NCBI GenBank assembly: GCA_043768765.1
Contig: JAYVKC010000002.1
Location: 18,206-82,205 of the forward strand
Length of the DNA stretch: 64,000 nucleotides
From: Hyphomicrobiales bacterium
GTDB taxonomy: Bacteria; Pseudomonadota; Alphaproteobacteria; Rhizobiales; Aestuariivirgaceae
Reading direction: 5' to 3'
A program made the translations under genes and the position numbers. Each line of letters begins with the position of its first letter. The first letter of the stretch is position 1. The notes under the pieces are model-generated. The model was not told where the DNA came from. It was given only the letters and a program-made list of their open reading frames with translations, and did no database searches. Below are positions 1-64,000 of this stretch, in pieces.

Positions 1-1
1 C

Positions 2-208
2 GCCTATATCGGTGGCTACCTTGTGCATCCGCGCATTTTTGCGGGCGTCACACAGCGAAAATTCTCCATGAACAAGCTCTGGGATGTGGCCATTTCCGAG
101 GGCCGCCTGTTTGGCCTTGTGCATGGTGGCCACTGGTTCCATGTGGGAACACCGGGGGCCATTGCAATGGCGGAAACCCGGTTGCAACACTTGCGCCATG
201 GATCATGA
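2..208 (+). CDS. Nucleotidyltransferase family protein (MurU/sugar-1-P nucleotidyltransferase-like), C-terminal fragment; 5' end lies outside the window
   Basis: Frame-2 translation AYIGGYLVHPRIFAGV...GGHWFHVGTPGAIAMAETRLQ ends in the G-x-W-x-D/H-VGTP motif typical of this family, which precedes addB in many alphaproteobacteria. Stop at 206-208. Confidence 0.45.
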   Translation, partial: AYIGGYLVHPRIFAGVTQRKFSMNKLWDVAISEGRLFGLVHGGHWFHVGTPGAIAMAETRLQHLRHGS

Positions 209-3194
209 CCCCACCATTCTGACCTGCGACATTGGTGCCGACCTCCTCGACCAGTTGGCGAGGCGCATCCTGGATGGCACACTGGTACCCGGGCCACCTG
301 GTGCCGCTGCATTTCCCTTGTTCCAGTGGCAGATATTTTTACCTACCCGCCGCGCCGTGCGCAGGCTGCAAAGCCTGCTCCGCCAGAATAGCCGTGCACG
401 CGGTGTGGCACTGCCGACCATCAAGCCCATCGGTGATCTCGACGAAGATGTCCTGGCACTGCAAGATCCGGTGGCGGGAATCCCCAAGGCCATTTCCGCC
501 CATGGCCTGCTGTGCGAAGTGATGGCACTCTTGCACGATTGGGCAATAGCCAATCCCCACATCGCCATTGCACAGGATATCGCAGGCTCGATGACCCGTG
601 TGCAGCATCTGGCCGAGTCCCTCATCGACCTGATGCAGCAGGCCGAAACCGAGGAGCGGGACCTCACCGATATCGCATCTGTCTATGGTCTTGACCTTGC
701 CGGCCATCGCGCCGCCATACTGGATGTGCTCCGTATACTGACGACTGAACTGCCGGTGAAACTGCAAAATGAATCACTGGTGACCCCAGCGGCCCGGCGC
801 AACCTTTTGATCCGCCTGCAGGCAAACGCCATTCGCCGGCGAAAATCCAAAGCACCGCTTGTCATCGCAGGCACCACCGGCACAAACCCCGCCACCCGCG
901 ACCTGGTGGCGGCCATTGCGTTTGACTCTGCGGGCTGCGTCATTCTTCCAGGCCTCGACAAGCACATGGCAGATGCAGACTGGCTGTCACTGTCGCCAAG
1001 CCATCCGCAGTTCAACCTCAAGAAGCTGCTCAATCATCTGGCCCTTGACCGGACAGGTGTGGTGGAATTTGTTCCGTCTGCGCCAGACCGGTCATGGCTG
1101 GCTTCGGAAACCATGCGGCCTTCGACGTCATCCGGGCAGTGGCACAAAAATCTGGGCACCCTGAAAAGCCGGTGTGACACCGCGCTGACGGGCGTGTCGT
1201 TGCTGCATGCCCCCACCCGCCATCTTGAGGCCCGCGCCATCGCCCTCGCCTTACGCCATGCAGTGCACGATGGCATGCAATCAGTGGCCCTGGTGACACC
1301 CGACCGCGATCTGGCATCGCGCGTTGCAACTGAACTGCGGCGCTGGGCCATCATCGCCAATGACACCCGCGGTGAAACATTGCTCAATCGTGGTGCCGGC
1401 CACCTGTTGCGCCTGCTTTGCGATTGCGCCCAGGCTGGGTGTTCGGCGCAAACCGTGGTGGCTGTTCTGCATGACCCTTATGCGGATTTTGGCATGGACG
1501 AAACGCACTTCCGGCGTGCCGTGCAACTGTATGAAATCCATGTGCTGCGCCAGCAGGGAACAGGTACGGGGCTGCACGGGTTGGACAATGCGCTGCAACG
1601 CGCCGAACTGGCCCGCCAGCATGAGCGCGTCCGCAATTCCCAAACCCGCGTGGGCGATGACGATTGGCGATTGGTGTGGCAGCTGGCCCGCGCCGTGACG
1701 GTTGCCATGGCACCGCTGCTGGACATGGAAAAGCGGCCCCTTGGCGAACATGTTGCGGTTCTCATGCGCACGCTTGGCCTTGTGTCGCCGCAAAAAATGC
1801 TGGTTGCCAAGGATGCCCTGGAACTGACACTGACACTGCAAGCCATTGTTGCCGAGCAGCACCGCCTGCCAGCGCTCACGTTCGCCGAATCTGTACCGCT
1901 CATTCTGACCATGCTGCAAACCGTAACGGTGCGACCGGTGGAGCAGGGCGAAGCGAAGGTTGGCATATACGGATTGCTGGAAGCGCGACTGATGCACTTC
2001 GACCTGGCTGTGTTGGGAGGATTGAACGAAGGCATTTGGCCTTCATCGCCCGATTCAGGTCCGTGGTTGAACCGGCCGATGCGCGACAAATTTGGCTTGC
2101 AACAGCCCGAGCGTGACATCGGATTGACGGCCCATGATTTCGTTGCCGGCCTCGGCCACAGCAAGGTGATGCTTTCGTGGTCACAACGCATCGGCACGCA
2201 GCCGGTTCTGGCCTCGCGCTGGATATTGCGCCTGCGCACGGTGATGGAAGCCAGTGGCTTTCCGCGCGCCAGCCACCTTGATCAGACCTACATCCAATTG
2301 GCGATGGCGATGGACAAGCCTACTGCCTTCACACCTGTGAAGCGGCCATGGCCGCGTCCGCCGGTGGCCGCGCGCGCCCGCAGTTTCAGTGTGACCGACA
2401 TCGAACGCTGGATCCGTGACCCTTATGCGCTTTATGCCCGCAAGACGCTGCGCCTGCGCCCGCTCGACCCCTTGGCCATGGAGCCGGACGCGCGGCTGCG
2501 TGGCAGTCTTTTTCACGAGGCGTTGAAAATGTGGAACCAGGCCAGTCAATCGCCTTCCGAGGCGGCCAGTCTCGAACACTTGATTGCTGCGGGCCGCGAC
2601 GTATTTGCACCACTTGCCGGTGATGCCGACGTGACAACCTTCTGGTGGCCGCGTTTTTTGCGCATGGCGCAATGGATACACCAAACAGAGCAGGGCTTTC
2701 GCCCGGACCTTGCCGCGCTGCACGCCGAAACGCGCGGCCGGTTGTTGTTGACCATTGCCCACGAGGAATTTGAACTGATTGCCATCGCCGACCGCATTGA
2801 TGTGTTGCGCCAAGGGACAGCGCGCGTCATTGACTACAAGTCGGGAGATCCGCCGACAGCCAGTCAGGTGCAATCCGGCTTCAGCCCGCAGCTCACGCTG
2901 GAATCCGCCATGCTGGCGCACGGTGCCTTTGACGCCGCAGGCGTTCGCCGGGTGGAGCAAGCCCTGTACATCAAAATTTCAGGCGGCAGGCCACCGGGGA
3001 AAATCACGGATGTGGGAGACGGTGACCGCGCACTGCCTGACCTCGTTGCCGAACACTGGCAGGGCTTGCAGCGAAAATTGGCAACCCTGCTCGAACCGGC
3101 AACTGCCTTTCCGCCGCGCTTTCGCATGCTGAAGGCTGAAGACCCCGCCGACTATGATCACCTGTCGCGCCACCTTGAATGGCGTCTTGCATGA
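198..3194 (+). CDS. addB: Double-strand break repair protein AddB (alphaproteobacterial type, C-terminal PD-(D/E)XK nuclease)
   Basis: 999-aa ORF from ATG 198 (MDHDPTILTCDIGADLLDQLARRIL). C-terminal nuclease motif region ...RIDVLRQGTARVIDYKSGDPP. Immediately followed by, and overlapping, the UvrD-type helicase addA. The longer ORF from 84 overlaps the upstream gene, so the 198 start is preferred. Confidence 0.7.
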   Translation: MDHDPTILTCDIGADLLDQLARRILDGTLVPGPPGAAAFPLFQWQIFLPTRRAVRRLQSLLRQNSRARGVALPTIKPIGDLDEDVLALQDPVAGIPKAISAHGLLCEVMALLHDWAIANPHIAIAQDIAGSMTRVQHLAESLIDLMQQAETEERDLTDIASVYGLDLAGHRAAILDVLRILTTELPVKLQNESLVTPAARRNLLIRLQANAIRRRKSKAPLVIAGTTGTNPATRDLVAAIAFDSAGCVILPGLDKHMADADWLSLSPSHPQFNLKKLLNHLALDRTGVVEFVPSAPDRSWLASETMRPSTSSGQWHKNLGTLKSRCDTALTGVSLLHAPTRHLEARAIALALRHAVHDGMQSVALVTPDRDLASRVATELRRWAIIANDTRGETLLNRGAGHLLRLLCDCAQAGCSAQTVVAVLHDPYADFGMDETHFRRAVQLYEIHVLRQQGTGTGLHGLDNALQRAELARQHERVRNSQTRVGDDDWRLVWQLARAVTVAMAPLLDMEKRPLGEHVAVLMRTLGLVSPQKMLVAKDALELTLTLQAIVAEQHRLPALTFAESVPLILTMLQTVTVRPVEQGEAKVGIYGLLEARLMHFDLAVLGGLNEGIWPSSPDSGPWLNRPMRDKFGLQQPERDIGLTAHDFVAGLGHSKVMLSWSQRIGTQPVLASRWILRLRTVMEASGFPRASHLDQTYIQLAMAMDKPTAFTPVKRPWPRPPVAARARSFSVTDIERWIRDPYALYARKTLRLRPLDPLAMEPDARLRGSLFHEALKMWNQASQSPSEAASLEHLIAAGRDVFAPLAGDADVTTFWWPRFLRMAQWIHQTEQGFRPDLAALHAETRGRLLLTIAHEEFELIAIADRIDVLRQGTARVIDYKSGDPPTASQVQSGFSPQLTLESAMLAHGAFDAAGVRRVEQALYIKISGGRPPGKITDVGDGDRALPDLVAEHWQGLQRKLATLLEPATAFPPRFRMLKAEDPADYDHLSRHLEWRLA

Positions 3195-6100
3195 CTCCCA
3201 CTCCCGACATCCTGAAACCTACTTTTGAACAACAGCGTGCCGCCGATCCCGGCAATTCCGTTTGGGTATCAGCCAATGCAGGGTCAGGCAAAACCCATGT
3301 ACTCGTCGACCGACTTGTCCGCCTGCTGCTGGACAAAGTCGACCCCGCTGCCATTCTGTGCATCACCTTCACCAAGGCGGCGGCGGCGGAAATGGCCACC
3401 CGTCTTCTCGATCGGCTCGGCCTGTGGGCCATTGCCGATGATGTCTGGCTGAAACAGCAACTCCTGGCCCTGAATGATGTGCCCGCCGATGAAGCAGCGC
3501 TGGTTCGCGCCCGACAGTTGTTCACACTTGCCCTCGAAACACCCGGCGGATTGAAAGTGCAAACCATCCATGCATTTTGTCAAAGCTTGCTGCACCTGTT
3601 TCCCGTCGAAGCTGGGCTGGCACCGGGCTTTGAAGTCATGGATGAGCGGCAATCGCAAGCCTTGCACGACGAAGCTGGTTTATCGGTGCAGCGCCTTTTG
3701 GCGGAGCAACCGGAATGTGATGTGGCTGGCTGCTTCCACATGCTAGAGCCGTTCCTGTCGGGTGACCGTTTCCAGAAGGCCATCACCGCAGCGATTGGCA
3801 ACCATCGCCCGATGCCAGAAGCGGTATTGGCTGAAACGGATTTTGCCACCCTGCGCCGCCGCATCGCACACCACCTGCATGTCGATCCGGACGATTCTGA
3901 ACAGGTTTGTTGGCTGGAACTGTCACAACTCGATAACGCGCGAACCAACAAAATCATCACCGCTTTCGCGGATGCACCCGCCTACGGCAAATCCCATATT
4001 CATGTGGCCACCATTTTGCGACAGGTTTTGCTGACATCAGATTCGACAGAGCGATTGAGGTTGCTGCGGGAGTTGTTGTTCACGGGTGGTGGCAAGGTGC
4101 GAAAAAACATCATCGACAGTGCCAGCCTCAAGAAAAACCCTGCCACCGCCGAAGACCTGCAGCATCTGCGCCACGAACTTGAAGCCCTTGTTCAACGCCA
4201 TGACATGCAGCTTACCGTTTCTCTCACTGCCAGTTTTGCCTTCATCATCGCGGCGCACCTGCGCTTTTATGAGGCCCGGAAACAGGCGCGTGGCGTGTAT
4301 GATTTCAGCGACCTGATTGCCCGCGCGGCGGATCTTCTGGGCAGCAGGGAAGCGGCGCAATGGGTGATGTACAAGCTGGATGGCCGCATTTCCCATATCC
4401 TCGTTGATGAGGCGCAAGACACCAACCCGGTTCAATGGGGCATCATCAGCGCACTCAGCGAAGAATTTTTCGCAGGCACGGGCAGCCGGGAGGGCGTTGA
4501 CCGCACGCTGTTTGTTGTCGGCGACAAGAAACAATCCATCTTTTCGTTCCAGGGTGCGGATGCCGGATTGTTTGAGAAGGTGCGCCCGGATTTCGCGGCG
4601 CGCATCCGGTCGTCAAAAAAACAATTCCATGACGTCAAACTGCACCTGTCCTACCGCAGCGTGGGAGACATTCTGGATGTAGTCAACGCCGTGTTCACGG
4701 AGAAGTCTTTGCTGTGCATGGGCTTTGCCCAAACCGATGGTGATGAAACCCATTCGCCCCATCGCATGGCGGAGCGTGGCATTTTCGAACTCTGGCCGGT
4801 GGTGGAACCCCTTGATGCGCCGGAACCATCACCGTGGACCGCTCCCGTTGACGTGATGGATGATGAAGCACCGCGCAAACGGCTCGCCCACCTGATTGCG
4901 ACAAAGATAAAGTCGTGGATAGGTCTTCGCGTGCTGACATCAAAGGGCAGGGCAGTGCGGGCTGACGACATTCTCATCCTGTTGCAGCGGCGCTCGGCCT
5001 TGTTCAACGCCATCATTTCCGAACTGCGCCGCGCCGGTGTGGCCGTTGCCGGTGCAGACCGCCTGCAACTGCGGGAAAGTCTCGCCGTTCAAGACCTGTT
5101 GGCGTTGGCGCAATTCATGCTGCTGCCCGGCGACGATTACAGCCTGGCCTGTGTGCTGAAGAGTCCTTTACTGGCAACGCCGGTGACAGAGGAGGAGCTG
5201 TTTGAACTGGCTCATGGCCGCGCGGCGGCAACGCTGTGGGAGCGGCTTCAGGCAGCGGATTCGCTGGTCCTGCAGGATCAGGTGAACAGCCTGAAATCAC
5301 TTTTGACGCTCAGCGCCAATGCCGGCCCGCACCAGTTCTTTGCCACGGTGATGGTGTCACGCCGCAAATCCATTGTAGGACGGCTCGGCCCGGAAGCGGT
5401 GGATGCAACGGATGCTTTTCTTGATTTGGCGCTGGACTACGAAAGCCAATACAATTCATCGCTTGCAGGATTTATCGCCTGGTTCACAACTGACGACATT
5501 GCCATCAAGCGCGAGATGGACAAGCCATCCGGCGAAGTGCGCATCATGACCGTGCACGGGTCCAAGGGATTGGAGTCGCGCATTGTCATCCTGCCCGATG
5601 CCACGGAACTGCCGACGCCACCGGACACGGGCTTTGTGGTGGACGACGATGGCCTGCCGGTCATCACCGCCAGCGGACTTTGCGATTTGCCGTTGGTTGA
5701 AGCATTGAAACTGAACCGGACCACGCGCGCGGGTGAGGAGCGCTTGCGGCTCCTGTATGTGGCCATGACGCGGGCCAGCGATGAACTCTACATCTGTGGC
5801 AGCAGATCGAAGGACAAGCTGCCGGAAGGCTGCTGGTACAACATTGTCCTGCCCGCCCTGGCGCAACTGCCGATGACGACTGTCATCGATGTGGCACAAG
5901 ACAGCAAACCTGTGTTGCGTTATGGGGTGACACCTGAATGGTTTGACATACCGGAAACTTCGGACACGGAAGATTCAGCGGAACCCGTTTTGCAGGAATG
6001 GACCCAGCCGGTGTCAGCTGCACTGCAGGCCCGTTGCGAACAGAAAAATTTCCTCTATTCCAGCGAGGCTGCGCCTAACGACGCCATGCGCCGCGGCACT

Positions 6101-6574
6101 GCCCTGCACAAGCTGTTGCAAGCGATCCCCGACTGGGAAACAGCCGAACGCCAAATCATGGCCCGCCGCCTCGCGCGCGACCTCGGTTTGGTCCAGATGG
6201 ATGCCGATGCTGCGGTACAAATCGTTGAACGACCCGATCTCACCCTGTTTTTTGGGCCGGAAAGCCAAGGCGAAGTTGAAATCACTTCCACGGAAGGCCC
6301 CGCTGCCGGAAAGCTGCTGCGCATCGATCGCCTGGCCTTGACGGCCACAACAATTGCCATTCTCGATTATAAGACCGGCTCCGGCAATGGCCCTGAACTG
6401 GACGAAAATCATGCCTATGTTCAACAGCTTGCAACTTATGCCGCCGTTTTGCGCCAGGTTTACCCGGGCCGCGATGTGAGAGCTGCCCTGCTGTGGACCG
6501 ACAGTGGGCGGGTTGATTGGTTGTCGCCCGGGCTGATGTCCCTTGCCGTGGAATTGGCCATGACGCGAGCGTGA
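3179..6574 (+). CDS. addA: Double-strand break repair helicase/nuclease AddA (UvrD/PcrA-like)
   Basis: 1131 aa. Walker A SANAGSGKTHVLV near the N-terminus, helicase motifs (VDEAQDTNP, TVHGSKGLE) and C-terminal nuclease motif ILDYKTG. An alternative ATG at 3191 gives a classic ATGA overlap with the addB stop. Confidence 0.85.
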   Translation: MASCMTPTPDILKPTFEQQRAADPGNSVWVSANAGSGKTHVLVDRLVRLLLDKVDPAAILCITFTKAAAAEMATRLLDRLGLWAIADDVWLKQQLLALNDVPADEAALVRARQLFTLALETPGGLKVQTIHAFCQSLLHLFPVEAGLAPGFEVMDERQSQALHDEAGLSVQRLLAEQPECDVAGCFHMLEPFLSGDRFQKAITAAIGNHRPMPEAVLAETDFATLRRRIAHHLHVDPDDSEQVCWLELSQLDNARTNKIITAFADAPAYGKSHIHVATILRQVLLTSDSTERLRLLRELLFTGGGKVRKNIIDSASLKKNPATAEDLQHLRHELEALVQRHDMQLTVSLTASFAFIIAAHLRFYEARKQARGVYDFSDLIARAADLLGSREAAQWVMYKLDGRISHILVDEAQDTNPVQWGIISALSEEFFAGTGSREGVDRTLFVVGDKKQSIFSFQGADAGLFEKVRPDFAARIRSSKKQFHDVKLHLSYRSVGDILDVVNAVFTEKSLLCMGFAQTDGDETHSPHRMAERGIFELWPVVEPLDAPEPSPWTAPVDVMDDEAPRKRLAHLIATKIKSWIGLRVLTSKGRAVRADDILILLQRRSALFNAIISELRRAGVAVAGADRLQLRESLAVQDLLALAQFMLLPGDDYSLACVLKSPLLATPVTEEELFELAHGRAAATLWERLQAADSLVLQDQVNSLKSLLTLSANAGPHQFFATVMVSRRKSIVGRLGPEAVDATDAFLDLALDYESQYNSSLAGFIAWFTTDDIAIKREMDKPSGEVRIMTVHGSKGLESRIVILPDATELPTPPDTGFVVDDDGLPVITASGLCDLPLVEALKLNRTTRAGEERLRLLYVAMTRASDELYICGSRSKDKLPEGCWYNIVLPALAQLPMTTVIDVAQDSKPVLRYGVTPEWFDIPETSDTEDSAEPVLQEWTQPVSAALQARCEQKNFLYSSEAAPNDAMRRGTALHKLLQAIPDWETAERQIMARRLARDLGLVQMDADAAVQIVERPDLTLFFGPESQGEVEITSTEGPAAGKLLRIDRLALTATTIAILDYKTGSGNGPELDENHAYVQQLATYAAVLRQVYPGRDVRAALLWTDSGRVDWLSPGLMSLAVELAMTRA

Positions 6575-6646
6575 CCCAGCTGTGACTTGACCTTGCCAGT
6601 CGCCAACCCTACCTGAGGTGCAGCAACCCACAAGGAAACCCGAATC

Positions 6647-6967
6647 ATGTCCACCCACAAGGTTACCGATGCCAGCTTTGACGCCGATGTCCTGAAATCC
6701 GAAACACCTGTTGTTGTGGATTTCTGGGCCGAGTGGTGTGGCCCTTGCAAAATGATCGGGCCGTCACTGGAAGAAATTGCAGTGTCGCTTGGCAGCAAGG
6801 CCAAGATCGTCAAGATCAACATTGATGAGAACCCGAACACGCCATCGAAATACGGCGTGCGCGGCATTCCAACGCTGATGGTTTTCAAGGGCGGTCAATT
6901 GGCTTCCACCAAAGTTGGCGCTGCCCCCAAGAATGCCCTGCAAAGCTGGATCGAACAGTCGATTTAA
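6647..6967 (+). CDS. trxA: Thioredoxin
   Basis: 106 aa with the WCGPCK active site ([18 protein letters not shown]). Confidence 0.95.
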
Positions 6968-8274
6968 CGCCGCGCGGCACCGCTGATACCGGACATTTCC
7001 GTGTTCTCATGCAGGGCGAGCACATGGCCTGCAAGATAGAGTGACCCACAAACCAAAAGGCGCGGATGGTCAGCCATCTGCGCCGCTTTTTTGACAGCTT
7101 CCGAAATTGAAGGTGCCGTTTCGGAACTGAGGTTGAGACCCCGCGCGATATCACAAAGTGTTTCCGCTGCAATGGCATTGGGCTCACCGGGAATTGTCAA
7201 CGTGATGCAGGCTTCAGCCAAGCCTGCCAACGGACGCATGAAGCTGGCGGCATCCTTGCTGTTGAGCATGCCCCAGATGATGACCAGCGGCCGATTGTGC
7301 ATGCCTGCGAATGCCGCCGCCAACACCGCGCCCGCATCGGCATTGTGCCCGCCATCGAGCCAGATTTCGGTGTTCGGCAACATCAAATGGCCTGGTCCCA
7401 GTTTTTGCATGCGGGCGGGCCATTTTGCAGATGTCATGCCACTGGCAATGGCGCTTTCTGACAACCTATTGTCATTCAGTGTACGGATGATTGCGATGGC
7501 GTTGCCTGCATTCTGAATTTGGTGTGGCCCCGCCAGATTTGGTTTCGGCACATCAAGCAAGCCGTTTTCATCCTGAAACACCATGCGACCGTGCTGTTCA
7601 AAGGCCTGCCAGTCCTGGTCAGCGATAGACAATGGTGCTTTTACTGTTTCCGCAACAGCTTCGATAGCCGACCGCGCCTCGTCCGGCATGCGGCCCACGA
7701 TGCACCTCACATCGCGCTTGAGTATTCCCGCCTTTTCACGTGCGATCAATTCAAGCGTTTCGCCGAGGTATTGTTGGTGGTCGAGCCCGATGGACGTGAT
7801 GCACGTGGCGACGGGGTGAGCGATGACATTTGTTGCGTCCAACCTGCCACCCAGTCCCACTTCAAGGATGAGATAGTCCGCTGGAGTGCGAGAGAAGGCG
7901 AGGAACGCTGCTGCTGTGGTGATTTCAAAAAATGTGATCGGCACGCTGCCGTTGACCGTTTCGCATTCTTCAAGCAGTGCCGCCAGCGCTTCATCGGAAA
8001 TCAGTTCGCCCGCGACGCGAACCCGCTCGTGAAATTTCACCAGATGCGGGGAGGTGTAGCAATGTACCTTGAGACCGGCAGCCTCGAGCATGGCGCGAAT
8101 GAAAGCCACGCACGAGCCTTTGCCATTGGTGCCGCCCACATGGATGACGGGCGGAAGGGCTTTCTCAGGCTGACCCAATTGCGCCAGAATGCGGTGCATG
8201 CGATCGAGTGAGAGGTCAATGATCTTGGGATGCAGTTCAAGCAGCCGTTTCAGAATGGCATCGGATCGGGCCAT
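6964..8274 (-). CDS. folC: Bifunctional folylpolyglutamate synthase / dihydrofolate synthase
   Basis: 436 aa. P-loop [10 protein letters not shown], Mur-ligase-like middle domain, and the conserved position after accD. Confidence 0.85.
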
Positions 8275-8277
8275 ATT

Positions 8278-9168
8278 CTATTCGGCCGCAACGAGTTGTC
8301 CCGGCGACCGGCTTGCAGGTGCACGCAGCAATAGTGCTGCGATCCTCACCACAGTGTCTTTCATGTCGCCGCGCGGCACCACCATGTCGACCATGCCATG
8401 GTCCTTGAGATATTCGGCGCGCTGGAATCCGTCCGGCAGTTTCTCGCGGATGGTCTGCTCAATGACACGCTGGCCCGCAAAGCCGATCAGCGCATTGGGC
8501 TCAGCGATGTGAATGTCACCCAGCATGGCATAGGATGCGGTCACACCACCCGTTGTTGGATTGGTCAGCACCACAATATACGGCAGTTTTGCCGCCCGCA
8601 AATCCTGAACCGCGATGGTCGTGCGCGGCAATTGCATCAGCGAAAGAATGCCTTCCTGCATGCGCGCACCACCGGAGGCCACAAAAAACACGAACGGACA
8701 CTTGTTGGTTACGGCCGAGCGCATGGCGGTGATGATTGCGTCTCCTGCCGCCATGCCCAGCGATCCGCCGATGAACGACATGTCCTGGGCCGCGACAACC
8801 ATGGTCATGCCGCCGACTTTGCCCAACCCTGCCCGCACACTGTCATTGCCGTCGGCCTTGGATTTGGCATCCTTCAAGCGGTCAGCGTATTTCTTCTCAT
8901 CCCTGAATTTGAGGGGGTCGGTTGCAACAGTTGGAAAGGTGAGTTTGCTGTAGTCGCCATCAAACATGTGCTTCAGCCGCGCTTCCACCGGCATGCGGTG
9001 ATGGTGCTGCGAACCGGGAAATACAAAGTTGTTGGCTTCGAGGTCCTTGTAAAACACCATTTCACCGGTATCCGGATCCTTTACCCACATGTTGTCCGGC
9101 ACGTCCTTGCGCACGGCACCGAGGATGGAGCGGATTTTGGGGCGGACGAAATTCTTGATCCAGTTCAT
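8278..9168 (-). CDS. accD: Acetyl-CoA carboxylase carboxyltransferase subunit beta
   Basis: 296 aa starting [12 protein letters not shown]. Crotonase-fold carboxyltransferase motifs ([13 protein letters not shown]). Confidence 0.9.
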
Positions 9169-9169
9169 G

Positions 9170-9988
9170 TCAGCCTCTTACACCTGCGGCGATTTCAGAT
9201 ACAAGTTTGTGCACGGCCTTTGCTGTTTTGCCGGTGGCTTTGCCGTTTTTATCGAGGGAATTGGCGATGGCGGACACCAGTGCTGATCCCACCACAACAC
9301 CATCGGCATCCTTGGCGATGGTGCGTGCCTGTTCCGCCGACTTCACGCCGAAGCCAACACAGATGGGCAGCGTTGTGTGGGTTTTGAGCCTTTTCACGTT
9401 GGCTTTCACACTCTTCAAATCCGGCGCTTTTGTGCCGGTGATGCCGAGCACCGAAACGTAGTAAACGAAGCCCGATGTGTGTTTGAACACCGCAGGTGCA
9501 CGCCTGTCATCGGTCGTTGGCGTGGCAAGGCGGATGAAGTTGAGGCCTGCGGCCATGGCCGGGATGCAGAGTTCATCGTCTTCTTCCGGTGGCAGATCAA
9601 CAACGATCAGGCCATCGACACCAGCGGTCTTTGCATCGCCCAGAAACTTGTCCACGCCGTAAACATAAATCGGATTGTAATAGCCCATGAGAACGACTGG
9701 TGTGGCCTTGTCGTTCTTGCGGAATGCCGCAACGAGCTTCAGCGTCTTCTTCATTGTTTGGCCGGCGGCAAGGGCGCGCAATCCACCTGCCTGAATGGCC
9801 GGACCATCTGCCATGGGATCGGTGAACGGCATGCCGAATTCGATGATATCGGCACCGGCAGCGGGCAGGCCTTCGATGATCTTGAGCGATGTCTCAAAAT
9901 CCGGATCGCCCGCTGTGATGAATGTCACAAGGGCGGCGCGGTTTTCACGTTTGAGAGCGGCGAATGTGGAATCAATGCGGGTTGTCAT
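9170..9988 (-). CDS. trpA: Tryptophan synthase alpha subunit
   Basis: 272 aa. [16 protein letters not shown]...[18 protein letters not shown] is the TrpA signature. Confidence 0.9.
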
Positions 9989-9997
9989 GAAGACTTG

Positions 9998-10273
9998 TTA
10001 GCTCCTATTGCTCCGGTGATCGAGCACGCGAAGAACTTCGATACGGTCGACTACAATGCGATAGACGAAACTGAACGGAATGCCTGGGATAACATATTCG
10101 CGCTTGGCCTTTCCCATGGCAGGACGACCAATTTCGGGAAAATTCCTGATTGTTTGCGCTGCTTTGAAAAACTGCTTTTCGGCCCGCCTGGAGCCATCTG
10201 GAAATATTTCGGTGTAGTAGCGTTCAAACCACGCCAAGTCGTTCAGGGCTTGGCGCTTGAATACAATTTTCAC
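9998..10273 (-). CDS. Type II toxin, ParE/RelE superfamily
   Basis: 91 aa: MKIVFKRQALNDLAWFERYY...IRNFPEIGRP...REYVIPGIPFSFVYRIVVDRIEVLRVLDHRSN, a ParE/RelE-like fold signature. 4-nt overlap with the upstream RHH antitoxin gene. Confidence 0.7.
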   Translation of the reverse strand: MKIVFKRQALNDLAWFERYYTEIFPDGSRRAEKQFFKAAQTIRNFPEIGRPAMGKAKREYVIPGIPFSFVYRIVVDRIEVLRVLDHRSNRS

Positions 10274-10560
10274 CTGCGCTTTGCGCCTTCAAAGATGTCT
10301 GCTTCCGGCTTAGGCAACCGCTTATCGCTAGCCCATGACTTGACCCATGCGTCCACGAGCTCTCCTGAAACATAAACACCATCGTCATCTTCGAGAAAAG
10401 CTTCTTCCACGGTCTTTTTTCGGTTTTCCAGTTCGTCAACCATCTGCTCGACAGCTTTGCTTACAAGGTAGCTGGATGGCCTGTCAGCGTGTTTGGCAAG
10501 TTTGTCCAGCCGGCTTTTCAACCCTCGGTCAAGGCGCATGGAAAATGAGACGGTTGTCAT
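10270..10560 (-). CDS. Type II antitoxin, ribbon-helix-helix (CopG/ParD-like)
   Basis: About 96 aa from MTTVSFSMRLDRGLKSRLDKLAKHADRPSSYLVSKAVEQMV (RHH DNA-binding motif) with an acidic C-terminal tail. The longest ORF extends to 10590. Overlaps the toxin gene by 4 nt. Confidence 0.6.
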   Translation of the reverse strand: MTTVSFSMRLDRGLKSRLDKLAKHADRPSSYLVSKAVEQMVDELENRKKTVEEAFLEDDDGVYVSGELVDAWVKSWASDKRLPKPEADIFEGAKRR

Positions 10561-10603
10561 AGCGAACTCCAGTGATGCGTTGTAGTGCAATGCATCACTC
10601 GTG

Positions 10604-11818
10604 TCAAAGCTTCACTCCCAGAATGTCCGCCACGGTGAAGATGTCCTTGTCGCCGCGGCCACACATGTTCATCACCATCAAATGGTCCTTGGGCAGTTTG
10701 GGGGCGATCTTCATGACGTGGGCCAATGCGTGTGATGGTTCCAGCGCCGGGATGATGCCTTCAAGCTTACAGCACAGTTGAAAGGCTGCGAGTGCTTCCT
10801 TGTCGGTGGCGGAAACATATTGCACGCGCTTCATGTCATGCAGCCAGGCGTGTTCCGGGCCGATGCCGGGATAGTCGAGGCCTGCCGAGATGGAATGACC
10901 TTCGGTGATCTGGCCGTCGTCATCCATCAGTAAATAGGTGCGGTTGCCATGCAATATGCCGGGCTTGCCGCCGGTGATGGAAGCAGCGTGTTTTTTCGTC
11001 AGGCCATGCCCCGCCGCTTCAACGCCAATAATTTCCACGTGCCTGTCATCAAGAAACGGGTGGAACAAGCCCATGGCATTTGAGCCGCCACCGATGGCGG
11101 CCACCAGCGAATCCGGCAGGCGACCTTCGCGCTTCAACATCTGTTCCCTGGTTTCGCGACCGATCACGGACTGGAAGTCACGCACCATTTCCGGATAGGG
11201 ATGCGGTCCGGCCACCGTGCCGATGCAGTAAAATGTATCTTCAACATTGGCGACCCAATCGCGCAGTGCTTCGTTGAGCGCATCCTTCAAGGTGCGCGAA
11301 CCGGATTTGGCCGGAACAACAGTGGCCCCCAGCAATTTCATGCGGAACACGTTGGGTGCCTGGCGCGCAATATCCACTTCGCCCATGTAGACAATGCATT
11401 CGAGGCCAAACCGTGCGCAGGCGGTGGCAGTGGCGACACCGTGCTGGCCTGCACCTGTTTCCGCAATGATGCGTTTTTTGCCCATGCGGCGGGCGAGAAG
11501 GATTTGCCCCATCACATTGTTGATCTTGTGGGCGCCTGTATGATTCAGTTCGTCACGCTTGAAATAGACCTTGGCCCCGCCCAGATGTTCCGTCAGACGC
11601 TCGGCGAAATAGAGGGGGCTGGGACGGCCCACATAGTGTTCGAGAAAATCATCCAGTTCGGCCTGAAATGACGGATCAGCCTTGGCATCCTTGTAAGCCT
11701 GTTCCAGTTCAAGAATTAGTGGCATCAACGTTTCGGCCACGAAACGACCGCCATAAATGCCAAAAAGGCCCTTCTCGTTCGGGCCGTTGCGAAAGGAATT
11801 GGGTGTGCTGTCGTTCAT
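10604..11818 (-). CDS. trpB: Tryptophan synthase beta subunit
   Basis: 404 aa. PLP lysine motif [19 protein letters not shown] motif. Confidence 0.95.
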
Positions 11819-11827
11819 GCGTTCACT

Positions 11828-12469
11828 CTACCGGGCCGCCTTGGCCGCCTCAATGAATTTCCGGATCAGGGCCCCGTCTTTGACGCCAGGGGACGATTCC
11901 ACGCCGGAGGACACGTCCACCATGTGTGTGCCTGTCAGCGAAATGGCCCGCGCCACGGTTTCCGGGCTCAAGCCACCCGCCAGCATGTAGGGGTGCGATG
12001 CCGCGGCCAGCAGCGACCAATCAAACGCGTGCCCCATGCCACCCGGCAGCGGGCCTGTGGTCTTGGCATCAAACATCATGAATTCGGCATGACCCGTGTA
12101 GCTTTCCGCGCGCGCCACATCAGCCGCCTCTGCCACGCTGATCACTTTGATCACGGGAATGCCGGTGAGTTTGCGGATGTCGGACACACGCTGCGGCGTC
12201 TCCTTGCCATGGGCCTGGATAAAGTCAGGCCGTACGGTGCGGGCGATTGCTGAGAGGAGTTGGTCGTCAACATCGACAACGACGGTCACAACCTTTGCCG
12301 TGCCCCCATTCCTGTCCTTCGCCATGGCGGCGAGAACACGGGCTTGATCCAGTGAAACGTTGCGCGGGGATTTCGCAAAGAACATGAGGCCGACAAAGTC
12401 AGCCCCGGCATCGAGTGCGGCGTTGAGGGTGACGGGGTCGGAGAGGCCGCAGATCTTGACCCGTGCCAT
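11828..12469 (-). CDS. trpF: N-(5'-phosphoribosyl)anthranilate isomerase
   Basis: 213 aa starting MARVKICGL (typical TrpF start). Conserved position upstream of trpB. Confidence 0.85.
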   Translation of the reverse strand: MARVKICGLSDPVTLNAALDAGADFVGLMFFAKSPRNVSLDQARVLAAMAKDRNGGTAKVVTVVVDVDDQLLSAIARTVRPDFIQAHGKETPQRVSDIRKLTGIPVIKVISVAEAADVARAESYTGHAEFMMFDAKTTGPLPGGMGHAFDWSLLAAASHPYMLAGGLSPETVARAISLTGTHMVDVSSGVESSPGVKDGALIRKFIEAAKAAR

Positions 12470-13161
12470 CAGGCAAGGCTTTTCAAAATGGCATCACAGG
12501 CGGCAACCGGATCGGCAGCACCCGTGATGGCACGGCCAATTACCAGAATGTCGGCACCGGCCTCGATGGCAGCTTTCGGTGTAGCAATGCGCTTCTGGTC
12601 ATGGGCCGCAACATCCGCAGGCCTGATGCCTGGCACAACCGTCAGAAAATCCTGTCCCAGAGCCTTGCGTACATGAGCAAGTTCCTGCGGAGAACAGACA
12701 ATTCCATCTAGCCCCGCCTTCGCGGCAAGTTTGGCCAGCGTTACAACCAAGGCCTTGCCCACTGCATCATGTCCGGTGTCAAACAGGTCAGCGTTGGTGA
12801 GGCTTGTGAGCACCGTGACAGCAATGAGTTTGGTGGAAGCCGGGACCGCATCACGCGCTGCTTTCATCATGTCCAAGCCTCCCTGGGCATGCACATTGAG
12901 AATGGCAGGGGCTGGCACCAGCTTCATCAGTGAGGTCAACCCCTGCGCCACCGTGTTGGGAATGTCGTGGAGTTTCAGATCGAGAAAGATGGGCAGGCCC
13001 TGGCGGGCCACGGCTTCATAGCCTGCGGCACCATTGGCATAGAAAAATTCCATGCCAATTTTCATGTATCCGGCATGTGGTTTGAGCGCCCGCGCCAAGG
13101 CCTTGGCCTTGGCAACATCGGGGGTGTCAAGGGCCACGCAGATGGGGTTCGAAGATTGCAT
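12469..13161 (-). CDS. pyrF: Orotidine 5'-phosphate decarboxylase
   Basis: 230 aa. ICVALDTP...FLDLKLHDIPNTV catalytic motif (DxKxxD). Confidence 0.9.
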   Translation of the reverse strand: MQSSNPICVALDTPDVAKAKALARALKPHAGYMKIGMEFFYANGAAGYEAVARQGLPIFLDLKLHDIPNTVAQGLTSLMKLVPAPAILNVHAQGGLDMMKAARDAVPASTKLIAVTVLTSLTNADLFDTGHDAVGKALVVTLAKLAAKAGLDGIVCSPQELAHVRKALGQDFLTVVPGIRPADVAAHDQKRIATPKAAIEAGADILVIGRAITGAADPVAACDAILKSLA

Positions 13162-13182
13162 GGGGCGCGTCCTAGCCGCAAA

Positions 13183-14100
13183 TCACCCCGTGCGCAAATG
13201 CACCATCACGGCGGTGGCCAGGTCTTCAAGTGCTGTGCCGCAGGATTTGAACAGGGTGATTTCTGCGGCGGATGTCCGGCCCTGCACCTTGCCCCGGCAG
13301 AGCTCCGACAGGTCGCCGTGCACATGTGAAAATTCAAACTTTCCTTCTGCCGCCGCCTGGATGAGGTCGCCCGCTTCGGCCAATGCCCCTTCGCGGGTGT
13401 CAACGTAAACCCGCGCCATGGCCACGGCATCACCATCCACTTCGCGCATGGCAGGCTTGTAGGCCCCGGCAAGATCGAGGTGTGTGCCAGGTTTCAGCCA
13501 CGCGCCCCTGACCAGCGCCACAGAGGAACTGGTGACACAGGCAACAACATCAGCGAGCTTTACGGCATTCTCAAGCGATGAAACACGCGCCTCAAACCCC
13601 CCGGCGGTGAGAGCCTTGACCACTGCTTGGGCCTTTTCCGGCGTGCGGTTGCAAACAAGGACGGTGCGGATGGGGCGCACGCTGGCATGGGCTTTGGCAA
13701 AATGCAGGGCCAGTTCTCCGGCTCCCACAAGGGCCAGAACCTTGGCATCTTGCCGGGCGAGATAATCGGCAGCCAATGCGGATGCGGCCGCCGTGCGGCG
13801 GCGCGTGAGCTCTGTTCCGTCCATCGCGACAGAAGGTGTTCCCGTTGCATTGTCGATCAGCATGTAGGCTGCTTGTACCGACGGCAAGGCCTTCGACGCA
13901 TTGTCTGGCTTGACGGTGACGGTCTTGATGCCGGTCCAGTCCTTGGTCCATGCGGGCATCAGCAACAATGTCGCCGCACCGGTTTCGTGATGGTGGCGGA
14001 CGGGTGTGGTAATGTCACCGGCAAAGGCGGTGCGCAAGGTTTCAACGATGTCGCGATAAGGGGCGGCGGCGGCCAATGCTTCCGCTGATATCCATTTCAT
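13183..14100 (-). CDS. Ornithine cyclodeaminase / mu-crystallin family protein
   Basis: About 306 aa from MKWISAEALAAA. Rossmann motif LALVGAGELA. The family is known as OCD/mu-crystallin. The longer upstream ORF extension is low-complexity, so the 14100 start is preferred. Confidence 0.7.
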   Translation of the reverse strand: MKWISAEALAAAAPYRDIVETLRTAFAGDITTPVRHHHETGAATLLLMPAWTKDWTGIKTVTVKPDNASKALPSVQAAYMLIDNATGTPSVAMDGTELTRRRTAAASALAADYLARQDAKVLALVGAGELALHFAKAHASVRPIRTVLVCNRTPEKAQAVVKALTAGGFEARVSSLENAVKLADVVACVTSSSVALVRGAWLKPGTHLDLAGAYKPAMREVDGDAVAMARVYVDTREGALAEAGDLIQAAAEGKFEFSHVHGDLSELCRGKVQGRTSAAEITLFKSCGTALEDLATAVMVHLRTG

Positions 14101-14444
14101 AACCAGCCCGTGCCAACGGGAATGACATTGGTTTGCGGTTCCGGTTCCCTGGTTTTCAACAGCGCATCGCGCTCGGCTTGCAGGCGCGCGATATCCGCTT
14201 GTGCCTCGCGGGCGCGCTTGCGGTATTTGCCCTGCGCCAGCCACGATCCAACCCAACCGATCACCGCACCCACCGCGATGCCAACAAAAAACAACAACCA
14301 CAGGGGCAGGGAGAGCGACGCGGTTGAATCACCGCGCGACAGGGGGTCAAGTGAAAGGGTCACGTTCTGCCGGTTGGCTACCGCAAAAGCGATCACGAAC
14401 AGCGCAATTGGCAATCCGATGACCCAGCGCAGGATGCGTTGCAA
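14097..14444 (-). CDS. LapA-family (DUF1049) inner-membrane protein
   Basis: 115 aa with two N-terminal TM helices, then KYRKRAREAQADIARLQAERDALL coiled tail. This family typically sits next to ihfB. 4-nt overlap with the downstream gene. Confidence 0.6.
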   Translation of the reverse strand: MQRILRWVIGLPIALFVIAFAVANRQNVTLSLDPLSRGDSTASLSLPLWLLFFVGIAVGAVIGWVGSWLAQGKYRKRAREAQADIARLQAERDALLKTREPEPQTNVIPVGTGWL

Positions 14445-14447
14445 ATT

Positions 14448-14732
14448 TCAGCCCTTGCTGTTGAGCCGGGCGCGCAAATCCTTGCCGGTTTTGAAAAACG
14501 GTACTTTCTTCGGGGTCACTTCGACACTTTCGCCAGTTCGCGGATTGCGCCCGGTGCGCCCGTCGCGCGATTTGACGGAAAACGCCCCGAACCCCCGGAG
14601 TTCCACCCGCGACCCGTTTTTCATGGCAATGATGATTTCATCCAGCACCTTGTTGACGATGCGTTCCACATCACGGTGGTAGAGATGGGTGTTCTTCTCG
14701 GCAATTTTCAGGACGAGTTCGGATTTGATCAT
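14448..14732 (-). CDS. ihfB: Integration host factor subunit beta
   Basis: 94 aa from [33 protein letters not shown]...[25 protein letters not shown] (HU/IHF fold). Located upstream of rpsA, as in many alphaproteobacteria. Confidence 0.9.
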
Positions 14733-14877
14733 GGTGCATCCCCGCTGCTGATTTGCACGTTTGATTTGCGCTCCGCCGAAAGGTGCCAAACCATTGGCAT
14801 CACGTCAAGTTTTTTGGCTCTGCAACAAAAATGGCCGGGTTTCCCCGGCCATCTGAACACACATTGCCAATGGCTGA

Positions 14878-16626
14878 TCAGGTTTCGGCGTCTTTTTTCT
14901 TGAGTGCCGCCTGCAGGATGTCGCCCAGGCTCGCACCTGAGTCGGTTGAACCGTACTGGGCCACGGCTTCGCGCTCGTCCGAGATTTCCAACGCCTTGAT
15001 CGAGGCGTTGATCTTGCGGCCCTTGGCATCCATGGCGGTGATGAGGGCGTCGAACTTCTCGCCAACGGCGAAGCGTTCCGGGCGCTGCTCACCACGGTCG
15101 CGGGCGAGATCGGCCCGCTTGACGTAGGCTGTGTAGTCCGTGCCGGTGACACGCACTTCCAAGCCGCCGTCTTCAACCTTGAGCACTTCGCAGGTGACCT
15201 TGGAGCCCTTGCGCACATTGCCGCCGGTTGCCGGTGCACCAGCAGCCGCCTTGGCACCGCCGCTGCTGCTGCCCGCACCTTCGCCGGACAGTTGCTTGAT
15301 GCCGAGCGAAATGCGCTCCTTCTCCTGGTCGATGTCGAGCACCACGGCCTTGACCGTGTCGCCCTTCTTGTAATCCTTGATGGCTTCCTCGCCCGGACGC
15401 TTCCAGTCGATGTCGCTCAAGTGAACCATGCCGTCCACATCGCCTTCGAGGCCGATGAAGAGACCGAACTCGGTCATGTTCTTCACTTCGCCTTCGATCT
15501 GCGTTCCCTTGGGGAAGCGGGCCGAGAAGGTTTCCCACGGATTGGCCTGGACCTGCTTGAGGCCCAGTGAAATGCGGCGCTTGGCACCGTCGATCTCGAG
15601 GATCTGCACTTCGATCTCTTCCGATGTGGACAGAATCTTGCCGGGGTGCACGTTCTTCTTGGTCCAGCTCATCTCCGAGACGTGGATCAGGCCTTCGATG
15701 CCGTCTTCCAGTTCCACAAATGCACCGTAGTCGGTGATGTTGGTGACCTTGCCCTTGACCTTTGCGCCAACCGGATATTTGCCGGTGACGATTTCCCACG
15801 GGTCCTTGTCGAGCTGTTTCATGCCCAGCGAAATGCGCTGGGTTTCCGGATTGATGCGGATGATCTGTACCTTCACGGTCTGGCCGACGCTCAACACATC
15901 CGACGGATGGTTGACGCGCTTCCAGGCCACGTCGGTCACATGCAGCAAGCCATCGATGCCGCCGAGATCCACGAACGCACCGTAATCAGTGATGTTCTTG
16001 ACCACACCGTCAACAACCTGGCCTTCAGCCAGGTTCTGCACGAGTTCAGACCGCTGTTCGGCACGGGTTTCTTCCATGATGGCGCGGCGCGAGACAACGA
16101 TATTGCCACGGCGACGGTCCATTTTCAGGATCTGGAACTGCTGGGGAACATGCATCAGCGGACCCACATCGCGGATCGGACGCACATCAACCTGGGAGCC
16201 TGGCAGAAACGCCACAGCGCCGCCCAGATCAACAGTAAAGCCGCCTTTGACGCGGCCGAAGATCACGCCTTCGACGCGCTCATTCTTGCCGGAAACTTCT
16301 TCCAGACGGGTCCAGGCTTCTTCGCGCTTGGCCTTGTCGCGCGACAGCACGGCTTCGCCCAAGGCGTTCTCGATGCGCTCAAGATAAACTTCAACGGTAT
16401 CGCCGGCCTTGAGCACGACGTCCTTGCCGTTGACGGCAAATTCCTTCAGCGGAATGCGGCCTTCGGTCTTGAGGCCAACGTCGATGATCACCAGTTCGTT
16501 TTCAACGGCAAGCACCTTGCCCTTGACGACGGTGTTTTCAGCGACGGGACGGTCAAGATAGCTCTCTTCGAGGAGAGACATGAAATCGTCACGGGTGGGG
16601 TTCATGGAAACGGCAGATTTTGCCAT
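14878..16626 (-). CDS. rpsA: 30S ribosomal protein S1
   Basis: About 580 aa with six S1 repeats, starting [23 protein letters not shown]. Confidence 0.95.
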
Positions 16627-16908
16627 ATGTGTGAGGTCCTTCAGGTGGGGAAAGTGCGGGCACATTCTTATCCGCCCGACGTCCGCACTGGCTGCCGCGA
16701 TTTTACATCCGGCAGGATGGTTTGAGCGTTTGGGAAACAGGTTTCACAGCCGCGGTGCTGCAATGGTTTCCAAAACAGGGAAGGGTGCCGATAGCCATCC
16801 GCACCCGGTGACGTCATAGATGTCCGCGAGACGGGTGGGGCTTAGCGCAGTCAGAGGACAGGGGCAAGGGGGCGACAATAGCTGGCAGATGGTGTCGATT
16901 CGGCGCTT

Positions 16909-17685
16909 TTAGAGCAGGGTAAACGCCGCGCGGAACGCCTCAAGCGCTGTTTCGTCATCACCTTTGGCAAAAGATTCCAAGCCTACTGGTCCCGAATACC
17001 CCATGGTTTGCAAGGCACGCGCCACGCCAGCGTAGTTGATTTCGCCTGTGCCTGGCTCAAATCGCCCCGGATTGTCCGCCACTTGCACCTCACCGATCCA
17101 CGGCAAGCACTTTTCACACCAGCGGATGAGATCGCCTTCGCCAATCTGCGTGTGGTAGAGATCAAGATTGATTTTCAACTGCGGCCGGTTGACTGAAGAG
17201 ACGAGCGTCAACACATCAGCCGTTGAGCCGAACGGGCAGCCGGGGTGATCAAGAAGATTGAGATTTTCCAACGTGTAAGTCACACCTTCTTTTTCGCCCA
17301 AGTCGCAAATGCGGTCGAGCGTATCGCGCGCTTTCAGCCACATTTTGCCACTCACGACTTCAGTCTGCGCAATCGGAATGCCGCCGTCACCAAGACCTGT
17401 GCCATGCAAGTTCAGACGCGCCACACCCAGCCGCTTGCCGACTTGCGCTGTCTCACGCGCTGACTTGAGCAACATGTCCGCACCTTCGTCATCAGCGAGG
17501 CGGCCTTCAAGATAGCCGTTCATGATGGTGAAGGTGGCACCAGTTTTTTCGAGTTTAGCAACATCATGGGCGGGCCAGTTCCACAGACCGACGCCGAATC
17601 CCAGCTCTTTGAGACGCGAGCAGCGCCATTCAATGGGTTTGTGGCGCCACAGCATTTCAGCGCAGGCAGCAAGTTGGAAAGTCAT
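16909..17685 (-). CDS. Hydroxypyruvate isomerase (Hyi/OtnI) family TIM-barrel sugar-phosphate isomerase/epimerase
   Basis: 258 aa, xylose-isomerase-like TIM barrel (…HTQIGEGDL…). Last gene of the LacI-regulated ABC operon. Confidence 0.6.
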   Translation of the reverse strand: MTFQLAACAEMLWRHKPIEWRCSRLKELGFGVGLWNWPAHDVAKLEKTGATFTIMNGYLEGRLADDEGADMLLKSARETAQVGKRLGVARLNLHGTGLGDGGIPIAQTEVVSGKMWLKARDTLDRICDLGEKEGVTYTLENLNLLDHPGCPFGSTADVLTLVSSVNRPQLKINLDLYHTQIGEGDLIRWCEKCLPWIGEVQVADNPGRFEPGTGEINYAGVARALQTMGYSGPVGLESFAKGDDETALEAFRAAFTLL

Positions 17686-17700
17686 GCGTGATCTCCGGTA

Positions 17701-18486
17701 TCAGTGCGCTTGGGCTTCGATTTCGGCTTCGAGGCTGGACATGGAAGCGCCACCGGCCATGAGATCGGTGATCTCTTCCCGGGTCTTCTCACCCTTCTTG
17801 AAGTCCGCAGCAACGGAACCGCGAATGAGAACCGCAAAGTGATCACCCACCGCCATGGCATGCATCACTTGATGCGTGATGAAGATGACAGCGAGGCCGC
17901 GCTTCTTGGCTTCATTGACAACACGCAAGACGTGGGTGGCTTGCTTGACACCCAGTGCCGCCGTCGGCTCATCAAGGATCAGCACGCGGGCACCGAAATA
18001 CAACGCACGCGCGATCGCCAGCGACTGGCGTTCACCACCGGAGAGACCGCCTACCAGCCGGTCACCGTCATCAATGCGCGTGATGCCGAAATCCTGCACG
18101 GCTTTCACGGCAATTTCATTCGCCTTCTTGCGGTCATAAATCTTGAAAGGGCCAAAACCTTTTGTGGGCTCAACGCCGACGAAGAACGAGCGGCCAATGC
18201 TCATGAGTGGAAAGGTGCCGCCGAACTGGTGCACCGTGGCAATGCCACGATCCGACGACTCGCGCGGATTCTTGAATGCAATCGCATTGCCATCCATTTT
18301 CACCGTGCCGGAGGAGGGAATGTAAACGCCCGACAGAATCTTGATCAGCGTCGACTTGCCCGCGCCATTGTCGCCCAGCAAACACAATACTTCACCCGCC
18401 CGCACTTGCAGCGAGATGTCGTTCAAGACCTCAATCGGGCCGAAGGATTTGTTGATGTGTTCCAGTTCGAGAATGGGCGCGGTCAT
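17701..18486 (-). CDS. Sugar ABC transporter ATP-binding protein (single ABC domain, FrcA-like)
   Basis: 261 aa. Walker A GDNGAGKST, ABC signature LSGGERQ, Walker B ILILDEPT. Confidence 0.85.
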   Translation of the reverse strand: MTAPILELEHINKSFGPIEVLNDISLQVRAGEVLCLLGDNGAGKSTLIKILSGVYIPSSGTVKMDGNAIAFKNPRESSDRGIATVHQFGGTFPLMSIGRSFFVGVEPTKGFGPFKIYDRKKANEIAVKAVQDFGITRIDDGDRLVGGLSGGERQSLAIARALYFGARVLILDEPTAALGVKQATHVLRVVNEAKKRGLAVIFITHQVMHAMAVGDHFAVLIRGSVAADFKKGEKTREEITDLMAGGASMSSLEAEIEAQAH

Positions 18487-18489
18487 GGC

Positions 18490-19515
18490 TCAAGCCTTCT
18501 TTTTGGGCGCATAAGTGAATGCCACACGCCTGAATGTGTTGTTCAAGAGGACAGCAGCCAGAAGCAATACACCCATGAAAAGGCTGGACCAGTTGCGGTC
18601 AAAATTGGTGTAGTAAATGCCTTGCATGACGATGGCGAAGGTGATTGTCCCAAAGAATATCCCGATCACGGAACCAAAGCCCCCGGTGAGGACAACACCA
18701 CCGACGACGACTGCGATGATGGCATTGAAGATAAAGCTTTGACCACCGGAAACTGTTGCATTGTTCACCAGCAAGGCTTGGCACATGCCCACAAAGGCTG
18801 CGGAAGTTGAAGCGAGGACGAAGAGTGTAACCGTGAGTTTGTCCGTCGGGATACCAGCGTTGCGCGCCGAGTTCCGGTCACCGCCCATGGCGAAAATCCA
18901 ATTGCCGTATGGCGAATAATGAACGAAAAAAACGTAGATTGCTGTCAGGATAAACCACCAGACAACAACGACCGCGAGCTGGCTGGGCGGAAAAATGCCG
19001 AAAAGCTCGACATATTCGCCGAACATTGATTTAGCCAAGCCTTCGGCTGGCAACTTGACCGTGGTTGATTTGGTGATGCCGACTGTCATGCCGAGCAGGA
19101 TGCCTTGAACGGCAAAGAGCGTTGCCAATGTGACGATGAGTGATGGCACGGCAGTGCGCACCACAATGAGGCCGTTGATCAGCCCGACAATGACGCCAAA
19201 AGCAAGCGTGGCGGCAATCGCAAACCAAATCGAAAAGCCAAAATGGCCTGCAAGCACGGCGGTGACCATGGCACCTGCTGGAACCATGGCACCGATTGAA
19301 ATATCAAGTTCGCCAGCGATCATGAGAAGACCAAGAGGAATGGCGATGATGCCAATGCTCGCTCCCACATTGAGCCAACTGGAAAGTCCGCCGCTGATCT
19401 TGAGAAAATTGACGCCACCAAAGATGGCGAAAAAGATCAGGACGGCGACCAAACCGAGGAATGCGCCCGCTTCAGGGCGGCGGAAGAGATTGCCGAGGGA
19501 GAAGTTGTTGGTCAT
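18490..19515 (-). CDS. Sugar ABC transporter permease (RbsC/FrcC-like)
   Basis: 341 aa polytopic membrane protein. 4-nt spacing to the ATPase gene. Confidence 0.8.
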   Translation of the reverse strand: MTNNFSLGNLFRRPEAGAFLGLVAVLIFFAIFGGVNFLKISGGLSSWLNVGASIGIIAIPLGLLMIAGELDISIGAMVPAGAMVTAVLAGHFGFSIWFAIAATLAFGVIVGLINGLIVVRTAVPSLIVTLATLFAVQGILLGMTVGITKSTTVKLPAEGLAKSMFGEYVELFGIFPPSQLAVVVVWWFILTAIYVFFVHYSPYGNWIFAMGGDRNSARNAGIPTDKLTVTLFVLASTSAAFVGMCQALLVNNATVSGGQSFIFNAIIAVVVGGVVLTGGFGSVIGIFFGTITFAIVMQGIYYTNFDRNWSSLFMGVLLLAAVLLNNTFRRVAFTYAPKKKA

Positions 19516-19558
19516 TTTTGTTGCTTCCCGCCGATGAGGTCAGGAACTCCATATTTCT

Positions 19559-19667
19559 CCCCGCCCTGGAGGGCGGGGCAGGGGTGGGTGTCAGCGACAA
19601 GTGAGATGCGTGCCGTTCGCAAAATGAACCAAATACTTTGTGGCTGACACCCACCCCTACCCCTGCC
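19559..19667 (-). promoter_or_regulatory. Intercistronic GC-rich stem-loop pair between the binding-protein and permease genes (candidate mRNA stabiliser / partial terminator)
   Basis: Perfect palindrome CCCCGCCC-TGGA-GGGCGGGG at 19559-19578. Long-range inverted repeat GGCAGGGGTGGGTGTCAGC (19577-19595) pairing with GCTGACACCCACCCCTACCCCTGCC (19643-19667). Confidence 0.5.
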
Positions 19668-19711
19668 TCAAGGGAGGGGAAAGAAAAATGTCAGCCACAC
19701 TCAGGCAAGTC

Positions 19712-20677
19712 TTAGCGTGCGCCCTTGGCAACACCATTCAGTGTTGCATCAATGTTGGATGCATCAACAATGCCAGGACCCGTGAGCACAGGGAATGTTG
19801 GCAGGACCGTGCCAAAATCAATGTGGGCCGCGAGCAGATTTGCCGCCAACAAACCCTGCAAGTAGGGCTGTTGATCGATGGCAAACTTCTGTTCGCCGCT
19901 CTTGATGCGGTCAAGCACGGTCTGGCTCATGTCGAAGGTGCCGATGCTGACTTTGCCTTCCTTGCTTGCCTGCTTCACAGCGAGAGCTGTTGCATCCGAA
20001 GCCCAAGCGGCGAGTGTCACCACGCCATCAATGTCGGCGTTCTGTGTCAACGAGGCTTTGATGGCTTCTGCCACGGCTTGAACGTTGCCATCCAGGTTGG
20101 CTGGAAGTGGCAATTGCTCAACCACTACGCCACCTTCTTTGCCACCGTCAGCAATGCCTTTACAGCGGGCTTCAAGATTTGCGGCACCAGGAATGTGGTT
20201 GACGCAAAGCACCTTCTTGGCACCCAGTTTTGCAAATTGCTGGCCACCGGCAACGCCAGCAGCATATTCATCCGAGCCGACATAGTTGAGGGCACCAAGT
20301 TCCTTGGCCTTGTCACCACCGCCGGCATTCATCAAGATCACCTTGATACCTGCGGCCATGGCGTCCTTGATGGCTGGATCTTCAGCTTCCGGCACCCAGT
20401 TTGGAATGACGATGCCATCAACCTTCTGGCTGATGGCTGTGCGGATGAGGCCCACAACGTCCGGGGCGAAGTTATCGTAGTTGACGAGGCGCAAATAGTT
20501 GACCGAGCCGCCATTGGCTTCGATGCCGGGGCGCGCGTCATCGAGGCCCTTCTTGATCAGGTTCCAGAACGCATCATCGTTGGAGCCGCCGATCACTGCG
20601 ATATTCGCGGCAAGCGATGCTGTGGCGCTGATTACCAGCACAGCGGCACCCGCCATCAGTTTCTTCATCATGTTCAT
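19712..20677 (-). CDS. Sugar ABC transporter periplasmic substrate-binding protein (RbsB/FrcB-like, PBP type I)
   Basis: About 321 aa from MNMMKKLMAGAAVLVISATASLA (signal peptide). RBS GGAGG lies 6 nt upstream. Confidence 0.8.
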   Translation of the reverse strand: MNMMKKLMAGAAVLVISATASLAANIAVIGGSNDDAFWNLIKKGLDDARPGIEANGGSVNYLRLVNYDNFAPDVVGLIRTAISQKVDGIVIPNWVPEAEDPAIKDAMAAGIKVILMNAGGGDKAKELGALNYVGSDEYAAGVAGGQQFAKLGAKKVLCVNHIPGAANLEARCKGIADGGKEGGVVVEQLPLPANLDGNVQAVAEAIKASLTQNADIDGVVTLAAWASDATALAVKQASKEGKVSIGTFDMSQTVLDRIKSGEQKFAIDQQPYLQGLLAANLLAAHIDFGTVLPTFPVLTGPGIVDASNIDATLNGVAKGAR

Positions 20678-20722
20678 TTTAGTTCCTCCCAATAATCCGT
20701 CACCATGACGGGTTTTCAAAAC

Positions 20723-21811
20723 TTATGTTTTCGTAGCATTTATCCGCGCGACTTTTTTCTGGTAGCGCGCGTTCATCATCGCCTCGCCCTCTTTCGATCC
20801 GTCGTGCCAGGTGCCAAACCATTTATCGAGCGGGATCAACCCATCGCCGCCGTAGTTCACCTCGAAGTGCTTGTGGTGCAGGTGATGCAAGTAGGCGTGG
20901 CTATCGAGGGTCGCACCCTCGGTGAGTTCGAGTTTCTCGAAACCGATGTGGCCGTTGATCGCGCCATAGCCTGCCATGTTGATTTGCAACAAGGCGATCA
21001 ACGGATTGGAAGGCAGCAGCAAATGCCAGAAGGCCACACCATGATAGAGGAAGGTTTCAACCGGATGCATCGACAATGACGACCAGGGCGAAGGGTTCAC
21101 TGAATTGTGGTGCACCGAGTGAATCCACTTGTAGAGAATCGGAATGTGGATGGTGCGGTGAATGAGGAAGAAGCTGACCTCATGTATGACCGGCGTCATC
21201 AACACGAGGAACGCCAGCCAATAGGGATGCTCTGACCAGTTCAGCCAATACACATAATTGTTGGCGTAGCACCACAGAAGCAGCACTTCGACGAGTGTCC
21301 ACATGGTGATGCCAGACGCATAGGTGCGCAGGAAATTGTCGATGTTCTGGTTCTTGAAGAAGAACACATCAGACGGCTGTTCTGACGGGAACTTGGCGTT
21401 GTATTTGAAGCGCGTGTCCTGTTTGCGTTTCCAATAGTAGAAGTACTCAATCGCGCCATACATCAGGAAGATGCCGATACCGTTGACGGCATAGAGCCAC
21501 AGCGCCCAACCCCAAGCGAGCGTCTTCATCGTCTCCCAATCGGGGAGAACGTAGTGCCAGTAGAGCAGGGTCACCACAATGTGGAACGCGTTCCATGGCC
21601 AGACGTAGCCAATGAGGAAGTCCACCCATTTTTTCAGGTCGAATGGCGTGGTCCAGAAAAATGCGATCTCGGGCCGGGCGCTGGGTGTCCAATCGCCGCG
21701 CTTGTTGCGTGTGCCGTAAGCGAGATCGTCCATCGCGTCCCTTTGATCTTCACAATAAGCTTGCAGCCGCATGCGCAGAGATGCAATGTTGCTTGAAACA
21801 ACAACTGCCAT
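20723..21811 (-). CDS. Fatty acid hydroxylase / sterol desaturase superfamily membrane di-iron enzyme
   Basis: 362-aa ORF (start uncertain: M1, M14 or M27). Histidine boxes HEVSFFLIHRTIH, HSVHHNSVNPSPW and HHLHHKHFEVNYG typical of the FAH superfamily. Multiple TM helices. First gene of the operon containing the ABC importer. Confidence 0.7.
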   Translation of the reverse strand: MAVVVSSNIASLRMRLQAYCEDQRDAMDDLAYGTRNKRGDWTPSARPEIAFFWTTPFDLKKWVDFLIGYVWPWNAFHIVVTLLYWHYVLPDWETMKTLAWGWALWLYAVNGIGIFLMYGAIEYFYYWKRKQDTRFKYNAKFPSEQPSDVFFFKNQNIDNFLRTYASGITMWTLVEVLLLWCYANNYVYWLNWSEHPYWLAFLVLMTPVIHEVSFFLIHRTIHIPILYKWIHSVHHNSVNPSPWSSLSMHPVETFLYHGVAFWHLLLPSNPLIALLQINMAGYGAINGHIGFEKLELTEGATLDSHAYLHHLHHKHFEVNYGGDGLIPLDKWFGTWHDGSKEGEAMMNARYQKKVARINATKT

Positions 21812-21873
21812 TTCATCTCAATACGTATCAGTGTATGTCTTGCAGTTTTGAGGTGTTGTGGAGTGGAGGAACT

Positions 21874-22902
21874 ATGCCACGTGCGACCATCAGCGATGTC
21901 GCCCAGCAGGCGGGCCTGTCCGTTTCAACCGTGAACCGGGCCTTGCACGAGCCTGGAAAAGTGCGCGGTGAAACTCTCCGAGACATCCTTCAATCGGCGG
22001 AAACGGTTGGATTTTATGGCATCGGATCAATCCGAGACAGCATGCGGATCACGCGCCCCAAAGTGCGCATTGGCATCCAATTGTTGCAAAGCAACCGGGT
22101 GCTGTACCGGACTCTGAACCAGTTCCTCGAACGTGCAGCAAAATCTGTCAAAGACCACGATGTGATGATACGAATTGAGCATCAAGAAGACCTTTCACCT
22201 CAAAACGTAGCAGAAACCATGACCCGGCTGGCACAGTCGTCGGATATTCTCGGCGTTGTCTCAACTGAACATCCCATGGTTGCGCATACCCTTGAAAATC
22301 TGGCTGAAAACGGCACCAAGTGTTTTGCCATCATCTCCCAGCTTACGGCGCGGTGCAACGTTGGCTACATTGGCATAGACCATTGGAAAGTGGGCCGCAC
22401 GGCGGGTTGGGCTTTCAACAACCTTTGCAAGGCTCCCGGCAAGATCGGCATTCTGGTCGGCAGCCACCGCTACCGAAACCAGGAAACCAACGAAAGCGGT
22501 TTCCGCTCTTACATCCGCGAGCACGCCACCGGCTTCGAGCTGCTGGAAGCACAGTCCACATTTGAAACGACCAGCATTGCACGTGAACTGACAGAATCGC
22601 TTCTGGAGCGGCACCCGGATTTGATCGGGCTCTACGTTTCAGGTGGTGGCATTACCGGAGCGTGTGAAGCTTTACGCGAAAGCGGGCGCGCCAAGGACAT
22701 TGTCACGGTCGGCTATGATCTGACCAATGTCACCCGCGCAGGCCTTCTGGACGGCACCATCAATTTCATCATTGCCCATCCCCTTGAAAACCTGGCGCAG
22801 GAAGCGATCGCTGCCATGATCCGCTGTTTTGACGGCGGGCCAGATTTTCCGCCTGAATCCATCTCTTTACCGTTTGACATCTACACGCCAGAGAACTTGT
22901 AA
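21874..22902 (+). CDS. LacI-family transcriptional regulator
   Basis: 342 aa from MPRATISDVAQQAGLSVSTVNRAL (LacI HTH) followed by a periplasmic-binding-protein-like effector domain. Divergent from the hydroxylase-ABC operon. GGAGGA RBS. Confidence 0.85.
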   Translation: MPRATISDVAQQAGLSVSTVNRALHEPGKVRGETLRDILQSAETVGFYGIGSIRDSMRITRPKVRIGIQLLQSNRVLYRTLNQFLERAAKSVKDHDVMIRIEHQEDLSPQNVAETMTRLAQSSDILGVVSTEHPMVAHTLENLAENGTKCFAIISQLTARCNVGYIGIDHWKVGRTAGWAFNNLCKAPGKIGILVGSHRYRNQETNESGFRSYIREHATGFELLEAQSTFETTSIARELTESLLERHPDLIGLYVSGGGITGACEALRESGRAKDIVTVGYDLTNVTRAGLLDGTINFIIAHPLENLAQEAIAAMIRCFDGGPDFPPESISLPFDIYTPENL

Positions 22903-22920
22903 GGCGCATCCGTTCCGCGC

Positions 22921-23877
22921 CTAAGCGCTGCCGATCAGCATGCCGGTGAGGAAAACCAGAAATCCGCCAACCGCAATTTGAAACGCGGCCTTCAGGAAAG
23001 GCGTGTCCATGTATTTGTACCTGATCCAGGAAATGGCCCACAACTCGATGAAAACGATGATGACGGCGAGCCACGTCGCCGTCTGAAAATCGGGGATGAG
23101 ATAGGGCAGCGCGTGGCCCAGGCCACCGATTGCCGTCATGATGCCGGCGGAGAGCCCGCGGATCAGCGGATGTCCGCGCCCGGTGAGCTTGCCATCATCC
23201 GACAAGCCCTCTGCCAGTCCCATTGAAATGCCAGCACCAATGCTGGCTGCGGTTCCAACCAGAAACGTCTCCCAGGTGTTACCGGTTGCAAAGGCCGCTG
23301 CGAACAGCGGTGCCAGCGTGGAAACCGAGCCGTCCATCAGGCCGACGAGTCCTGGCTGCACGACTTGCACGAGGAACAAGCGCCGTTCTGCTTCTTTTTC
23401 CTCCAGGGCAGCGTCAGGTGTTACGTGTTGCAGCCCCAACTTGACGGCAAGGGAGCTGTGTCCCTTTTCCGCTTCCGCCAATCCGTTCAGCAATTTCTTG
23501 ATGGCCGGGTCGCTGGTCCGCTCGACAGCACTTTTGTAGAACCGGTAGTTCTCCAACTCAATCAATTCGGCGTGTTTGCGCATGGCATCAATGCCTAGCT
23601 TGGAGACCATCCAAGTCGGCTTGTGTTTGACAAACCCGTTGATATCCGAACGCCGGATCAGGGGAATGAAGTCGCCGAATTTCTTGACGTAAAGCGTCTT
23701 GAGCCGGTCGCGGTGTTCATGCTCTTCTTCCGCCATCTCCATGAACACGCGTGCCGATGCCGGAAAACCAGTCATCAACGCATGGGCAAACCCGATGTAG
23801 GAACGTGCGTCATCATCCTCGGATGATATGGCGAGGGCCAACAATTCCTGTTCGCTGAGATCGGAAAAGGTCTTCAT
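22921..23877 (-). CDS. mbfA: Membrane-bound ferritin-like / VIT1(CCC1) family iron exporter (MbfA-like)
   Basis: 318 aa. N-terminal erythrin/ferritin-like di-iron motifs ([10 protein letters not shown] ... AEAEKGH). C-terminal VIT1 membrane domain. Confidence 0.7.
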
Positions 23878-23913
23878 GTGACAAGCTTAGAACGATTCTA
23901 ATCAATGTCCAGA

Positions 23914-24609
23914 TCACAGGCTGCGCACCAGGGCGGGCAGGGCGGCGAGATCCGCAACTTCATGGAAACGCGGCGTGTCTTTCGGAACGTCCTCGTGTTC
24001 ATGGTCCCAGATGATGTCGAAAGGCACATAAACGCCGTGGCCACCCGCTTCAATCATCGGCAAGACGTCGGAACGAATGGAGTTGCCCGCCATCACTGTT
24101 CGCTCCACCTGCGTGCCGTGGCGTTTGCAGATGGACTTGTAGGTATCAGCTTTTTTGTCAGACACAATTTCGATGCCTTCAAAGTAATGCGCAAGGCCAG
24201 ACGCCAGTACCTTGCGCTCCTGGTGGTGCAAATCGCCTTTTGTCACCATCAGCAACCGGTGTGAGCCGTGCAGTGTTTTCAAGGCATCTTCCGCATGTGG
24301 CAGAAGTTCAATGTCATGGTCCAGCATGTCGCGACCCATGGCAATGAGTTTGCGGATCAGGGTGGTGTCAACCGCACCACCAGAAACGTCTATCGCTGTC
24401 TCGATCATTGACAGTGTGAAGGACTTCACACCAAAACCATAGAGCTTGATGTTGCGCTTCTCCGCTTCGGCAATGGCGCGCGTGCCCGCATCGGGTGCCA
24501 TGAAGTCCGACAGCATTTCGCCAAAGCGTTTTTCCGCCGCGTCAAAGTGGATGAGATTGTGCCACAGTGTGTCATCCGCGTCGAAAAAGACGGTGGTGAT
24601 GCCGCTCAT
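23914..24609 (-). CDS. HAD-superfamily hydrolase
   Basis: 231 aa. Motif [11 protein letters not shown] (DxD) at the N-terminus. Confidence 0.7.
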
Positions 24610-25544
24610 CGCCTGGCTTCAATCGCATCCCAGATCAAGGCGGCAATGTCCGCCCCGCCAAAAGCCTTTACCTGCCTGATGCCGGTTGGTGAAGTGACGT
24701 TGATCTCGGTCATGTAGTCGCCAATCACGTCAATGCCGGTGAACAGAAGCCCACGCCTTTTCAGTTCCGGTCCGATGGCTTCGCAGATTTCATGCTCGCG
24801 TTTCGTGATCCCGGTTGGCGCAGCCTTGCCACCCACATGCATGTTGGAGCGATGGTCATGCAGTGCTGGCACGCGGTTGATCGCTCCCACCGGCTTGCCA
24901 TCCACCAGGATGATGCGCTTGTCGCCCAGCCGCACCTGCGGCAGGTATTTCTGCGCGATAAACGGCTCCTTGAACATCGCGGTGAACATCTCCACCAGCG
25001 ACGCGAAATTCTGGTCGTCGTGCGCGGTCTTGAAAATACCCGCACCACCATTGCCATAGAGCGGTTTCAAGATGATCTCGCCGTGTTCGCGACGGAAGGC
25101 TTCAAGTTCCGATACGTCACGCGTGATCAACGTCGGTGGCATCAGATCGGCAAACCGCATGATGAAGAGTTTTTCCGGCGCGTTGCGCACTTCGGCAGGA
25201 TCATTCACCACCAGTGTTTTCGGGTGAATGCGTTCCAGAAGATGTGTCGCCGTAATATAACCCATGTCAAACGGCGGGTCCTGCCGCATGTGGATGACGT
25301 CCTGTGTGGACAGGTCAATCCGGCGCATCGCACCTACCGTGAAATGGTTGCCTGCAACATCCTTGACGCAAACATCCTGGCCCGCTGCCGACAATACGCC
25401 GTCGCGCCAGGCCAAGGTCTTCACATGATAGTGGAACAGATCGTGCCCGCGCCGCTGTGCTTCAAGCATCAGCGCAAAGGTAGAGTCACCTTCGATGTGG
25501 AAACTCTCCATGGGATCGGCCTGGACGGCCACTTTGAGCGCCAT
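24606..25544 (-). CDS. gshB: Glutathione synthetase
   Basis: 312 aa with ATP-grasp fold. [34 protein letters not shown] is the typical GshB N-terminus. Confidence 0.9.
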
Positions 25545-25912
25545 CAGCGGTCTCCGTAAAAAGCGTTTTCGATATGTGTGGGCCAGAGGTAGGAGGGCAC
25601 AGCCACGATGTCAAACCGGCAGAACGAGGCATTGGCAACAGCGTCCCGCGCCATCCAGGTGGCCGCCGCCGAAGCAATGCGTTTGGCTTGGCGTGGTGTC
25701 ACGGCAATCACGGCTGCATCAATGCTGTGGCGTGCCTTTACCTCAATGAACGCGGTGGTTTGGCCTTTGCGCATGATCAGATCAACTTCACCCTGATACG
25801 CCTTGAAACGCCGCGCCAGCAGCCGGTATCCTTTGCATCGCAAGTACCACAGGGCAATGAGCTCTGCGGTGCGTCCGCGCTTTTCGGCAGCTTCACGCTT
25901 GATTTGCGCCAT
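25544..25912 (-). CDS. yraN: YraN family (UPF0102) predicted endonuclease
   Basis: 122 aa. [32 protein letters not shown]...AFIEVKAR signature. Conserved position between rsmI and gshB. Confidence 0.8.
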
Positions 25913-26741
25913 CGATTTTCCGTTTCAGTATGCGCGCATAGATGTCCTGCTTGGGGAGGCGAAGCGCTTTTGCCACCGTGGCGGCAGCCTTGCTGGCAGG
26001 CAAATTTTCCAATGCCGCAACAATGGCGGCTTCAATCGCTGCATCATCAGGTGGTTCGGCAACGTCCTTTGCAGGTCCGATCACCAGCACGAACTCACCC
26101 TTGATTGATGCCCGTGCGGCCAGTGTGGCATGGATGACCATGGCTGGCCCGCGCAGGACTTCCTCGTGCAGCTTGCTAAGCTCGCGTGCCGCGACGACGG
26201 GCCTGTCGCCCAGGACTGCGCTGATGTCGATCAGGGTGGCCAGGACACGGTGCGGGCTTTCATAATACACCGACGTGATGGTGTGCGATTTGATGGATTG
26301 CAGCGCCTTCAAGCGCTGCGACTCTTTTTCAGGCATGAATCCCTGAAATGCAAACCGGTCAGTGGGCAATGCCGACAATTGCAGACCGGTGAGCACGGCG
26401 GAAGCACCCGGCATTGACGTGACCAACAACCCTCCATCAACGCAGGCAGCAACCAACTTGAATCCGGGATCGGAAATCAGGGGCGTTCCGGCATCACTGA
26501 CCAAGGCAACAGCCGCGCCCTTTTCAATGGCCGCAACAATATCGGGCCGGACTTTGGCAGCGTTGTGTTCATGATAGTTGCGCATTGGTGTTCGGATGCC
26601 GTAGCGCTCGAGCAGTTTTCCCGTGACCCTGGTATCTTCGCAATAGACCCACGTGCACCCCGCAAGGGTCTGCAAGGCGCGCAGAGTAATGTCGCCCAGG
26701 TTGCCGATCGGCGTTGCCACCAGATACAATCCGGGCGGCAT
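25893..26741 (-). CDS. rsmI: 16S rRNA (cytidine1402-2'-O)-methyltransferase
   Basis: About 282 aa from MPPGLYLVATPIGNLGDITLRAL (tetrapyrrole-methylase fold). The ORF extends to 26789. Confidence 0.85.
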   Translation of the reverse strand: MPPGLYLVATPIGNLGDITLRALQTLAGCTWVYCEDTRVTGKLLERYGIRTPMRNYHEHNAAKVRPDIVAAIEKGAAVALVSDAGTPLISDPGFKLVAACVDGGLLVTSMPGASAVLTGLQLSALPTDRFAFQGFMPEKESQRLKALQSIKSHTITSVYYESPHRVLATLIDISAVLGDRPVVAARELSKLHEEVLRGPAMVIHATLAARASIKGEFVLVIGPAKDVAEPPDDAAIEAAIVAALENLPASKAAATVAKALRLPKQDIYARILKRKIDGANQA

Positions 26742-26812
26742 GCCTGTTGCTTCATAGGCATGCGCACCAATGTGATAGGAACCTGTCATGGCGCAAGGCT
26801 AGCCGAGAAGCA

Positions 26813-27949
26813 TCAATTCGCCAATTCCCGGATCACGGCGTTGAGGATGCGTCGCCCTGATTGGGTGGCGGAGAGCCTGCTACCATGCCGTTTGATCAAT
26901 CCGAGTTGGACGAGTGCAGCGATTTTTGCGGGGTCAATGTCTTGGCCTGCCAACTGTGCATGGGTCGCAAGATCAATGCCTTCGGAAATGCGAAGTCCCA
27001 TCAACAGATGTTCGCGGGCTTGTTCAGCTGGCGAGATGTCTTCCGGTCCCGAATGCCCGTGGCCAGTTGATGTCACCTTTTGCCGCCATGTTTCAGGATG
27101 CTTCTCTGATACGAGCCCAAAACGCCGCCCACCTTCGGTCAGGCGTGAATGCGCGCCCGGCCCAACGCCCGCATACTCGCCATAGCGCCAATACAGGAGA
27201 TTGTGCTGGCTTTCCTGGCCTGGTCTGGCGTGGTTTGAAATTTCGTAAGCGGGCAACCCCGCCTTGTCGGTCAGTTCCTGCGTGATGTCATAGAGATCGG
27301 CCGCGAGATCATCCTCCGGCACCACCAGTTTTCCGGCTGCATGAAGGTCAAAATAACGCGTGTCGGGTTCAATGGTGAGTTGATACAGCGACATATGCCC
27401 CTGTTGTTCCGCCAGTGCGCGGGCAAGTTCGGCTGACCAGCTCTCGCGCGTCTGGCCAGGCCGGGCGTAAATCATGTCGAATGAAACGCGTGGAAAAATT
27501 TGCGCCGCCAGCCGGAAGGCCGCAAGTGCTTCATCTGGCGAATGTTGCCGCCCCAGCGCTGCAAGATCACCCGCATCCAAAGCCTGCACACCAACCGAGA
27601 CACGGTTCACGCCGGCGGTGCGATACCCCCGAAAATTCTCCGCTTCCACACTGGTGGGATTCGCCTCCAGCGTGATTTCGGCAGTTTCAGCAACCGGCCA
27701 CAGCTTCGCCACGTGATCGAGCACATGCTGAACAGCGGCGGGCGGCATCAATGAGGGGGTGCCGCCGCCGAAAAAAACACTGGTGACTGTGCGACCCGGC
27801 GTTTGCCCTTGCATCCAGGAAAGTTCGGTCGCAAGCGCCTGGGCAAATCCCGTGGCGTCAACCGGCCCATGACGGACATGGCTGTTGAAATCACAATACG
27901 GACATTTGGCCTTGCAAAACGGCCAGTGGATGTAGACACCGAAACTCAC
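26813..27949 (-). CDS. hemW: Radical SAM heme chaperone HemW (HemN-like, oxygen-independent coproporphyrinogen oxidase family)
   Basis: 378 aa. Radical-SAM motif CKAKCPYCDF. Conserved rph-rdgB-hemW order. Confidence 0.85.
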   Translation of the reverse strand: MSFGVYIHWPFCKAKCPYCDFNSHVRHGPVDATGFAQALATELSWMQGQTPGRTVTSVFFGGGTPSLMPPAAVQHVLDHVAKLWPVAETAEITLEANPTSVEAENFRGYRTAGVNRVSVGVQALDAGDLAALGRQHSPDEALAAFRLAAQIFPRVSFDMIYARPGQTRESWSAELARALAEQQGHMSLYQLTIEPDTRYFDLHAAGKLVVPEDDLAADLYDITQELTDKAGLPAYEISNHARPGQESQHNLLYWRYGEYAGVGPGAHSRLTEGGRRFGLVSEKHPETWRQKVTSTGHGHSGPEDISPAEQAREHLLMGLRISEGIDLATHAQLAGQDIDPAKIAALVQLGLIKRHGSRLSATQSGRRILNAVIRELAN

Positions 27950-28554
27950 AACAACTCTTTTACCATCAACGCCACAGCCCGCGCACGATGCGAGAGCGTG
28001 TTCTTTTTTTCGTGCGTCATCTCGCCAAATGTCCGGGTTTCTCCTTCCGGCACAAATACCGGATCATATCCATGTCCCAATTTTCCGCGCGGTGGCCAGA
28101 CCAAATGCCCCGGCACGCGACCGACAAACATCCGCTCTTCACCATCCGGCCACAGCACACACAAGGTTGCCATGAAAGATGCCATGCGTTTGTCTGTCGT
28201 GGTGGCACCGGCAGCTTGCAATTTTTCTTCCACCGCCCGCATCGCCATCATCCAGTCACGCGATGGTCCGGCCCAATTGGCGGTGTAAACGCCGGGTTCA
28301 CCATTCAACGCTTCAACACAAAGTCCGGAATCGTCCGCAATCGTGATCAGTCCGGTGGCCGCACTTGCAGCCTTCGCCTTGATCCGGGCGTTGCCTTCAA
28401 ACGATGATTCAGTTTCATCCGGCTCGGCCAGTTCCAATTCCCCGGCGCTCACCACATCAACACCAAAGGGTGCCAGAATTTCCCGAAACTCCTCCAGCTT
28501 GCCGGCATTGTGCGTGGCAACCAGAACCTTTTGCCCACGCAAGGTTCGACTCAT
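27946..28554 (-). CDS. rdgB: Non-canonical purine NTP pyrophosphatase (RdgB/HAM1)
   Basis: 202 aa. [15 protein letters not shown] ... TIADDSGL ... GHGYDPVF motifs. Confidence 0.9.
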
Positions 28555-29264
28555 GCAATGGCTTTCTTCTGCAGTTCGACCAACGTTGTTACGCCTTGAG
28601 AGGCAAGCGCCAGCAATTTGAGCAGCATGTCTTGGCTGAAGGGTGCTCCTTCGGCTGTTCCTTGCACTTCGACAATGCCACCCGAACCTGTCATCACGAA
28701 ATTCGCATCGGTCTCTGCCGTTGAATCTTCCGCATAGTCCAGATCAAGCACGCCGATGCCGCCGTGGATGCCACACGAGATGGCGGCCACATGGTCTTTC
28801 AGCGGCCATGTCTTGAACATGCTGCGCGCCTCCATCCATTTGAGGCAGTCGTGCAGCGCGATCCAGGCACCGGTGATCGCTGCCGTGCGCGTGCCGCCGT
28901 CTGCCTGCAGGACATCACAGTCGAGTGTAATCTGCCGTTCGCCCAGTTGTTTCAGGTCCACAACCGCGCGCATGGAGCGCCCGATCAGCCGCTGGATTTC
29001 CTGGGTGCGACCCGACTGCTTGCCTGCCGCTGCTTCCCGGCGGGTACGGTCATGCGTGGCGCGCGGCAGCATGCCATATTCCGCCGTCACCCAGCCTTTG
29101 CCCTGGCCCTTCAACCATGGCGGCACCTTTTCATCGAGCGATGCCGTGACCAGCACGTGCGTCTCGCCGAATTTGACGAGGCACGAGCCTTCCGCATGTT
29201 TGGTGAATCCGCGTGTAAATGTTACGTCACGCAATTGGTCGACATTTCGCCCTGATGGACGCAT
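28551..29264 (-). CDS. rph: Ribonuclease PH
   Basis: About 237 aa from [38 protein letters not shown]. The ORF extends to 29363. Confidence 0.9.
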
Positions 29265-29343
29265 AGGGTTAATCCTCGTGTTGTGATGGGGGCCTCTTAT
29301 CGTGCGGGTTGACCTGAGCCAACTCAATTCATATCTAGATGAA

Positions 29344-30432
29344 ATGTCGTACATGCCGGCCAAGCCAACCGACGAAAAGCTCGCAGGTATCGCAGCCCTC
29401 GACCAGCGCAGCCGTGAGATATTCAGGCGTCTGGTGGATACCTATCTTGAAACAGGCGAGCCCGTTGGTTCACGCACCATTTCCAAGGTCCTGCCTGCCT
29501 CGCTTTCACCCGCCTCCGTGCGCAATGTGATGATGGATCTGGAGGAGTCAGGCCTCGTATTCTCGCCGCATACGTCGGCGGGCCGCATTCCCACTGAATT
29601 GGGCTTGCGCTTCTTCGTGGATTCCCTGTTGGAAGTGGGTTCAATCACGGAAGCTGAACGCAGCCGCATCGACGTTCAGATCAAGGCCTCTGACCGTTCA
29701 CGCCGGTTTGAGGATGTGCTGGGCGAGGCGACCACCATGCTCTCTGGCCTGTCGCAGTGTGCCGGCGTGCTCATGTCGCCGAAACTCACGACCCGCCTGA
29801 AGCACATCGAATTCGTCAACCTGGCAGCGGGCCGCGCACTGGTCATTCTGGTGGGAGAGGATGGGTCGGTGGAAAACCGTGTCATCGACGTTCCTCCAGG
29901 CTTGCCCGCGTCAATATTCATGCGTGCCACCAACTATCTTTCTGCTGCAGCGCAAGGCCGCACCATCGCCGAAGTCCAGCATCTGATTGCCATCGAGGTG
30001 CAAAAACTCCGCACCGAACTCGATGATGTATCGGCCCGGCTGGTGCAAGACGGTCTTGCGGTTTGGGCAGGCGGCAATGACATGGATGCACGGTCCTTGA
30101 TCGTGCGGGGCCAGGCCAATCTGCTGGAGAATTCAACAGCGATCGCCGATCTCGAACGCATGCGCAAACTGTTCGAGGACATCGAGAACAAGCGTGAACT
30201 GGTTGATTTGCTGGGGCTCGCCGAAAACGCCGAAGGGGTTCGCATCTTCATTGGTTCTGAAAACCGCCTGTTTTCCCTCTCGGGCTCATCGCTGGTCGCC
30301 GCACCCTTGAAAAACGACCAGGAAAAAATCGTCGGCGTGCTTGGCATCATCGGGCCGACGCGCCTCAACTATGCGCGCATCATTCCCATGGTGGACTACA
30401 CGGCAAAGGTCGTGGGGCGTCTCATCTCTTGA
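29344..30432 (+). CDS. hrcA: Heat-inducible transcriptional repressor HrcA
   Basis: About 362 aa. [29 protein letters not shown] is the typical HrcA N-terminus. Alternative starts at the GTG at 29302 or the ATG at 29353. Confidence 0.85.
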
Positions 30433-30504
30433 TTTTTGCCCCGCGATTGCCGATATGCTGCCCACGAAATCCCGCATCCCCGATCTTGAGCATTGGAACC
30501 GACA

Positions 30505-31104
30505 ATGAGCCCTGCTGACCCACAGTCGCCTGACAACCATTTTGACGATCCCGAAGCCGTTGATCTGGAGTCCCTGGCCGACGACATTCTGGAACAGGCC
30601 GGGCCGGCGGATGACATCGATCCGCGCAGCACAGAAGTGGCAGGCCTGAAGGAAGAAGTGGCTGCCGCCAAAGACCGCATGCTGCGGCTTGCAGCTGAAA
30701 TGGAAAACCTGCGCAAGCGCACGGAGCGCGAAAAGGCGGAAGCCACACTCTATGCCGCCAGCAATTTTGCCCGCGACCTGCTTTCCGTTGCTGACAGCCT
30801 TTCCCGCGCCCTCGCGGCCGTGCCGCCGGAAGAACGCGAGATCATTGATGATGTCATGAAGAAGTTTCTTGATGGCATAGAACTGACAGAGCGCGAGCTG
30901 CTGTCAGTGTTCCAGCGCCACAACATCCGCAAACTTGAAACCATCGGCCAAAAATTCGACCCCAATTTCCATCAGGCAATGTTTGAAATTCCGACTTCGG
31001 AAAAACCGCCCGGCACCGTGATGCAGGAAGTGCAATCAGGTTACGCCGTGGGCGAACGCTGCCTCAGGCCTGCGCTGGTGGGCGTGGCCAAGGCTGATGG
31101 ATAA
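30505..31104 (+). CDS. grpE: Nucleotide exchange factor GrpE
   Basis: About 199 aa. Coiled-coil region then C-terminal GrpE domain (LRKRTEREKAEATLYAASNFARDLL). Downstream of hrcA. Confidence 0.9.
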   Translation: MSPADPQSPDNHFDDPEAVDLESLADDILEQAGPADDIDPRSTEVAGLKEEVAAAKDRMLRLAAEMENLRKRTEREKAEATLYAASNFARDLLSVADSLSRALAAVPPEEREIIDDVMKKFLDGIELTERELLSVFQRHNIRKLETIGQKFDPNFHQAMFEIPTSEKPPGTVMQEVQSGYAVGERCLRPALVGVAKADG

Positions 31105-31114
31105 TCTGAGGTAA

Positions 31115-32887
31115 TTACGGCGCAGGCTTTTCCTTCGGCCCCAACGCATTGCCGAGAATGGCAGCTGCGCCTTCCAATCCCGAGCCATTAACCACTGTGT
31201 TCGGCACCAACTTGCCGATAATGGCGACCAGTTCCGGCTTGCGTTCCAGCGAACTCAGCACCTTTTCAAGCGCCTGCAACATCGCCACCCGGTCTTGACC
31301 CAGAACACTTGCCTGGGCCGATTGGCCCTTGGCGATTTCTTCCAGATACTGCCGTTCGGCCCGGCCCAATGCCGCGCGTTCCTGTTCCCGTTGATTGGCC
31401 ACCTGCACGGCGATTTGCGATTCAACCAGTCGTGGCTGTTCGTTGGCCGTTGAGCGCGCCTGTTCGGTTTCGATGCGCTGCGTCTGCGCTTCCGTTTCGC
31501 GCTTGTAGGCCTCGCCCAACTGGTCGGCGAGTTGCTGGCGCAACCTTGCGATCAGGATTTCCGGCGGAATGGCAGGTTCACCCAGACGGATTTCCTTGAT
31601 TTCAACACCCGCCTTGCGTGCTTCAATCTTGATTTGCGCCTCGATTGTATCTTCAATGGCTTCGCGGTTCTCGATCAGGTCAAGCACCCGTGTCGGACGC
31701 AACTCGTATGTCACCGTGCCATCCGCTGCTTTTTTTGGCAGCCGAATGGAGGAACCGGCGACGTTGCGCACGATGGATCTAATGAGCGGTGTGAGAATGC
31801 GGTGTTCAATTTCCTGGATGCCGCCAACCGAGCCCGCCACAATAGGCGCGTTCTCTGGCGATATCTGTGCAACAACGCGCAACTCCTGTGGAATGTCCCA
31901 TCCTTCAACCTTGACAAACACGGCACGATCAACGGCTGAACTGGGCATCTCTTCTTCAACGGTGCGTTCGGTCTGCTTGAGATTGCCCTGCTGGTCGATG
32001 GAGAGATCGATGATGCGGCGGCGGTAGCCACCCTTGTATTCCCACGTCTGCACCCGCGTATCGACCAGCGTCACGTCAAAGGCCTGCTTGTTGAGATAAT
32101 AAGCACCCGGAAGCAGCGGCTCTTTCCACAAACCGCTACAGCCCTTTGGCACCAGCGGCACCGACAATGCATCGGCGTCATGCTGTGCCGCACTCACCCG
32201 CACGGTTTCTTCCTTGCAGTTGAGCCCTGGCGTCAACACGTTGGATTTGACCACTCCAACTTGTCCCGTAGGAATCACGGTGGCTGCCGTATTGCTGTCG
32301 ACTTTTACGTCAAACAGGTAGCGGTTGATGCGGTAGGCACCGGGCTTCAACACGGTTTCCTGCGGACCCCGGTAGCCGCCTTGCGTCAAAAACGTTTCCG
32401 CGTCAAACATCGAACTGAGCTTGTCGTCGGAAATGACCGGTGCCATGAACATGCCGTCCGGCATGGGTTGGCCATCCAGTGTTGTGACCTGGCCGTAATA
32501 CCCTTCCGGAATTTGAACCACGTCGAACGTCTCGACATCAAAAAGCACATTCAGCAACGGTCGGAAGTGAAACCCGGGACCAAGAATTTCGGCTTGCGGA
32601 CCTTTTTGTCCCGGCAACGCGATAATGCGTCCCGGTGGCAAATCTGCCGCCATGTAAATGCGTTTCAAGTGACCAACTTTGTCAGCACTGATCAGCACGA
32701 ATGAGGTAGATGCCAGAAAAACCAGACCCGCCAGGATCATCAGCACACCCGTGGCGCGTCCGCGAAGCGCCGCTGCGATGGCATTCTGTGGCGTCCATTG
32801 CCCGGGATTCGCAACTGGTGCAGCCCGCCGCAACAAGAACTGTGCGCCGACAACAATCAGAATAATGCCGATGACAACAGGAAACAT
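31115..32887 (-). CDS. SPFH (band 7) domain flotillin-like membrane protein
   Basis: 590 aa. N-terminal TM helix, two hydrophobic segments, SPFH domain, then long Gln/Glu/Arg-rich coiled coil (ETEAQTQRIETEQARSTANEQ...). Confidence 0.7.
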   Translation of the reverse strand: MFPVVIGIILIVVGAQFLLRRAAPVANPGQWTPQNAIAAALRGRATGVLMILAGLVFLASTSFVLISADKVGHLKRIYMAADLPPGRIIALPGQKGPQAEILGPGFHFRPLLNVLFDVETFDVVQIPEGYYGQVTTLDGQPMPDGMFMAPVISDDKLSSMFDAETFLTQGGYRGPQETVLKPGAYRINRYLFDVKVDSNTAATVIPTGQVGVVKSNVLTPGLNCKEETVRVSAAQHDADALSVPLVPKGCSGLWKEPLLPGAYYLNKQAFDVTLVDTRVQTWEYKGGYRRRIIDLSIDQQGNLKQTERTVEEEMPSSAVDRAVFVKVEGWDIPQELRVVAQISPENAPIVAGSVGGIQEIEHRILTPLIRSIVRNVAGSSIRLPKKAADGTVTYELRPTRVLDLIENREAIEDTIEAQIKIEARKAGVEIKEIRLGEPAIPPEILIARLRQQLADQLGEAYKRETEAQTQRIETEQARSTANEQPRLVESQIAVQVANQREQERAALGRAERQYLEEIAKGQSAQASVLGQDRVAMLQALEKVLSSLERKPELVAIIGKLVPNTVVNGSGLEGAAAILGNALGPKEKPAP

Positions 32888-33008
32888 TTCGCCCTCCCAA
32901 ACGCAGCCCCGGACCTACACCCAGGGCAGTCAGCTCAACATCAGGTTACGCCGGGGACCTTACGGCAAAATTCGATGCCATGGCTACTTTTTTGAGATTT
33001 GACACGTA

Positions 33009-34148
33009 TTAGAATGCGTGCGCACCGCCAAATTCGAGATTGAGCCGCACGCTCAGCACATGGGCTTTGATGTCTTCTTCATCAACCACATAGGTGTAGG
33101 CGGCACCAACAGTCCATGATGAATTGGGCAATCCCAATTCGCTTTCCGGCGCATACAGCACCGACAACTCCGCCAGTGTCGCTGAAGTGTTTGCACCTTC
33201 CACAAAATTTACCTGCCGCGACAATGCCGCTGTCGCCGAAATGTCTTCGACGATATAGGTCGCCATGCCGGTGGCAATCATGGCATTGTCCGGATTGCTG
33301 CCAATATTTTCAATGAACGCCGCTTCACCCAAGAGTCTCAGTTTGGCGTCACCCATATCGAAATTGCCCTGAGCTGCGGCAAGGAAAGCCAATTCATCCT
33401 TGGGGGCGATGTCTTCGTCAGCCTGCTCTTCGGTCTGCACACCATGCTTTTGGTAACGTGCGCCCAGCCTGTAACCGAAATCGCCATCTTCGTGACACTC
33501 GCCAACATCGGCACCCAGGCACCCATCAAGCACCAATGAGACCGAGGAAAGACCCGATGTATTGCCAGCTCCGCCATCGCCCAGCCGTGGAACGTCGCGT
33601 TTTGTAAAATGGGACTTTGCCAGAAAACTGCGATCCACCGTAAACAGACTGCCCGTCAGAACCTGGGCATGGCCCAAGCCGTCGAAAGCCAGTGCTGCCT
33701 CCACTCCCAGGCTTTCATCCATGTCGACATTGCCAGCGAGGTCAGAGGCGTTGATGCCGTCGCCCTGGTCCGACGCAAGACTGAACACGGGAGCGAATTT
33801 TCCGGCCTTCAATGTCAGAGGTTCAAAGGCTATTTCAGCATAGAGCTCGCTTTGATAAGCGCCAATGTTTTCAAAGGTGGAGGACCTGCCATCTTCGGGG
33901 TCAACGACCTGTTCAATGTTGGTGACGGAGACGAACTTGAGGCCATCAACCGGCTGCAAAAATGACTCGATGCCGATTTCCGGCTGCAGAGAATTTTGTT
34001 CCAGCGCGCTGGGCCTGGCCGCAAAAACCCAATCCTCCACCAGACCAAGCGAAACGGTGGTTCCCATGCAGGGAGCTTCGCAATCTTCTGCCACCGCCTG
34101 CGCCGTTGTTGCCATCAAGACAATCGCCGCCACAATCATTATACGCAT
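33009..34148 (-). CDS. Outer-membrane beta-barrel protein (porin-like)
   Basis: About 379 aa from MRIMIVAAIVLMATTAQA (signal peptide). Alternating amphipathic beta-strand pattern. Terminates in ...LEFGGAHAF (C-terminal aromatic residue typical of OM beta-barrels). RBS GGGGAG. Confidence 0.55.
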   Translation of the reverse strand: MRIMIVAAIVLMATTAQAVAEDCEAPCMGTTVSLGLVEDWVFAARPSALEQNSLQPEIGIESFLQPVDGLKFVSVTNIEQVVDPEDGRSSTFENIGAYQSELYAEIAFEPLTLKAGKFAPVFSLASDQGDGINASDLAGNVDMDESLGVEAALAFDGLGHAQVLTGSLFTVDRSFLAKSHFTKRDVPRLGDGGAGNTSGLSSVSLVLDGCLGADVGECHEDGDFGYRLGARYQKHGVQTEEQADEDIAPKDELAFLAAAQGNFDMGDAKLRLLGEAAFIENIGSNPDNAMIATGMATYIVEDISATAALSRQVNFVEGANTSATLAELSVLYAPESELGLPNSSWTVGAAYTYVVDEEDIKAHVLSVRLNLEFGGAHAF

Positions 34149-34259
34149 GCACATCTCCCCGCCGATCCCACGCGGCACTATCCTAACCTCATTACGCGGT
34201 TGGACAATGTTTTCTTTCACGGGACCGGCAGTACCTGCCGGCCCCGTGAATTCAGTGGT

Positions 34260-34958
34260 TTAGTCGGTGCCGAACTTGACCAGTTCGACCCGGACTTTGT
34301 CGACGAGATGTTCTGACAAGGCTTGGCCACCCACATCCGGGCAGTAGTATTTGTTCTCTTTCGCATCTGCTTCCAGCGGTGTCCATTCATACACTTTGGT
34401 GCAATTCTTGAACGTGCCTGCCGCAACTTTCACCGTGAGTCCGGTTTCGAGCACCTTTGCCATGTCCTCGGCCTTGCCCTTGTAAAATTCCATGCGGTAG
34501 GAATCACCCACAACCTGTTTGCCCTTGATCCAGATACCGGGAAGCGCACCATCTTCGCCGGCAATCCATCCACCGGCGTGATCCTTGAATTTTCCGTCCA
34601 CGTAGTTGTCCACCGCTTCACCGAAATACCACACACTGCCATCCTTGTGCTGGGCCAGATAGTCGTTGGTTTCCTCAACCAGCTGTCCGTCCACAAATAC
34701 ACGGTCGTTGTAAATGAGCGTGTCGATGCCCATGATTTTGCGCGTGTCTGGACGGATGCGAATTTCGACTCGTTCCAATCCATCTTCGGTTTTGGCCTCG
34801 TACACCATCAGTTTCCCGGTGGGCAGATTGAACATGGGATTGTCAATCGCAGAAGAAAAATCTGCCGCTTCAATTTTCGGGTTGTAGGCTTCTTCGGCGT
34901 GGGCCATTTGGCTGGTTGCCAGGCATGTTGCTGCCAGCAGAACATATGCAGTTTTCAT
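34260..34958 (-). CDS. Secreted hypothetical protein (signal peptide), function unknown
   Basis: About 232 aa from MKTAYVLLAATCLATSQMAHA, then a soluble domain with no motif I recognise. Confidence 0.5.
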   Translation of the reverse strand: MKTAYVLLAATCLATSQMAHAEEAYNPKIEAADFSSAIDNPMFNLPTGKLMVYEAKTEDGLERVEIRIRPDTRKIMGIDTLIYNDRVFVDGQLVEETNDYLAQHKDGSVWYFGEAVDNYVDGKFKDHAGGWIAGEDGALPGIWIKGKQVVGDSYRMEFYKGKAEDMAKVLETGLTVKVAAGTFKNCTKVYEWTPLEADAKENKYYCPDVGGQALSEHLVDKVRVELVKFGTD

Positions 34959-35041
34959 CGAACTCTCCTGTTGCGAATGTGGAAACCTCAATGCGGGTTT
35001 CACAAGAGTCTACGGAGAACCACGCGGAAATCTTTCACCCG

Positions 35042-35731
35042 TCAGTCAAATTCCGAGACCGTCAGTGCACGGAATGTATCGGGCCCGGTTTGCGCGCCGA
35101 CGACGGCAATGTCACCTTCTTCGAGCAGGGTGTTGTCAAGCACAATCCGTGCCGCTGATACATCGACCGTCCAGACCTTGTCGGTGAAATCCTTGAGTTG
35201 GATTTTGCCATTGCCAAGGTCTTTGATGACGGTGCCACCCAAATGACCCTGCTCCGGCCTGCTCCATTCATCAAATGGCACATACGTTGAAGTGCGATAG
35301 GCGGCGAAGTTGTTGGCCAGATACATGTGCAAACTCCGGCCCGCATCCGTGGCATGCAGAACGGCTCCCAGCAGCACGCTTGCCAGTATCGAAACGCCGG
35401 CCAGCCGCGACGAACTGATCCGGTAACCACGTTTGGTGTGGCGCAAACCGTAGACCGCACTTACTGCAAACAAACCGGCCATCATGAGCCACAGCACCGG
35501 CAGGCCGATCAGGGTTTCGTTGTAGTGGATGTTGTCAAGCACGCGCCAGCCCGTCGCAAAGTAATCGCTGACCACAAACTGGATCATGGCAAAGTTGATT
35601 GCGCCAAGGAGAATGGAGATTATGGCAAGGGCCCAGAACACCGAGCGTTTCGCCAGAAACTGATAAGCCGGTTTCGGTGCAAGTTTTTGCGCCGCGATGG
35701 TTTCAAGGATCTTCTTTTCGAGGTCTGTCAC
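35042..35731 (-). CDS. Four-TM membrane protein translationally coupled to the ECF sigma gene (candidate non-canonical anti-sigma factor)
   Basis: 229 aa. Short cytoplasmic N-terminus, four hydrophobic helices, about 90-aa C-terminal soluble domain. Start overlaps the ECF sigma stop by 4 nt. Confidence 0.4.
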   Translation of the reverse strand: MTDLEKKILETIAAQKLAPKPAYQFLAKRSVFWALAIISILLGAINFAMIQFVVSDYFATGWRVLDNIHYNETLIGLPVLWLMMAGLFAVSAVYGLRHTKRGYRISSSRLAGVSILASVLLGAVLHATDAGRSLHMYLANNFAAYRTSTYVPFDEWSRPEQGHLGGTVIKDLGNGKIQLKDFTDKVWTVDVSAARIVLDNTLLEEGDIAVVGAQTGPDTFRALTVSEFD

Positions 35732-36300
35732 GATTGGCCCCCGGTTGAATCAAATATGTCTTTGAGCCGCTTCAGCCCGCGCTTGAGCAAGGTTGCAACT
35801 GTTCCTGGCGACAGTTTCAGGATGTCGGAAATGTCATCGTAACTCTGGTCTTCAAGATAACGCAGAACCAGCACATCCCGGTACTTCGCATCAAGTGCAT
35901 CAAGGCAAGTCCGGATATGTTCGGCTGACCGGCCTTTCCAAAACAAGGTCGCGGGATCATCGGGATCGGCGACGTGATCGAGAAAGACTTGCGCATCTTC
36001 ACCCGTGACCGTCTGGATGCCGGAATTGGATTTCCGCAGATGGCTGATCGCCTCATTGTGGGCGATCCGGTAAATCCACGGCGCAAAGGCTCGCGTCTGG
36101 TCGAAATCATTCAGGTTGAGATAGGCTTTGATGAACACCTCCTGCAGCACGTCGTCTGTGGCGCTGTTGCGCGTACCGAGAATGCGCTTCACATAACGCC
36201 GCAGCATCGCCTCATGGCGGTTGATCAGCCGTCCATAGGCGTTGGGGTCGCCCAAGGCTGCAATGACGATTTTTTGGTCGGATTCTTCTGTCATCAACAC
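35728..36300 (-). CDS. RNA polymerase ECF-type sigma-70 factor
   Basis: 190 aa. Region 2 motif FAPWIYRIAHNEAISHLRK. Region 4 DVLVLRYLEDQSYDDISDILKLSPGTVATLLKRGLKRL. Confidence 0.85.
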   Translation of the reverse strand: MLMTEESDQKIVIAALGDPNAYGRLINRHEAMLRRYVKRILGTRNSATDDVLQEVFIKAYLNLNDFDQTRAFAPWIYRIAHNEAISHLRKSNSGIQTVTGEDAQVFLDHVADPDDPATLFWKGRSAEHIRTCLDALDAKYRDVLVLRYLEDQSYDDISDILKLSPGTVATLLKRGLKRLKDIFDSTGGQS

Positions 36301-36331
36301 TCTACTATACGCTGTCCGCAGGCATTTGCTT

Positions 36332-36727
36332 TCAGCCGTTCCTGCGCCGGGTCAACTTCAAGCCAGACCAATCCGCATCAACGGCACACACCTTGATATC
36401 AACCAGGCCGATGGACAGTGCCATCGCCCGAATATCATCTTCGCTCAGTCCTTTTGACAATGGCGAGGTTTTCTTGGGCCAAGACACCCACAACATGATG
36501 GCGGGCGGCAGGTGTTTTGACAGGGTGGTGATGTCTTTCAGGTCTTGTTTTTCGATGATGAAAAGATGGATGGCATCAGAATCCTTTGCAGCTTTAACCA
36601 TCACCCAGTCATTGGGGCCGTCGATCAATTGGGAATAGTGTTTCGGTTGGTTGATCGCACACACCTTCATGCCCGGCTTGAAGCCGAGCTTTTTCCAGAG
36701 GGGGGTGCCGGAGTAGCCGGCAAGCAC
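36332..36727 (-). CDS. DUF3052 domain protein
   Basis: AGYSGTPLWKKLGFKPGMKV ... LWVSWPKKTSPL ... VDIKVCAVDADWSGLKL.RRR matches the DUF3052 pattern. Proposed GTG start at 36727 avoids the darG stop (36747). The longest ORF (to 36802) would overlap darG by 56 nt. Confidence 0.5.
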   Translation of the reverse strand: MLAGYSGTPLWKKLGFKPGMKVCAINQPKHYSQLIDGPNDWVMVKAAKDSDAIHLFIIEKQDLKDITTLSKHLPPAIMLWVSWPKKTSPLSKGLSEDDIRAMALSIGLVDIKVCAVDADWSGLKLTRRRNG

Positions 36728-36746
36728 AACCCTTGTGCCCTCGGTC

Positions 36747-37790
36747 TTAACCAGGGTTTGCAATCCAATTTTGCGTACGAAGCCGATCATAGGCAATGCC
36801 AATTTGCCGAAACGAGAAACGCTTCTTGTGATCGTTCCAGCCGTGTGTTTTTTCTACGGCCTCGCTTAACGAAACTGCACTTTCTCGGGCAGCCACCCAA
36901 TGAACAGTAGACAGCAATTCGAGTCCAAACGGCGTTTCAAAACCTTCGACGAGCGTCGCCACCCTATCAAAGTGTGAGACGGTCTCATGCTTGCCGGCCA
37001 GAAACAACTCAGCCTCCTTGAACGCGCCCGGCACGAGCTCCAGCTCCTTTTCTGGCAAATCGCCGCCATCTGCGTAGCCAGACACGAGATGACCCTCGAT
37101 TGCTTTTAGCACATGGCTCAAGTTCTTGGCATAAGGGCCATATGGCGCTTTCTCAAACTTCAGGCGAAGCGGTTCTCCTGCTTCCTGCATGAAGTACATG
37201 AGCTTGTGGATTTCGAGAAGACTGACGAACGGGTCCATCAATCCGCCGAGGTATCTGTGCATCAAGGCCACGAGTGCCGCGCGCCCAGGTGTCATGTCGG
37301 GCACGTCGCGCGCCTTGAAATTGGCTGGAGGTCCATTGGGTTCGTAGATGACGACTCGCAGGTCATCGACACCGCGCAATGCGGCCTCAATCCGTGGCCG
37401 CACTTCGGACCAATCAAGACCGCCCAGTCCGCTGCCGAGCGGCGGGATGGCAATTGAATTGATGCCACGCTCACGGATTTCTTCCGACAAGGCACGAAGG
37501 CCGGAGTCAATATCCTCCATCCTGCTCTTGCCGCGCCAGTGGCGCTTCGTTGGAAAGTTGATGATGAACTTCGGGTTCGTCAGGGTGGCAGTTTCGTAAA
37601 CAAACATCCGGCCCGGTTGCACTTCGTCCCGGCGGCAAGCGGCTTCATAGGCTTTGAAATTGGCAGGGAACCTTTCCTTGAATTGCAATGCAACGCCACG
37701 GCCCATGATGCCGACGCAATTCACCGTGTTGACGAGGGCTTCGACATCCGCCGTCAGCAAGTCTCCCTTGGTGAATTCAATCATGCTCAT
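36747..37790 (-). CDS. darG: DarG antitoxin (macrodomain ADP-ribosyl-DNA hydrolase with C-terminal DarT-binding domain)
   Basis: 347 aa. N-terminal macrodomain FTKGDLLTADVEALVNTVNCVGIMGRGVALQFKERFP, then about 190-aa C-terminal domain. 6 nt downstream of darT. Confidence 0.75.
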   Translation of the reverse strand: MSMIEFTKGDLLTADVEALVNTVNCVGIMGRGVALQFKERFPANFKAYEAACRRDEVQPGRMFVYETATLTNPKFIINFPTKRHWRGKSRMEDIDSGLRALSEEIRERGINSIAIPPLGSGLGGLDWSEVRPRIEAALRGVDDLRVVIYEPNGPPANFKARDVPDMTPGRAALVALMHRYLGGLMDPFVSLLEIHKLMYFMQEAGEPLRLKFEKAPYGPYAKNLSHVLKAIEGHLVSGYADGGDLPEKELELVPGAFKEAELFLAGKHETVSHFDRVATLVEGFETPFGLELLSTVHWVAARESAVSLSEAVEKTHGWNDHKKRFSFRQIGIAYDRLRTQNWIANPG

Positions 37791-37796
37791 CCTCCC

Positions 37797-38456
37797 TCAA
37801 TAGTACCAGTGATTGCACTTTTCGACCACTGGCTTGTGCGACGCACCCTTCAGGGCATCTGTTATCTTTGCAAGCACTCCGCTTGGGGGTGAAAAAGGTT
37901 GGTCGAGATATCCAATCCGTTCAATCATGCGCCAGGGAAACGCTTTTTGCAGCAAGAATTCCGACTGCTTGGCTTCCTTCACCGCTGCTGCGCGAAAGTC
38001 TGTTGCGGCAACAAAGTCCCAGTTTATTTCGCCGAGCTGCTCAATGCCAGTGCGGAACCGCGCGTAAACGGCACCAGCGTTCGACAATGAAACCGCCCAT
38101 TGATGGCCGTTCGCTTCCGCCCATTGGACGACCTGATGCAAGTCAGCTTCCAAATGAACGATGGGCTTTTGCCCGCCTTTGTATTTCAATGCAGCGTCAT
38201 TAGCGCAGTGAATGACATAAAGCATGATTGAACGCGGACACAGATAGAACGGCACATAATCGCCAACGAAAGTACCTGCATGGCAGTCAACAGGCAATGT
38301 GAGCCGTCGTTGTTTGATGCTCTCCATGCCGATCACCGCTCCACCCTGTCGCTGCGTCATCACAGAATCCGGCAGCAACCCGCCCTCACCCACAATCGAT
38401 GCAAGGTTATCGACATGGACAATGTGGTAGATTTTGGGTTGGGCGGGAACGGACAT
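37797..38456 (-). CDS. darT: DarT toxin (DUF4433 DNA ADP-ribosyltransferase)
   Basis: 219 aa. KIYHIVHVDNLASIVGEGGLL N-terminus, GDYVPFYLCPRSIMLY ARTT-like motif and SEFLLQKAFPW region match DarT family hallmarks. Confidence 0.75.
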   Translation of the reverse strand: MSVPAQPKIYHIVHVDNLASIVGEGGLLPDSVMTQRQGGAVIGMESIKQRRLTLPVDCHAGTFVGDYVPFYLCPRSIMLYVIHCANDAALKYKGGQKPIVHLEADLHQVVQWAEANGHQWAVSLSNAGAVYARFRTGIEQLGEINWDFVAATDFRAAAVKEAKQSEFLLQKAFPWRMIERIGYLDQPFSPPSGVLAKITDALKGASHKPVVEKCNHWYY

Positions 38457-38490
38457 TGTGGGCGTAGGATCAATCCATTCGCTTCACAAA

Positions 38491-39099
38491 TCAATGCATT
38501 TGGGCCTTTGTCACCCGTCTCAGCGTCAGATTAATCCGCCCGCCATCGTTCAACAAACTCGATGTCCCGCTGATCACCCGGTCAACGCCGTGATAGCACA
38601 GCCGTGCGTCGCCGCCCATCACCAGCACGTCGCCGGAGTGCAGTTTGATCGTTGACGTTTTCCCGCCGCGTTCCGTACCGCCAATGCGGAACACGGCGGT
38701 GTCGCCCAACGAAATCGAAACCACGGGAGCGGAAAAATCCTCTTCGTCCTTGTCCTGGTGCAGACCCATTTTGGTGCCTGCGGCGTAAAAATTGACGAGG
38801 CAGGCTTCCGGTTCATGCGCGTAGTTCGCAACTTTGCGCCAAAGGTCCAAAACCATGGCAGGAATTGCCGGCCATGGTTTTGCCGTTTCGGGGTGGCGCT
38901 CTTGATATCGGTATCCCGCCCGGTCCGATACCCAACCCAGCGAACCCAGATTGGTCATCTTCACACTGAAGGGTCGCCCGGTGCGCGGCATGATGGGTTG
39001 AAAAAGGGGAGCATCGGCGACCGCAGCCCGCAGCTTCGTCAACAACGCCTCCTGCTCCGCCCGATCCAGCAAACCCGAAAAGTGTCTCAGTCCATTCAT
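38491..39099 (-). CDS. alkB: Alpha-ketoglutarate/Fe(II)-dependent dioxygenase AlkB (oxidative DNA/RNA dealkylase)
   Basis: About 203 aa from MNGLRHFSGLL. 2OG-Fe(II) oxygenase motifs LHQDKDE ... HGV ... R.NLTLRR. 34 nt upstream of darT on the same strand. Confidence 0.8.
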   Translation of the reverse strand: MNGLRHFSGLLDRAEQEALLTKLRAAVADAPLFQPIMPRTGRPFSVKMTNLGSLGWVSDRAGYRYQERHPETAKPWPAIPAMVLDLWRKVANYAHEPEACLVNFYAAGTKMGLHQDKDEEDFSAPVVSISLGDTAVFRIGGTERGGKTSTIKLHSGDVLVMGGDARLCYHGVDRVISGTSSLLNDGGRINLTLRRVTKAQMH

Positions 39100-39121
39100 G
39101 CACAATTTCCCATCACGAATC

Positions 39122-39150
39122 CTTGAACGCCCGCAACCACCCCCCTATAT
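39122..39150 (+). promoter_or_regulatory. Sigma-32 (RpoH)-type heat-shock promoter of dnaK
   Basis: CTTGAA-N13-CCCCCTATAT matches the alphaproteobacterial RpoH consensus CTTGAA-N13/14-CCCCATnT. About 130 nt upstream of the dnaK ATG. Confidence 0.6.
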
Positions 39151-39282
39151 ACGCCCCGAACCAACACGAACATTGGGGTTGCGGGGCTTCAATCCCCCCG
39201 AAATCCCCAAGAATTTCAATCGGAGACGGCGAACTGGCAGTGCCTTGAGGGGCTGCACCCGCTGTCTGCCACAGGAGGTATT

Positions 39283-41217
<1,935 letters not shown>

Positions 41218-41259
41218 ACTGAAACGTGATGCCCGTTTTCGAGAACTATCAATCCCTCA

Positions 41260-41291
41260 ACCGTCATTCCCGCGAAAGCGGGGGTGACGGT
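41260..41291. repeat. Palindromic repeat unit (CCGTCATTCCCGCGAAAGCGGGGGTGACGG) in the dnaK-dnaJ spacer
   Basis: 14-bp stem with GAAA tetraloop. The same arm sequence occurs as an inverted pair at 52552-52636. Confidence 0.6.
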
Positions 41292-41344
41292 TGGTTGGGA
41301 ATGGCGGTGCAATTTTCAGCAAAGACCGATAAGACCTGAAATCC

Positions 41345-42511
41345 ATGGCCAAGCGCGACTACTATGACATTCTGGGTGTGCAAAAAGGTGCCGATGAAAA
41401 GGTGCTGAAAACCGCGTATCGCAACCTGGCCAAAAAGTTTCACCCCGATGCCAACCATGGCAGCAAGGAAACCGATGCCAAGTTCAAGGAGCTGAACGAG
41501 GCCTATGACGTTCTGAAAGACCCGCAAAAAAAGGCAGCCTACGACCGTTTTGGCCATCAGGCCTTTGAGAACGGTGCGGGCGGCAGGCCCGGCGGTGGTG
41601 CCGGCTTTGGACCGGACTTCAATTCATCCATGTCCGACATTTTTGAAGATTTGTTCGGCGATTTTGTGGGCGGTGGCCGCGGCCGCCAACAACGGGGCCG
41701 TGGCGGCCAAGGTGGAAGTGGAGCCCAACGCGGCTCTGATCTGCGCTTCAATCTCGAGATCAATTTGACTGAGGCGTATTCCGGAAAAACCGCGGCTGTG
41801 CGGGTGCCGTCGTCGCAGGCGTGCGATACCTGCAAAGGCTCCGGTGCAAAGCCCGGGACACAACCCAAAACCTGCGGCACCTGCAATGGTGCTGGCGCTG
41901 TGCGCTCGCAATCCGGCTTTTTCACTGTGGAACGTGCCTGCCCAACCTGCCAGGGCCGGGGCCAGGTGATTGCCGATCCGTGCAGCGCTTGCTCGGGCCA
42001 GGGCCGCGTGAACAAGGAACGCAATCTGTCCGTCAATATTCCGGCGGGTGTTGAAGATGGCACGCGCATCCGGCTGGCGGGTGAAGGCGAAGCGGGCTTG
42101 CGCGGCGGACCAACGGGAGACCTCTATATTTTTCTCAGCCTGCGCCCGCATGAATTTTTCCAGCGCGATGGCGCAGACCTGTTTTGCAAAGTACCGATCT
42201 CGATGACGGTGGCATCGCTCGGCGGTGAAATTGAAGTGCCCACCATCGACGGCAAGAAAGCCCGCGTCACTGTTCCCGAGGGCACGCAAAACGCCAAGCA
42301 GTTCCGCCTGAAATCCAAAGGCATGCCGGTGCTCAGGTCATCGCAGCATGGCGACATGTACATCCAGGTGAGTGTCGAAACGCCAGTGAACCTGACTCGG
42401 CGGCAACGCGAGCTGTTGAAAGAGTTCGACACTGAAGCGCGCAACAACTCGCCCGAAAGCGAGGGGTTCTTTGCCAAGGCCAAGGCGTTCTGGGATGGAT
42501 TTGGGGTGTAG
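41345..42511 (+). CDS. dnaJ: Molecular chaperone DnaJ
   Basis: 388 aa. J-domain HPD motif (FHPDAN). Gly-rich linker. Four CxxCxGxG zinc-finger repeats. Confidence 0.95.
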
Positions 42512-42835
42512 GCCTGATTTAGACTCTGATCTGTTTTGAATGATCCACAGTCCTCCCCCGTCATGGCTCGCTTCAAGCGGGCCGTGAAAATTCAGGCCAA
42601 TGAAGGATTTCGGTGCCCTGCCCTTCGGTTCGAATGTTGCGCGCCATCGCCTGTCCCAAGTCTTCCACGCGAACCCCTCGATACTTCTTCAGCGGTCCCA
42701 GCAAGACGGGTGACAGCACCAGTTGCGCCCATCAGGGCCACACGCAATTTTGGCGTTTTGGTCATTCCGGTTTTCCAACCAACATCAGGTCATTCCTGCT
42801 TCCCAAGTCCATACACCATTGCTAAGACGCCGCCC

Positions 42836-43642
42836 ATGACATTGAAAATCGCCATCGCCGGAGCTGCCGGACGCATGGGCCGCGAACTGGCCAGAGTTGT
42901 GCACGCGACTGAGGGCTGCATCCTGGCGGGAGGCATCGAAGCTGCCGGATCACCTTTCATCGGCACGGATTATGGTTCCCTCATTGGCGTCGACGAACTC
43001 GGTGTAAAAATTTCTTCGGATGCGGAAGCTGTGCTGGCAAAGGCAGACGGCGTTGTTGACTTCACCGTTCCGCAAGCCACGCTGGCCTTGGTGGAACTCT
43101 CCGCCCGCCTCACCAAAATCCATGTCATCGGCACAACCGGCATTGACCCTGCAGGCGACGTGGCCATCAGCCGCGCGGCACAGCAAACGCGCATCGTGAA
43201 ATCCGGCAACTACAGCCTGGGGATCAATGTTTTGCAGGGCCTGGTGAAAAAAGTTGCGTCAGTTCTGGGTGACGAATTTGATATTGAGGTGCTGGAAATG
43301 CATCACAGGCACAAGATTGACGCTCCGTCAGGCACGGCCCTGATGCTGGGCCAAGCCGCTGCAGATGGCCGCCAGGCCAACCTCAAAGAAAAATCCGTGC
43401 GCGTTCGTGATGGCCACACGGGTGTGCGCAAAGCAGGTGACATTGGATTTGCCACTTTGCGCGGCGGTGCCGTCATTGGTGACCACACCGTGATGTTCGC
43501 GAGCGATGCCGAGCGCATTGAACTGACGCACAAGGCGCAAAGCCGCGACATGTTTGCGCGCGGTGCCGTGCGGGCAGCGCTATGGGCGCAAAATCAAAGG
43601 CCCGGGCTCTATGACATGCAAGATGTATTGGGATTGAAATAA
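42836..43642 (+). CDS. dapB: 4-hydroxy-tetrahydrodipicolinate reductase
   Basis: About 268 aa from [18 protein letters not shown] (NAD(P)-binding). [15 protein letters not shown] motif. Located within the longer ORF from 42536. Confidence 0.9.
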
Positions 43643-43643
43643 A

Positions 43644-44264
43644 ATGAGTGGAACCCTCGTCCTCGTGCGGCACGGACAAAGCGACTGGAATTTGAAGAAC
43701 CTTTTTACCGGCTGGAAAGATCCCGATCTCTCACCCCAAGGTGTTGAAGAGGCGAAAGCCGCAGGCCAGCGCCTGAAGGAGAAAGGCTTGAGGTTTGATA
43801 TGTGCTTTACGTCGGCACTCACCCGCGCCCAGCACACATTGCAATTGATCCTCACGGAACTCACTCAAACCGGACTGCCCGAAACACGGGACCAGGCTTT
43901 GAATGAACGTGATTATGGCGAGTTGACCGGCCTCAACAAGGACGACGCCCGCAAAAAGTGGGGCGAAGAACAGGTGTTGATCTGGCGGCGGTCCTTCGAT
44001 GTGCCGCCGCCTGGCGGGGAGTCATTGAAGGACACGCTGGCGCGTTCACTGCCCTACTACTTGCATCACATCCAGCCCCATGTGCTCGAGGGCAAAACCG
44101 TGCTGGTGGCAGCACACGGCAATTCCCTGCGCTCCTTGATCATGGCGATTGAGGGCATGACACCGGCGCAAATCCTGAAACGCGAACTCGAAACGGGAAT
44201 CCCTGTGGTTTACAAACTCCGGGCGAATTCACTGCCGGTTTCGGTGGACGTTCTCTCAGGCTGA
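43644..44264 (+). CDS. gpmA: 2,3-bisphosphoglycerate-dependent phosphoglycerate mutase
   Basis: 206 aa. [20 protein letters not shown] catalytic His motif. Confidence 0.9.
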
Positions 44265-45104
44265 AAGCCGCCCTGCCTCCCACCCCAATATTGCCCGCTT
44301 GCGCGTCAGGCCCCAGTGGTAGCCCGTGAGGTCACCGGATTTTCCGATAACCCGGTGGCAGGGCACAACAAACGAAATGGGATTCTTGCCTACCGCAGCA
44401 CCGATGGCCCGCGCCGCCTTGGGCTTGCCGATGTTGGCAGCGATATCACCGTAGGTGGTAAACTTGCCCATGGGAATTTTCAGGAGTGTTTCCCACACGC
44501 GGATTTCAAAATCAGTGCCGATGAACGTGATCCGCACCGGATCATTGCGCTGCCAGTGCTCGCGGGAAAAAATGCGGGCGGCAAAGGGAGCTGTCTTGGC
44601 AGAATCTTCGGCATAGCGGGCATTGGGCCAGCGCCGCACCATGTCGGCCAGCGCCTCGGCCTCTTCGCCGATGTCGCAAAACCCCATGCCGCACATGCCG
44701 TATTGCGTGACCAGCACCAGCGCCAAGCCAAAGGGCGAGGGATGATAGCCATACCAAATTTCCAGTCCTTCACCCTTGTTCTTGTAACTACCGGGCGACA
44801 TGCCTTCGTGGGTGACAAAAAGGTCATGCAATCGGCCCGGCCCGGAAAGCCCCAGTTCGAGTGACGCATCGAGGATGCTGGCAGAATCCGCCAGCATGGC
44901 CTTGGCGTGGTCCAGCGTCAGCGCCTGCAGAAAGGCTTTCGGTGTCAGCCCCGCCCACCGCGTGAACAAGCGCTGCAACCCTTCCGGATTCATCTTGGCG
45001 CGCGCCGCAATCACCTCAAGCGATGGCTGGTCGCGCCAATTTTCGGTGATGAAGGAAAGAACATCCTTCACTTTGCTGTAATCATCGAGTTGGGAATGTG
45101 TCAT
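44256..45104 (-). CDS. AraC-family HTH fused to methylated-DNA-protein-cysteine methyltransferase (Ada/Ogt-like regulator)
   Basis: About 282 aa from [12 protein letters not shown]. AraC HTH ([27 protein letters not shown]). C-terminal MGMT active site [11 protein letters not shown]. Confidence 0.75.
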
Positions 45105-45147
45105 GGCGCAAACTAAGAGGGAGCGCTGGCAATATCCACCCGAAAAC

Positions 45148-45603
45148 CTACAAGGCCTGCCGCAGCGCCTTCGCCAAGGACTGCCGCTCTTCGGCACCGA
45201 GAAAGGATGCGATTTCGTGCGTCACGCCATGCGTGCGCAGCAGCAGCCGTCCGACCAATTCACGAAACCCGTCATACTCCAGCTCCACCCGCAGCCAGCG
45301 CCGGTTGAATGCGATGGTTTGCGACGTGCCGTCGGCAGCCATTCGCGACAAGGTCACATTGTCACCCAGGGCGGCAATGCGTTCAAATTGACCAGCATCG
45401 GCATAATTGCGCCGGAAGGCCCACCACACCAGCAGCACATCCAAGCCCAGAAAGCCGGCTATCGGCCACGCCCCTGCCACAAAAAACACCAAGCCGGCAC
45501 CCAAGCTGATGAAGGCAACAATCGCCATGACGGCGACGAAGCCTTGGCGCGACAGCGAGCGGTGCGGGGTCAGCGTGACCGTCCAGTTTTCAGACTTGCC
45601 CAT
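45148..45603 (-). CDS. DUF2244-like small integral membrane protein
   Basis: 151 aa. Two TM helices then a soluble tail. Family assignment by pattern only. Confidence 0.4.
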   Translation of the reverse strand: MGKSENWTVTLTPHRSLSRQGFVAVMAIVAFISLGAGLVFFVAGAWPIAGFLGLDVLLVWWAFRRNYADAGQFERIAALGDNVTLSRMAADGTSQTIAFNRRWLRVELEYDGFRELVGRLLLRTHGVTHEIASFLGAEERQSLAKALRQAL

Positions 45604-45653
45604 GGCCCCAGATTACGCAATCAAGAGAGCCACGGACCGTGACAGATTGAACC

Positions 45654-46307
45654 ATGCCCAGACGCCTCAAGCCGCCCGAAATCGAAGCCATGTTCAGCCG
45701 GTTCCGCACGATGAATCCGGAACCGAAAGGTGAACTCCATTCGGTCAACGCATTCACGTTTCTTGTGGCTGTGGTCCTTTCGGCCCAAGCCACTGATGAA
45801 GGTGTGAACAGGGCCACGGGGCCATTGTTTCGGATCGCTGATACGCCGGAAAAGATGCTGGCACTCGGCGTTGACGGGGTGACCGAGCATGTCAAGTCCA
45901 TTGGCCTGTTTCGCGGCAAGGCCAAAAATGTTGTTGCCCTGTCGCGGCAATTGATTGACCACCACCAAAGCCAGGTGCCGCATGACCGCGCAGCCCTTGA
46001 AGCGCTTCCGGGCGTTGGCCGGAAAACCGCCAATGTCGTTCTGAACACGGTGTTCGGCGAGCCGACCATTGCAGTGGACACGCATCTCTTTCGTTTGGGA
46101 AACCGATTGGGTTTGGCACCGGGCAAGGATGTTGCCGAAGTGGAACGGAAGCTGCTGAAAGTCATTCCGGAAACCTACCTGCGCCATGCCCACCACTGGC
46201 TCATTCTGCACGGCCGCTATGTGTGCAAGGCGCGAAAGCCGGAATGCTGGCGCTGTGCCATTGCCGACGTATGCACATTCAAGCCGAAGTCCGCGCCACC
46301 CGTTTGA
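45654..46307 (+). CDS. nth: Endonuclease III
   Basis: 217 aa. HhH-GPD motif LPGVGRKTANVVL. 4Fe-4S cluster CxxxxxxCxxCxxxxxC at the C-terminus (CKARKPECWRCAIADVC). Confidence 0.9.
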   Translation: MPRRLKPPEIEAMFSRFRTMNPEPKGELHSVNAFTFLVAVVLSAQATDEGVNRATGPLFRIADTPEKMLALGVDGVTEHVKSIGLFRGKAKNVVALSRQLIDHHQSQVPHDRAALEALPGVGRKTANVVLNTVFGEPTIAVDTHLFRLGNRLGLAPGKDVAEVERKLLKVIPETYLRHAHHWLILHGRYVCKARKPECWRCAIADVCTFKPKSAPPV

Positions 46308-46941
46308 AAATGTGCACGAAGTAGGATGTCGCAAACAATGGCACAGTGAGATTGAGCACGGGCACCAGCGACATGGCGGCAGGCAGGAAACCCGACACAA
46401 AGACCGCCATTGCATTGGTCTTGCGCAACTCCTTGGCTGCACGCGGCGGCATGAAACGCATCGCCACCATCTCGAAATACTCGCGGCTGATGAGATAGGC
46501 GTTGATGACCAGCAGCACAACAACACCGAATCCGGTGAACACCAAAGGCAACGCCAGCACATTGGCGAACAGCACCAGCACGGCAAACTGCAAAGATGTG
46601 CTGATGGCGGTCCAGCCTGAAAGCGGCACTCCCGGCTTGTCTGCCGCATAGTGCCGCGCTTCCACCTTGCCTGCCACCGTGTCGAGATAGAGCCCGGCAA
46701 AGATTGAGGTGACGGGTGCCATGAGAAAGAAAAACGCCACCAGCAATCCCAACCCCGCCCCGATGGCCATCAGCGTTTCAAGCCACGGCCATGGCACGAA
46801 GGTCAGAAACCAGAACACCGCCTGCACGGCGGCAAAGACCGCAATGAACAACAGCAGCGACAATCCGATGGCTTTCCACAGGATTGAACGGAACGATGGT
46901 GACAAGAGGTCACCCAGGGCTTTGAAAGCAGCGGAAACCAT
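46279..46941 (-). CDS. CysZ/EI24-family membrane protein (putative sulfate transporter family)
   Basis: About 220 aa, four TM segments. C-terminal ...VPVLNLTVPLFATSYFVHIF resembles the CysZ C-terminus. Confidence 0.5.
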   Translation of the reverse strand: MVSAAFKALGDLLSPSFRSILWKAIGLSLLLFIAVFAAVQAVFWFLTFVPWPWLETLMAIGAGLGLLVAFFFLMAPVTSIFAGLYLDTVAGKVEARHYAADKPGVPLSGWTAISTSLQFAVLVLFANVLALPLVFTGFGVVVLLVINAYLISREYFEMVAMRFMPPRAAKELRKTNAMAVFVSGFLPAAMSLVPVLNLTVPLFATSYFVHIFKRVARTSA

Positions 46942-47018
46942 GTTTACCCAAGTAGGATGCCAGACTTGTTTCCGCAAGCGGTCTCGGCTACTTCCCGCAC
47001 CAACTTCAAGGGGATTCC

Positions 47019-48014
47019 ATGCCAGCAGGTACCGTCGACGTTCTCACCATCGGCAACGCCATTGTCGATGTCATCGCCAAGGTCGACAATGAATTCGTGG
47101 CCCGTGAAAAACTGGTCAAGGGATCGATGAACCTGATTGACGAGGCCCGCGCCGAAGACCTCTACGGCCACATGGGGCCGGCAACCGAACGCTCCGGCGG
47201 ATCAGCAGGCAACACAGCGGCAGGGGTTGCTTCCTTCGGTGGCAAGACCGCCTACTTTGGCAAGGTCAAGGACGACCAACTGGGTGCCATCTACCGCCAC
47301 GACATGCGCTCGCTGGGTGTGGCGTTTGACAGCGTTGCGGCATTGGACGGCCCCGCCACCGCCCGTTCGTTCATACTTGTCACCCCCGATGGTGAGCGCA
47401 CCATGAACACTTATCTGGGGGCTTGCGTCAACCTGACAACGGCGGATATTGACGAAGCCATCGTCCGCGCTGCCCGTGTGACCTACATGGAAGGCTATTT
47501 GTACGACAAGCCCGATGCCATGGCGGCCTTCCGCCACGCCGCGAAAATCTCGCAAGCGGCACAGCAGTTGACCGCCATTACCTTGTCGGACTCCTTCTGT
47601 GTGGAACGCCACCGTGACGATTTTCTCGCCCTCATCCGCTCCAGTATCGACATCGTCTTTGCCAACGAGTCCGAAATCAAGTCACTCTACCAGACGCAAA
47701 ACTTCCAGGGTGCTGTCAAAGCCATCGCCAAGGATTGCGCCATCGCTGTGCTGACGCGATCGGAAAAGGGCTGTGTTGTGGTCAGGGGAAATGATGTTGT
47801 CGAAGTACCGGCCCATCCTGTGGTGCAGGTTGTTGATGTCACCGGAGCGGGTGACCTTTTCGCCGCTGGTTTTCTTTATGGCTTCACCCGCGACATGCCC
47901 CTGCGCCGCTGTGCCGAACTCGGCTCGCTGGCGGCAGCCGAGGTGATTTCCCATGTCGGCGCAAGGCCGGATGTGGATCTGCACGCCCACGCCCGCGCCG
48001 CTGGCCTGCTGTAG
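47019..48014 (+). CDS. PfkB-family carbohydrate/adenosine kinase
   Basis: 331 aa. Ribokinase-like fold with DVTGAGDLFAAGFLYG anion-hole/ATP motif. Confidence 0.8.
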   Translation: MPAGTVDVLTIGNAIVDVIAKVDNEFVAREKLVKGSMNLIDEARAEDLYGHMGPATERSGGSAGNTAAGVASFGGKTAYFGKVKDDQLGAIYRHDMRSLGVAFDSVAALDGPATARSFILVTPDGERTMNTYLGACVNLTTADIDEAIVRAARVTYMEGYLYDKPDAMAAFRHAAKISQAAQQLTAITLSDSFCVERHRDDFLALIRSSIDIVFANESEIKSLYQTQNFQGAVKAIAKDCAIAVLTRSEKGCVVVRGNDVVEVPAHPVVQVVDVTGAGDLFAAGFLYGFTRDMPLRRCAELGSLAAAEVISHVGARPDVDLHAHARAAGLL

Positions 48015-48079
48015 GCCAGCTAACTTTCTCCCGCCACATTTGAAGGTTTGGTTCCACTTCACTGTGCGAGGGAAAACAC

Positions 48080-50632
48080 ATGGCAAAATTTTACGTATCC
48101 ACCACCGGCAACGACAACGCTGACGGTCTGTCTGTGGCAACCGCCTTCAAGTCGCTGGCACAAGCTCAGACGGCGATGCGCACTTCAGCAGGTGATGACA
48201 TCACCGATGTGCGCGGTGGCGTCTACGAATTCAAAACACCGCTCACGCTGACGGCGGCTGACAATGGCAGCACGTTTCAAGCGTATCTCAAGGAAAAGCC
48301 CGTGTTGAGCGGTGGAACCGCCATTTCCAACTGGCAAAAAGGTGCCGATGGAATCTGGACCGCCAAACTGACGTCGCACACAGACTTGCAGCAGCTGACA
48401 GTCAATGGCGTCAACCAAACGGAGGCGCGCTACCCCAACGAGACACCGGACAGCCCGCTGCGCGGCGGTTGGGCGTGGTCCAGGGAATCATCCGCCATCA
48501 CCGATCACACCACACAACTCGCCTTTGACCCTGGCGATTTCAAGGCCGGACAAATTGTCAAAGGCATGAAGGTTTCGGTGCACACCGATCTGGGGTGGAG
48601 CAACAACGTTCTGACCATCGCATCTGTTGATGCCGCAAACGGCGTGATGACATTCACTTCACCGGCAGATTACGAACTGGGTCCGCGCAGCCGGTTCTTT
48701 CTGTCCGATGGCAAGGTGCATCTGGACAAGCCCGGCGAGTGGTGGTTCGACAGTGCCACGAAAACCGTGCACTTCAAGGCACCCGAAGGGTTTTCGGGCA
48801 CGGGTGCCGTTGCATCCGGCACCAACGCCATTGTCGAAATCCAGGACGCAACGGACATTACCTTCTCGGGGTTCACCTTCTCCGATGCCGTGACAGCGGC
48901 ACCCAATTCCGATTTCCAATCCGCTGGCGTCACAATATTTGACAGCACATCGATCACGCTGTCGGGCAACACCTTCCTCAACCTTGGCAAGGGAATTTTC
49001 GCGGGCGGGGCATCATCGGACCTGACAATTGCCAACAATGATTTCCGCCACATCTGGTCCGCAGGCGTCGATCTGGAGGATGGCACGCACCACAACAAGG
49101 TCACCGGAAACAGCATGCAATGGCTGGGCGAAGTGTTTGTGCCGCGCGGTGCCATCAGCATGCATGAGAGTTACGCCAACACCATCAGCGGCAACCTGAT
49201 CCGTGATGTACCGCGCGGTGCCATCATGGACGTTCACTATAATCCGCAGAACCAATCGGGTGGCCACCTCATCGAGAAAAACATCATCATTCACAGCGTG
49301 CGAGAAACACCGGATTTTGGCCCGATCTACGTGTACGCATCGCTTGATCCCGGCCACAGCGGTGACACCATCTGCTACAACCGCGTGATCGACTCACAGG
49401 GACTGGAAGCGGAAATCGGTGGATTCAGGCCGGGGCAGCAGTACAGTCATGGCATCTATATCGATGACTTTTCCAGCAACAACAGGATCTACCAGAACTT
49501 TGTGCAAGGGGCCGTGCAGGGTGGCATCTACTTCCATGGCGGCGACAACAACATCGCCCATGACAATGTGGTGATTGAAAACAAGCACAAGAGCCTGCTG
49601 TTCATGCCCATTGACGGCCAGGCGATGACGGGCAACCAGATGTACAACAACATTGTTGCCGGATATTGGAGCACAGAGTACGGCAACACCGTCGAACTTG
49701 ATCCCGCGCTCGTCGCCGGATCGAGCCTGTTCCGCAATTTCTATATCCAGTCTGCCGGTCTTTCCATGTCGTTCAACGACAAGACTTTGGCGCAATGGCA
49801 GGCGGCGGGATACGACATCGTCAGCACCGTCTCCGGCCTGTCACCGTTTGTGAACCCACACCAGGGTGATTTCTCGCTTTTGCCCGGCAGTCCACTGATC
49901 AAGGCGGGTTTCAACCCGCTTCCATGGGACCTGATGTCTACTTTCCGTGGTGGTCTTGTGGTGACGGGGACGCTGGGAAAGGATTTTCTCACGGGTGGCA
50001 AAACCAACGACATCATTGATGGCCTTGCCGGTGATGATCTTTTAGCGGGTGGTGCAGGCGCGGATGAACTGGTGGGGGGCGATGGCATTGACACCGCGAC
50101 CTATCTCTCCGCTTCGGCAGGCGTTGTGGCGTCGCTTCGCAACGTGGCGATCAACACGGGCGATGCCAAGGGCGATGTCTATGACCGCGTCAACAATCTG
50201 CAAGGTTCAGTTTACGCCGACAAGCTGCACGGCAATGATTGGGCCAACAAGTTGTGGGGCAATGCCGGAAACGACTGGATGTGGGGCGGCCTTGGCCGTG
50301 ACACACTGGTCGGTGGCGCTGGCGCTGATACATTCGTGTTCACTGCAATCAAGGAATCGACTGTGGCAGCCCGTGACATCATTGACGGCTTCTCGCTGCG
50401 GCGTGACAAGATTGATCTTCAGGCCATTGATGCGGACCCGGATACCGGCGGCAACCAGGCTTTCCGGTTTCTGGGGTCAAAGGCATTTGACGGGGCGGAT
50501 GCGGCGCTTCGCGTGATCAAAAGTGCAAACGACACCCAATTGCTTGCTGATCTCGACGGCAACGGGATCGCGGACTTTGCCATCACGATCAAGGGTGCGG
50601 TGGACCTCAGCGCGGTTGATGTGTTGCTTTAG
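48080..50632 (+). CDS. Right-handed parallel beta-helix protein with C-terminal RTX calcium-binding repeats (putative type I secreted polysaccharide-modifying enzyme/adhesin)
   Basis: 850 aa. No N-terminal signal peptide. Repeated NxxxxN beta-helix turns (NTISGN, HDNVVIEN). C-terminal GGxGxDxL/I nonapeptides (GGAGADELVGGDGIDT, GNAGNDWMWGGLGRDTLVGGAGADTFVF). Confidence 0.7.
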   Translation: MAKFYVSTTGNDNADGLSVATAFKSLAQAQTAMRTSAGDDITDVRGGVYEFKTPLTLTAADNGSTFQAYLKEKPVLSGGTAISNWQKGADGIWTAKLTSHTDLQQLTVNGVNQTEARYPNETPDSPLRGGWAWSRESSAITDHTTQLAFDPGDFKAGQIVKGMKVSVHTDLGWSNNVLTIASVDAANGVMTFTSPADYELGPRSRFFLSDGKVHLDKPGEWWFDSATKTVHFKAPEGFSGTGAVASGTNAIVEIQDATDITFSGFTFSDAVTAAPNSDFQSAGVTIFDSTSITLSGNTFLNLGKGIFAGGASSDLTIANNDFRHIWSAGVDLEDGTHHNKVTGNSMQWLGEVFVPRGAISMHESYANTISGNLIRDVPRGAIMDVHYNPQNQSGGHLIEKNIIIHSVRETPDFGPIYVYASLDPGHSGDTICYNRVIDSQGLEAEIGGFRPGQQYSHGIYIDDFSSNNRIYQNFVQGAVQGGIYFHGGDNNIAHDNVVIENKHKSLLFMPIDGQAMTGNQMYNNIVAGYWSTEYGNTVELDPALVAGSSLFRNFYIQSAGLSMSFNDKTLAQWQAAGYDIVSTVSGLSPFVNPHQGDFSLLPGSPLIKAGFNPLPWDLMSTFRGGLVVTGTLGKDFLTGGKTNDIIDGLAGDDLLAGGAGADELVGGDGIDTATYLSASAGVVASLRNVAINTGDAKGDVYDRVNNLQGSVYADKLHGNDWANKLWGNAGNDWMWGGLGRDTLVGGAGADTFVFTAIKESTVAARDIIDGFSLRRDKIDLQAIDADPDTGGNQAFRFLGSKAFDGADAALRVIKSANDTQLLADLDGNGIADFAITIKGAVDLSAVDVLL

Positions 50633-50937
50633 AAGGCGATCCGTTGCAATTGGTTGTATTTGCAATTGTTTGCCACTATTGCGCGATGTTCTCAGAATCG
50701 CGCTAGGAAACCTGTATGTTCACTTTATGTTATTATGGCACTCCATAGCCAATATCCTGAAATTCGCGTCTGGAGCGATCCTGGGGGCTTGGCGGGGCAT
50801 GTTTTCCGGTGAGGATGGGAATTTTCCTTTTTGGGCGGAGAGAGACTTTCGTACAGTTCCCGCAGTGAAAAAATAGTTCCTGACAGTTGATGCTCGTGCG
50901 CGGCCCTGCTAGGTTCGGCCCACAGAGAGGTTCACCC

Positions 50938-51837
50938 ATGTGTGGCATCGTTGGATTATACCTGAAAAATCCGAAGCTTAAGCCCAAGCTCGGCAAGATG
51001 TTCAAGCCCATGATCATCGAAATGACCAATCGCGGACCGGATTCAGCGGGCGTTGCCATCTATCGCAATCCGGTGAAAAAGACCGAGACCAAATTCTCGC
51101 TGGCCCATGACGATGCATCCTTCGACTGGAAGAAGCTGGTGGTGGCCCTCAACAAGGCGCTCAAATCCAAATCAACGATGCAGAAAATTGGCAACCACTG
51201 CATCCTCGTGACGACCGCAAAAGAAAAGGCGGTTGAAGCCTGGCTCAGCGAAAAGCATCCCAAGGTGCGCATCGTCGGTTCTGGTCATTCCATCGAAATT
51301 TTCAAGGAAGTGGGCCTGCCCGCCAATGTCTATGACAAGTTCAACCTCGATGCAGCGCAAGGCACCCACATCATCGGCCACACCAGAATGGCGACCGAAA
51401 GTGCGGTGACCACGGCCGGTTCGCATCCCTTCGCCACCGGCGCTGATCTTTGCCTCGTGCACAACGGCTCGCTTTCCAACCACAATCGCTTGCGCGAAAA
51501 CCTGCGCAAGGAAGGCATCGAATTCCAGACCGAGAACGACACCGAAGTCGCCGCCGCCTACATGACATCGAAATTGCGCAAAGGTGTTTCATTGAAACAG
51601 GCGTTGGAAGATTCGCTGAAAGACCTCGATGGATTTTTCACCTTCCTCGTCGGCACTGCCAATGGTTTTGCCGTGGTGCGCGATCCCATCGCGTGCAAAC
51701 ATGCGGTCATCGCCGAAACTGATGATTGGGTGGCGATGGCCACCGAATACCGCGCCATCGCGCATCTGCCCGGTGCCGATGACGCCAAGATTTGGGAACC
51801 CGAACCCAGCAAAGTCTATTCCTGGGGGCATGCGTGA
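50938..51837 (+). CDS. mgsA: N-methylglutamate synthase subunit A (class-II glutamine amidotransferase)
   Basis: 299 aa beginning MCGIVGL (Ntn-hydrolase Cys1). First of three genes that together reconstitute glutamate-synthase-like domains. Confidence 0.75.
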   Translation: MCGIVGLYLKNPKLKPKLGKMFKPMIIEMTNRGPDSAGVAIYRNPVKKTETKFSLAHDDASFDWKKLVVALNKALKSKSTMQKIGNHCILVTTAKEKAVEAWLSEKHPKVRIVGSGHSIEIFKEVGLPANVYDKFNLDAAQGTHIIGHTRMATESAVTTAGSHPFATGADLCLVHNGSLSNHNRLRENLRKEGIEFQTENDTEVAAAYMTSKLRKGVSLKQALEDSLKDLDGFFTFLVGTANGFAVVRDPIACKHAVIAETDDWVAMATEYRAIAHLPGADDAKIWEPEPSKVYSWGHA

Positions 51838-52517
51838 ACGAACTCGATCTGAAAAAAGTCGGTGTGCGCGGCATCAACTCCACGCTGCATGAGCTGCCGA
51901 AAAACACCAACGAAAAACACTGGGTCATCCGCAACCCCATGGGCCAGCACGCGATTGCCGTCGGCATTGATGGACCATTGCAGATCGACATCAAGGGCCA
52001 TGTTGGGTTCTATTGCGGTGGCATGAACAAGGATGCGGAAATTGTCATCGATGGCCATGCCGGTGTTGGCACCGCCGAAAACATGATGTCGGGATTGGTC
52101 TGGGTGAAAGGCAACACATCGGAATCCGCTGGGGCCACCGGAAATGGTGGATTGCTGGTTGTTGATGGTGACGCCTCATCGCGCTGCGGCATTTCGATGA
52201 AGGGCATTGATATTGTCGTCGGTGGTTCGGTGGGCCATATGTCAGCCTTCATGGCCCAGCGCGGCAATCTCGTTGTCTGCGGCGATGCCGGCGAAGCACT
52301 CGGCGATTCCATCTATGAAGCGCGCCTTTATGTGAAAGGCAAGGTTGCCAATCTCGGAGCGGATTGCATCGAGAAAGAAGTTCGCGCCGAACACCTTGAG
52401 GATTTGGCCAAGTTGCTCGACCGCGCCAAACGCAAAGAGAGACCCGAGCAGTTCCGGCGCTATGGCTCGGCGCGCAAGCTTTATACATTTAGTGTTGACC
52501 ATGCGGATTCGTATTAG
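51834..52517 (+). CDS. mgsB: N-methylglutamate synthase subunit B (GXGXG-motif glutamate synthase domain-3 homologue)
   Basis: About 227 aa. GTG start overlapping the mgsA stop (GTGA). Repeated G-x-G-x-G beta-helix motifs (GHAGVGTAE, VVGGSVGHM). Confidence 0.7.
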   Translation: MNELDLKKVGVRGINSTLHELPKNTNEKHWVIRNPMGQHAIAVGIDGPLQIDIKGHVGFYCGGMNKDAEIVIDGHAGVGTAENMMSGLVWVKGNTSESAGATGNGGLLVVDGDASSRCGISMKGIDIVVGGSVGHMSAFMAQRGNLVVCGDAGEALGDSIYEARLYVKGKVANLGADCIEKEVRAEHLEDLAKLLDRAKRKERPEQFRRYGSARKLYTFSVDHADSY

Positions 52518-52551
52518 CGTGACAATGATTAAATCGATTCTTCTCTTCAAC

Positions 52552-52636
52552 CCGTCATTCCCGCGAAAGCGGGAACCCAACTTGTCCGCAAGTTCGCGTG
52601 CTGAAAGTTGGATCCCCGCTTTCGCGGGGATGACGG
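52552..52636. repeat. MITE-like nested palindromic element between mgsB and mgsC
   Basis: 24-nt inverted arms CCGTCATTCCCGCGAAAGCGGGAA (52552-52575) and TCCCCGCTTTCGCGGGGATGACGG (52613-52636). These flank an inner stem CCAACTT...AAGTTGG and a core palindrome AACTTG-TCCG-CAAGTT. The arm is shared with the 41260-41291 element. Confidence 0.65.
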
Positions 52637-52657
52637 TTTATGAGTTAAAGGTATAAA

Positions 52658-53986
52658 ATGGATCCCAACATCCCCCGTACCCTGCCGCGCAAATCAGCGA
52701 CCTTCGACGATCACACGCTGTCGGAAATCCGCCGCGCTGCCACAACGGGCATCTATGACATCCGCGGTGCCGGTGCCAAACGCAAGCTGCCGCATTTTGA
52801 TGATCTGCTGTTTCTCGGCGCGTCGATCTCGCGCGATCCGCTCGAAGGCTACCGCGAAAAATGCGGCACTGATGTGGTTCTTGGCACGCGCTTTGCGAAA
52901 AAACCGATTCACCTCAAAATCCCGATCACCATTGCAGGCATGAGTTTCGGCTCGCTCTCCGCCAATGCAAAAGAAGCGTTGGGACGCGGTGCTTCTGCTG
53001 CGGGCACATCGACGACCACAGGCGATGGTGGCATGACGCCGGAAGAGCGCGGGCAATCGAAGCATCTGGTTTATCAATATCTCCCGTCGCGCTATGGCAT
53101 GAACCCGGATGACTTGCGCAAGGCCGATGCCATTGAAGTTGTCGTGGGGCAAGGTGCCAAGCCTGGTGGTGGTGGCATGTTGCTGGGGCAAAAAATTTCG
53201 GATCGCGTTGCAGCGATGCGCTGTTTGCCGAAAGGCATCGACCAACGCTCCGCCTGCCGCCATCCGGACTGGACCGGGCCTGATGATCTTGAAATCAAGA
53301 TTCAGGAACTGCGCGAAATCACCAATTGGGAAAAACCGATCTATGTGAAAGTTGGCGGGGCACGGCCCTACTACGACACAGCGCTTGCAGTGAAATCCGG
53401 TGCGGATGTTGTTGTCGTCGATGGCATGCAAGGTGGCACTGCCGCAACACAGGAAGTGTTCATCGAGCATGTCGGCATGCCCACCCTCGCCTGCATCCGG
53501 CCTGCGGTGAGAGCGCTGCAGGAATTGAACATGCACCGCAAAGTGCAGCTCATTGTCTCCGGCGGCATTCGCAATGGTGCTGATGTGGCCAAGGCCTTGG
53601 CGCTGGGAGCGGATGCAGTTTCGATTGGCACGGCGGCACTTGTGGCGCTGGGTGACAACGATCCGCATTACGAAGACGAATACAACAAGCTTGGCACAAC
53701 AGCGGGCGCTTATGACGACTGGCACGAGGGCCGCGATCCGGCGGGTATCACCACGCAGGATCCCGAATTGATGAAGCGGCTTGATCCGGTGAAAGCGGGC
53801 AAACGCCTGTACAATTATCTCAAGGTGCTCACACTCGAAGCGCAAACCATCGCCCGTGCCAATGGCAAGTCGCATGTCCACAATCTGGAACCCGAAGACC
53901 TCTGTGCACTGACGATTGAAGCGGCTGCCATGGCCGGTGTGCCATTGGCGGGTACGAATTGGATTCCGGGACGCGGAAATTACTGA
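52658..53986 (+). CDS. mgsC: N-methylglutamate synthase subunit C (FMN-dependent glutamate synthase central-domain homologue)
   Basis: 442 aa. FMN/TIM-barrel glutamate-synthase motifs (…VVVDGMQGGTAA…, …SGGIRNGADVAKALALGAD…). Confidence 0.8.
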   Translation: MDPNIPRTLPRKSATFDDHTLSEIRRAATTGIYDIRGAGAKRKLPHFDDLLFLGASISRDPLEGYREKCGTDVVLGTRFAKKPIHLKIPITIAGMSFGSLSANAKEALGRGASAAGTSTTTGDGGMTPEERGQSKHLVYQYLPSRYGMNPDDLRKADAIEVVVGQGAKPGGGGMLLGQKISDRVAAMRCLPKGIDQRSACRHPDWTGPDDLEIKIQELREITNWEKPIYVKVGGARPYYDTALAVKSGADVVVVDGMQGGTAATQEVFIEHVGMPTLACIRPAVRALQELNMHRKVQLIVSGGIRNGADVAKALALGADAVSIGTAALVALGDNDPHYEDEYNKLGTTAGAYDDWHEGRDPAGITTQDPELMKRLDPVKAGKRLYNYLKVLTLEAQTIARANGKSHVHNLEPEDLCALTIEAAAMAGVPLAGTNWIPGRGNY

Positions 53987-53999
53987 AAGGGGAAACACC

Positions 54000-55307
54000 A
54001 TGAGCATCGATCTTTCGGCGCACGCCAAGAAGCAGGGTATCAAATATTTCCTGTTCAATTTCACCGATCTGTTCGGCACGCAACGCGCCAAGCTGGTGCC
54101 GGCTGAAATGGTCAACCGGATGCAGAAAGCGGGCGCTGGATTTGCGGGCTTCGCCACCTGGCTCGACCAAACACCTGCACACCCAGACATTCTGGTGATG
54201 CCTGATCCCGATTCACTCATCCAGTTGCCGTGGAAGCCGGAAGTGGCGTGGATGGCGGGCGATCCGTGGATGGAGGGCAAGCCCTTGGCGCAAGCGCCGC
54301 GCCTTGCGTTGAAAAACGCGGTGGCCGCCGCCGCGCAAAAGAAAATGACCATGATGGTGGGTTGCGAACCGGAGTTCCATCTCATCACGCCGGATGGATC
54401 AGCACCTTCGGACGCGCGCGATTCGCAGGAGAAACCCTGCTACGATCAAACCGCCATCATGCGGCGCATCGATGTGATCGGTGAAATCTGTTCGATCATG
54501 ACGCAACTGGGTTGGGGTCCTTATCAAAACGACCATGAAGATGCGAATGGCCAGTTCGAGATCAACTGGAATTACAATGATGCGCTGACGACAGCTGATC
54601 AACTCGCCTTCTTCAAATTTCTGGTGAAGTCGATTGCCGAAAAGCATGGTCTGCGCGCCACCTTCATGCCGAAACCCTTCATCAATCTCACCGGCAACGG
54701 CAACCACGCGCATATTTCGGTGTGGGACAAGAAGGGTGGCAAGAATCTTTTTGACGATGACAAGGACGAGAAGGGCCTGTCACAACTCGCCTATCATTTC
54801 ATCGGCGGTCTGATCCATCACGCGGATTCGCTGGTGGCGATCACCAATCCAACGGTGAACTCCTACAAGCGCATCAACGCGCCGCGCACACTGTCGGGTG
54901 CAACATGGTCACCCAACACGGTGACCTTCGGCGGCAACAACCGCACCCACATGGTGCGCATTCCCGATGCCGGCCGCATTGAGTTCCGCTTGCCTGACCC
55001 TTCCGCCAATCCCTACCTGATGCTGGCCGGCATTCTCGCCAGCGGCATGGATGGCATCGACAATAAACGTTCACCGGGCAAACGCCTCGACATCGACATG
55101 TACGCCGAAGGCCACACGGTGAAGGGTGCGAAGAAACTGCCGCTCAATCTGCTCGATGCACTGCGCAATCTGGAGAAAAACACGGTGTTGCGTGAAGCCC
55201 TGGGCGCTGAAACTTTTGATGGCTATCTCAAGCTCAAGCACGCTGAGTGGAACCAATACTGCCGCCACCTCACCCAGTGGGAGCGCGACACGACGCTGGA
55301 TTGTTGA
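54000..55307 (+). CDS. gmaS: Gamma-glutamylmethylamide synthetase (glutamine synthetase type III-like)
   Basis: About 435 aa from MSIDLSAHAKKQGIKYFLFNFTDLFG (GS beta-grasp). GS catalytic domain (NGNHAHISVWD). AAAGGGGA RBS. Confidence 0.75.
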   Translation: MSIDLSAHAKKQGIKYFLFNFTDLFGTQRAKLVPAEMVNRMQKAGAGFAGFATWLDQTPAHPDILVMPDPDSLIQLPWKPEVAWMAGDPWMEGKPLAQAPRLALKNAVAAAAQKKMTMMVGCEPEFHLITPDGSAPSDARDSQEKPCYDQTAIMRRIDVIGEICSIMTQLGWGPYQNDHEDANGQFEINWNYNDALTTADQLAFFKFLVKSIAEKHGLRATFMPKPFINLTGNGNHAHISVWDKKGGKNLFDDDKDEKGLSQLAYHFIGGLIHHADSLVAITNPTVNSYKRINAPRTLSGATWSPNTVTFGGNNRTHMVRIPDAGRIEFRLPDPSANPYLMLAGILASGMDGIDNKRSPGKRLDIDMYAEGHTVKGAKKLPLNLLDALRNLEKNTVLREALGAETFDGYLKLKHAEWNQYCRHLTQWERDTTLDC

Positions 55308-55338
55308 TGAGCACTGCCGGAATATGCGGTTCAAACTT

Positions 55339-55491
55339 CCTTCTCCCCTTGCGGGAGAAGGTGGATCGCGCTGCATGCGCGAGCCGGATGAGGGGGTCGT
55401 TCCGAGCGCAAAGTGTTGGCAGCAGAGTGTCTGATTGGCCCCCCCTCATCTGTCAGCCTGCGGCTGACATCTTCTCCCGCGAGGGGAGAAG
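55339..55491. repeat. Cluster of four hairpins in the gmaS-mgdA spacer
   Basis: CTTCTCCCC-TTGC-GGGAGAAG (55339-55360). GATGAGGGGG...CCCCCTCATC (55388-55450). TGTCAGCC-TGC-GGCTGACA (55451-55469). CTTCTCCC-GCGAG-GGGAGAAG (55471-55491). The last overlaps the mgdA RBS. Confidence 0.6.
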
Positions 55492-55497
55492 AAAGCA

Positions 55498-56748
55498 GTG
55501 AAATACTCAGCCTTCTCCATTTTCAAGAATGCCCTGTCGGGTCACAAGAACTGGCAGCCGGCCTGGCGTGACCCGGAGCCTCAACCCGAATATGATGTCA
55601 TTATCGTGGGCGGTGGCGGGCATGGGCTGGCGACGGCTTATTATCTTGCCAAGGAACATGGGCTGAAGAACATTGCCGTACTGGAAAAAGGCTGGCTCGG
55701 CTCCGGCAACATCGGGCGCAACACCACCATCATCCGCTCAAACTACATGCTGCCCGGCAACAATCCTTTCTACGAACTCTCGATGAAATTGTGGGAGGGG
55801 CTGGAACAGGATTTCAACTTCAACGCCATGGTCTCGCAACGTGGCGTGTTGAACTTGTGTCACACCGATGCACAACGTGATGCCTTCGCGCGGCGTGGCA
55901 ATGCCATGCGCATTGATGGCGTTGATGCGGAACTGCTGGACCGCGACGATGTGCGCGCGATGTATCCGTACTTCGACTATGACAACGCGCGCTTTCCGAT
56001 CAAAGGTGGATTGTTGCAACGGCGCGGCGGCACGGTGCGGCATGATGCTGTCGCGTGGGGTTATGCACGCGGTGCGGATTCGCGCGGTGTTGATGTGATA
56101 CAGAATTGCGAAGTGAAAGGCATCACAATCGAGAATGGCCGTGTGACCGGCGTTGAAACATCGCGTGGATCAATCAAGTGCAAAAAGCTCGGTCTTGCAG
56201 CTGCCGGGCATTCGTCCGAAGTTGCCGCGATGGCGGGATTGAAGCTGCCCATTGAAAGCCACGTGTTGCAGGCCTTCGTATCGGAAGGCTTGAAACCCTT
56301 CATCGATGGCGTCGTGACCTTTGGTGCCGGCCATTTCTACATCTCGCAATCAGACAAGGGCGGGCTGGTGTTTGGCGGCGATCTGGATGGCTACAACTCC
56401 TATGCTCGGCGCGGCAATCTGCCAATGATCGAGCATGTGGTCGAAGGCGGCATCGCCATGATCCCGGCCCTGTCACGGGTTCGCCTGTTGCGAAGCTGGG
56501 GTGGTGTGATGGACATGTCCATGGATGGATCGCCGATTATCGACAAAACCTCCGTACACGGATTATATCTCAACGCCGGATGGTGCTACGGCGGGTTCAA
56601 GGCCACACCGGCATCCGGATTCTGCTTCGCGCATCTCATCAGCCGCGACGAACCGCACCCAACCGCAACTGCGTATCGCTTGGACCGTTTCCGGCGCGGC
56701 TACACGCTTGATGAAAAAGGCCAGGGTGCCACGCCCAATCTGCACTGA
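55498..56748 (+). CDS. mgdA: N-methylglutamate dehydrogenase subunit A (sarcosine oxidase beta-subunit-like FAD oxidoreductase)
   Basis: 416 aa. GTG start. FAD Rossmann motif YDVIIVGGGGHGLATAYYLA. Confidence 0.75.
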   Translation: MKYSAFSIFKNALSGHKNWQPAWRDPEPQPEYDVIIVGGGGHGLATAYYLAKEHGLKNIAVLEKGWLGSGNIGRNTTIIRSNYMLPGNNPFYELSMKLWEGLEQDFNFNAMVSQRGVLNLCHTDAQRDAFARRGNAMRIDGVDAELLDRDDVRAMYPYFDYDNARFPIKGGLLQRRGGTVRHDAVAWGYARGADSRGVDVIQNCEVKGITIENGRVTGVETSRGSIKCKKLGLAAAGHSSEVAAMAGLKLPIESHVLQAFVSEGLKPFIDGVVTFGAGHFYISQSDKGGLVFGGDLDGYNSYARRGNLPMIEHVVEGGIAMIPALSRVRLLRSWGGVMDMSMDGSPIIDKTSVHGLYLNAGWCYGGFKATPASGFCFAHLISRDEPHPTATAYRLDRFRRGYTLDEKGQGATPNLH

Positions 56749-56898
56749 CATGAATCAGAACATCTGGCAAATCGGTTGCTCCACCACAACGTCGTCCTCC
56801 GCGAAGGCGGAGGACGCAACTTTGCACAGGGTCAAGTTGGATGGTCCGCCTGCGCGGATCATGACGGTATATTGGGGAGATTTGGTGGGGAAAGCATC

Positions 56899-57156
56899 AT
56901 GCTGATCCCTTGCCCCCATTGCGGAACGCGGCCCGTGGAGGAATTCACGTTTCTCGGTGATGCAAAGCCGAAACGACCCACATCCCCTGACATGGAAGAG
57001 TGGTTTGACTACGTCTATTTGCGCGACAATCCGCGTGGTTCATTTGATGAATATGTCCACCATACCGGCGGATGCCGCCAGTGGCTGGTGATGACGCGCA
57101 ACACTGAAACCCATGAGGTGAGTGGCGCAGTGGCGGCGAAAGACTACAATAAATGA
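56899..57156 (+). CDS. mgdB: N-methylglutamate dehydrogenase subunit B (sarcosine oxidase delta-subunit-like)
   Basis: 85 aa from MLIPCPHCGTRPVEEFTFLGDA (SoxD zinc-ribbon-like CPHCG). Located within the longer ORF 56776. Confidence 0.75.
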   Translation: MLIPCPHCGTRPVEEFTFLGDAKPKRPTSPDMEEWFDYVYLRDNPRGSFDEYVHHTGGCRQWLVMTRNTETHEVSGAVAAKDYNK

Positions 57157-60011
57157 GTGGCTTCCGTCTCAAGAGCGGCGGCCTCATTGATCGCGGCGCG
57201 CTGCTGAATTTTACCTTCGATGGCAAATCCTTCACCGGCTTTGCAGGCGACACACTTGCATCCGCGTTGATCGCCAACGGCGTGCATCTGATGGGGCGGT
57301 CGTTCAAGTATCACCGCCCGCGTGGTGCCATCACGGCGGGTGCGGCAGAGCCCAATGCGCTGGTGGAATTGCGCAGCGGTGGACGCAAAGAAGCCAACAC
57401 CCGCGCCACGATGATCGAGCTCTACGATGGACTTGAAGCGAACAGCCAGAACCGCTGGCCATCTCTCGATTTTGACATTGGTGCCATCAACTCACTTGCG
57501 TCACATTTTTTCGTTGCAGGTTTCTACTACAAGACTTTCATGTGGCCGAAAAGTTTCTGGGAAAAAATCTACGAGCCGCTGATCCGCAAAGCGGCGGGAC
57601 TGGGAACCGCGTCAAAAGAAGTCGATCCCGACACCTACGAAAAGGCTTACGCCCACTGTGAGTTGTTGGTGATCGGCTCCGGCCCCGCAGGTTTGATGGC
57701 GGCACTGGCGGGTGCGCGTTCAGGTGCGCGCGTAATCCTTGCTGATGAGCATGCGCGTTTCGGTGGTTCGTTGTTGTGGGAACAGGACGAGATTGACGGC
57801 AAGCCAGCTCGCGTGTGGGCGCTGGAAATCATCGCTGAACTTGCATCCATGCCCAACGTCACACTGATGCCGCGCACCACCATCTTCGGCTGGTTCGATG
57901 GCAATGTGTTTGGTGCGGTTGAGCGCGTGAACGATCACGTTGCCGTGCCGCCAGCGCATCAACCACGTCAACGCTATTGGCGCATCTTTGCGAAAAAAGC
58001 AGTACTTGCGGCTGGTGCAGAAGAACGTCCCATCGTGTTTGGTGGCAATGATGTGCCCGGCGTCATGACCGCTTCCGCATCACGCAAGTATGCGAGCCAG
58101 TATGGCGTCGCATCGGGACAAAGCATTGCAGTGTTTGCCAACAATACGTCAGGTGGCCGCACGGTCAGGGACCTGCAAGCGCACGGCCTCGACGCATTCA
58201 CTGCCAGCATCGTTGACGTCAAGGGTCGCAAGCTGGTTTCGTCTGCGCTGCTGGCTGACGGCTCTGATGCATCGTGCGATGCCGTTGCGATGTCTGGTGG
58301 GTGGTCGCCAATTGTGAATCTGATGTGCCATCGCGGTGCCAAACCTGTGTGGAATGATCATCTCGCCTGCTTCCTGCCGCCGGATGTCGGCAGTAACTTT
58401 GTCGCTGCAGGCTCCGCCAATGGCAAATTCACGCTTGCAGAATGTCTGGGTGATGGTGCTGCGAAAGGAACGTTGCGTGGCAAACCTCCGGCAATTCCCA
58501 AGTGCAGCGATGACACATTCAGCATTACACCGCTGTGGTGGGTGAAGGAGTCCACCGGCAAGGCCTTCGTTGACTACCAGAACGATGCCACGGCGAAAGA
58601 CCTGCCGCTGGCAGCGCGTGAAGGCTACTCTGGCATCGAACTCGCCAAGCGCTATACCACCGCTGGCATGGCAACCGATCAGGGCAAACTTGGCAATGTG
58701 AATGCGATAGCCATTCTGGCCGAAGCGACGGGCAAGTCCATCGCACACGTAGGCACCACGACATTCCGGCCGTTTTACACGCCAGTGTCATTCGGAGCTT
58801 TCGCCGGGCATTCCAAGAGCCATCATTTCCAGCCAGTCCGCAGAACACCGTTGCATGAGTGGGCGCAAGAGCAGGGAGCTGTATTCGTTGAGACCGGACT
58901 GTGGATGCGTTCTTCCTGGTTTCCGCGACAAGGTGAGGACTGGCTGGCCGCAGCTTCGCGCGAGGTGCTCAGTACACGGAACAATGTCGGGCTGTGCGAT
59001 GTGTCAACCCTCGGCAAGATCGACATCCAGGGTGCCGACGCTGGAGTCTTACTCGATAGACTCTACTGCAACACCTTCTCCACGCTCGCCATTGGCAAAG
59101 CACGATATGGCTTGATGCTGCGTGAAGATGGTATCGTGATGGACGATGGCACCACGTCGCGCCTTGCCGACGATCACTTCATCATGACGACAACCACGGC
59201 CAACGCGGCAAAGATCATGTCGCATATTGAGTTCTGCCATCAGGCGCTGTGGCCGGAGCTTGATGTGACGTATGCTTCCGTCACCGAGCAGTGGGCGCAG
59301 ATGGCTGTCGCTGGGCCGAAAGCGCGGGCGACGTTGCAGAACGTGGTTGATGACATCACGCTCAACGATGAGACCATGCCCTATCTTGCGGCGCGGGAAG
59401 TCACTGTGCTTGGAGGCATCGAGGCGCGGCTGTTCCGCATTTCGTTCTCAGGTGAACATGCCTATGAACTTGCGGTGCCTGCCGACTATGGCAACGTGGT
59501 TGCGCGCGCGCTGATGCGGGCTGGGCAAGAGTTCGGCATTACACCCTATGGCGTGGAAGCGCTCTCCATCATGCGCATCGAGAAGGGGCATGTCGCGGGC
59601 GGCGAATTGAATGGCACCACCACGGCAGGCGATTTGGGTCTTGGCAAGATGATGTCCACCAAGAAGGACTACATCGGCCGCATGATGGCCACCCGTGATG
59701 GTTTGGTTGATCCGAACCGGCAATGCGTCGTCGGCATTCGCCCCGTGAACAAGGCTGACAAAATCCGCTCCGGCTCGCATCTCTTGAAGCGCGGTGACAA
59801 ACCTTCAATGGCCAACGATCAAGGTTATATTTCGTCCGTCGCGTGGTCGCCCATGTTGAACATATGGCTCGGTCTCGTCCTGCTATCCAATGGCCGCGCA
59901 CGTCATGGCGAAGTGATGCAGGTGTTTGATGGCCTGCGCGACATCCACATGCTGGCCGAAATCTGCGATCCTGTGCATTTCGATGCGAAGAACGCGAGGC
60001 TGCATGACTGA
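57153..60011 (+). CDS. mgdC: N-methylglutamate dehydrogenase subunit C (sarcosine oxidase alpha-subunit-like, aminomethyltransferase/GcvT fold)
   Basis: 952 aa. 2Fe-2S/NAD-binding N-terminus (ELLVIGSGPAGLMAAL). C-terminal folate-binding GcvT-like domain. Confidence 0.8.
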   Translation: MSGFRLKSGGLIDRGALLNFTFDGKSFTGFAGDTLASALIANGVHLMGRSFKYHRPRGAITAGAAEPNALVELRSGGRKEANTRATMIELYDGLEANSQNRWPSLDFDIGAINSLASHFFVAGFYYKTFMWPKSFWEKIYEPLIRKAAGLGTASKEVDPDTYEKAYAHCELLVIGSGPAGLMAALAGARSGARVILADEHARFGGSLLWEQDEIDGKPARVWALEIIAELASMPNVTLMPRTTIFGWFDGNVFGAVERVNDHVAVPPAHQPRQRYWRIFAKKAVLAAGAEERPIVFGGNDVPGVMTASASRKYASQYGVASGQSIAVFANNTSGGRTVRDLQAHGLDAFTASIVDVKGRKLVSSALLADGSDASCDAVAMSGGWSPIVNLMCHRGAKPVWNDHLACFLPPDVGSNFVAAGSANGKFTLAECLGDGAAKGTLRGKPPAIPKCSDDTFSITPLWWVKESTGKAFVDYQNDATAKDLPLAAREGYSGIELAKRYTTAGMATDQGKLGNVNAIAILAEATGKSIAHVGTTTFRPFYTPVSFGAFAGHSKSHHFQPVRRTPLHEWAQEQGAVFVETGLWMRSSWFPRQGEDWLAAASREVLSTRNNVGLCDVSTLGKIDIQGADAGVLLDRLYCNTFSTLAIGKARYGLMLREDGIVMDDGTTSRLADDHFIMTTTTANAAKIMSHIEFCHQALWPELDVTYASVTEQWAQMAVAGPKARATLQNVVDDITLNDETMPYLAAREVTVLGGIEARLFRISFSGEHAYELAVPADYGNVVARALMRAGQEFGITPYGVEALSIMRIEKGHVAGGELNGTTTAGDLGLGKMMSTKKDYIGRMMATRDGLVDPNRQCVVGIRPVNKADKIRSGSHLLKRGDKPSMANDQGYISSVAWSPMLNIWLGLVLLSNGRARHGEVMQVFDGLRDIHMLAEICDPVHFDAKNARLHD

Positions 60012-60537
60012 GGCCCGCACTCTGCCGCTGCGCAATGTCGCAAAGCCGAGGCGCTTTGGCGCAATAGCGGGAGCGCATGGCCTCACACTCACCATCGTTC
60101 ATCCCGTCATGCTGGTCGCCGTCATCGCACGAAAGGGCAAGTCGAAGCCAGTTGCAGCTGCGCTGAAGACATTGCAGAGCGGTACCGTGATGTGGGCGGG
60201 ACCAGACCAGTATTTTGTTGAAGGTGTTCGACACACGGAATTGAAGAAGCAACTGGGTACTGACGCTTCCGTCATCGATCAAAGCCATGGCCGCGTCATC
60301 ATTCGTGTCAGTGGCCCGAAAGCGCGGGCGGTGCTGGCCAAGGGAACACCGGTTGATCTGCATACGGATCACTTTCCCGTGGGCAAATCGGCGATGACGC
60401 AGATGGCGCATGTCGGTGTGCACCTCACGCGCACGGGTGCCGATGAGTTCACGCTATCGGTGTTCCGGGGGTTCTCCGAGAGTTTTTGGGAGTGGCTGAC
60501 GGATTCCGCGTTGGAGTTTGGGTTTCACGTTTCCTGA
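60004..60537 (+). CDS. mgdD: N-methylglutamate dehydrogenase subunit D (sarcosine oxidase gamma-subunit-like)
   Basis: About 177 aa from MTEARTLPLRN. ATG overlaps the mgdC stop (ATGACTGA). Confidence 0.7.
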   Translation: MTEARTLPLRNVAKPRRFGAIAGAHGLTLTIVHPVMLVAVIARKGKSKPVAAALKTLQSGTVMWAGPDQYFVEGVRHTELKKQLGTDASVIDQSHGRVIIRVSGPKARAVLAKGTPVDLHTDHFPVGKSAMTQMAHVGVHLTRTGADEFTLSVFRGFSESFWEWLTDSALEFGFHVS

Positions 60538-60666
60538 ACCAGCCACAAGTTGCCCTTTGACCACCGCTGGTCACATTCAGGTGATTTTGCAGGACACCAC
60601 TGGCATCCGACAAAGGTATCAACGTATCAAGTACCCAGTCAAATAGAATGATGGAGCCGTGGCGTT

Positions 60667-61524
60667 TTGACCAGAAAATTTGCAGGGCAAGTCATTCTTG
60701 CCGTTATGGCAATCGGGCTGTCATTTGGTTTACATCAAACGGCCTCGGCCCAGGACGCCTTCAAATCGCCTGATGTGCTGGTGCTTGGCGACTCGCAACT
60801 CAGCTTTGGCGCAGGTGTTGCCTTCATCGAATTTCTCAAAAAGAATGGCAAAGCCTGTGGCCTCAACCCGAATTGGTCGATCGGCGTTCTTGGTGTGCGG
60901 TCGAGTTCTCTCCGTGCCTGGACCGCCCGGGATGGCGGCGGCAAGAAAGCCATCTGCGACGTTGATCCAAAATGGAAAGTGAACGCTGGTTCATTCGGTG
61001 TCATCAACAAGACCAGCAACAAATATGTGCAAATCGGACAAGGCGATGCATATCAATTCTGTGCGACCGGGAAATCGCCCTTCCAGTCGATGTTCGCTGG
61101 CGGATACTACAACCCCAAGATTTTTGTCATGGCCTTTCTTGGCAACGCCACGGAGCGGTGGGCGAACAGCGAGGCTGATGCCCTGGATGATGTCAAAAGA
61201 ACAATGCTGGATTTGCCAGGTGATCTGCCTTGCATTTTCATGACAACGGCGCCGGGCTACACAGCAAAGATCAATGACGAACGCCAAAGGGCGCAGGACA
61301 ATATCGAAAAGGCATTCAAGACAGCGGGCAAGCGCTGCACGTTCGTTCAAGGTTACACACCTGCCACGATCGCCGCCAACCAGGGCAATGCCGGCAAGTT
61401 CCGCCTGAAACCAGATGGCACGGTGAAAGACCCCTATCATCCCACCGAGAATTCCGCGCGCGAGTTTTTGTCCCTGATCAAGGGATCGTTGTGCAACGCC
61501 TTCAGGACTGAGTTGGCGGGATAG
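60667..61524 (+). CDS. Secreted SGNH/GDSL-family hydrolase-like protein
   Basis: 285 aa. Signal peptide (AVMAIGLSFGLHQTASA). GDS(Q) block I (VLVLGDSQLSFG) and C-terminal DxxH-like block (DPYHPTE). Confidence 0.5.
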   Translation: MTRKFAGQVILAVMAIGLSFGLHQTASAQDAFKSPDVLVLGDSQLSFGAGVAFIEFLKKNGKACGLNPNWSIGVLGVRSSSLRAWTARDGGGKKAICDVDPKWKVNAGSFGVINKTSNKYVQIGQGDAYQFCATGKSPFQSMFAGGYYNPKIFVMAFLGNATERWANSEADALDDVKRTMLDLPGDLPCIFMTTAPGYTAKINDERQRAQDNIEKAFKTAGKRCTFVQGYTPATIAANQGNAGKFRLKPDGTVKDPYHPTENSAREFLSLIKGSLCNAFRTELAG

Positions 61525-61622
61525 CCCATCACAGCACATCACAACTGCGCGAGGTCACGGACACGTTAGTGCCAAGTGTTGCAGTGGTGCTGTAAGCGGA
61601 AAGCTCTCGAAAGGACAATCTC

Positions 61623-62108
61623 ATGCTTAAACGCTCCCTGTTATCCCTCGTGTTCCTGGCCGGACTGGCCGGCACTGTTATTGCCGGTCCACAATATGTC
61701 GACGGCACGGGTTTCGCCATTTCCGGCTATGACGCTGTGGCCTACTTCAATGGTGGTGCCCAAGCCGGAAAAAAGGAATTCACAACCACATTCAATGGCG
61801 CGAAATTTGCGTTCTCCACGGCTGCCAACCTCGCAACATTCCAGGCCAGCCCCGGTAAATACGCGCCCGCCTATGATGGTCATTGCGCTTTTGGCGTGGC
61901 CCAGGGTGGCAAAGTTCCCGGCAATCCGAAGCTGTGGAAAATTGTGGGTGGCAAGTTGTATCTGAACATCACAAAGTCTGTGCAAGGTGACTGGGAGGCC
62001 GACATCCCCGGCAACTTGAAAAAATCAACCCGCAACTGGAAGAAGCTGGCATCCAAGGGCGCGTCAACGCGTTCCATTCCGGCGTTCAGTTCAACGGCAC
62101 CGAATTGA
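61623..62108 (+). CDS. YHS-domain periplasmic protein
   Basis: 161 aa. Signal peptide. ISGYDAVAYF YHS/TRASH-type motif followed by ...HCAFGV... Confidence 0.5.
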   Translation: MLKRSLLSLVFLAGLAGTVIAGPQYVDGTGFAISGYDAVAYFNGGAQAGKKEFTTTFNGAKFAFSTAANLATFQASPGKYAPAYDGHCAFGVAQGGKVPGNPKLWKIVGGKLYLNITKSVQGDWEADIPGNLKKSTRNWKKLASKGASTRSIPAFSSTAPN

Positions 62109-62169
62109 GTTTCAACTGCACTGCAAGATGCGATAGCAAGGCGGGGCTATTCATCTTGGAGTGTTGGCG

Positions 62170-63777
62170 ATGGCATATCTCATGAATGGTGGTGATGTCA
62201 TCGGGCGCGAGTTGAAAAGCGCAGGTGCCACACATGCATTCGGCATTCCGGGTGGTGAGGTTTTGGCGCTTGTGCAAGGTCTCAACGCGGCAGACATCCG
62301 CTTTGTCCTGGTGAAGCACGAAAACAGTGGCGGGTTTTTTGCCGAGGGCCATTGGCACATGACCGGTGCGTTGCCTGTGCTTGTTGCAACGCTGGGCCCG
62401 GGTGTTGCCAATGCTGTCAATGTTGTTGCCAATGCGATGCAAGATCGCGTGCCGCTCATCTTCCTGACAGGTTGTGTTGAGGGTGCGCTGGTTGGCAGTT
62501 TCACCCATCAAGTGGTGGATCACCAGGCGATGCTGCGGCCCGTTACAAAAGGATCGTTCAGGTTGGAGCGCGGCAAGATTCGCGTCATGATGCGAAAGGC
62601 GATTGCCCTTGCGCTGTCAGGCCAGCCCGGGCCTGTGCACATTGATGTGCCGGTGGATGTGGCTGAGTTGGGTGCAATCGAGCAAGAAGCAATTCCCGTT
62701 TCAGAAACTGTCACCCTTGCGATTGAGCAAAAGGATGTGGCAACAGCGCTTGCATTGCTTGCCCCTTCAAAAAGGCCACTCGCAATTGCTGGTGTGGATG
62801 CCATGCTGGAAGGTGCGGGCGCTGCCATCACTGACTTTTGCCGGCAGCACAAGATGCCTTTGGTGACGACATACAAGGGCAAGGGACTGATGCCGGAAAG
62901 CGATGTGCTGTGCCTTGGCGCGGTTGGTCTTTCACCGCTTGCCGACAAAACCCTGCTGCCGTTGATTGCACAGGCTGATTGCCTGCTGTTGCTGGGCTAT
63001 GATCCGATTGAGATGCGCGCGGGCTGGCGCAATCCCTGGGGCAAAGAAAAATCAGTTATCGAAATTGCACCGGTTGAACGCGACCACGGCATGCATGATG
63101 TGTCTGTTTCCATTGTCGGTGAGATTGCTTCAACATTGCGTGCGTTGAACCACGAAGCTCCCTATCGCTTGGCGGGGAACGAACCGGCCAAAGCGCGGGC
63201 AGCACTGCAAATTGATTTTTCGGGCCCCCAATCTTGGGGACCACATGCCGCATTTCGCACCCTGCGCGATGTGCTGCCGGATGTGACCGTTGTTACGGCA
63301 GACTCCGGTGCCCATCGCATTGTTTTGAGCCAGATGTGGGAATGCCGCGGTCCCCGAACGCTGCTGCAATCCTCCGGTTTCTGCACCATGGCTTGTGCCT
63401 TGCCGCTGGCCGCTGGGGCCAAATTGGGTCGCGGTGAAGTGCCCGTTGTGTGTGTAGTGGGAGATGCTGGCCTTGACATGGCAGCAGGGGAACTCGCTAC
63501 GCTGCGTGATTTGCGGCTGCCCGTCATCATCTGCGTGCTGGTTGACCAATCGCTGGCATTGATTGACCTGAAGCAGCGCAAGAACCAGCTCCCCTCTGTC
63601 GGTGTGTGCTTCGGAAAGACAGATTTTGCGGCAGTCGCGAGGGCCTATGGTGGCCATGGTGCAGATGTGGCCAATGCGCCAGACCTAAAAGTTGAACTTG
63701 AGCGCGCCCTGACGCGCGACAGTTTTTCTGTCATCGCCATTCATATTCCCAACCGTGCCTATGATGGTTACATCTAA
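62170..63777 (+). CDS. Thiamine pyrophosphate-dependent enzyme (acetolactate synthase / benzoylformate decarboxylase family)
   Basis: About 535 aa. N-terminal Pyr domain (HAFGIPGGEVLALV). C-terminal TPP-binding GDAG motif (VVGDAGLDMAAGELAT). The ORF may start at the GTG at 62161. Confidence 0.75.
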   Translation: MAYLMNGGDVIGRELKSAGATHAFGIPGGEVLALVQGLNAADIRFVLVKHENSGGFFAEGHWHMTGALPVLVATLGPGVANAVNVVANAMQDRVPLIFLTGCVEGALVGSFTHQVVDHQAMLRPVTKGSFRLERGKIRVMMRKAIALALSGQPGPVHIDVPVDVAELGAIEQEAIPVSETVTLAIEQKDVATALALLAPSKRPLAIAGVDAMLEGAGAAITDFCRQHKMPLVTTYKGKGLMPESDVLCLGAVGLSPLADKTLLPLIAQADCLLLLGYDPIEMRAGWRNPWGKEKSVIEIAPVERDHGMHDVSVSIVGEIASTLRALNHEAPYRLAGNEPAKARAALQIDFSGPQSWGPHAAFRTLRDVLPDVTVVTADSGAHRIVLSQMWECRGPRTLLQSSGFCTMACALPLAAGAKLGRGEVPVVCVVGDAGLDMAAGELATLRDLRLPVIICVLVDQSLALIDLKQRKNQLPSVGVCFGKTDFAAVARAYGGHGADVANAPDLKVELERALTRDSFSVIAIHIPNRAYDGYI

Positions 63778-64000
63778 TGCGCGCTCAAAAACCCATCGGA
63801 CATTCAATTCTGTTCACAGCCGCGTGAACTCACGGGGAGTTGAGTATCCCTGGAATATTTTGCTGCTAGTCATGAACGGCATTTCAGGTTTTAGCGGGCC
63901 GTGTTTTGCTTGAACGAGGAAAAACTTTTGGGCGACATGCAAGCAACAGACCTGAGCGGACTACCGACCAGCCTTCCCGCAAGCCATATCACACTTTGGA

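What the first reader, a model, noticed from the sequence alone, without database searches (positions are those of the whole stretch)
38491..39105. alkB placed directly upstream of darT: a candidate AlkB-DarT-DarG-DUF3052 operon
A canonical Fe(II)/2-oxoglutarate dealkylating dioxygenase (motifs LHQDKDE ... HGV ... NLTLRR) ends 34 nt before the darT start on the same strand. Any alkB promoter would lie in the spacer shared with the divergent dnaK RpoH promoter. AlkB removes alkyl lesions from ssDNA and RNA, the same single-stranded substrate class that DarT modifies. As far as I know, an alkB-darTG linkage has not been described. It could mean coordinated lesion handling, or a stress-inducible context for the toxin.
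Basis: inference. Interest (0 to 1): 0.55.

Follow-up and report, generated by a model that had tools for sequence, protein, structure and literature searches.

The report
DarTG cassette inserted behind housekeeping alkB
A real DNA-repair gene (alkB) does sit 34 bases upstream of a DarT/DarG toxin-antitoxin pair, but comparison with relatives suggests the pair was inserted into an older alkB operon beside dnaK, so the adjacency looks like an insertion history, not a designed partnership.

Summary
An intact AlkB-family dioxygenase gene (38491-39099, minus strand) ends 34 nt before an intact darT. darG and a small DUF3052-like gene follow on the same strand, with no terminator between them.

- In the relatives examined, alkB is the conserved divergent neighbour of dnaK-dnaJ. 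This holds in three relatives that have no darTG.
- In one of those relatives (L007), alkB overlaps the start of the DUF3052-like gene. That pair is the best candidate for the native operon, and in the window darTG sits exactly between the two genes.
- The alkB-darT junction recurs in three other related lineages, but the spacer is alignable in all four. I read this as one origin rather than repeated selection.
- Of 160 other DarT loci surveyed, only one carries alkB, and it has that same junction. The usual context is hsdS-darT-darG-hsdR.
- The window's AlkB is 83-85% identical to the AlkB of its closest darTG-less relative, so nothing suggests specialisation.

Co-transcription from the alkB promoter is plausible but inferred. 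A functional AlkB-DarT link is unsupported. This is a new genomic context for a known system, of low to moderate interest.

The parts
38491..39099 (-). alkB: AlkB-family Fe(II)/2-oxoglutarate dioxygenase, 202 aa. The mechanical ORF extends to a TTG at 39105.
   Evidence: Pfam PF13532 3.5e-59, full length. E. coli AlkB structures 1.7e-42 with HxD..H and RxNLTxR kept. NCBIfam AlkB equivalog models are hit at 1e-59 but below their strict cut-offs. It is 85/81/75% identical (tblastn) to the AlkB of darTG-less relatives L006/L007/L009, each divergent from dnaKJ.
38457..38490 (-). 34-nt alkB-darT spacer: no Shine-Dalgarno sequence, no hairpin, no terminator
   Evidence: Sequence read. Terminator scan. 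Fold z=+0.70. Alignable with the spacers of L178, L011 and L026, with an invariant TTGATTT at the alkB stop.
37797..38456 (-). darT: ssDNA thymidine ADP-ribosyltransferase toxin, DarT2 type, 219 aa
   Evidence: Pfam DarT 1.7e-51. NCBIfam NF048013 204.8 bits, above the cut-off of 150. PADLOC DarT 2.6e-58. Thermus DarT 7OMV 1.5e-28; by my reading of the alignment and recalled residue numbering, the catalytic Glu is kept (KQSEFL).
36747..37790 (-). darG: macrodomain ADP-ribosylglycohydrolase antitoxin. The probable start is the ATG at 37784, giving 345 aa.
   Evidence: Pfam Macro 3e-25. NCBIfam NF048014 461.9 bits, above the cut-off of 250, over profile positions 1-338/338. PADLOC DarG 1.3e-136. 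80-86% identical to DarG in alkB-linked, phd-linked and hsdS-remnant contexts, and 74% to the hsdS-linked L004.
36332..36727 (-). orf4: DUF3052-like gene of about 131 aa with a Rossmann / methyltransferase-like fold. It is the apparent native downstream partner of alkB. Longer ORFs starting at 36790 or 36802 run back into darG.
   Evidence: Homologues are 130-137 aa and cover only about 84% of the 152-aa reading. In L007/L008 its GTG start overlaps the alkB stop as GTGA. PF11253 hit at 16 bits, below the gathering score of 22.7, but found in all 26 members. AlphaFold pLDDT 90, class-I methyltransferase-like fold with TM about 0.55.
39100..39282 (.). alkB-dnaK divergent spacer. It holds a sigma-32-like dnaK promoter (CTTGAA 39122-39127, CCCCTATAT 39142-39150, plus strand) and a GANTC site at 39117-39121.
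   Evidence: Sequence. The block is invariant in the window, L006, L007, L011 and L009. The match to the sigma-32 consensus is judged from my own knowledge.
39283..41217 (+). dnaK, followed by dnaJ at 41345-42511: the conserved divergent neighbour of alkB
   Evidence: DnaK identity to the window: L006 97%, L007 93%, L011 90%, L009 88%.

Best explanation
A DarTG2-type toxin-antitoxin cassette of about 1.76 kb (spacer, darT, darG) sits inside what looks like a pre-existing two-gene operon, alkB plus a DUF3052-like gene. That operon lies divergently beside dnaK-dnaJ in this group of Hyphomicrobiales-like alphaproteobacteria.

AlkB here is the ordinary housekeeping alkylation-repair dioxygenase. 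DarT ADP-ribosylates thymidine in single-stranded DNA, and DarG reverses this and neutralises DarT, as in other DarTG2 systems.

This DarTG family is usually packed tightly behind an upstream gene: hsdS in type I restriction-modification operons, or a phd-like gene. It shows no obvious promoter, ribosome-binding site or terminator of its own. The cassette in the window is therefore most likely read through from the alkB promoter, and the downstream DUF3052-like gene still depends on that read-through.

On this reading, alkB-darT-darG-orf4 is a transcription unit created by insertion and then inherited, or passed between relatives by homologous recombination. It is not a functional partnership between AlkB and DarT.

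Shown: the gene identities, the geometry, the synteny, the empty sites, the alignable junctions and the rarity of the linkage elsewhere. Inferred: the direction of the event (insertion), co-transcription, and the absence of functional coupling.
For: **Gene identities and intact motifs:**

**alkB is divergent from dnaKJ in every lineage where the upstream side is visible**
- These are the window, L006, L007, L009, L011-13 and L178.
- The dnaK promoter block is invariant across five of them.

**Relatives without darTG**
- L006, L007 and L009 have alkB but no darTG. Their DnaK is 97, 93 and 88% identical to the window's.
- In L007/L008 the alkB stop overlaps the GTG start of the orf4 homologue.
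- Thirteen equal contig lengths are shared between the AlkB and orf4 hit lists. Several of these contigs are only 1.1-3.4 kb, which implies the pair is commonly adjacent.

**Survey**
- Of 160 DarT loci from 80 species genomes and 80 metagenome contigs, only L026 has alkB. 132 of the 160 have at least 700 nt of sequence upstream of darT.
- 37 of the 160 carry hsdM/hsdS, and in 26 hsdS lies immediately upstream of darT.
- This matches the published EPEC arrangement hsdS-darTG2-hsdR (PMC12255303).

**Single origin of the junction:** the four alkB-darT spacers align.

**DarT tree:** the alkB-linked darT genes group at 99% bootstrap, but the group includes the hsdS-linked L010, which is sister to L011.

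**Possible co-transcription:** there is no terminator or hairpin in the spacer, the gaps are short, and no flanking repeats or compositional anomaly were found.

**No sign of specialisation:** the window's AlkB is 83-85% identical to that of darTG-less L006.
Against: - The junction has persisted in two AlkB clades that are only 62-69% identical to each other. All three members of the second clade keep alkB-darT-darG. Selection for the linkage is therefore not excluded.
- The direction of the event (insertion versus repeated loss) rests on parsimony and on the intact overlapping alkB-orf4 junction in L007.
- Synonymous sites are near saturation, so the events cannot be dated.
- Co-transcription is not demonstrated. 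The spacer has a conserved TTGATT...GATTC pattern and no Shine-Dalgarno sequence, which could equally mean an internal promoter giving a leaderless darT mRNA.
- The promoter and terminator scans are simple consensus scans.
- Each survey returned only the best 80 of about 570 confirmed candidates.
Confidence: 0.68

Rival explanations
1. Functional partnership. AlkB and DarTG are kept together because they act on the same substrate class. For example, AlkB might clear or oxidatively reverse DarT-type N3-thymine adducts in ssDNA as a back-up to DarG. Alternatively, DarT activity might be tuned to alkylation or replication stress through the alkB promoter.
For: - The genes share a strand, with a 34-nt gap and no terminator.
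- The junction is retained in four lineages, across AlkB clades only 62-69% identical.
- By established knowledge, AlkB repairs N3-alkylated pyrimidines, including 3-methylthymine, in ssDNA, and DarT2 links ADP-ribose to thymidine in ssDNA (PMC5179494, PMC11543638). The statement that the linkage is at N3 of thymine is from my own knowledge.
- There is a precedent for a housekeeping-linked DarTG with a physiological role: the M. tuberculosis dnaB-darT-darG unit (PMC12170906).
Against: - 159 of 160 other DarT loci lack alkB.
- All the junctions share one origin.
- The AlkB is the unmodified housekeeping orthologue of darTG-less relatives, 83-85% identical, in the same dnaK-divergent position.
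- DarG already provides the reversal activity.
- In L026 the DarT has lost 10 of 74 family-invariant residues while DarG stays conserved. This looks like decay of the toxin rather than maintenance of a partnership.
- AlkB matches no PADLOC defence model.
Confidence: 0.07
2. Adjacent but transcriptionally independent. darTG has its own promoter in the alkB 3' end or the spacer, possibly giving a leaderless darT mRNA and autoregulated as in many toxin-antitoxin systems. alkB transcription contributes little to darTG expression.
For: - There is no Shine-Dalgarno sequence before darT.
- A TTGATT at the alkB stop and a GATTC/GATCC element about 18 nt downstream are conserved in four lineages.
- Toxin-antitoxin modules are commonly autoregulated (general knowledge).
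Against: - The consensus promoter scan found nothing on the minus strand between 38457 and 38700.
- The candidate -10 element is a poor match.
- Relatives of this DarTG lie 2-11 nt behind hsdS or a phd-like gene, with no room for a promoter.
- EPEC DarTG2 is driven from the island promoter upstream of rptR (PMC12255303).
- The downstream orf4 must still be expressed through the cassette.
Confidence: 0.22
3. Insertion hot spot with repeated independent captures. The alkB 3' flank repeatedly attracts cassettes, so darTG landed there more than once.
For: - The content between alkB and orf4 varies among relatives: nothing (L007); darTG (window); darTG plus an HbpS-like gene (L178, L011, L026); and glyoxalase plus HbpS-like plus metallophosphatase genes (L006).
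- The window's AlkB belongs to a different AlkB clade from the other three darTG carriers.
- The hsdS-linked L010 darT nests inside the alkB-linked clade.
Against: - The alkB-darT spacer is alignable in all four lineages, which argues for one junction that was later inherited or moved by homologous recombination.
- No flanking direct or inverted repeats, integrase or att-like sites were found.
Confidence: 0.1

Closest known systems
DarTG2 toxin-antitoxin / anti-phage system (Thermus, M. tuberculosis, EPEC)
   Same: - DarT and DarG both reach the NCBIfam equivalog cut-offs.
- Toxin-then-antitoxin order with a 12-nt gap.
- Macrodomain antitoxin, which defines the DarTG2 class (PMC11543638).
- The catalytic Glu appears to be kept.
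   Different: Here the pair is not in a defence island or a restriction-modification operon. It lies between two housekeeping genes next to dnaKJ. No phage-defence or toxicity data exist for it.
EPEC hsdM-hsdS-darT-darG-hsdR island (RRDM; PMC12255303)
   Same: - The cassette is wedged inside a host operon and relies on an upstream promoter.
- The same embedding occurs in 26-37 of the 160 surveyed relatives and in the window's close DarT relatives L004 and L010.
   Different: [quoted passage not shown] No RptR-like repressor is present.
M. tuberculosis dnaB-darT-darG transcription unit (PMC12170906)
   Same: A chromosomal DarTG outside defence islands, downstream of and probably co-transcribed with a DNA-metabolism gene.
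   Different: In M. tuberculosis the linkage is ubiquitous in the complex and has a demonstrated role in oriC ADP-ribosylation. Here the linkage is patchy among close relatives and has no functional data.
Caulobacter crescentus alkB (CC0009)
   Same: - A housekeeping AlkB in an alphaproteobacterium. Its mutant is MMS-sensitive and its transcription is cell-cycle regulated (PMC1839093, PMC6813329).
- From my own recollection of Colombi & Gomes 1997 (the paper is not held), it lies upstream of and divergent from dnaKJ, as in the window.
   Different: No darTG follows it there, as far as I know. The regulation of the window's alkB is unknown.

Membership tests
AlkB-family Fe(II)/2OG dioxygenase | Full-length 2OG-FeII_Oxy_2 domain | tested here: met
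   PF13532 3.5e-59, residues 5-196 against profile positions 1-194/194.
AlkB-family Fe(II)/2OG dioxygenase | HxD...H iron triad and the RxNxTxR 2-oxoglutarate motif | tested here: met
   LHQDKDE, CYHG and RINLTLRR align with the corresponding E. coli AlkB segments. Residue roles are from established knowledge.
AlkB-family Fe(II)/2OG dioxygenase | Reaches the NCBIfam AlkB equivalog cut-off (strict orthology to E. coli AlkB) | tested here: not met
   NF011930 201.6 bits against a cut-off of 267. TIGR00568 170.9 bits against 231. I therefore file it as AlkB family, not as a proven equivalog.
AlkB-family Fe(II)/2OG dioxygenase | Oxidative dealkylation activity on ssDNA or RNA | not testable with these tools
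   Needs an enzyme assay or MMS-sensitivity genetics.
DarTG2 toxin-antitoxin | DarT ADP-ribosyltransferase with the catalytic Glu | tested here: met
   NF048013 204.8 bits, above 150. The Glu in KQSEFL aligns with the position that I recall as the E160A mutation in 7OMV. None of the 74 family-invariant columns is changed.
DarTG2 toxin-antitoxin | Adjacent DarG with an N-terminal macrodomain and a C-terminal DarT-binding domain | tested here: met
   NF048014 461.9 bits, above 250, covering profile positions 1-338/338. Macro domain 3e-25. The gene starts 12 nt after darT.
DarTG2 toxin-antitoxin | Toxicity of DarT and its neutralisation by DarG; thymidine ADP-ribosylation | not testable with these tools
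   Needs expression and biochemistry.
Single operon alkB-darT-darG-orf4 | Same strand, short gaps, no intrinsic terminator between the genes | tested here: met
   Gaps of 34, 12 and about 19 nt. No terminator-like site in the gaps. Spacer fold z=+0.70.
Single operon alkB-darT-darG-orf4 | One transcript spanning the junctions | not testable with these tools
   No transcriptome data are available. This is an inference only.
Single operon alkB-darT-darG-orf4 | Gene order conserved in other genomes | tested here: inconclusive
   alkB-darT-darG is found in L178/179, L011-13 and L026. There it is followed by an HbpS-like gene, and orf4 survives only as remnants. The order is absent from the closest relatives L006 and L007.
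Functionally linked gene pair (guilt by association, AlkB with DarT) | Association recurs independently, at non-homologous junctions or in unrelated clades | tested here: not met
   Only 1 of 160 surveyed DarT loci has alkB. All four junctions are alignable.
DUF3052 (PF11253), for orf4 | Reaches the Pfam gathering score | tested here: not met
   16 bits against 22.7. All 26 members give the same weak hit (best E=3.6e-4), and NCBI names one homologue 'DUF3052 family protein'. I call it a distant relative, not a member by the curated cut-off.

The most novel reading that the evidence does not exclude
The darTG cassette has been domesticated under the alkB promoter. In Caulobacter that promoter is cell-cycle / GcrA-CcrM regulated, and in the window a conserved GANTC site lies in the alkB-dnaK spacer. 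DarT activity on ssDNA would then be timed to replication, as proposed for dnaB-darTG in M. tuberculosis. In addition, AlkB, which attacks N3-substituted pyrimidines in ssDNA, might act as an oxidative back-up eraser of thymine-N3 ADP-ribose. Either outcome would be a new regulatory or repair link for DNA ADP-ribosylation.
Probability: 0.06. Interest if true: 0.75.

Novelty: new member of a known kind. Interest (0 to 1): 0.22.

Why it matters
If the reading given here is right, the locus is mainly a clean natural example of how a DarTG2 cassette rides inside host operons. Here the host is a DNA-repair operon next to the heat-shock genes; elsewhere it is a type I restriction-modification operon.

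It is also a caution against reading function from a single adjacency.

The locus would matter more if alkB-promoter control or AlkB chemistry turned out to affect DNA ADP-ribosylation. That would add a second housekeeping-linked DarTG after M. tuberculosis dnaB-darTG, or a new way of erasing the modification. The cheap experiments listed under next steps would settle this.

The by-product may be the more general lead: a conserved, translationally coupled pair of alkB and a DUF3052-like gene with a methyltransferase-like fold.

Tried and rejected
- **Target-site duplications or terminal repeats around the cassette:** only short, chance-level matches were found.
- **Known RNA families across 34000-42000:** none reached the gathering score.
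- **Compositional anomaly of darTG:** none. GC is 0.53-0.59, like the flanks.
- **Dating darTG against alkB with four-fold degenerate sites:** most pairs fall in the 33-57% identity range, which I read as near saturation and uninformative. The exception is L010-L011 darT at 74%.
- **Consensus promoter scan:** only one hit, inside orf4, at chance level.
- **Colombi & Gomes 1997 (PMC179090):** the paper is not held. The Caulobacter alkB/dnaK arrangement is therefore cited from memory, plus the locus tag CC0009.
- **First bootstrap script:** it timed out and was replaced by a custom neighbour-joining bootstrap.
- **A darG / orf4 overlap:** considered and rejected. The family alignment shows the first roughly 20 residues of the long ORF are not conserved and are simply darG coding sequence read in another frame.
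- **AlkB or orf4 as known defence-system components:** considered and rejected. Neither matches a PADLOC model.

Full report
**1. What is in the window**

On the minus strand the genes run alkB, darT, darG and a small ORF that I call orf4.
- alkB is the mechanical ORF 38491-39105. Its likely start is the ATG at 39099, giving 202 aa as called in the public record.
- A 34-nt spacer follows at 38457-38490.
- darT is 37797-38456.
- darG is 36747-37790, with a probable start at 37784.
- An ECF sigma / anti-sigma pair follows orf4.
- dnaK (39283-41217) and dnaJ are divergent on the plus strand.

AlkB is a full-length 2OG-FeII_Oxy_2 domain (3.5e-59). It stays below NCBIfam's strict AlkB equivalog cut-offs, so I call it AlkB family.

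DarT and DarG both exceed their NCBIfam equivalog cut-offs and match the PADLOC DarT and DarG models. DarT appears to keep the catalytic Glu when aligned to Thermus DarT. A macrodomain antitoxin places the pair in the DarTG2 class, which modifies thymidine (PMC11543638).

The 34-nt gap is exact. It contains no terminator-like site and folds no better than shuffled sequence (z=+0.70).

**2. What alkB's neighbours look like in relatives**

The window is a metagenome scaffold. I read the contexts of its closest AlkB homologues:
- L006: AlkB 85% identical, DnaK 97%.
- L007/L008: AlkB 81%, DnaK 93%.
- L009, an Aestuariivirga MAG: AlkB 75%, DnaK 88%.

In all of them alkB is divergent from dnaK-dnaJ. 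The spacer carries the same invariant sigma-32-like block. None of them has darTG.

What follows alkB is variable:
- In L007/L008 it is the orf4 homologue, whose GTG start overlaps the alkB stop (GTGA).
- In L006 it is a glyoxalase gene, an HbpS-like gene, a metallophosphatase gene and then orf4.
- In L009 it is unrelated genes.

Equal contig lengths link 13 entries of the AlkB and orf4 hit lists, including contigs of only 1.1-3.4 kb. This implies that alkB-orf4 adjacency is common in this clade (an inference, not verified contig by contig).

The orf4 family is about 131 aa long. The first roughly 20 residues of the long ORF in the window are darG coding sequence read in another frame, so the real start is probably the GTG at 36727, 19 nt after the darG stop.

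In the window, then, darTG occupies exactly the position between alkB and what appears to be its native, translationally coupled partner.

**3. Does alkB-darT recur?**

From the DarT side, the contexts are as follows.
- P0003 (85% identical, L178/179) and P0004 (84%, L011-13) show dnaK<>alkB-darT-darG with a 34-35-nt gap, followed by an HbpS-like gene.
- P0002 (88%, L010) lies 2 nt behind an hsdS-type C-terminus.
- P0005 (80%) lies behind a relic of the same hsdS end.
- P0006-P0008 (76-79%) lie behind a phd-like gene in integrase / TnsA-like islands.
- The Agrobacterium homologue sits between hsdS and hsdR, which is the arrangement published for EPEC DarTG2 (PMC12255303).

I then surveyed 160 further DarT loci: 80 species-representative genomes and 80 metagenome contigs.
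- tblastn found alkB in only one of them, L026, a Hyphomicrobiales MAG, directly upstream of darT.
- 37 loci carry hsdM/hsdS, and in 26 of them hsdS is immediately upstream of darT.
- 132 of the 160 loci had at least 700 nt of sequence upstream of darT, so absence of alkB is meaningful for most of them.

**4. One origin or several?**

The alkB-darT spacers of the window, L178, L011 and L026 align, with an invariant TTGATTT at the alkB stop and shared downstream blocks. I therefore treat the junction as having arisen once.

The AlkB proteins fall into two clades:
- Clade 1 is the window, L006, L007 and L009, which are 75-83% identical to one another.
- Clade 2 is L178, L011 and L026, which are 74-80% identical to one another.
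- Identity between the clades is 62-69%.

All three members of clade 2 carry darTG, an HbpS-like gene and (in L178 and L026) orf4 remnants. In clade 1 only the window carries darTG. Either the cassette is ancestral and was lost three times, or the window acquired it from a clade-2-like relative by homologous recombination. I favour the second, because L007 keeps an intact overlapping alkB-orf4 junction that a deletion would be unlikely to recreate. It is not proven: four-fold degenerate sites are near saturation, so the events cannot be dated.

In a codon-bootstrap neighbour-joining tree, {window, L178, L011, L010} group at 99%. However, the hsdS-linked L010 is sister to the alkB-linked L011 (100% bootstrap; 74% identity at four-fold sites). 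darTG alleles therefore move between contexts.

No flanking repeats, integrase or compositional anomaly marks the cassette in the window.

**5. How it most likely works**

This DarTG family is normally packed 2-11 nt behind an upstream gene, and in EPEC it is driven by the island's upstream promoter. The window's darT has no Shine-Dalgarno sequence, no consensus promoter and no terminator in front of it, and orf4 still needs expression from upstream.

The simplest model is read-through from the alkB promoter. That promoter must lie within the 183-nt spacer shared with the conserved sigma-32-type dnaK promoter. This is an inference. The alternative is an internal promoter at the conserved TTGATT...GATTC elements, giving a leaderless darT mRNA. 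I rate that at about 0.2.

**6. Is there a functional AlkB-DarT link?**

The chemistry is suggestive. AlkB acts on N3-alkyl pyrimidines in ssDNA, and DarT2 modifies thymidine in ssDNA. M. tuberculosis shows that a housekeeping-linked DarTG can have a physiological role (the dnaB-darT-darG unit; PMC12170906).

But nothing here points to coupling.
- The AlkB is the same orthologue, in the same place, as in darTG-less relatives.
- The association is confined to one junction in one clade.
- In L026, DarT has lost 10 of 74 family-invariant residues while DarG stays 81% identical. That looks like decay of the toxin.

I put the functional-partnership reading at about 0.07.

**7. Novelty and verdict**

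No paper in the library describes an alkB-darTG linkage, so the context is new. The components and the embedded-cassette behaviour are known.

My verdict is a new member of a known kind, in a new but probably incidental context. I score interest at 0.22.

The most useful by-product is the conserved pair of alkB and a DUF3052-like gene. The latter models confidently (pLDDT 90) as a minimal Rossmann / methyltransferase-like fold.

Noticed in passing
window 36332-36727 (-); L007 10615-11025; L006 12579-13028: A strongly conserved protein of about 131 aa (GYSGTPLWKKLGFK...MLWVSWPKK...GLVD.KVCAVD..WSGLKL) is alkB's apparent native partner. It is translationally coupled to alkB in L007 (GTGA overlap). 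It matches DUF3052 only below threshold. It models at pLDDT 90 as a minimal class-I methyltransferase-like Rossmann fold; by eye, the sequence lacks a glycine-rich SAM loop. A demethylase paired with a methyltransferase-like protein of unknown function may deserve its own study.
   Followed up: partly
L026 446-1102 (darT) and 1115-2161 (darG): In this Hyphomicrobiales MAG the alkB-linked DarT is only 61-63% identical to its relatives. It has replaced 10 of 74 family-invariant residues (for example R50A, F70L, Y71N, S125G, G128R), while DarG stays about 81% identical. Its alkB reading frame also runs on through the spacer. This could be toxin decay or assembly error.
   Followed up: partly
L010 1-716 versus L011 3055-3711: The hsdS-linked darT of L010 and the alkB-linked darT of L011 are sisters: 90% amino-acid identity, 74% identity at four-fold sites and 100% bootstrap. 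This implies fairly recent exchange of darTG alleles between a type I restriction-modification context and the alkB context.
   Followed up: partly
window 39117-39121 and the whole window: GANTC, which I know as the CcrM methylation motif, is strongly depleted in the window: 111 sites against 248 +/- 15 expected. One site lies between the dnaK -35 element and the alkB start and is kept in four of five lineages. The clade-2 alkB-darT spacers also carry a conserved GATTC. This may point to cell-cycle (GcrA/CcrM-type) control, as reported for Caulobacter alkB.
   Followed up: partly
window 39122-39150 (+): A sigma-32-type promoter, CTTGAA-N14-CCCCTATAT, lies upstream of dnaK and is invariant in five lineages. 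The alkB start codon is only about 20 nt from its -35 element, so the two divergent promoters must interdigitate.
   Followed up: partly
L003 9780-9989; L014 5195-5404; L015 5894-6109: Island-borne close relatives of this DarTG carry a PhdYeFM-type antitoxin gene 2-11 nt upstream of darT. They sit next to tyrosine integrases and a TnsA-like / ResIII helicase. This is a three-gene phd-darT-darG module.
   Followed up: no
window 44256-45104 (-) and about 45654-46307 (+): An Ada-like AraC-HTH plus O6-methylguanine methyltransferase gene and an HhH-GPD glycosylase gene lie just beyond dnaKJ-dapB-gpmA. Alkylation-repair genes therefore flank the heat-shock operon on both sides. L007 also has the Ada-like gene in this position.
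   Followed up: no
window 35042-36300 (-): An ECF sigma factor (Sigma70_r2/r4) and an overlapping 229-aa gene, which I take to be a membrane anti-sigma factor, follow orf4 on the same strand. Two ORFs without Pfam matches and a Band_7 protein come next, before grpE-hrcA. This whole stretch is absent from the sister lineage L006.
   Followed up: no
L006 10596-13028; L011 4785-5225; L178 2611-3148: The segment between alkB and orf4/grpE is a variable slot among relatives. L178 and L026 keep only C-terminal or internally deleted remnants of orf4 after an HbpS-like gene.
   Followed up: partly
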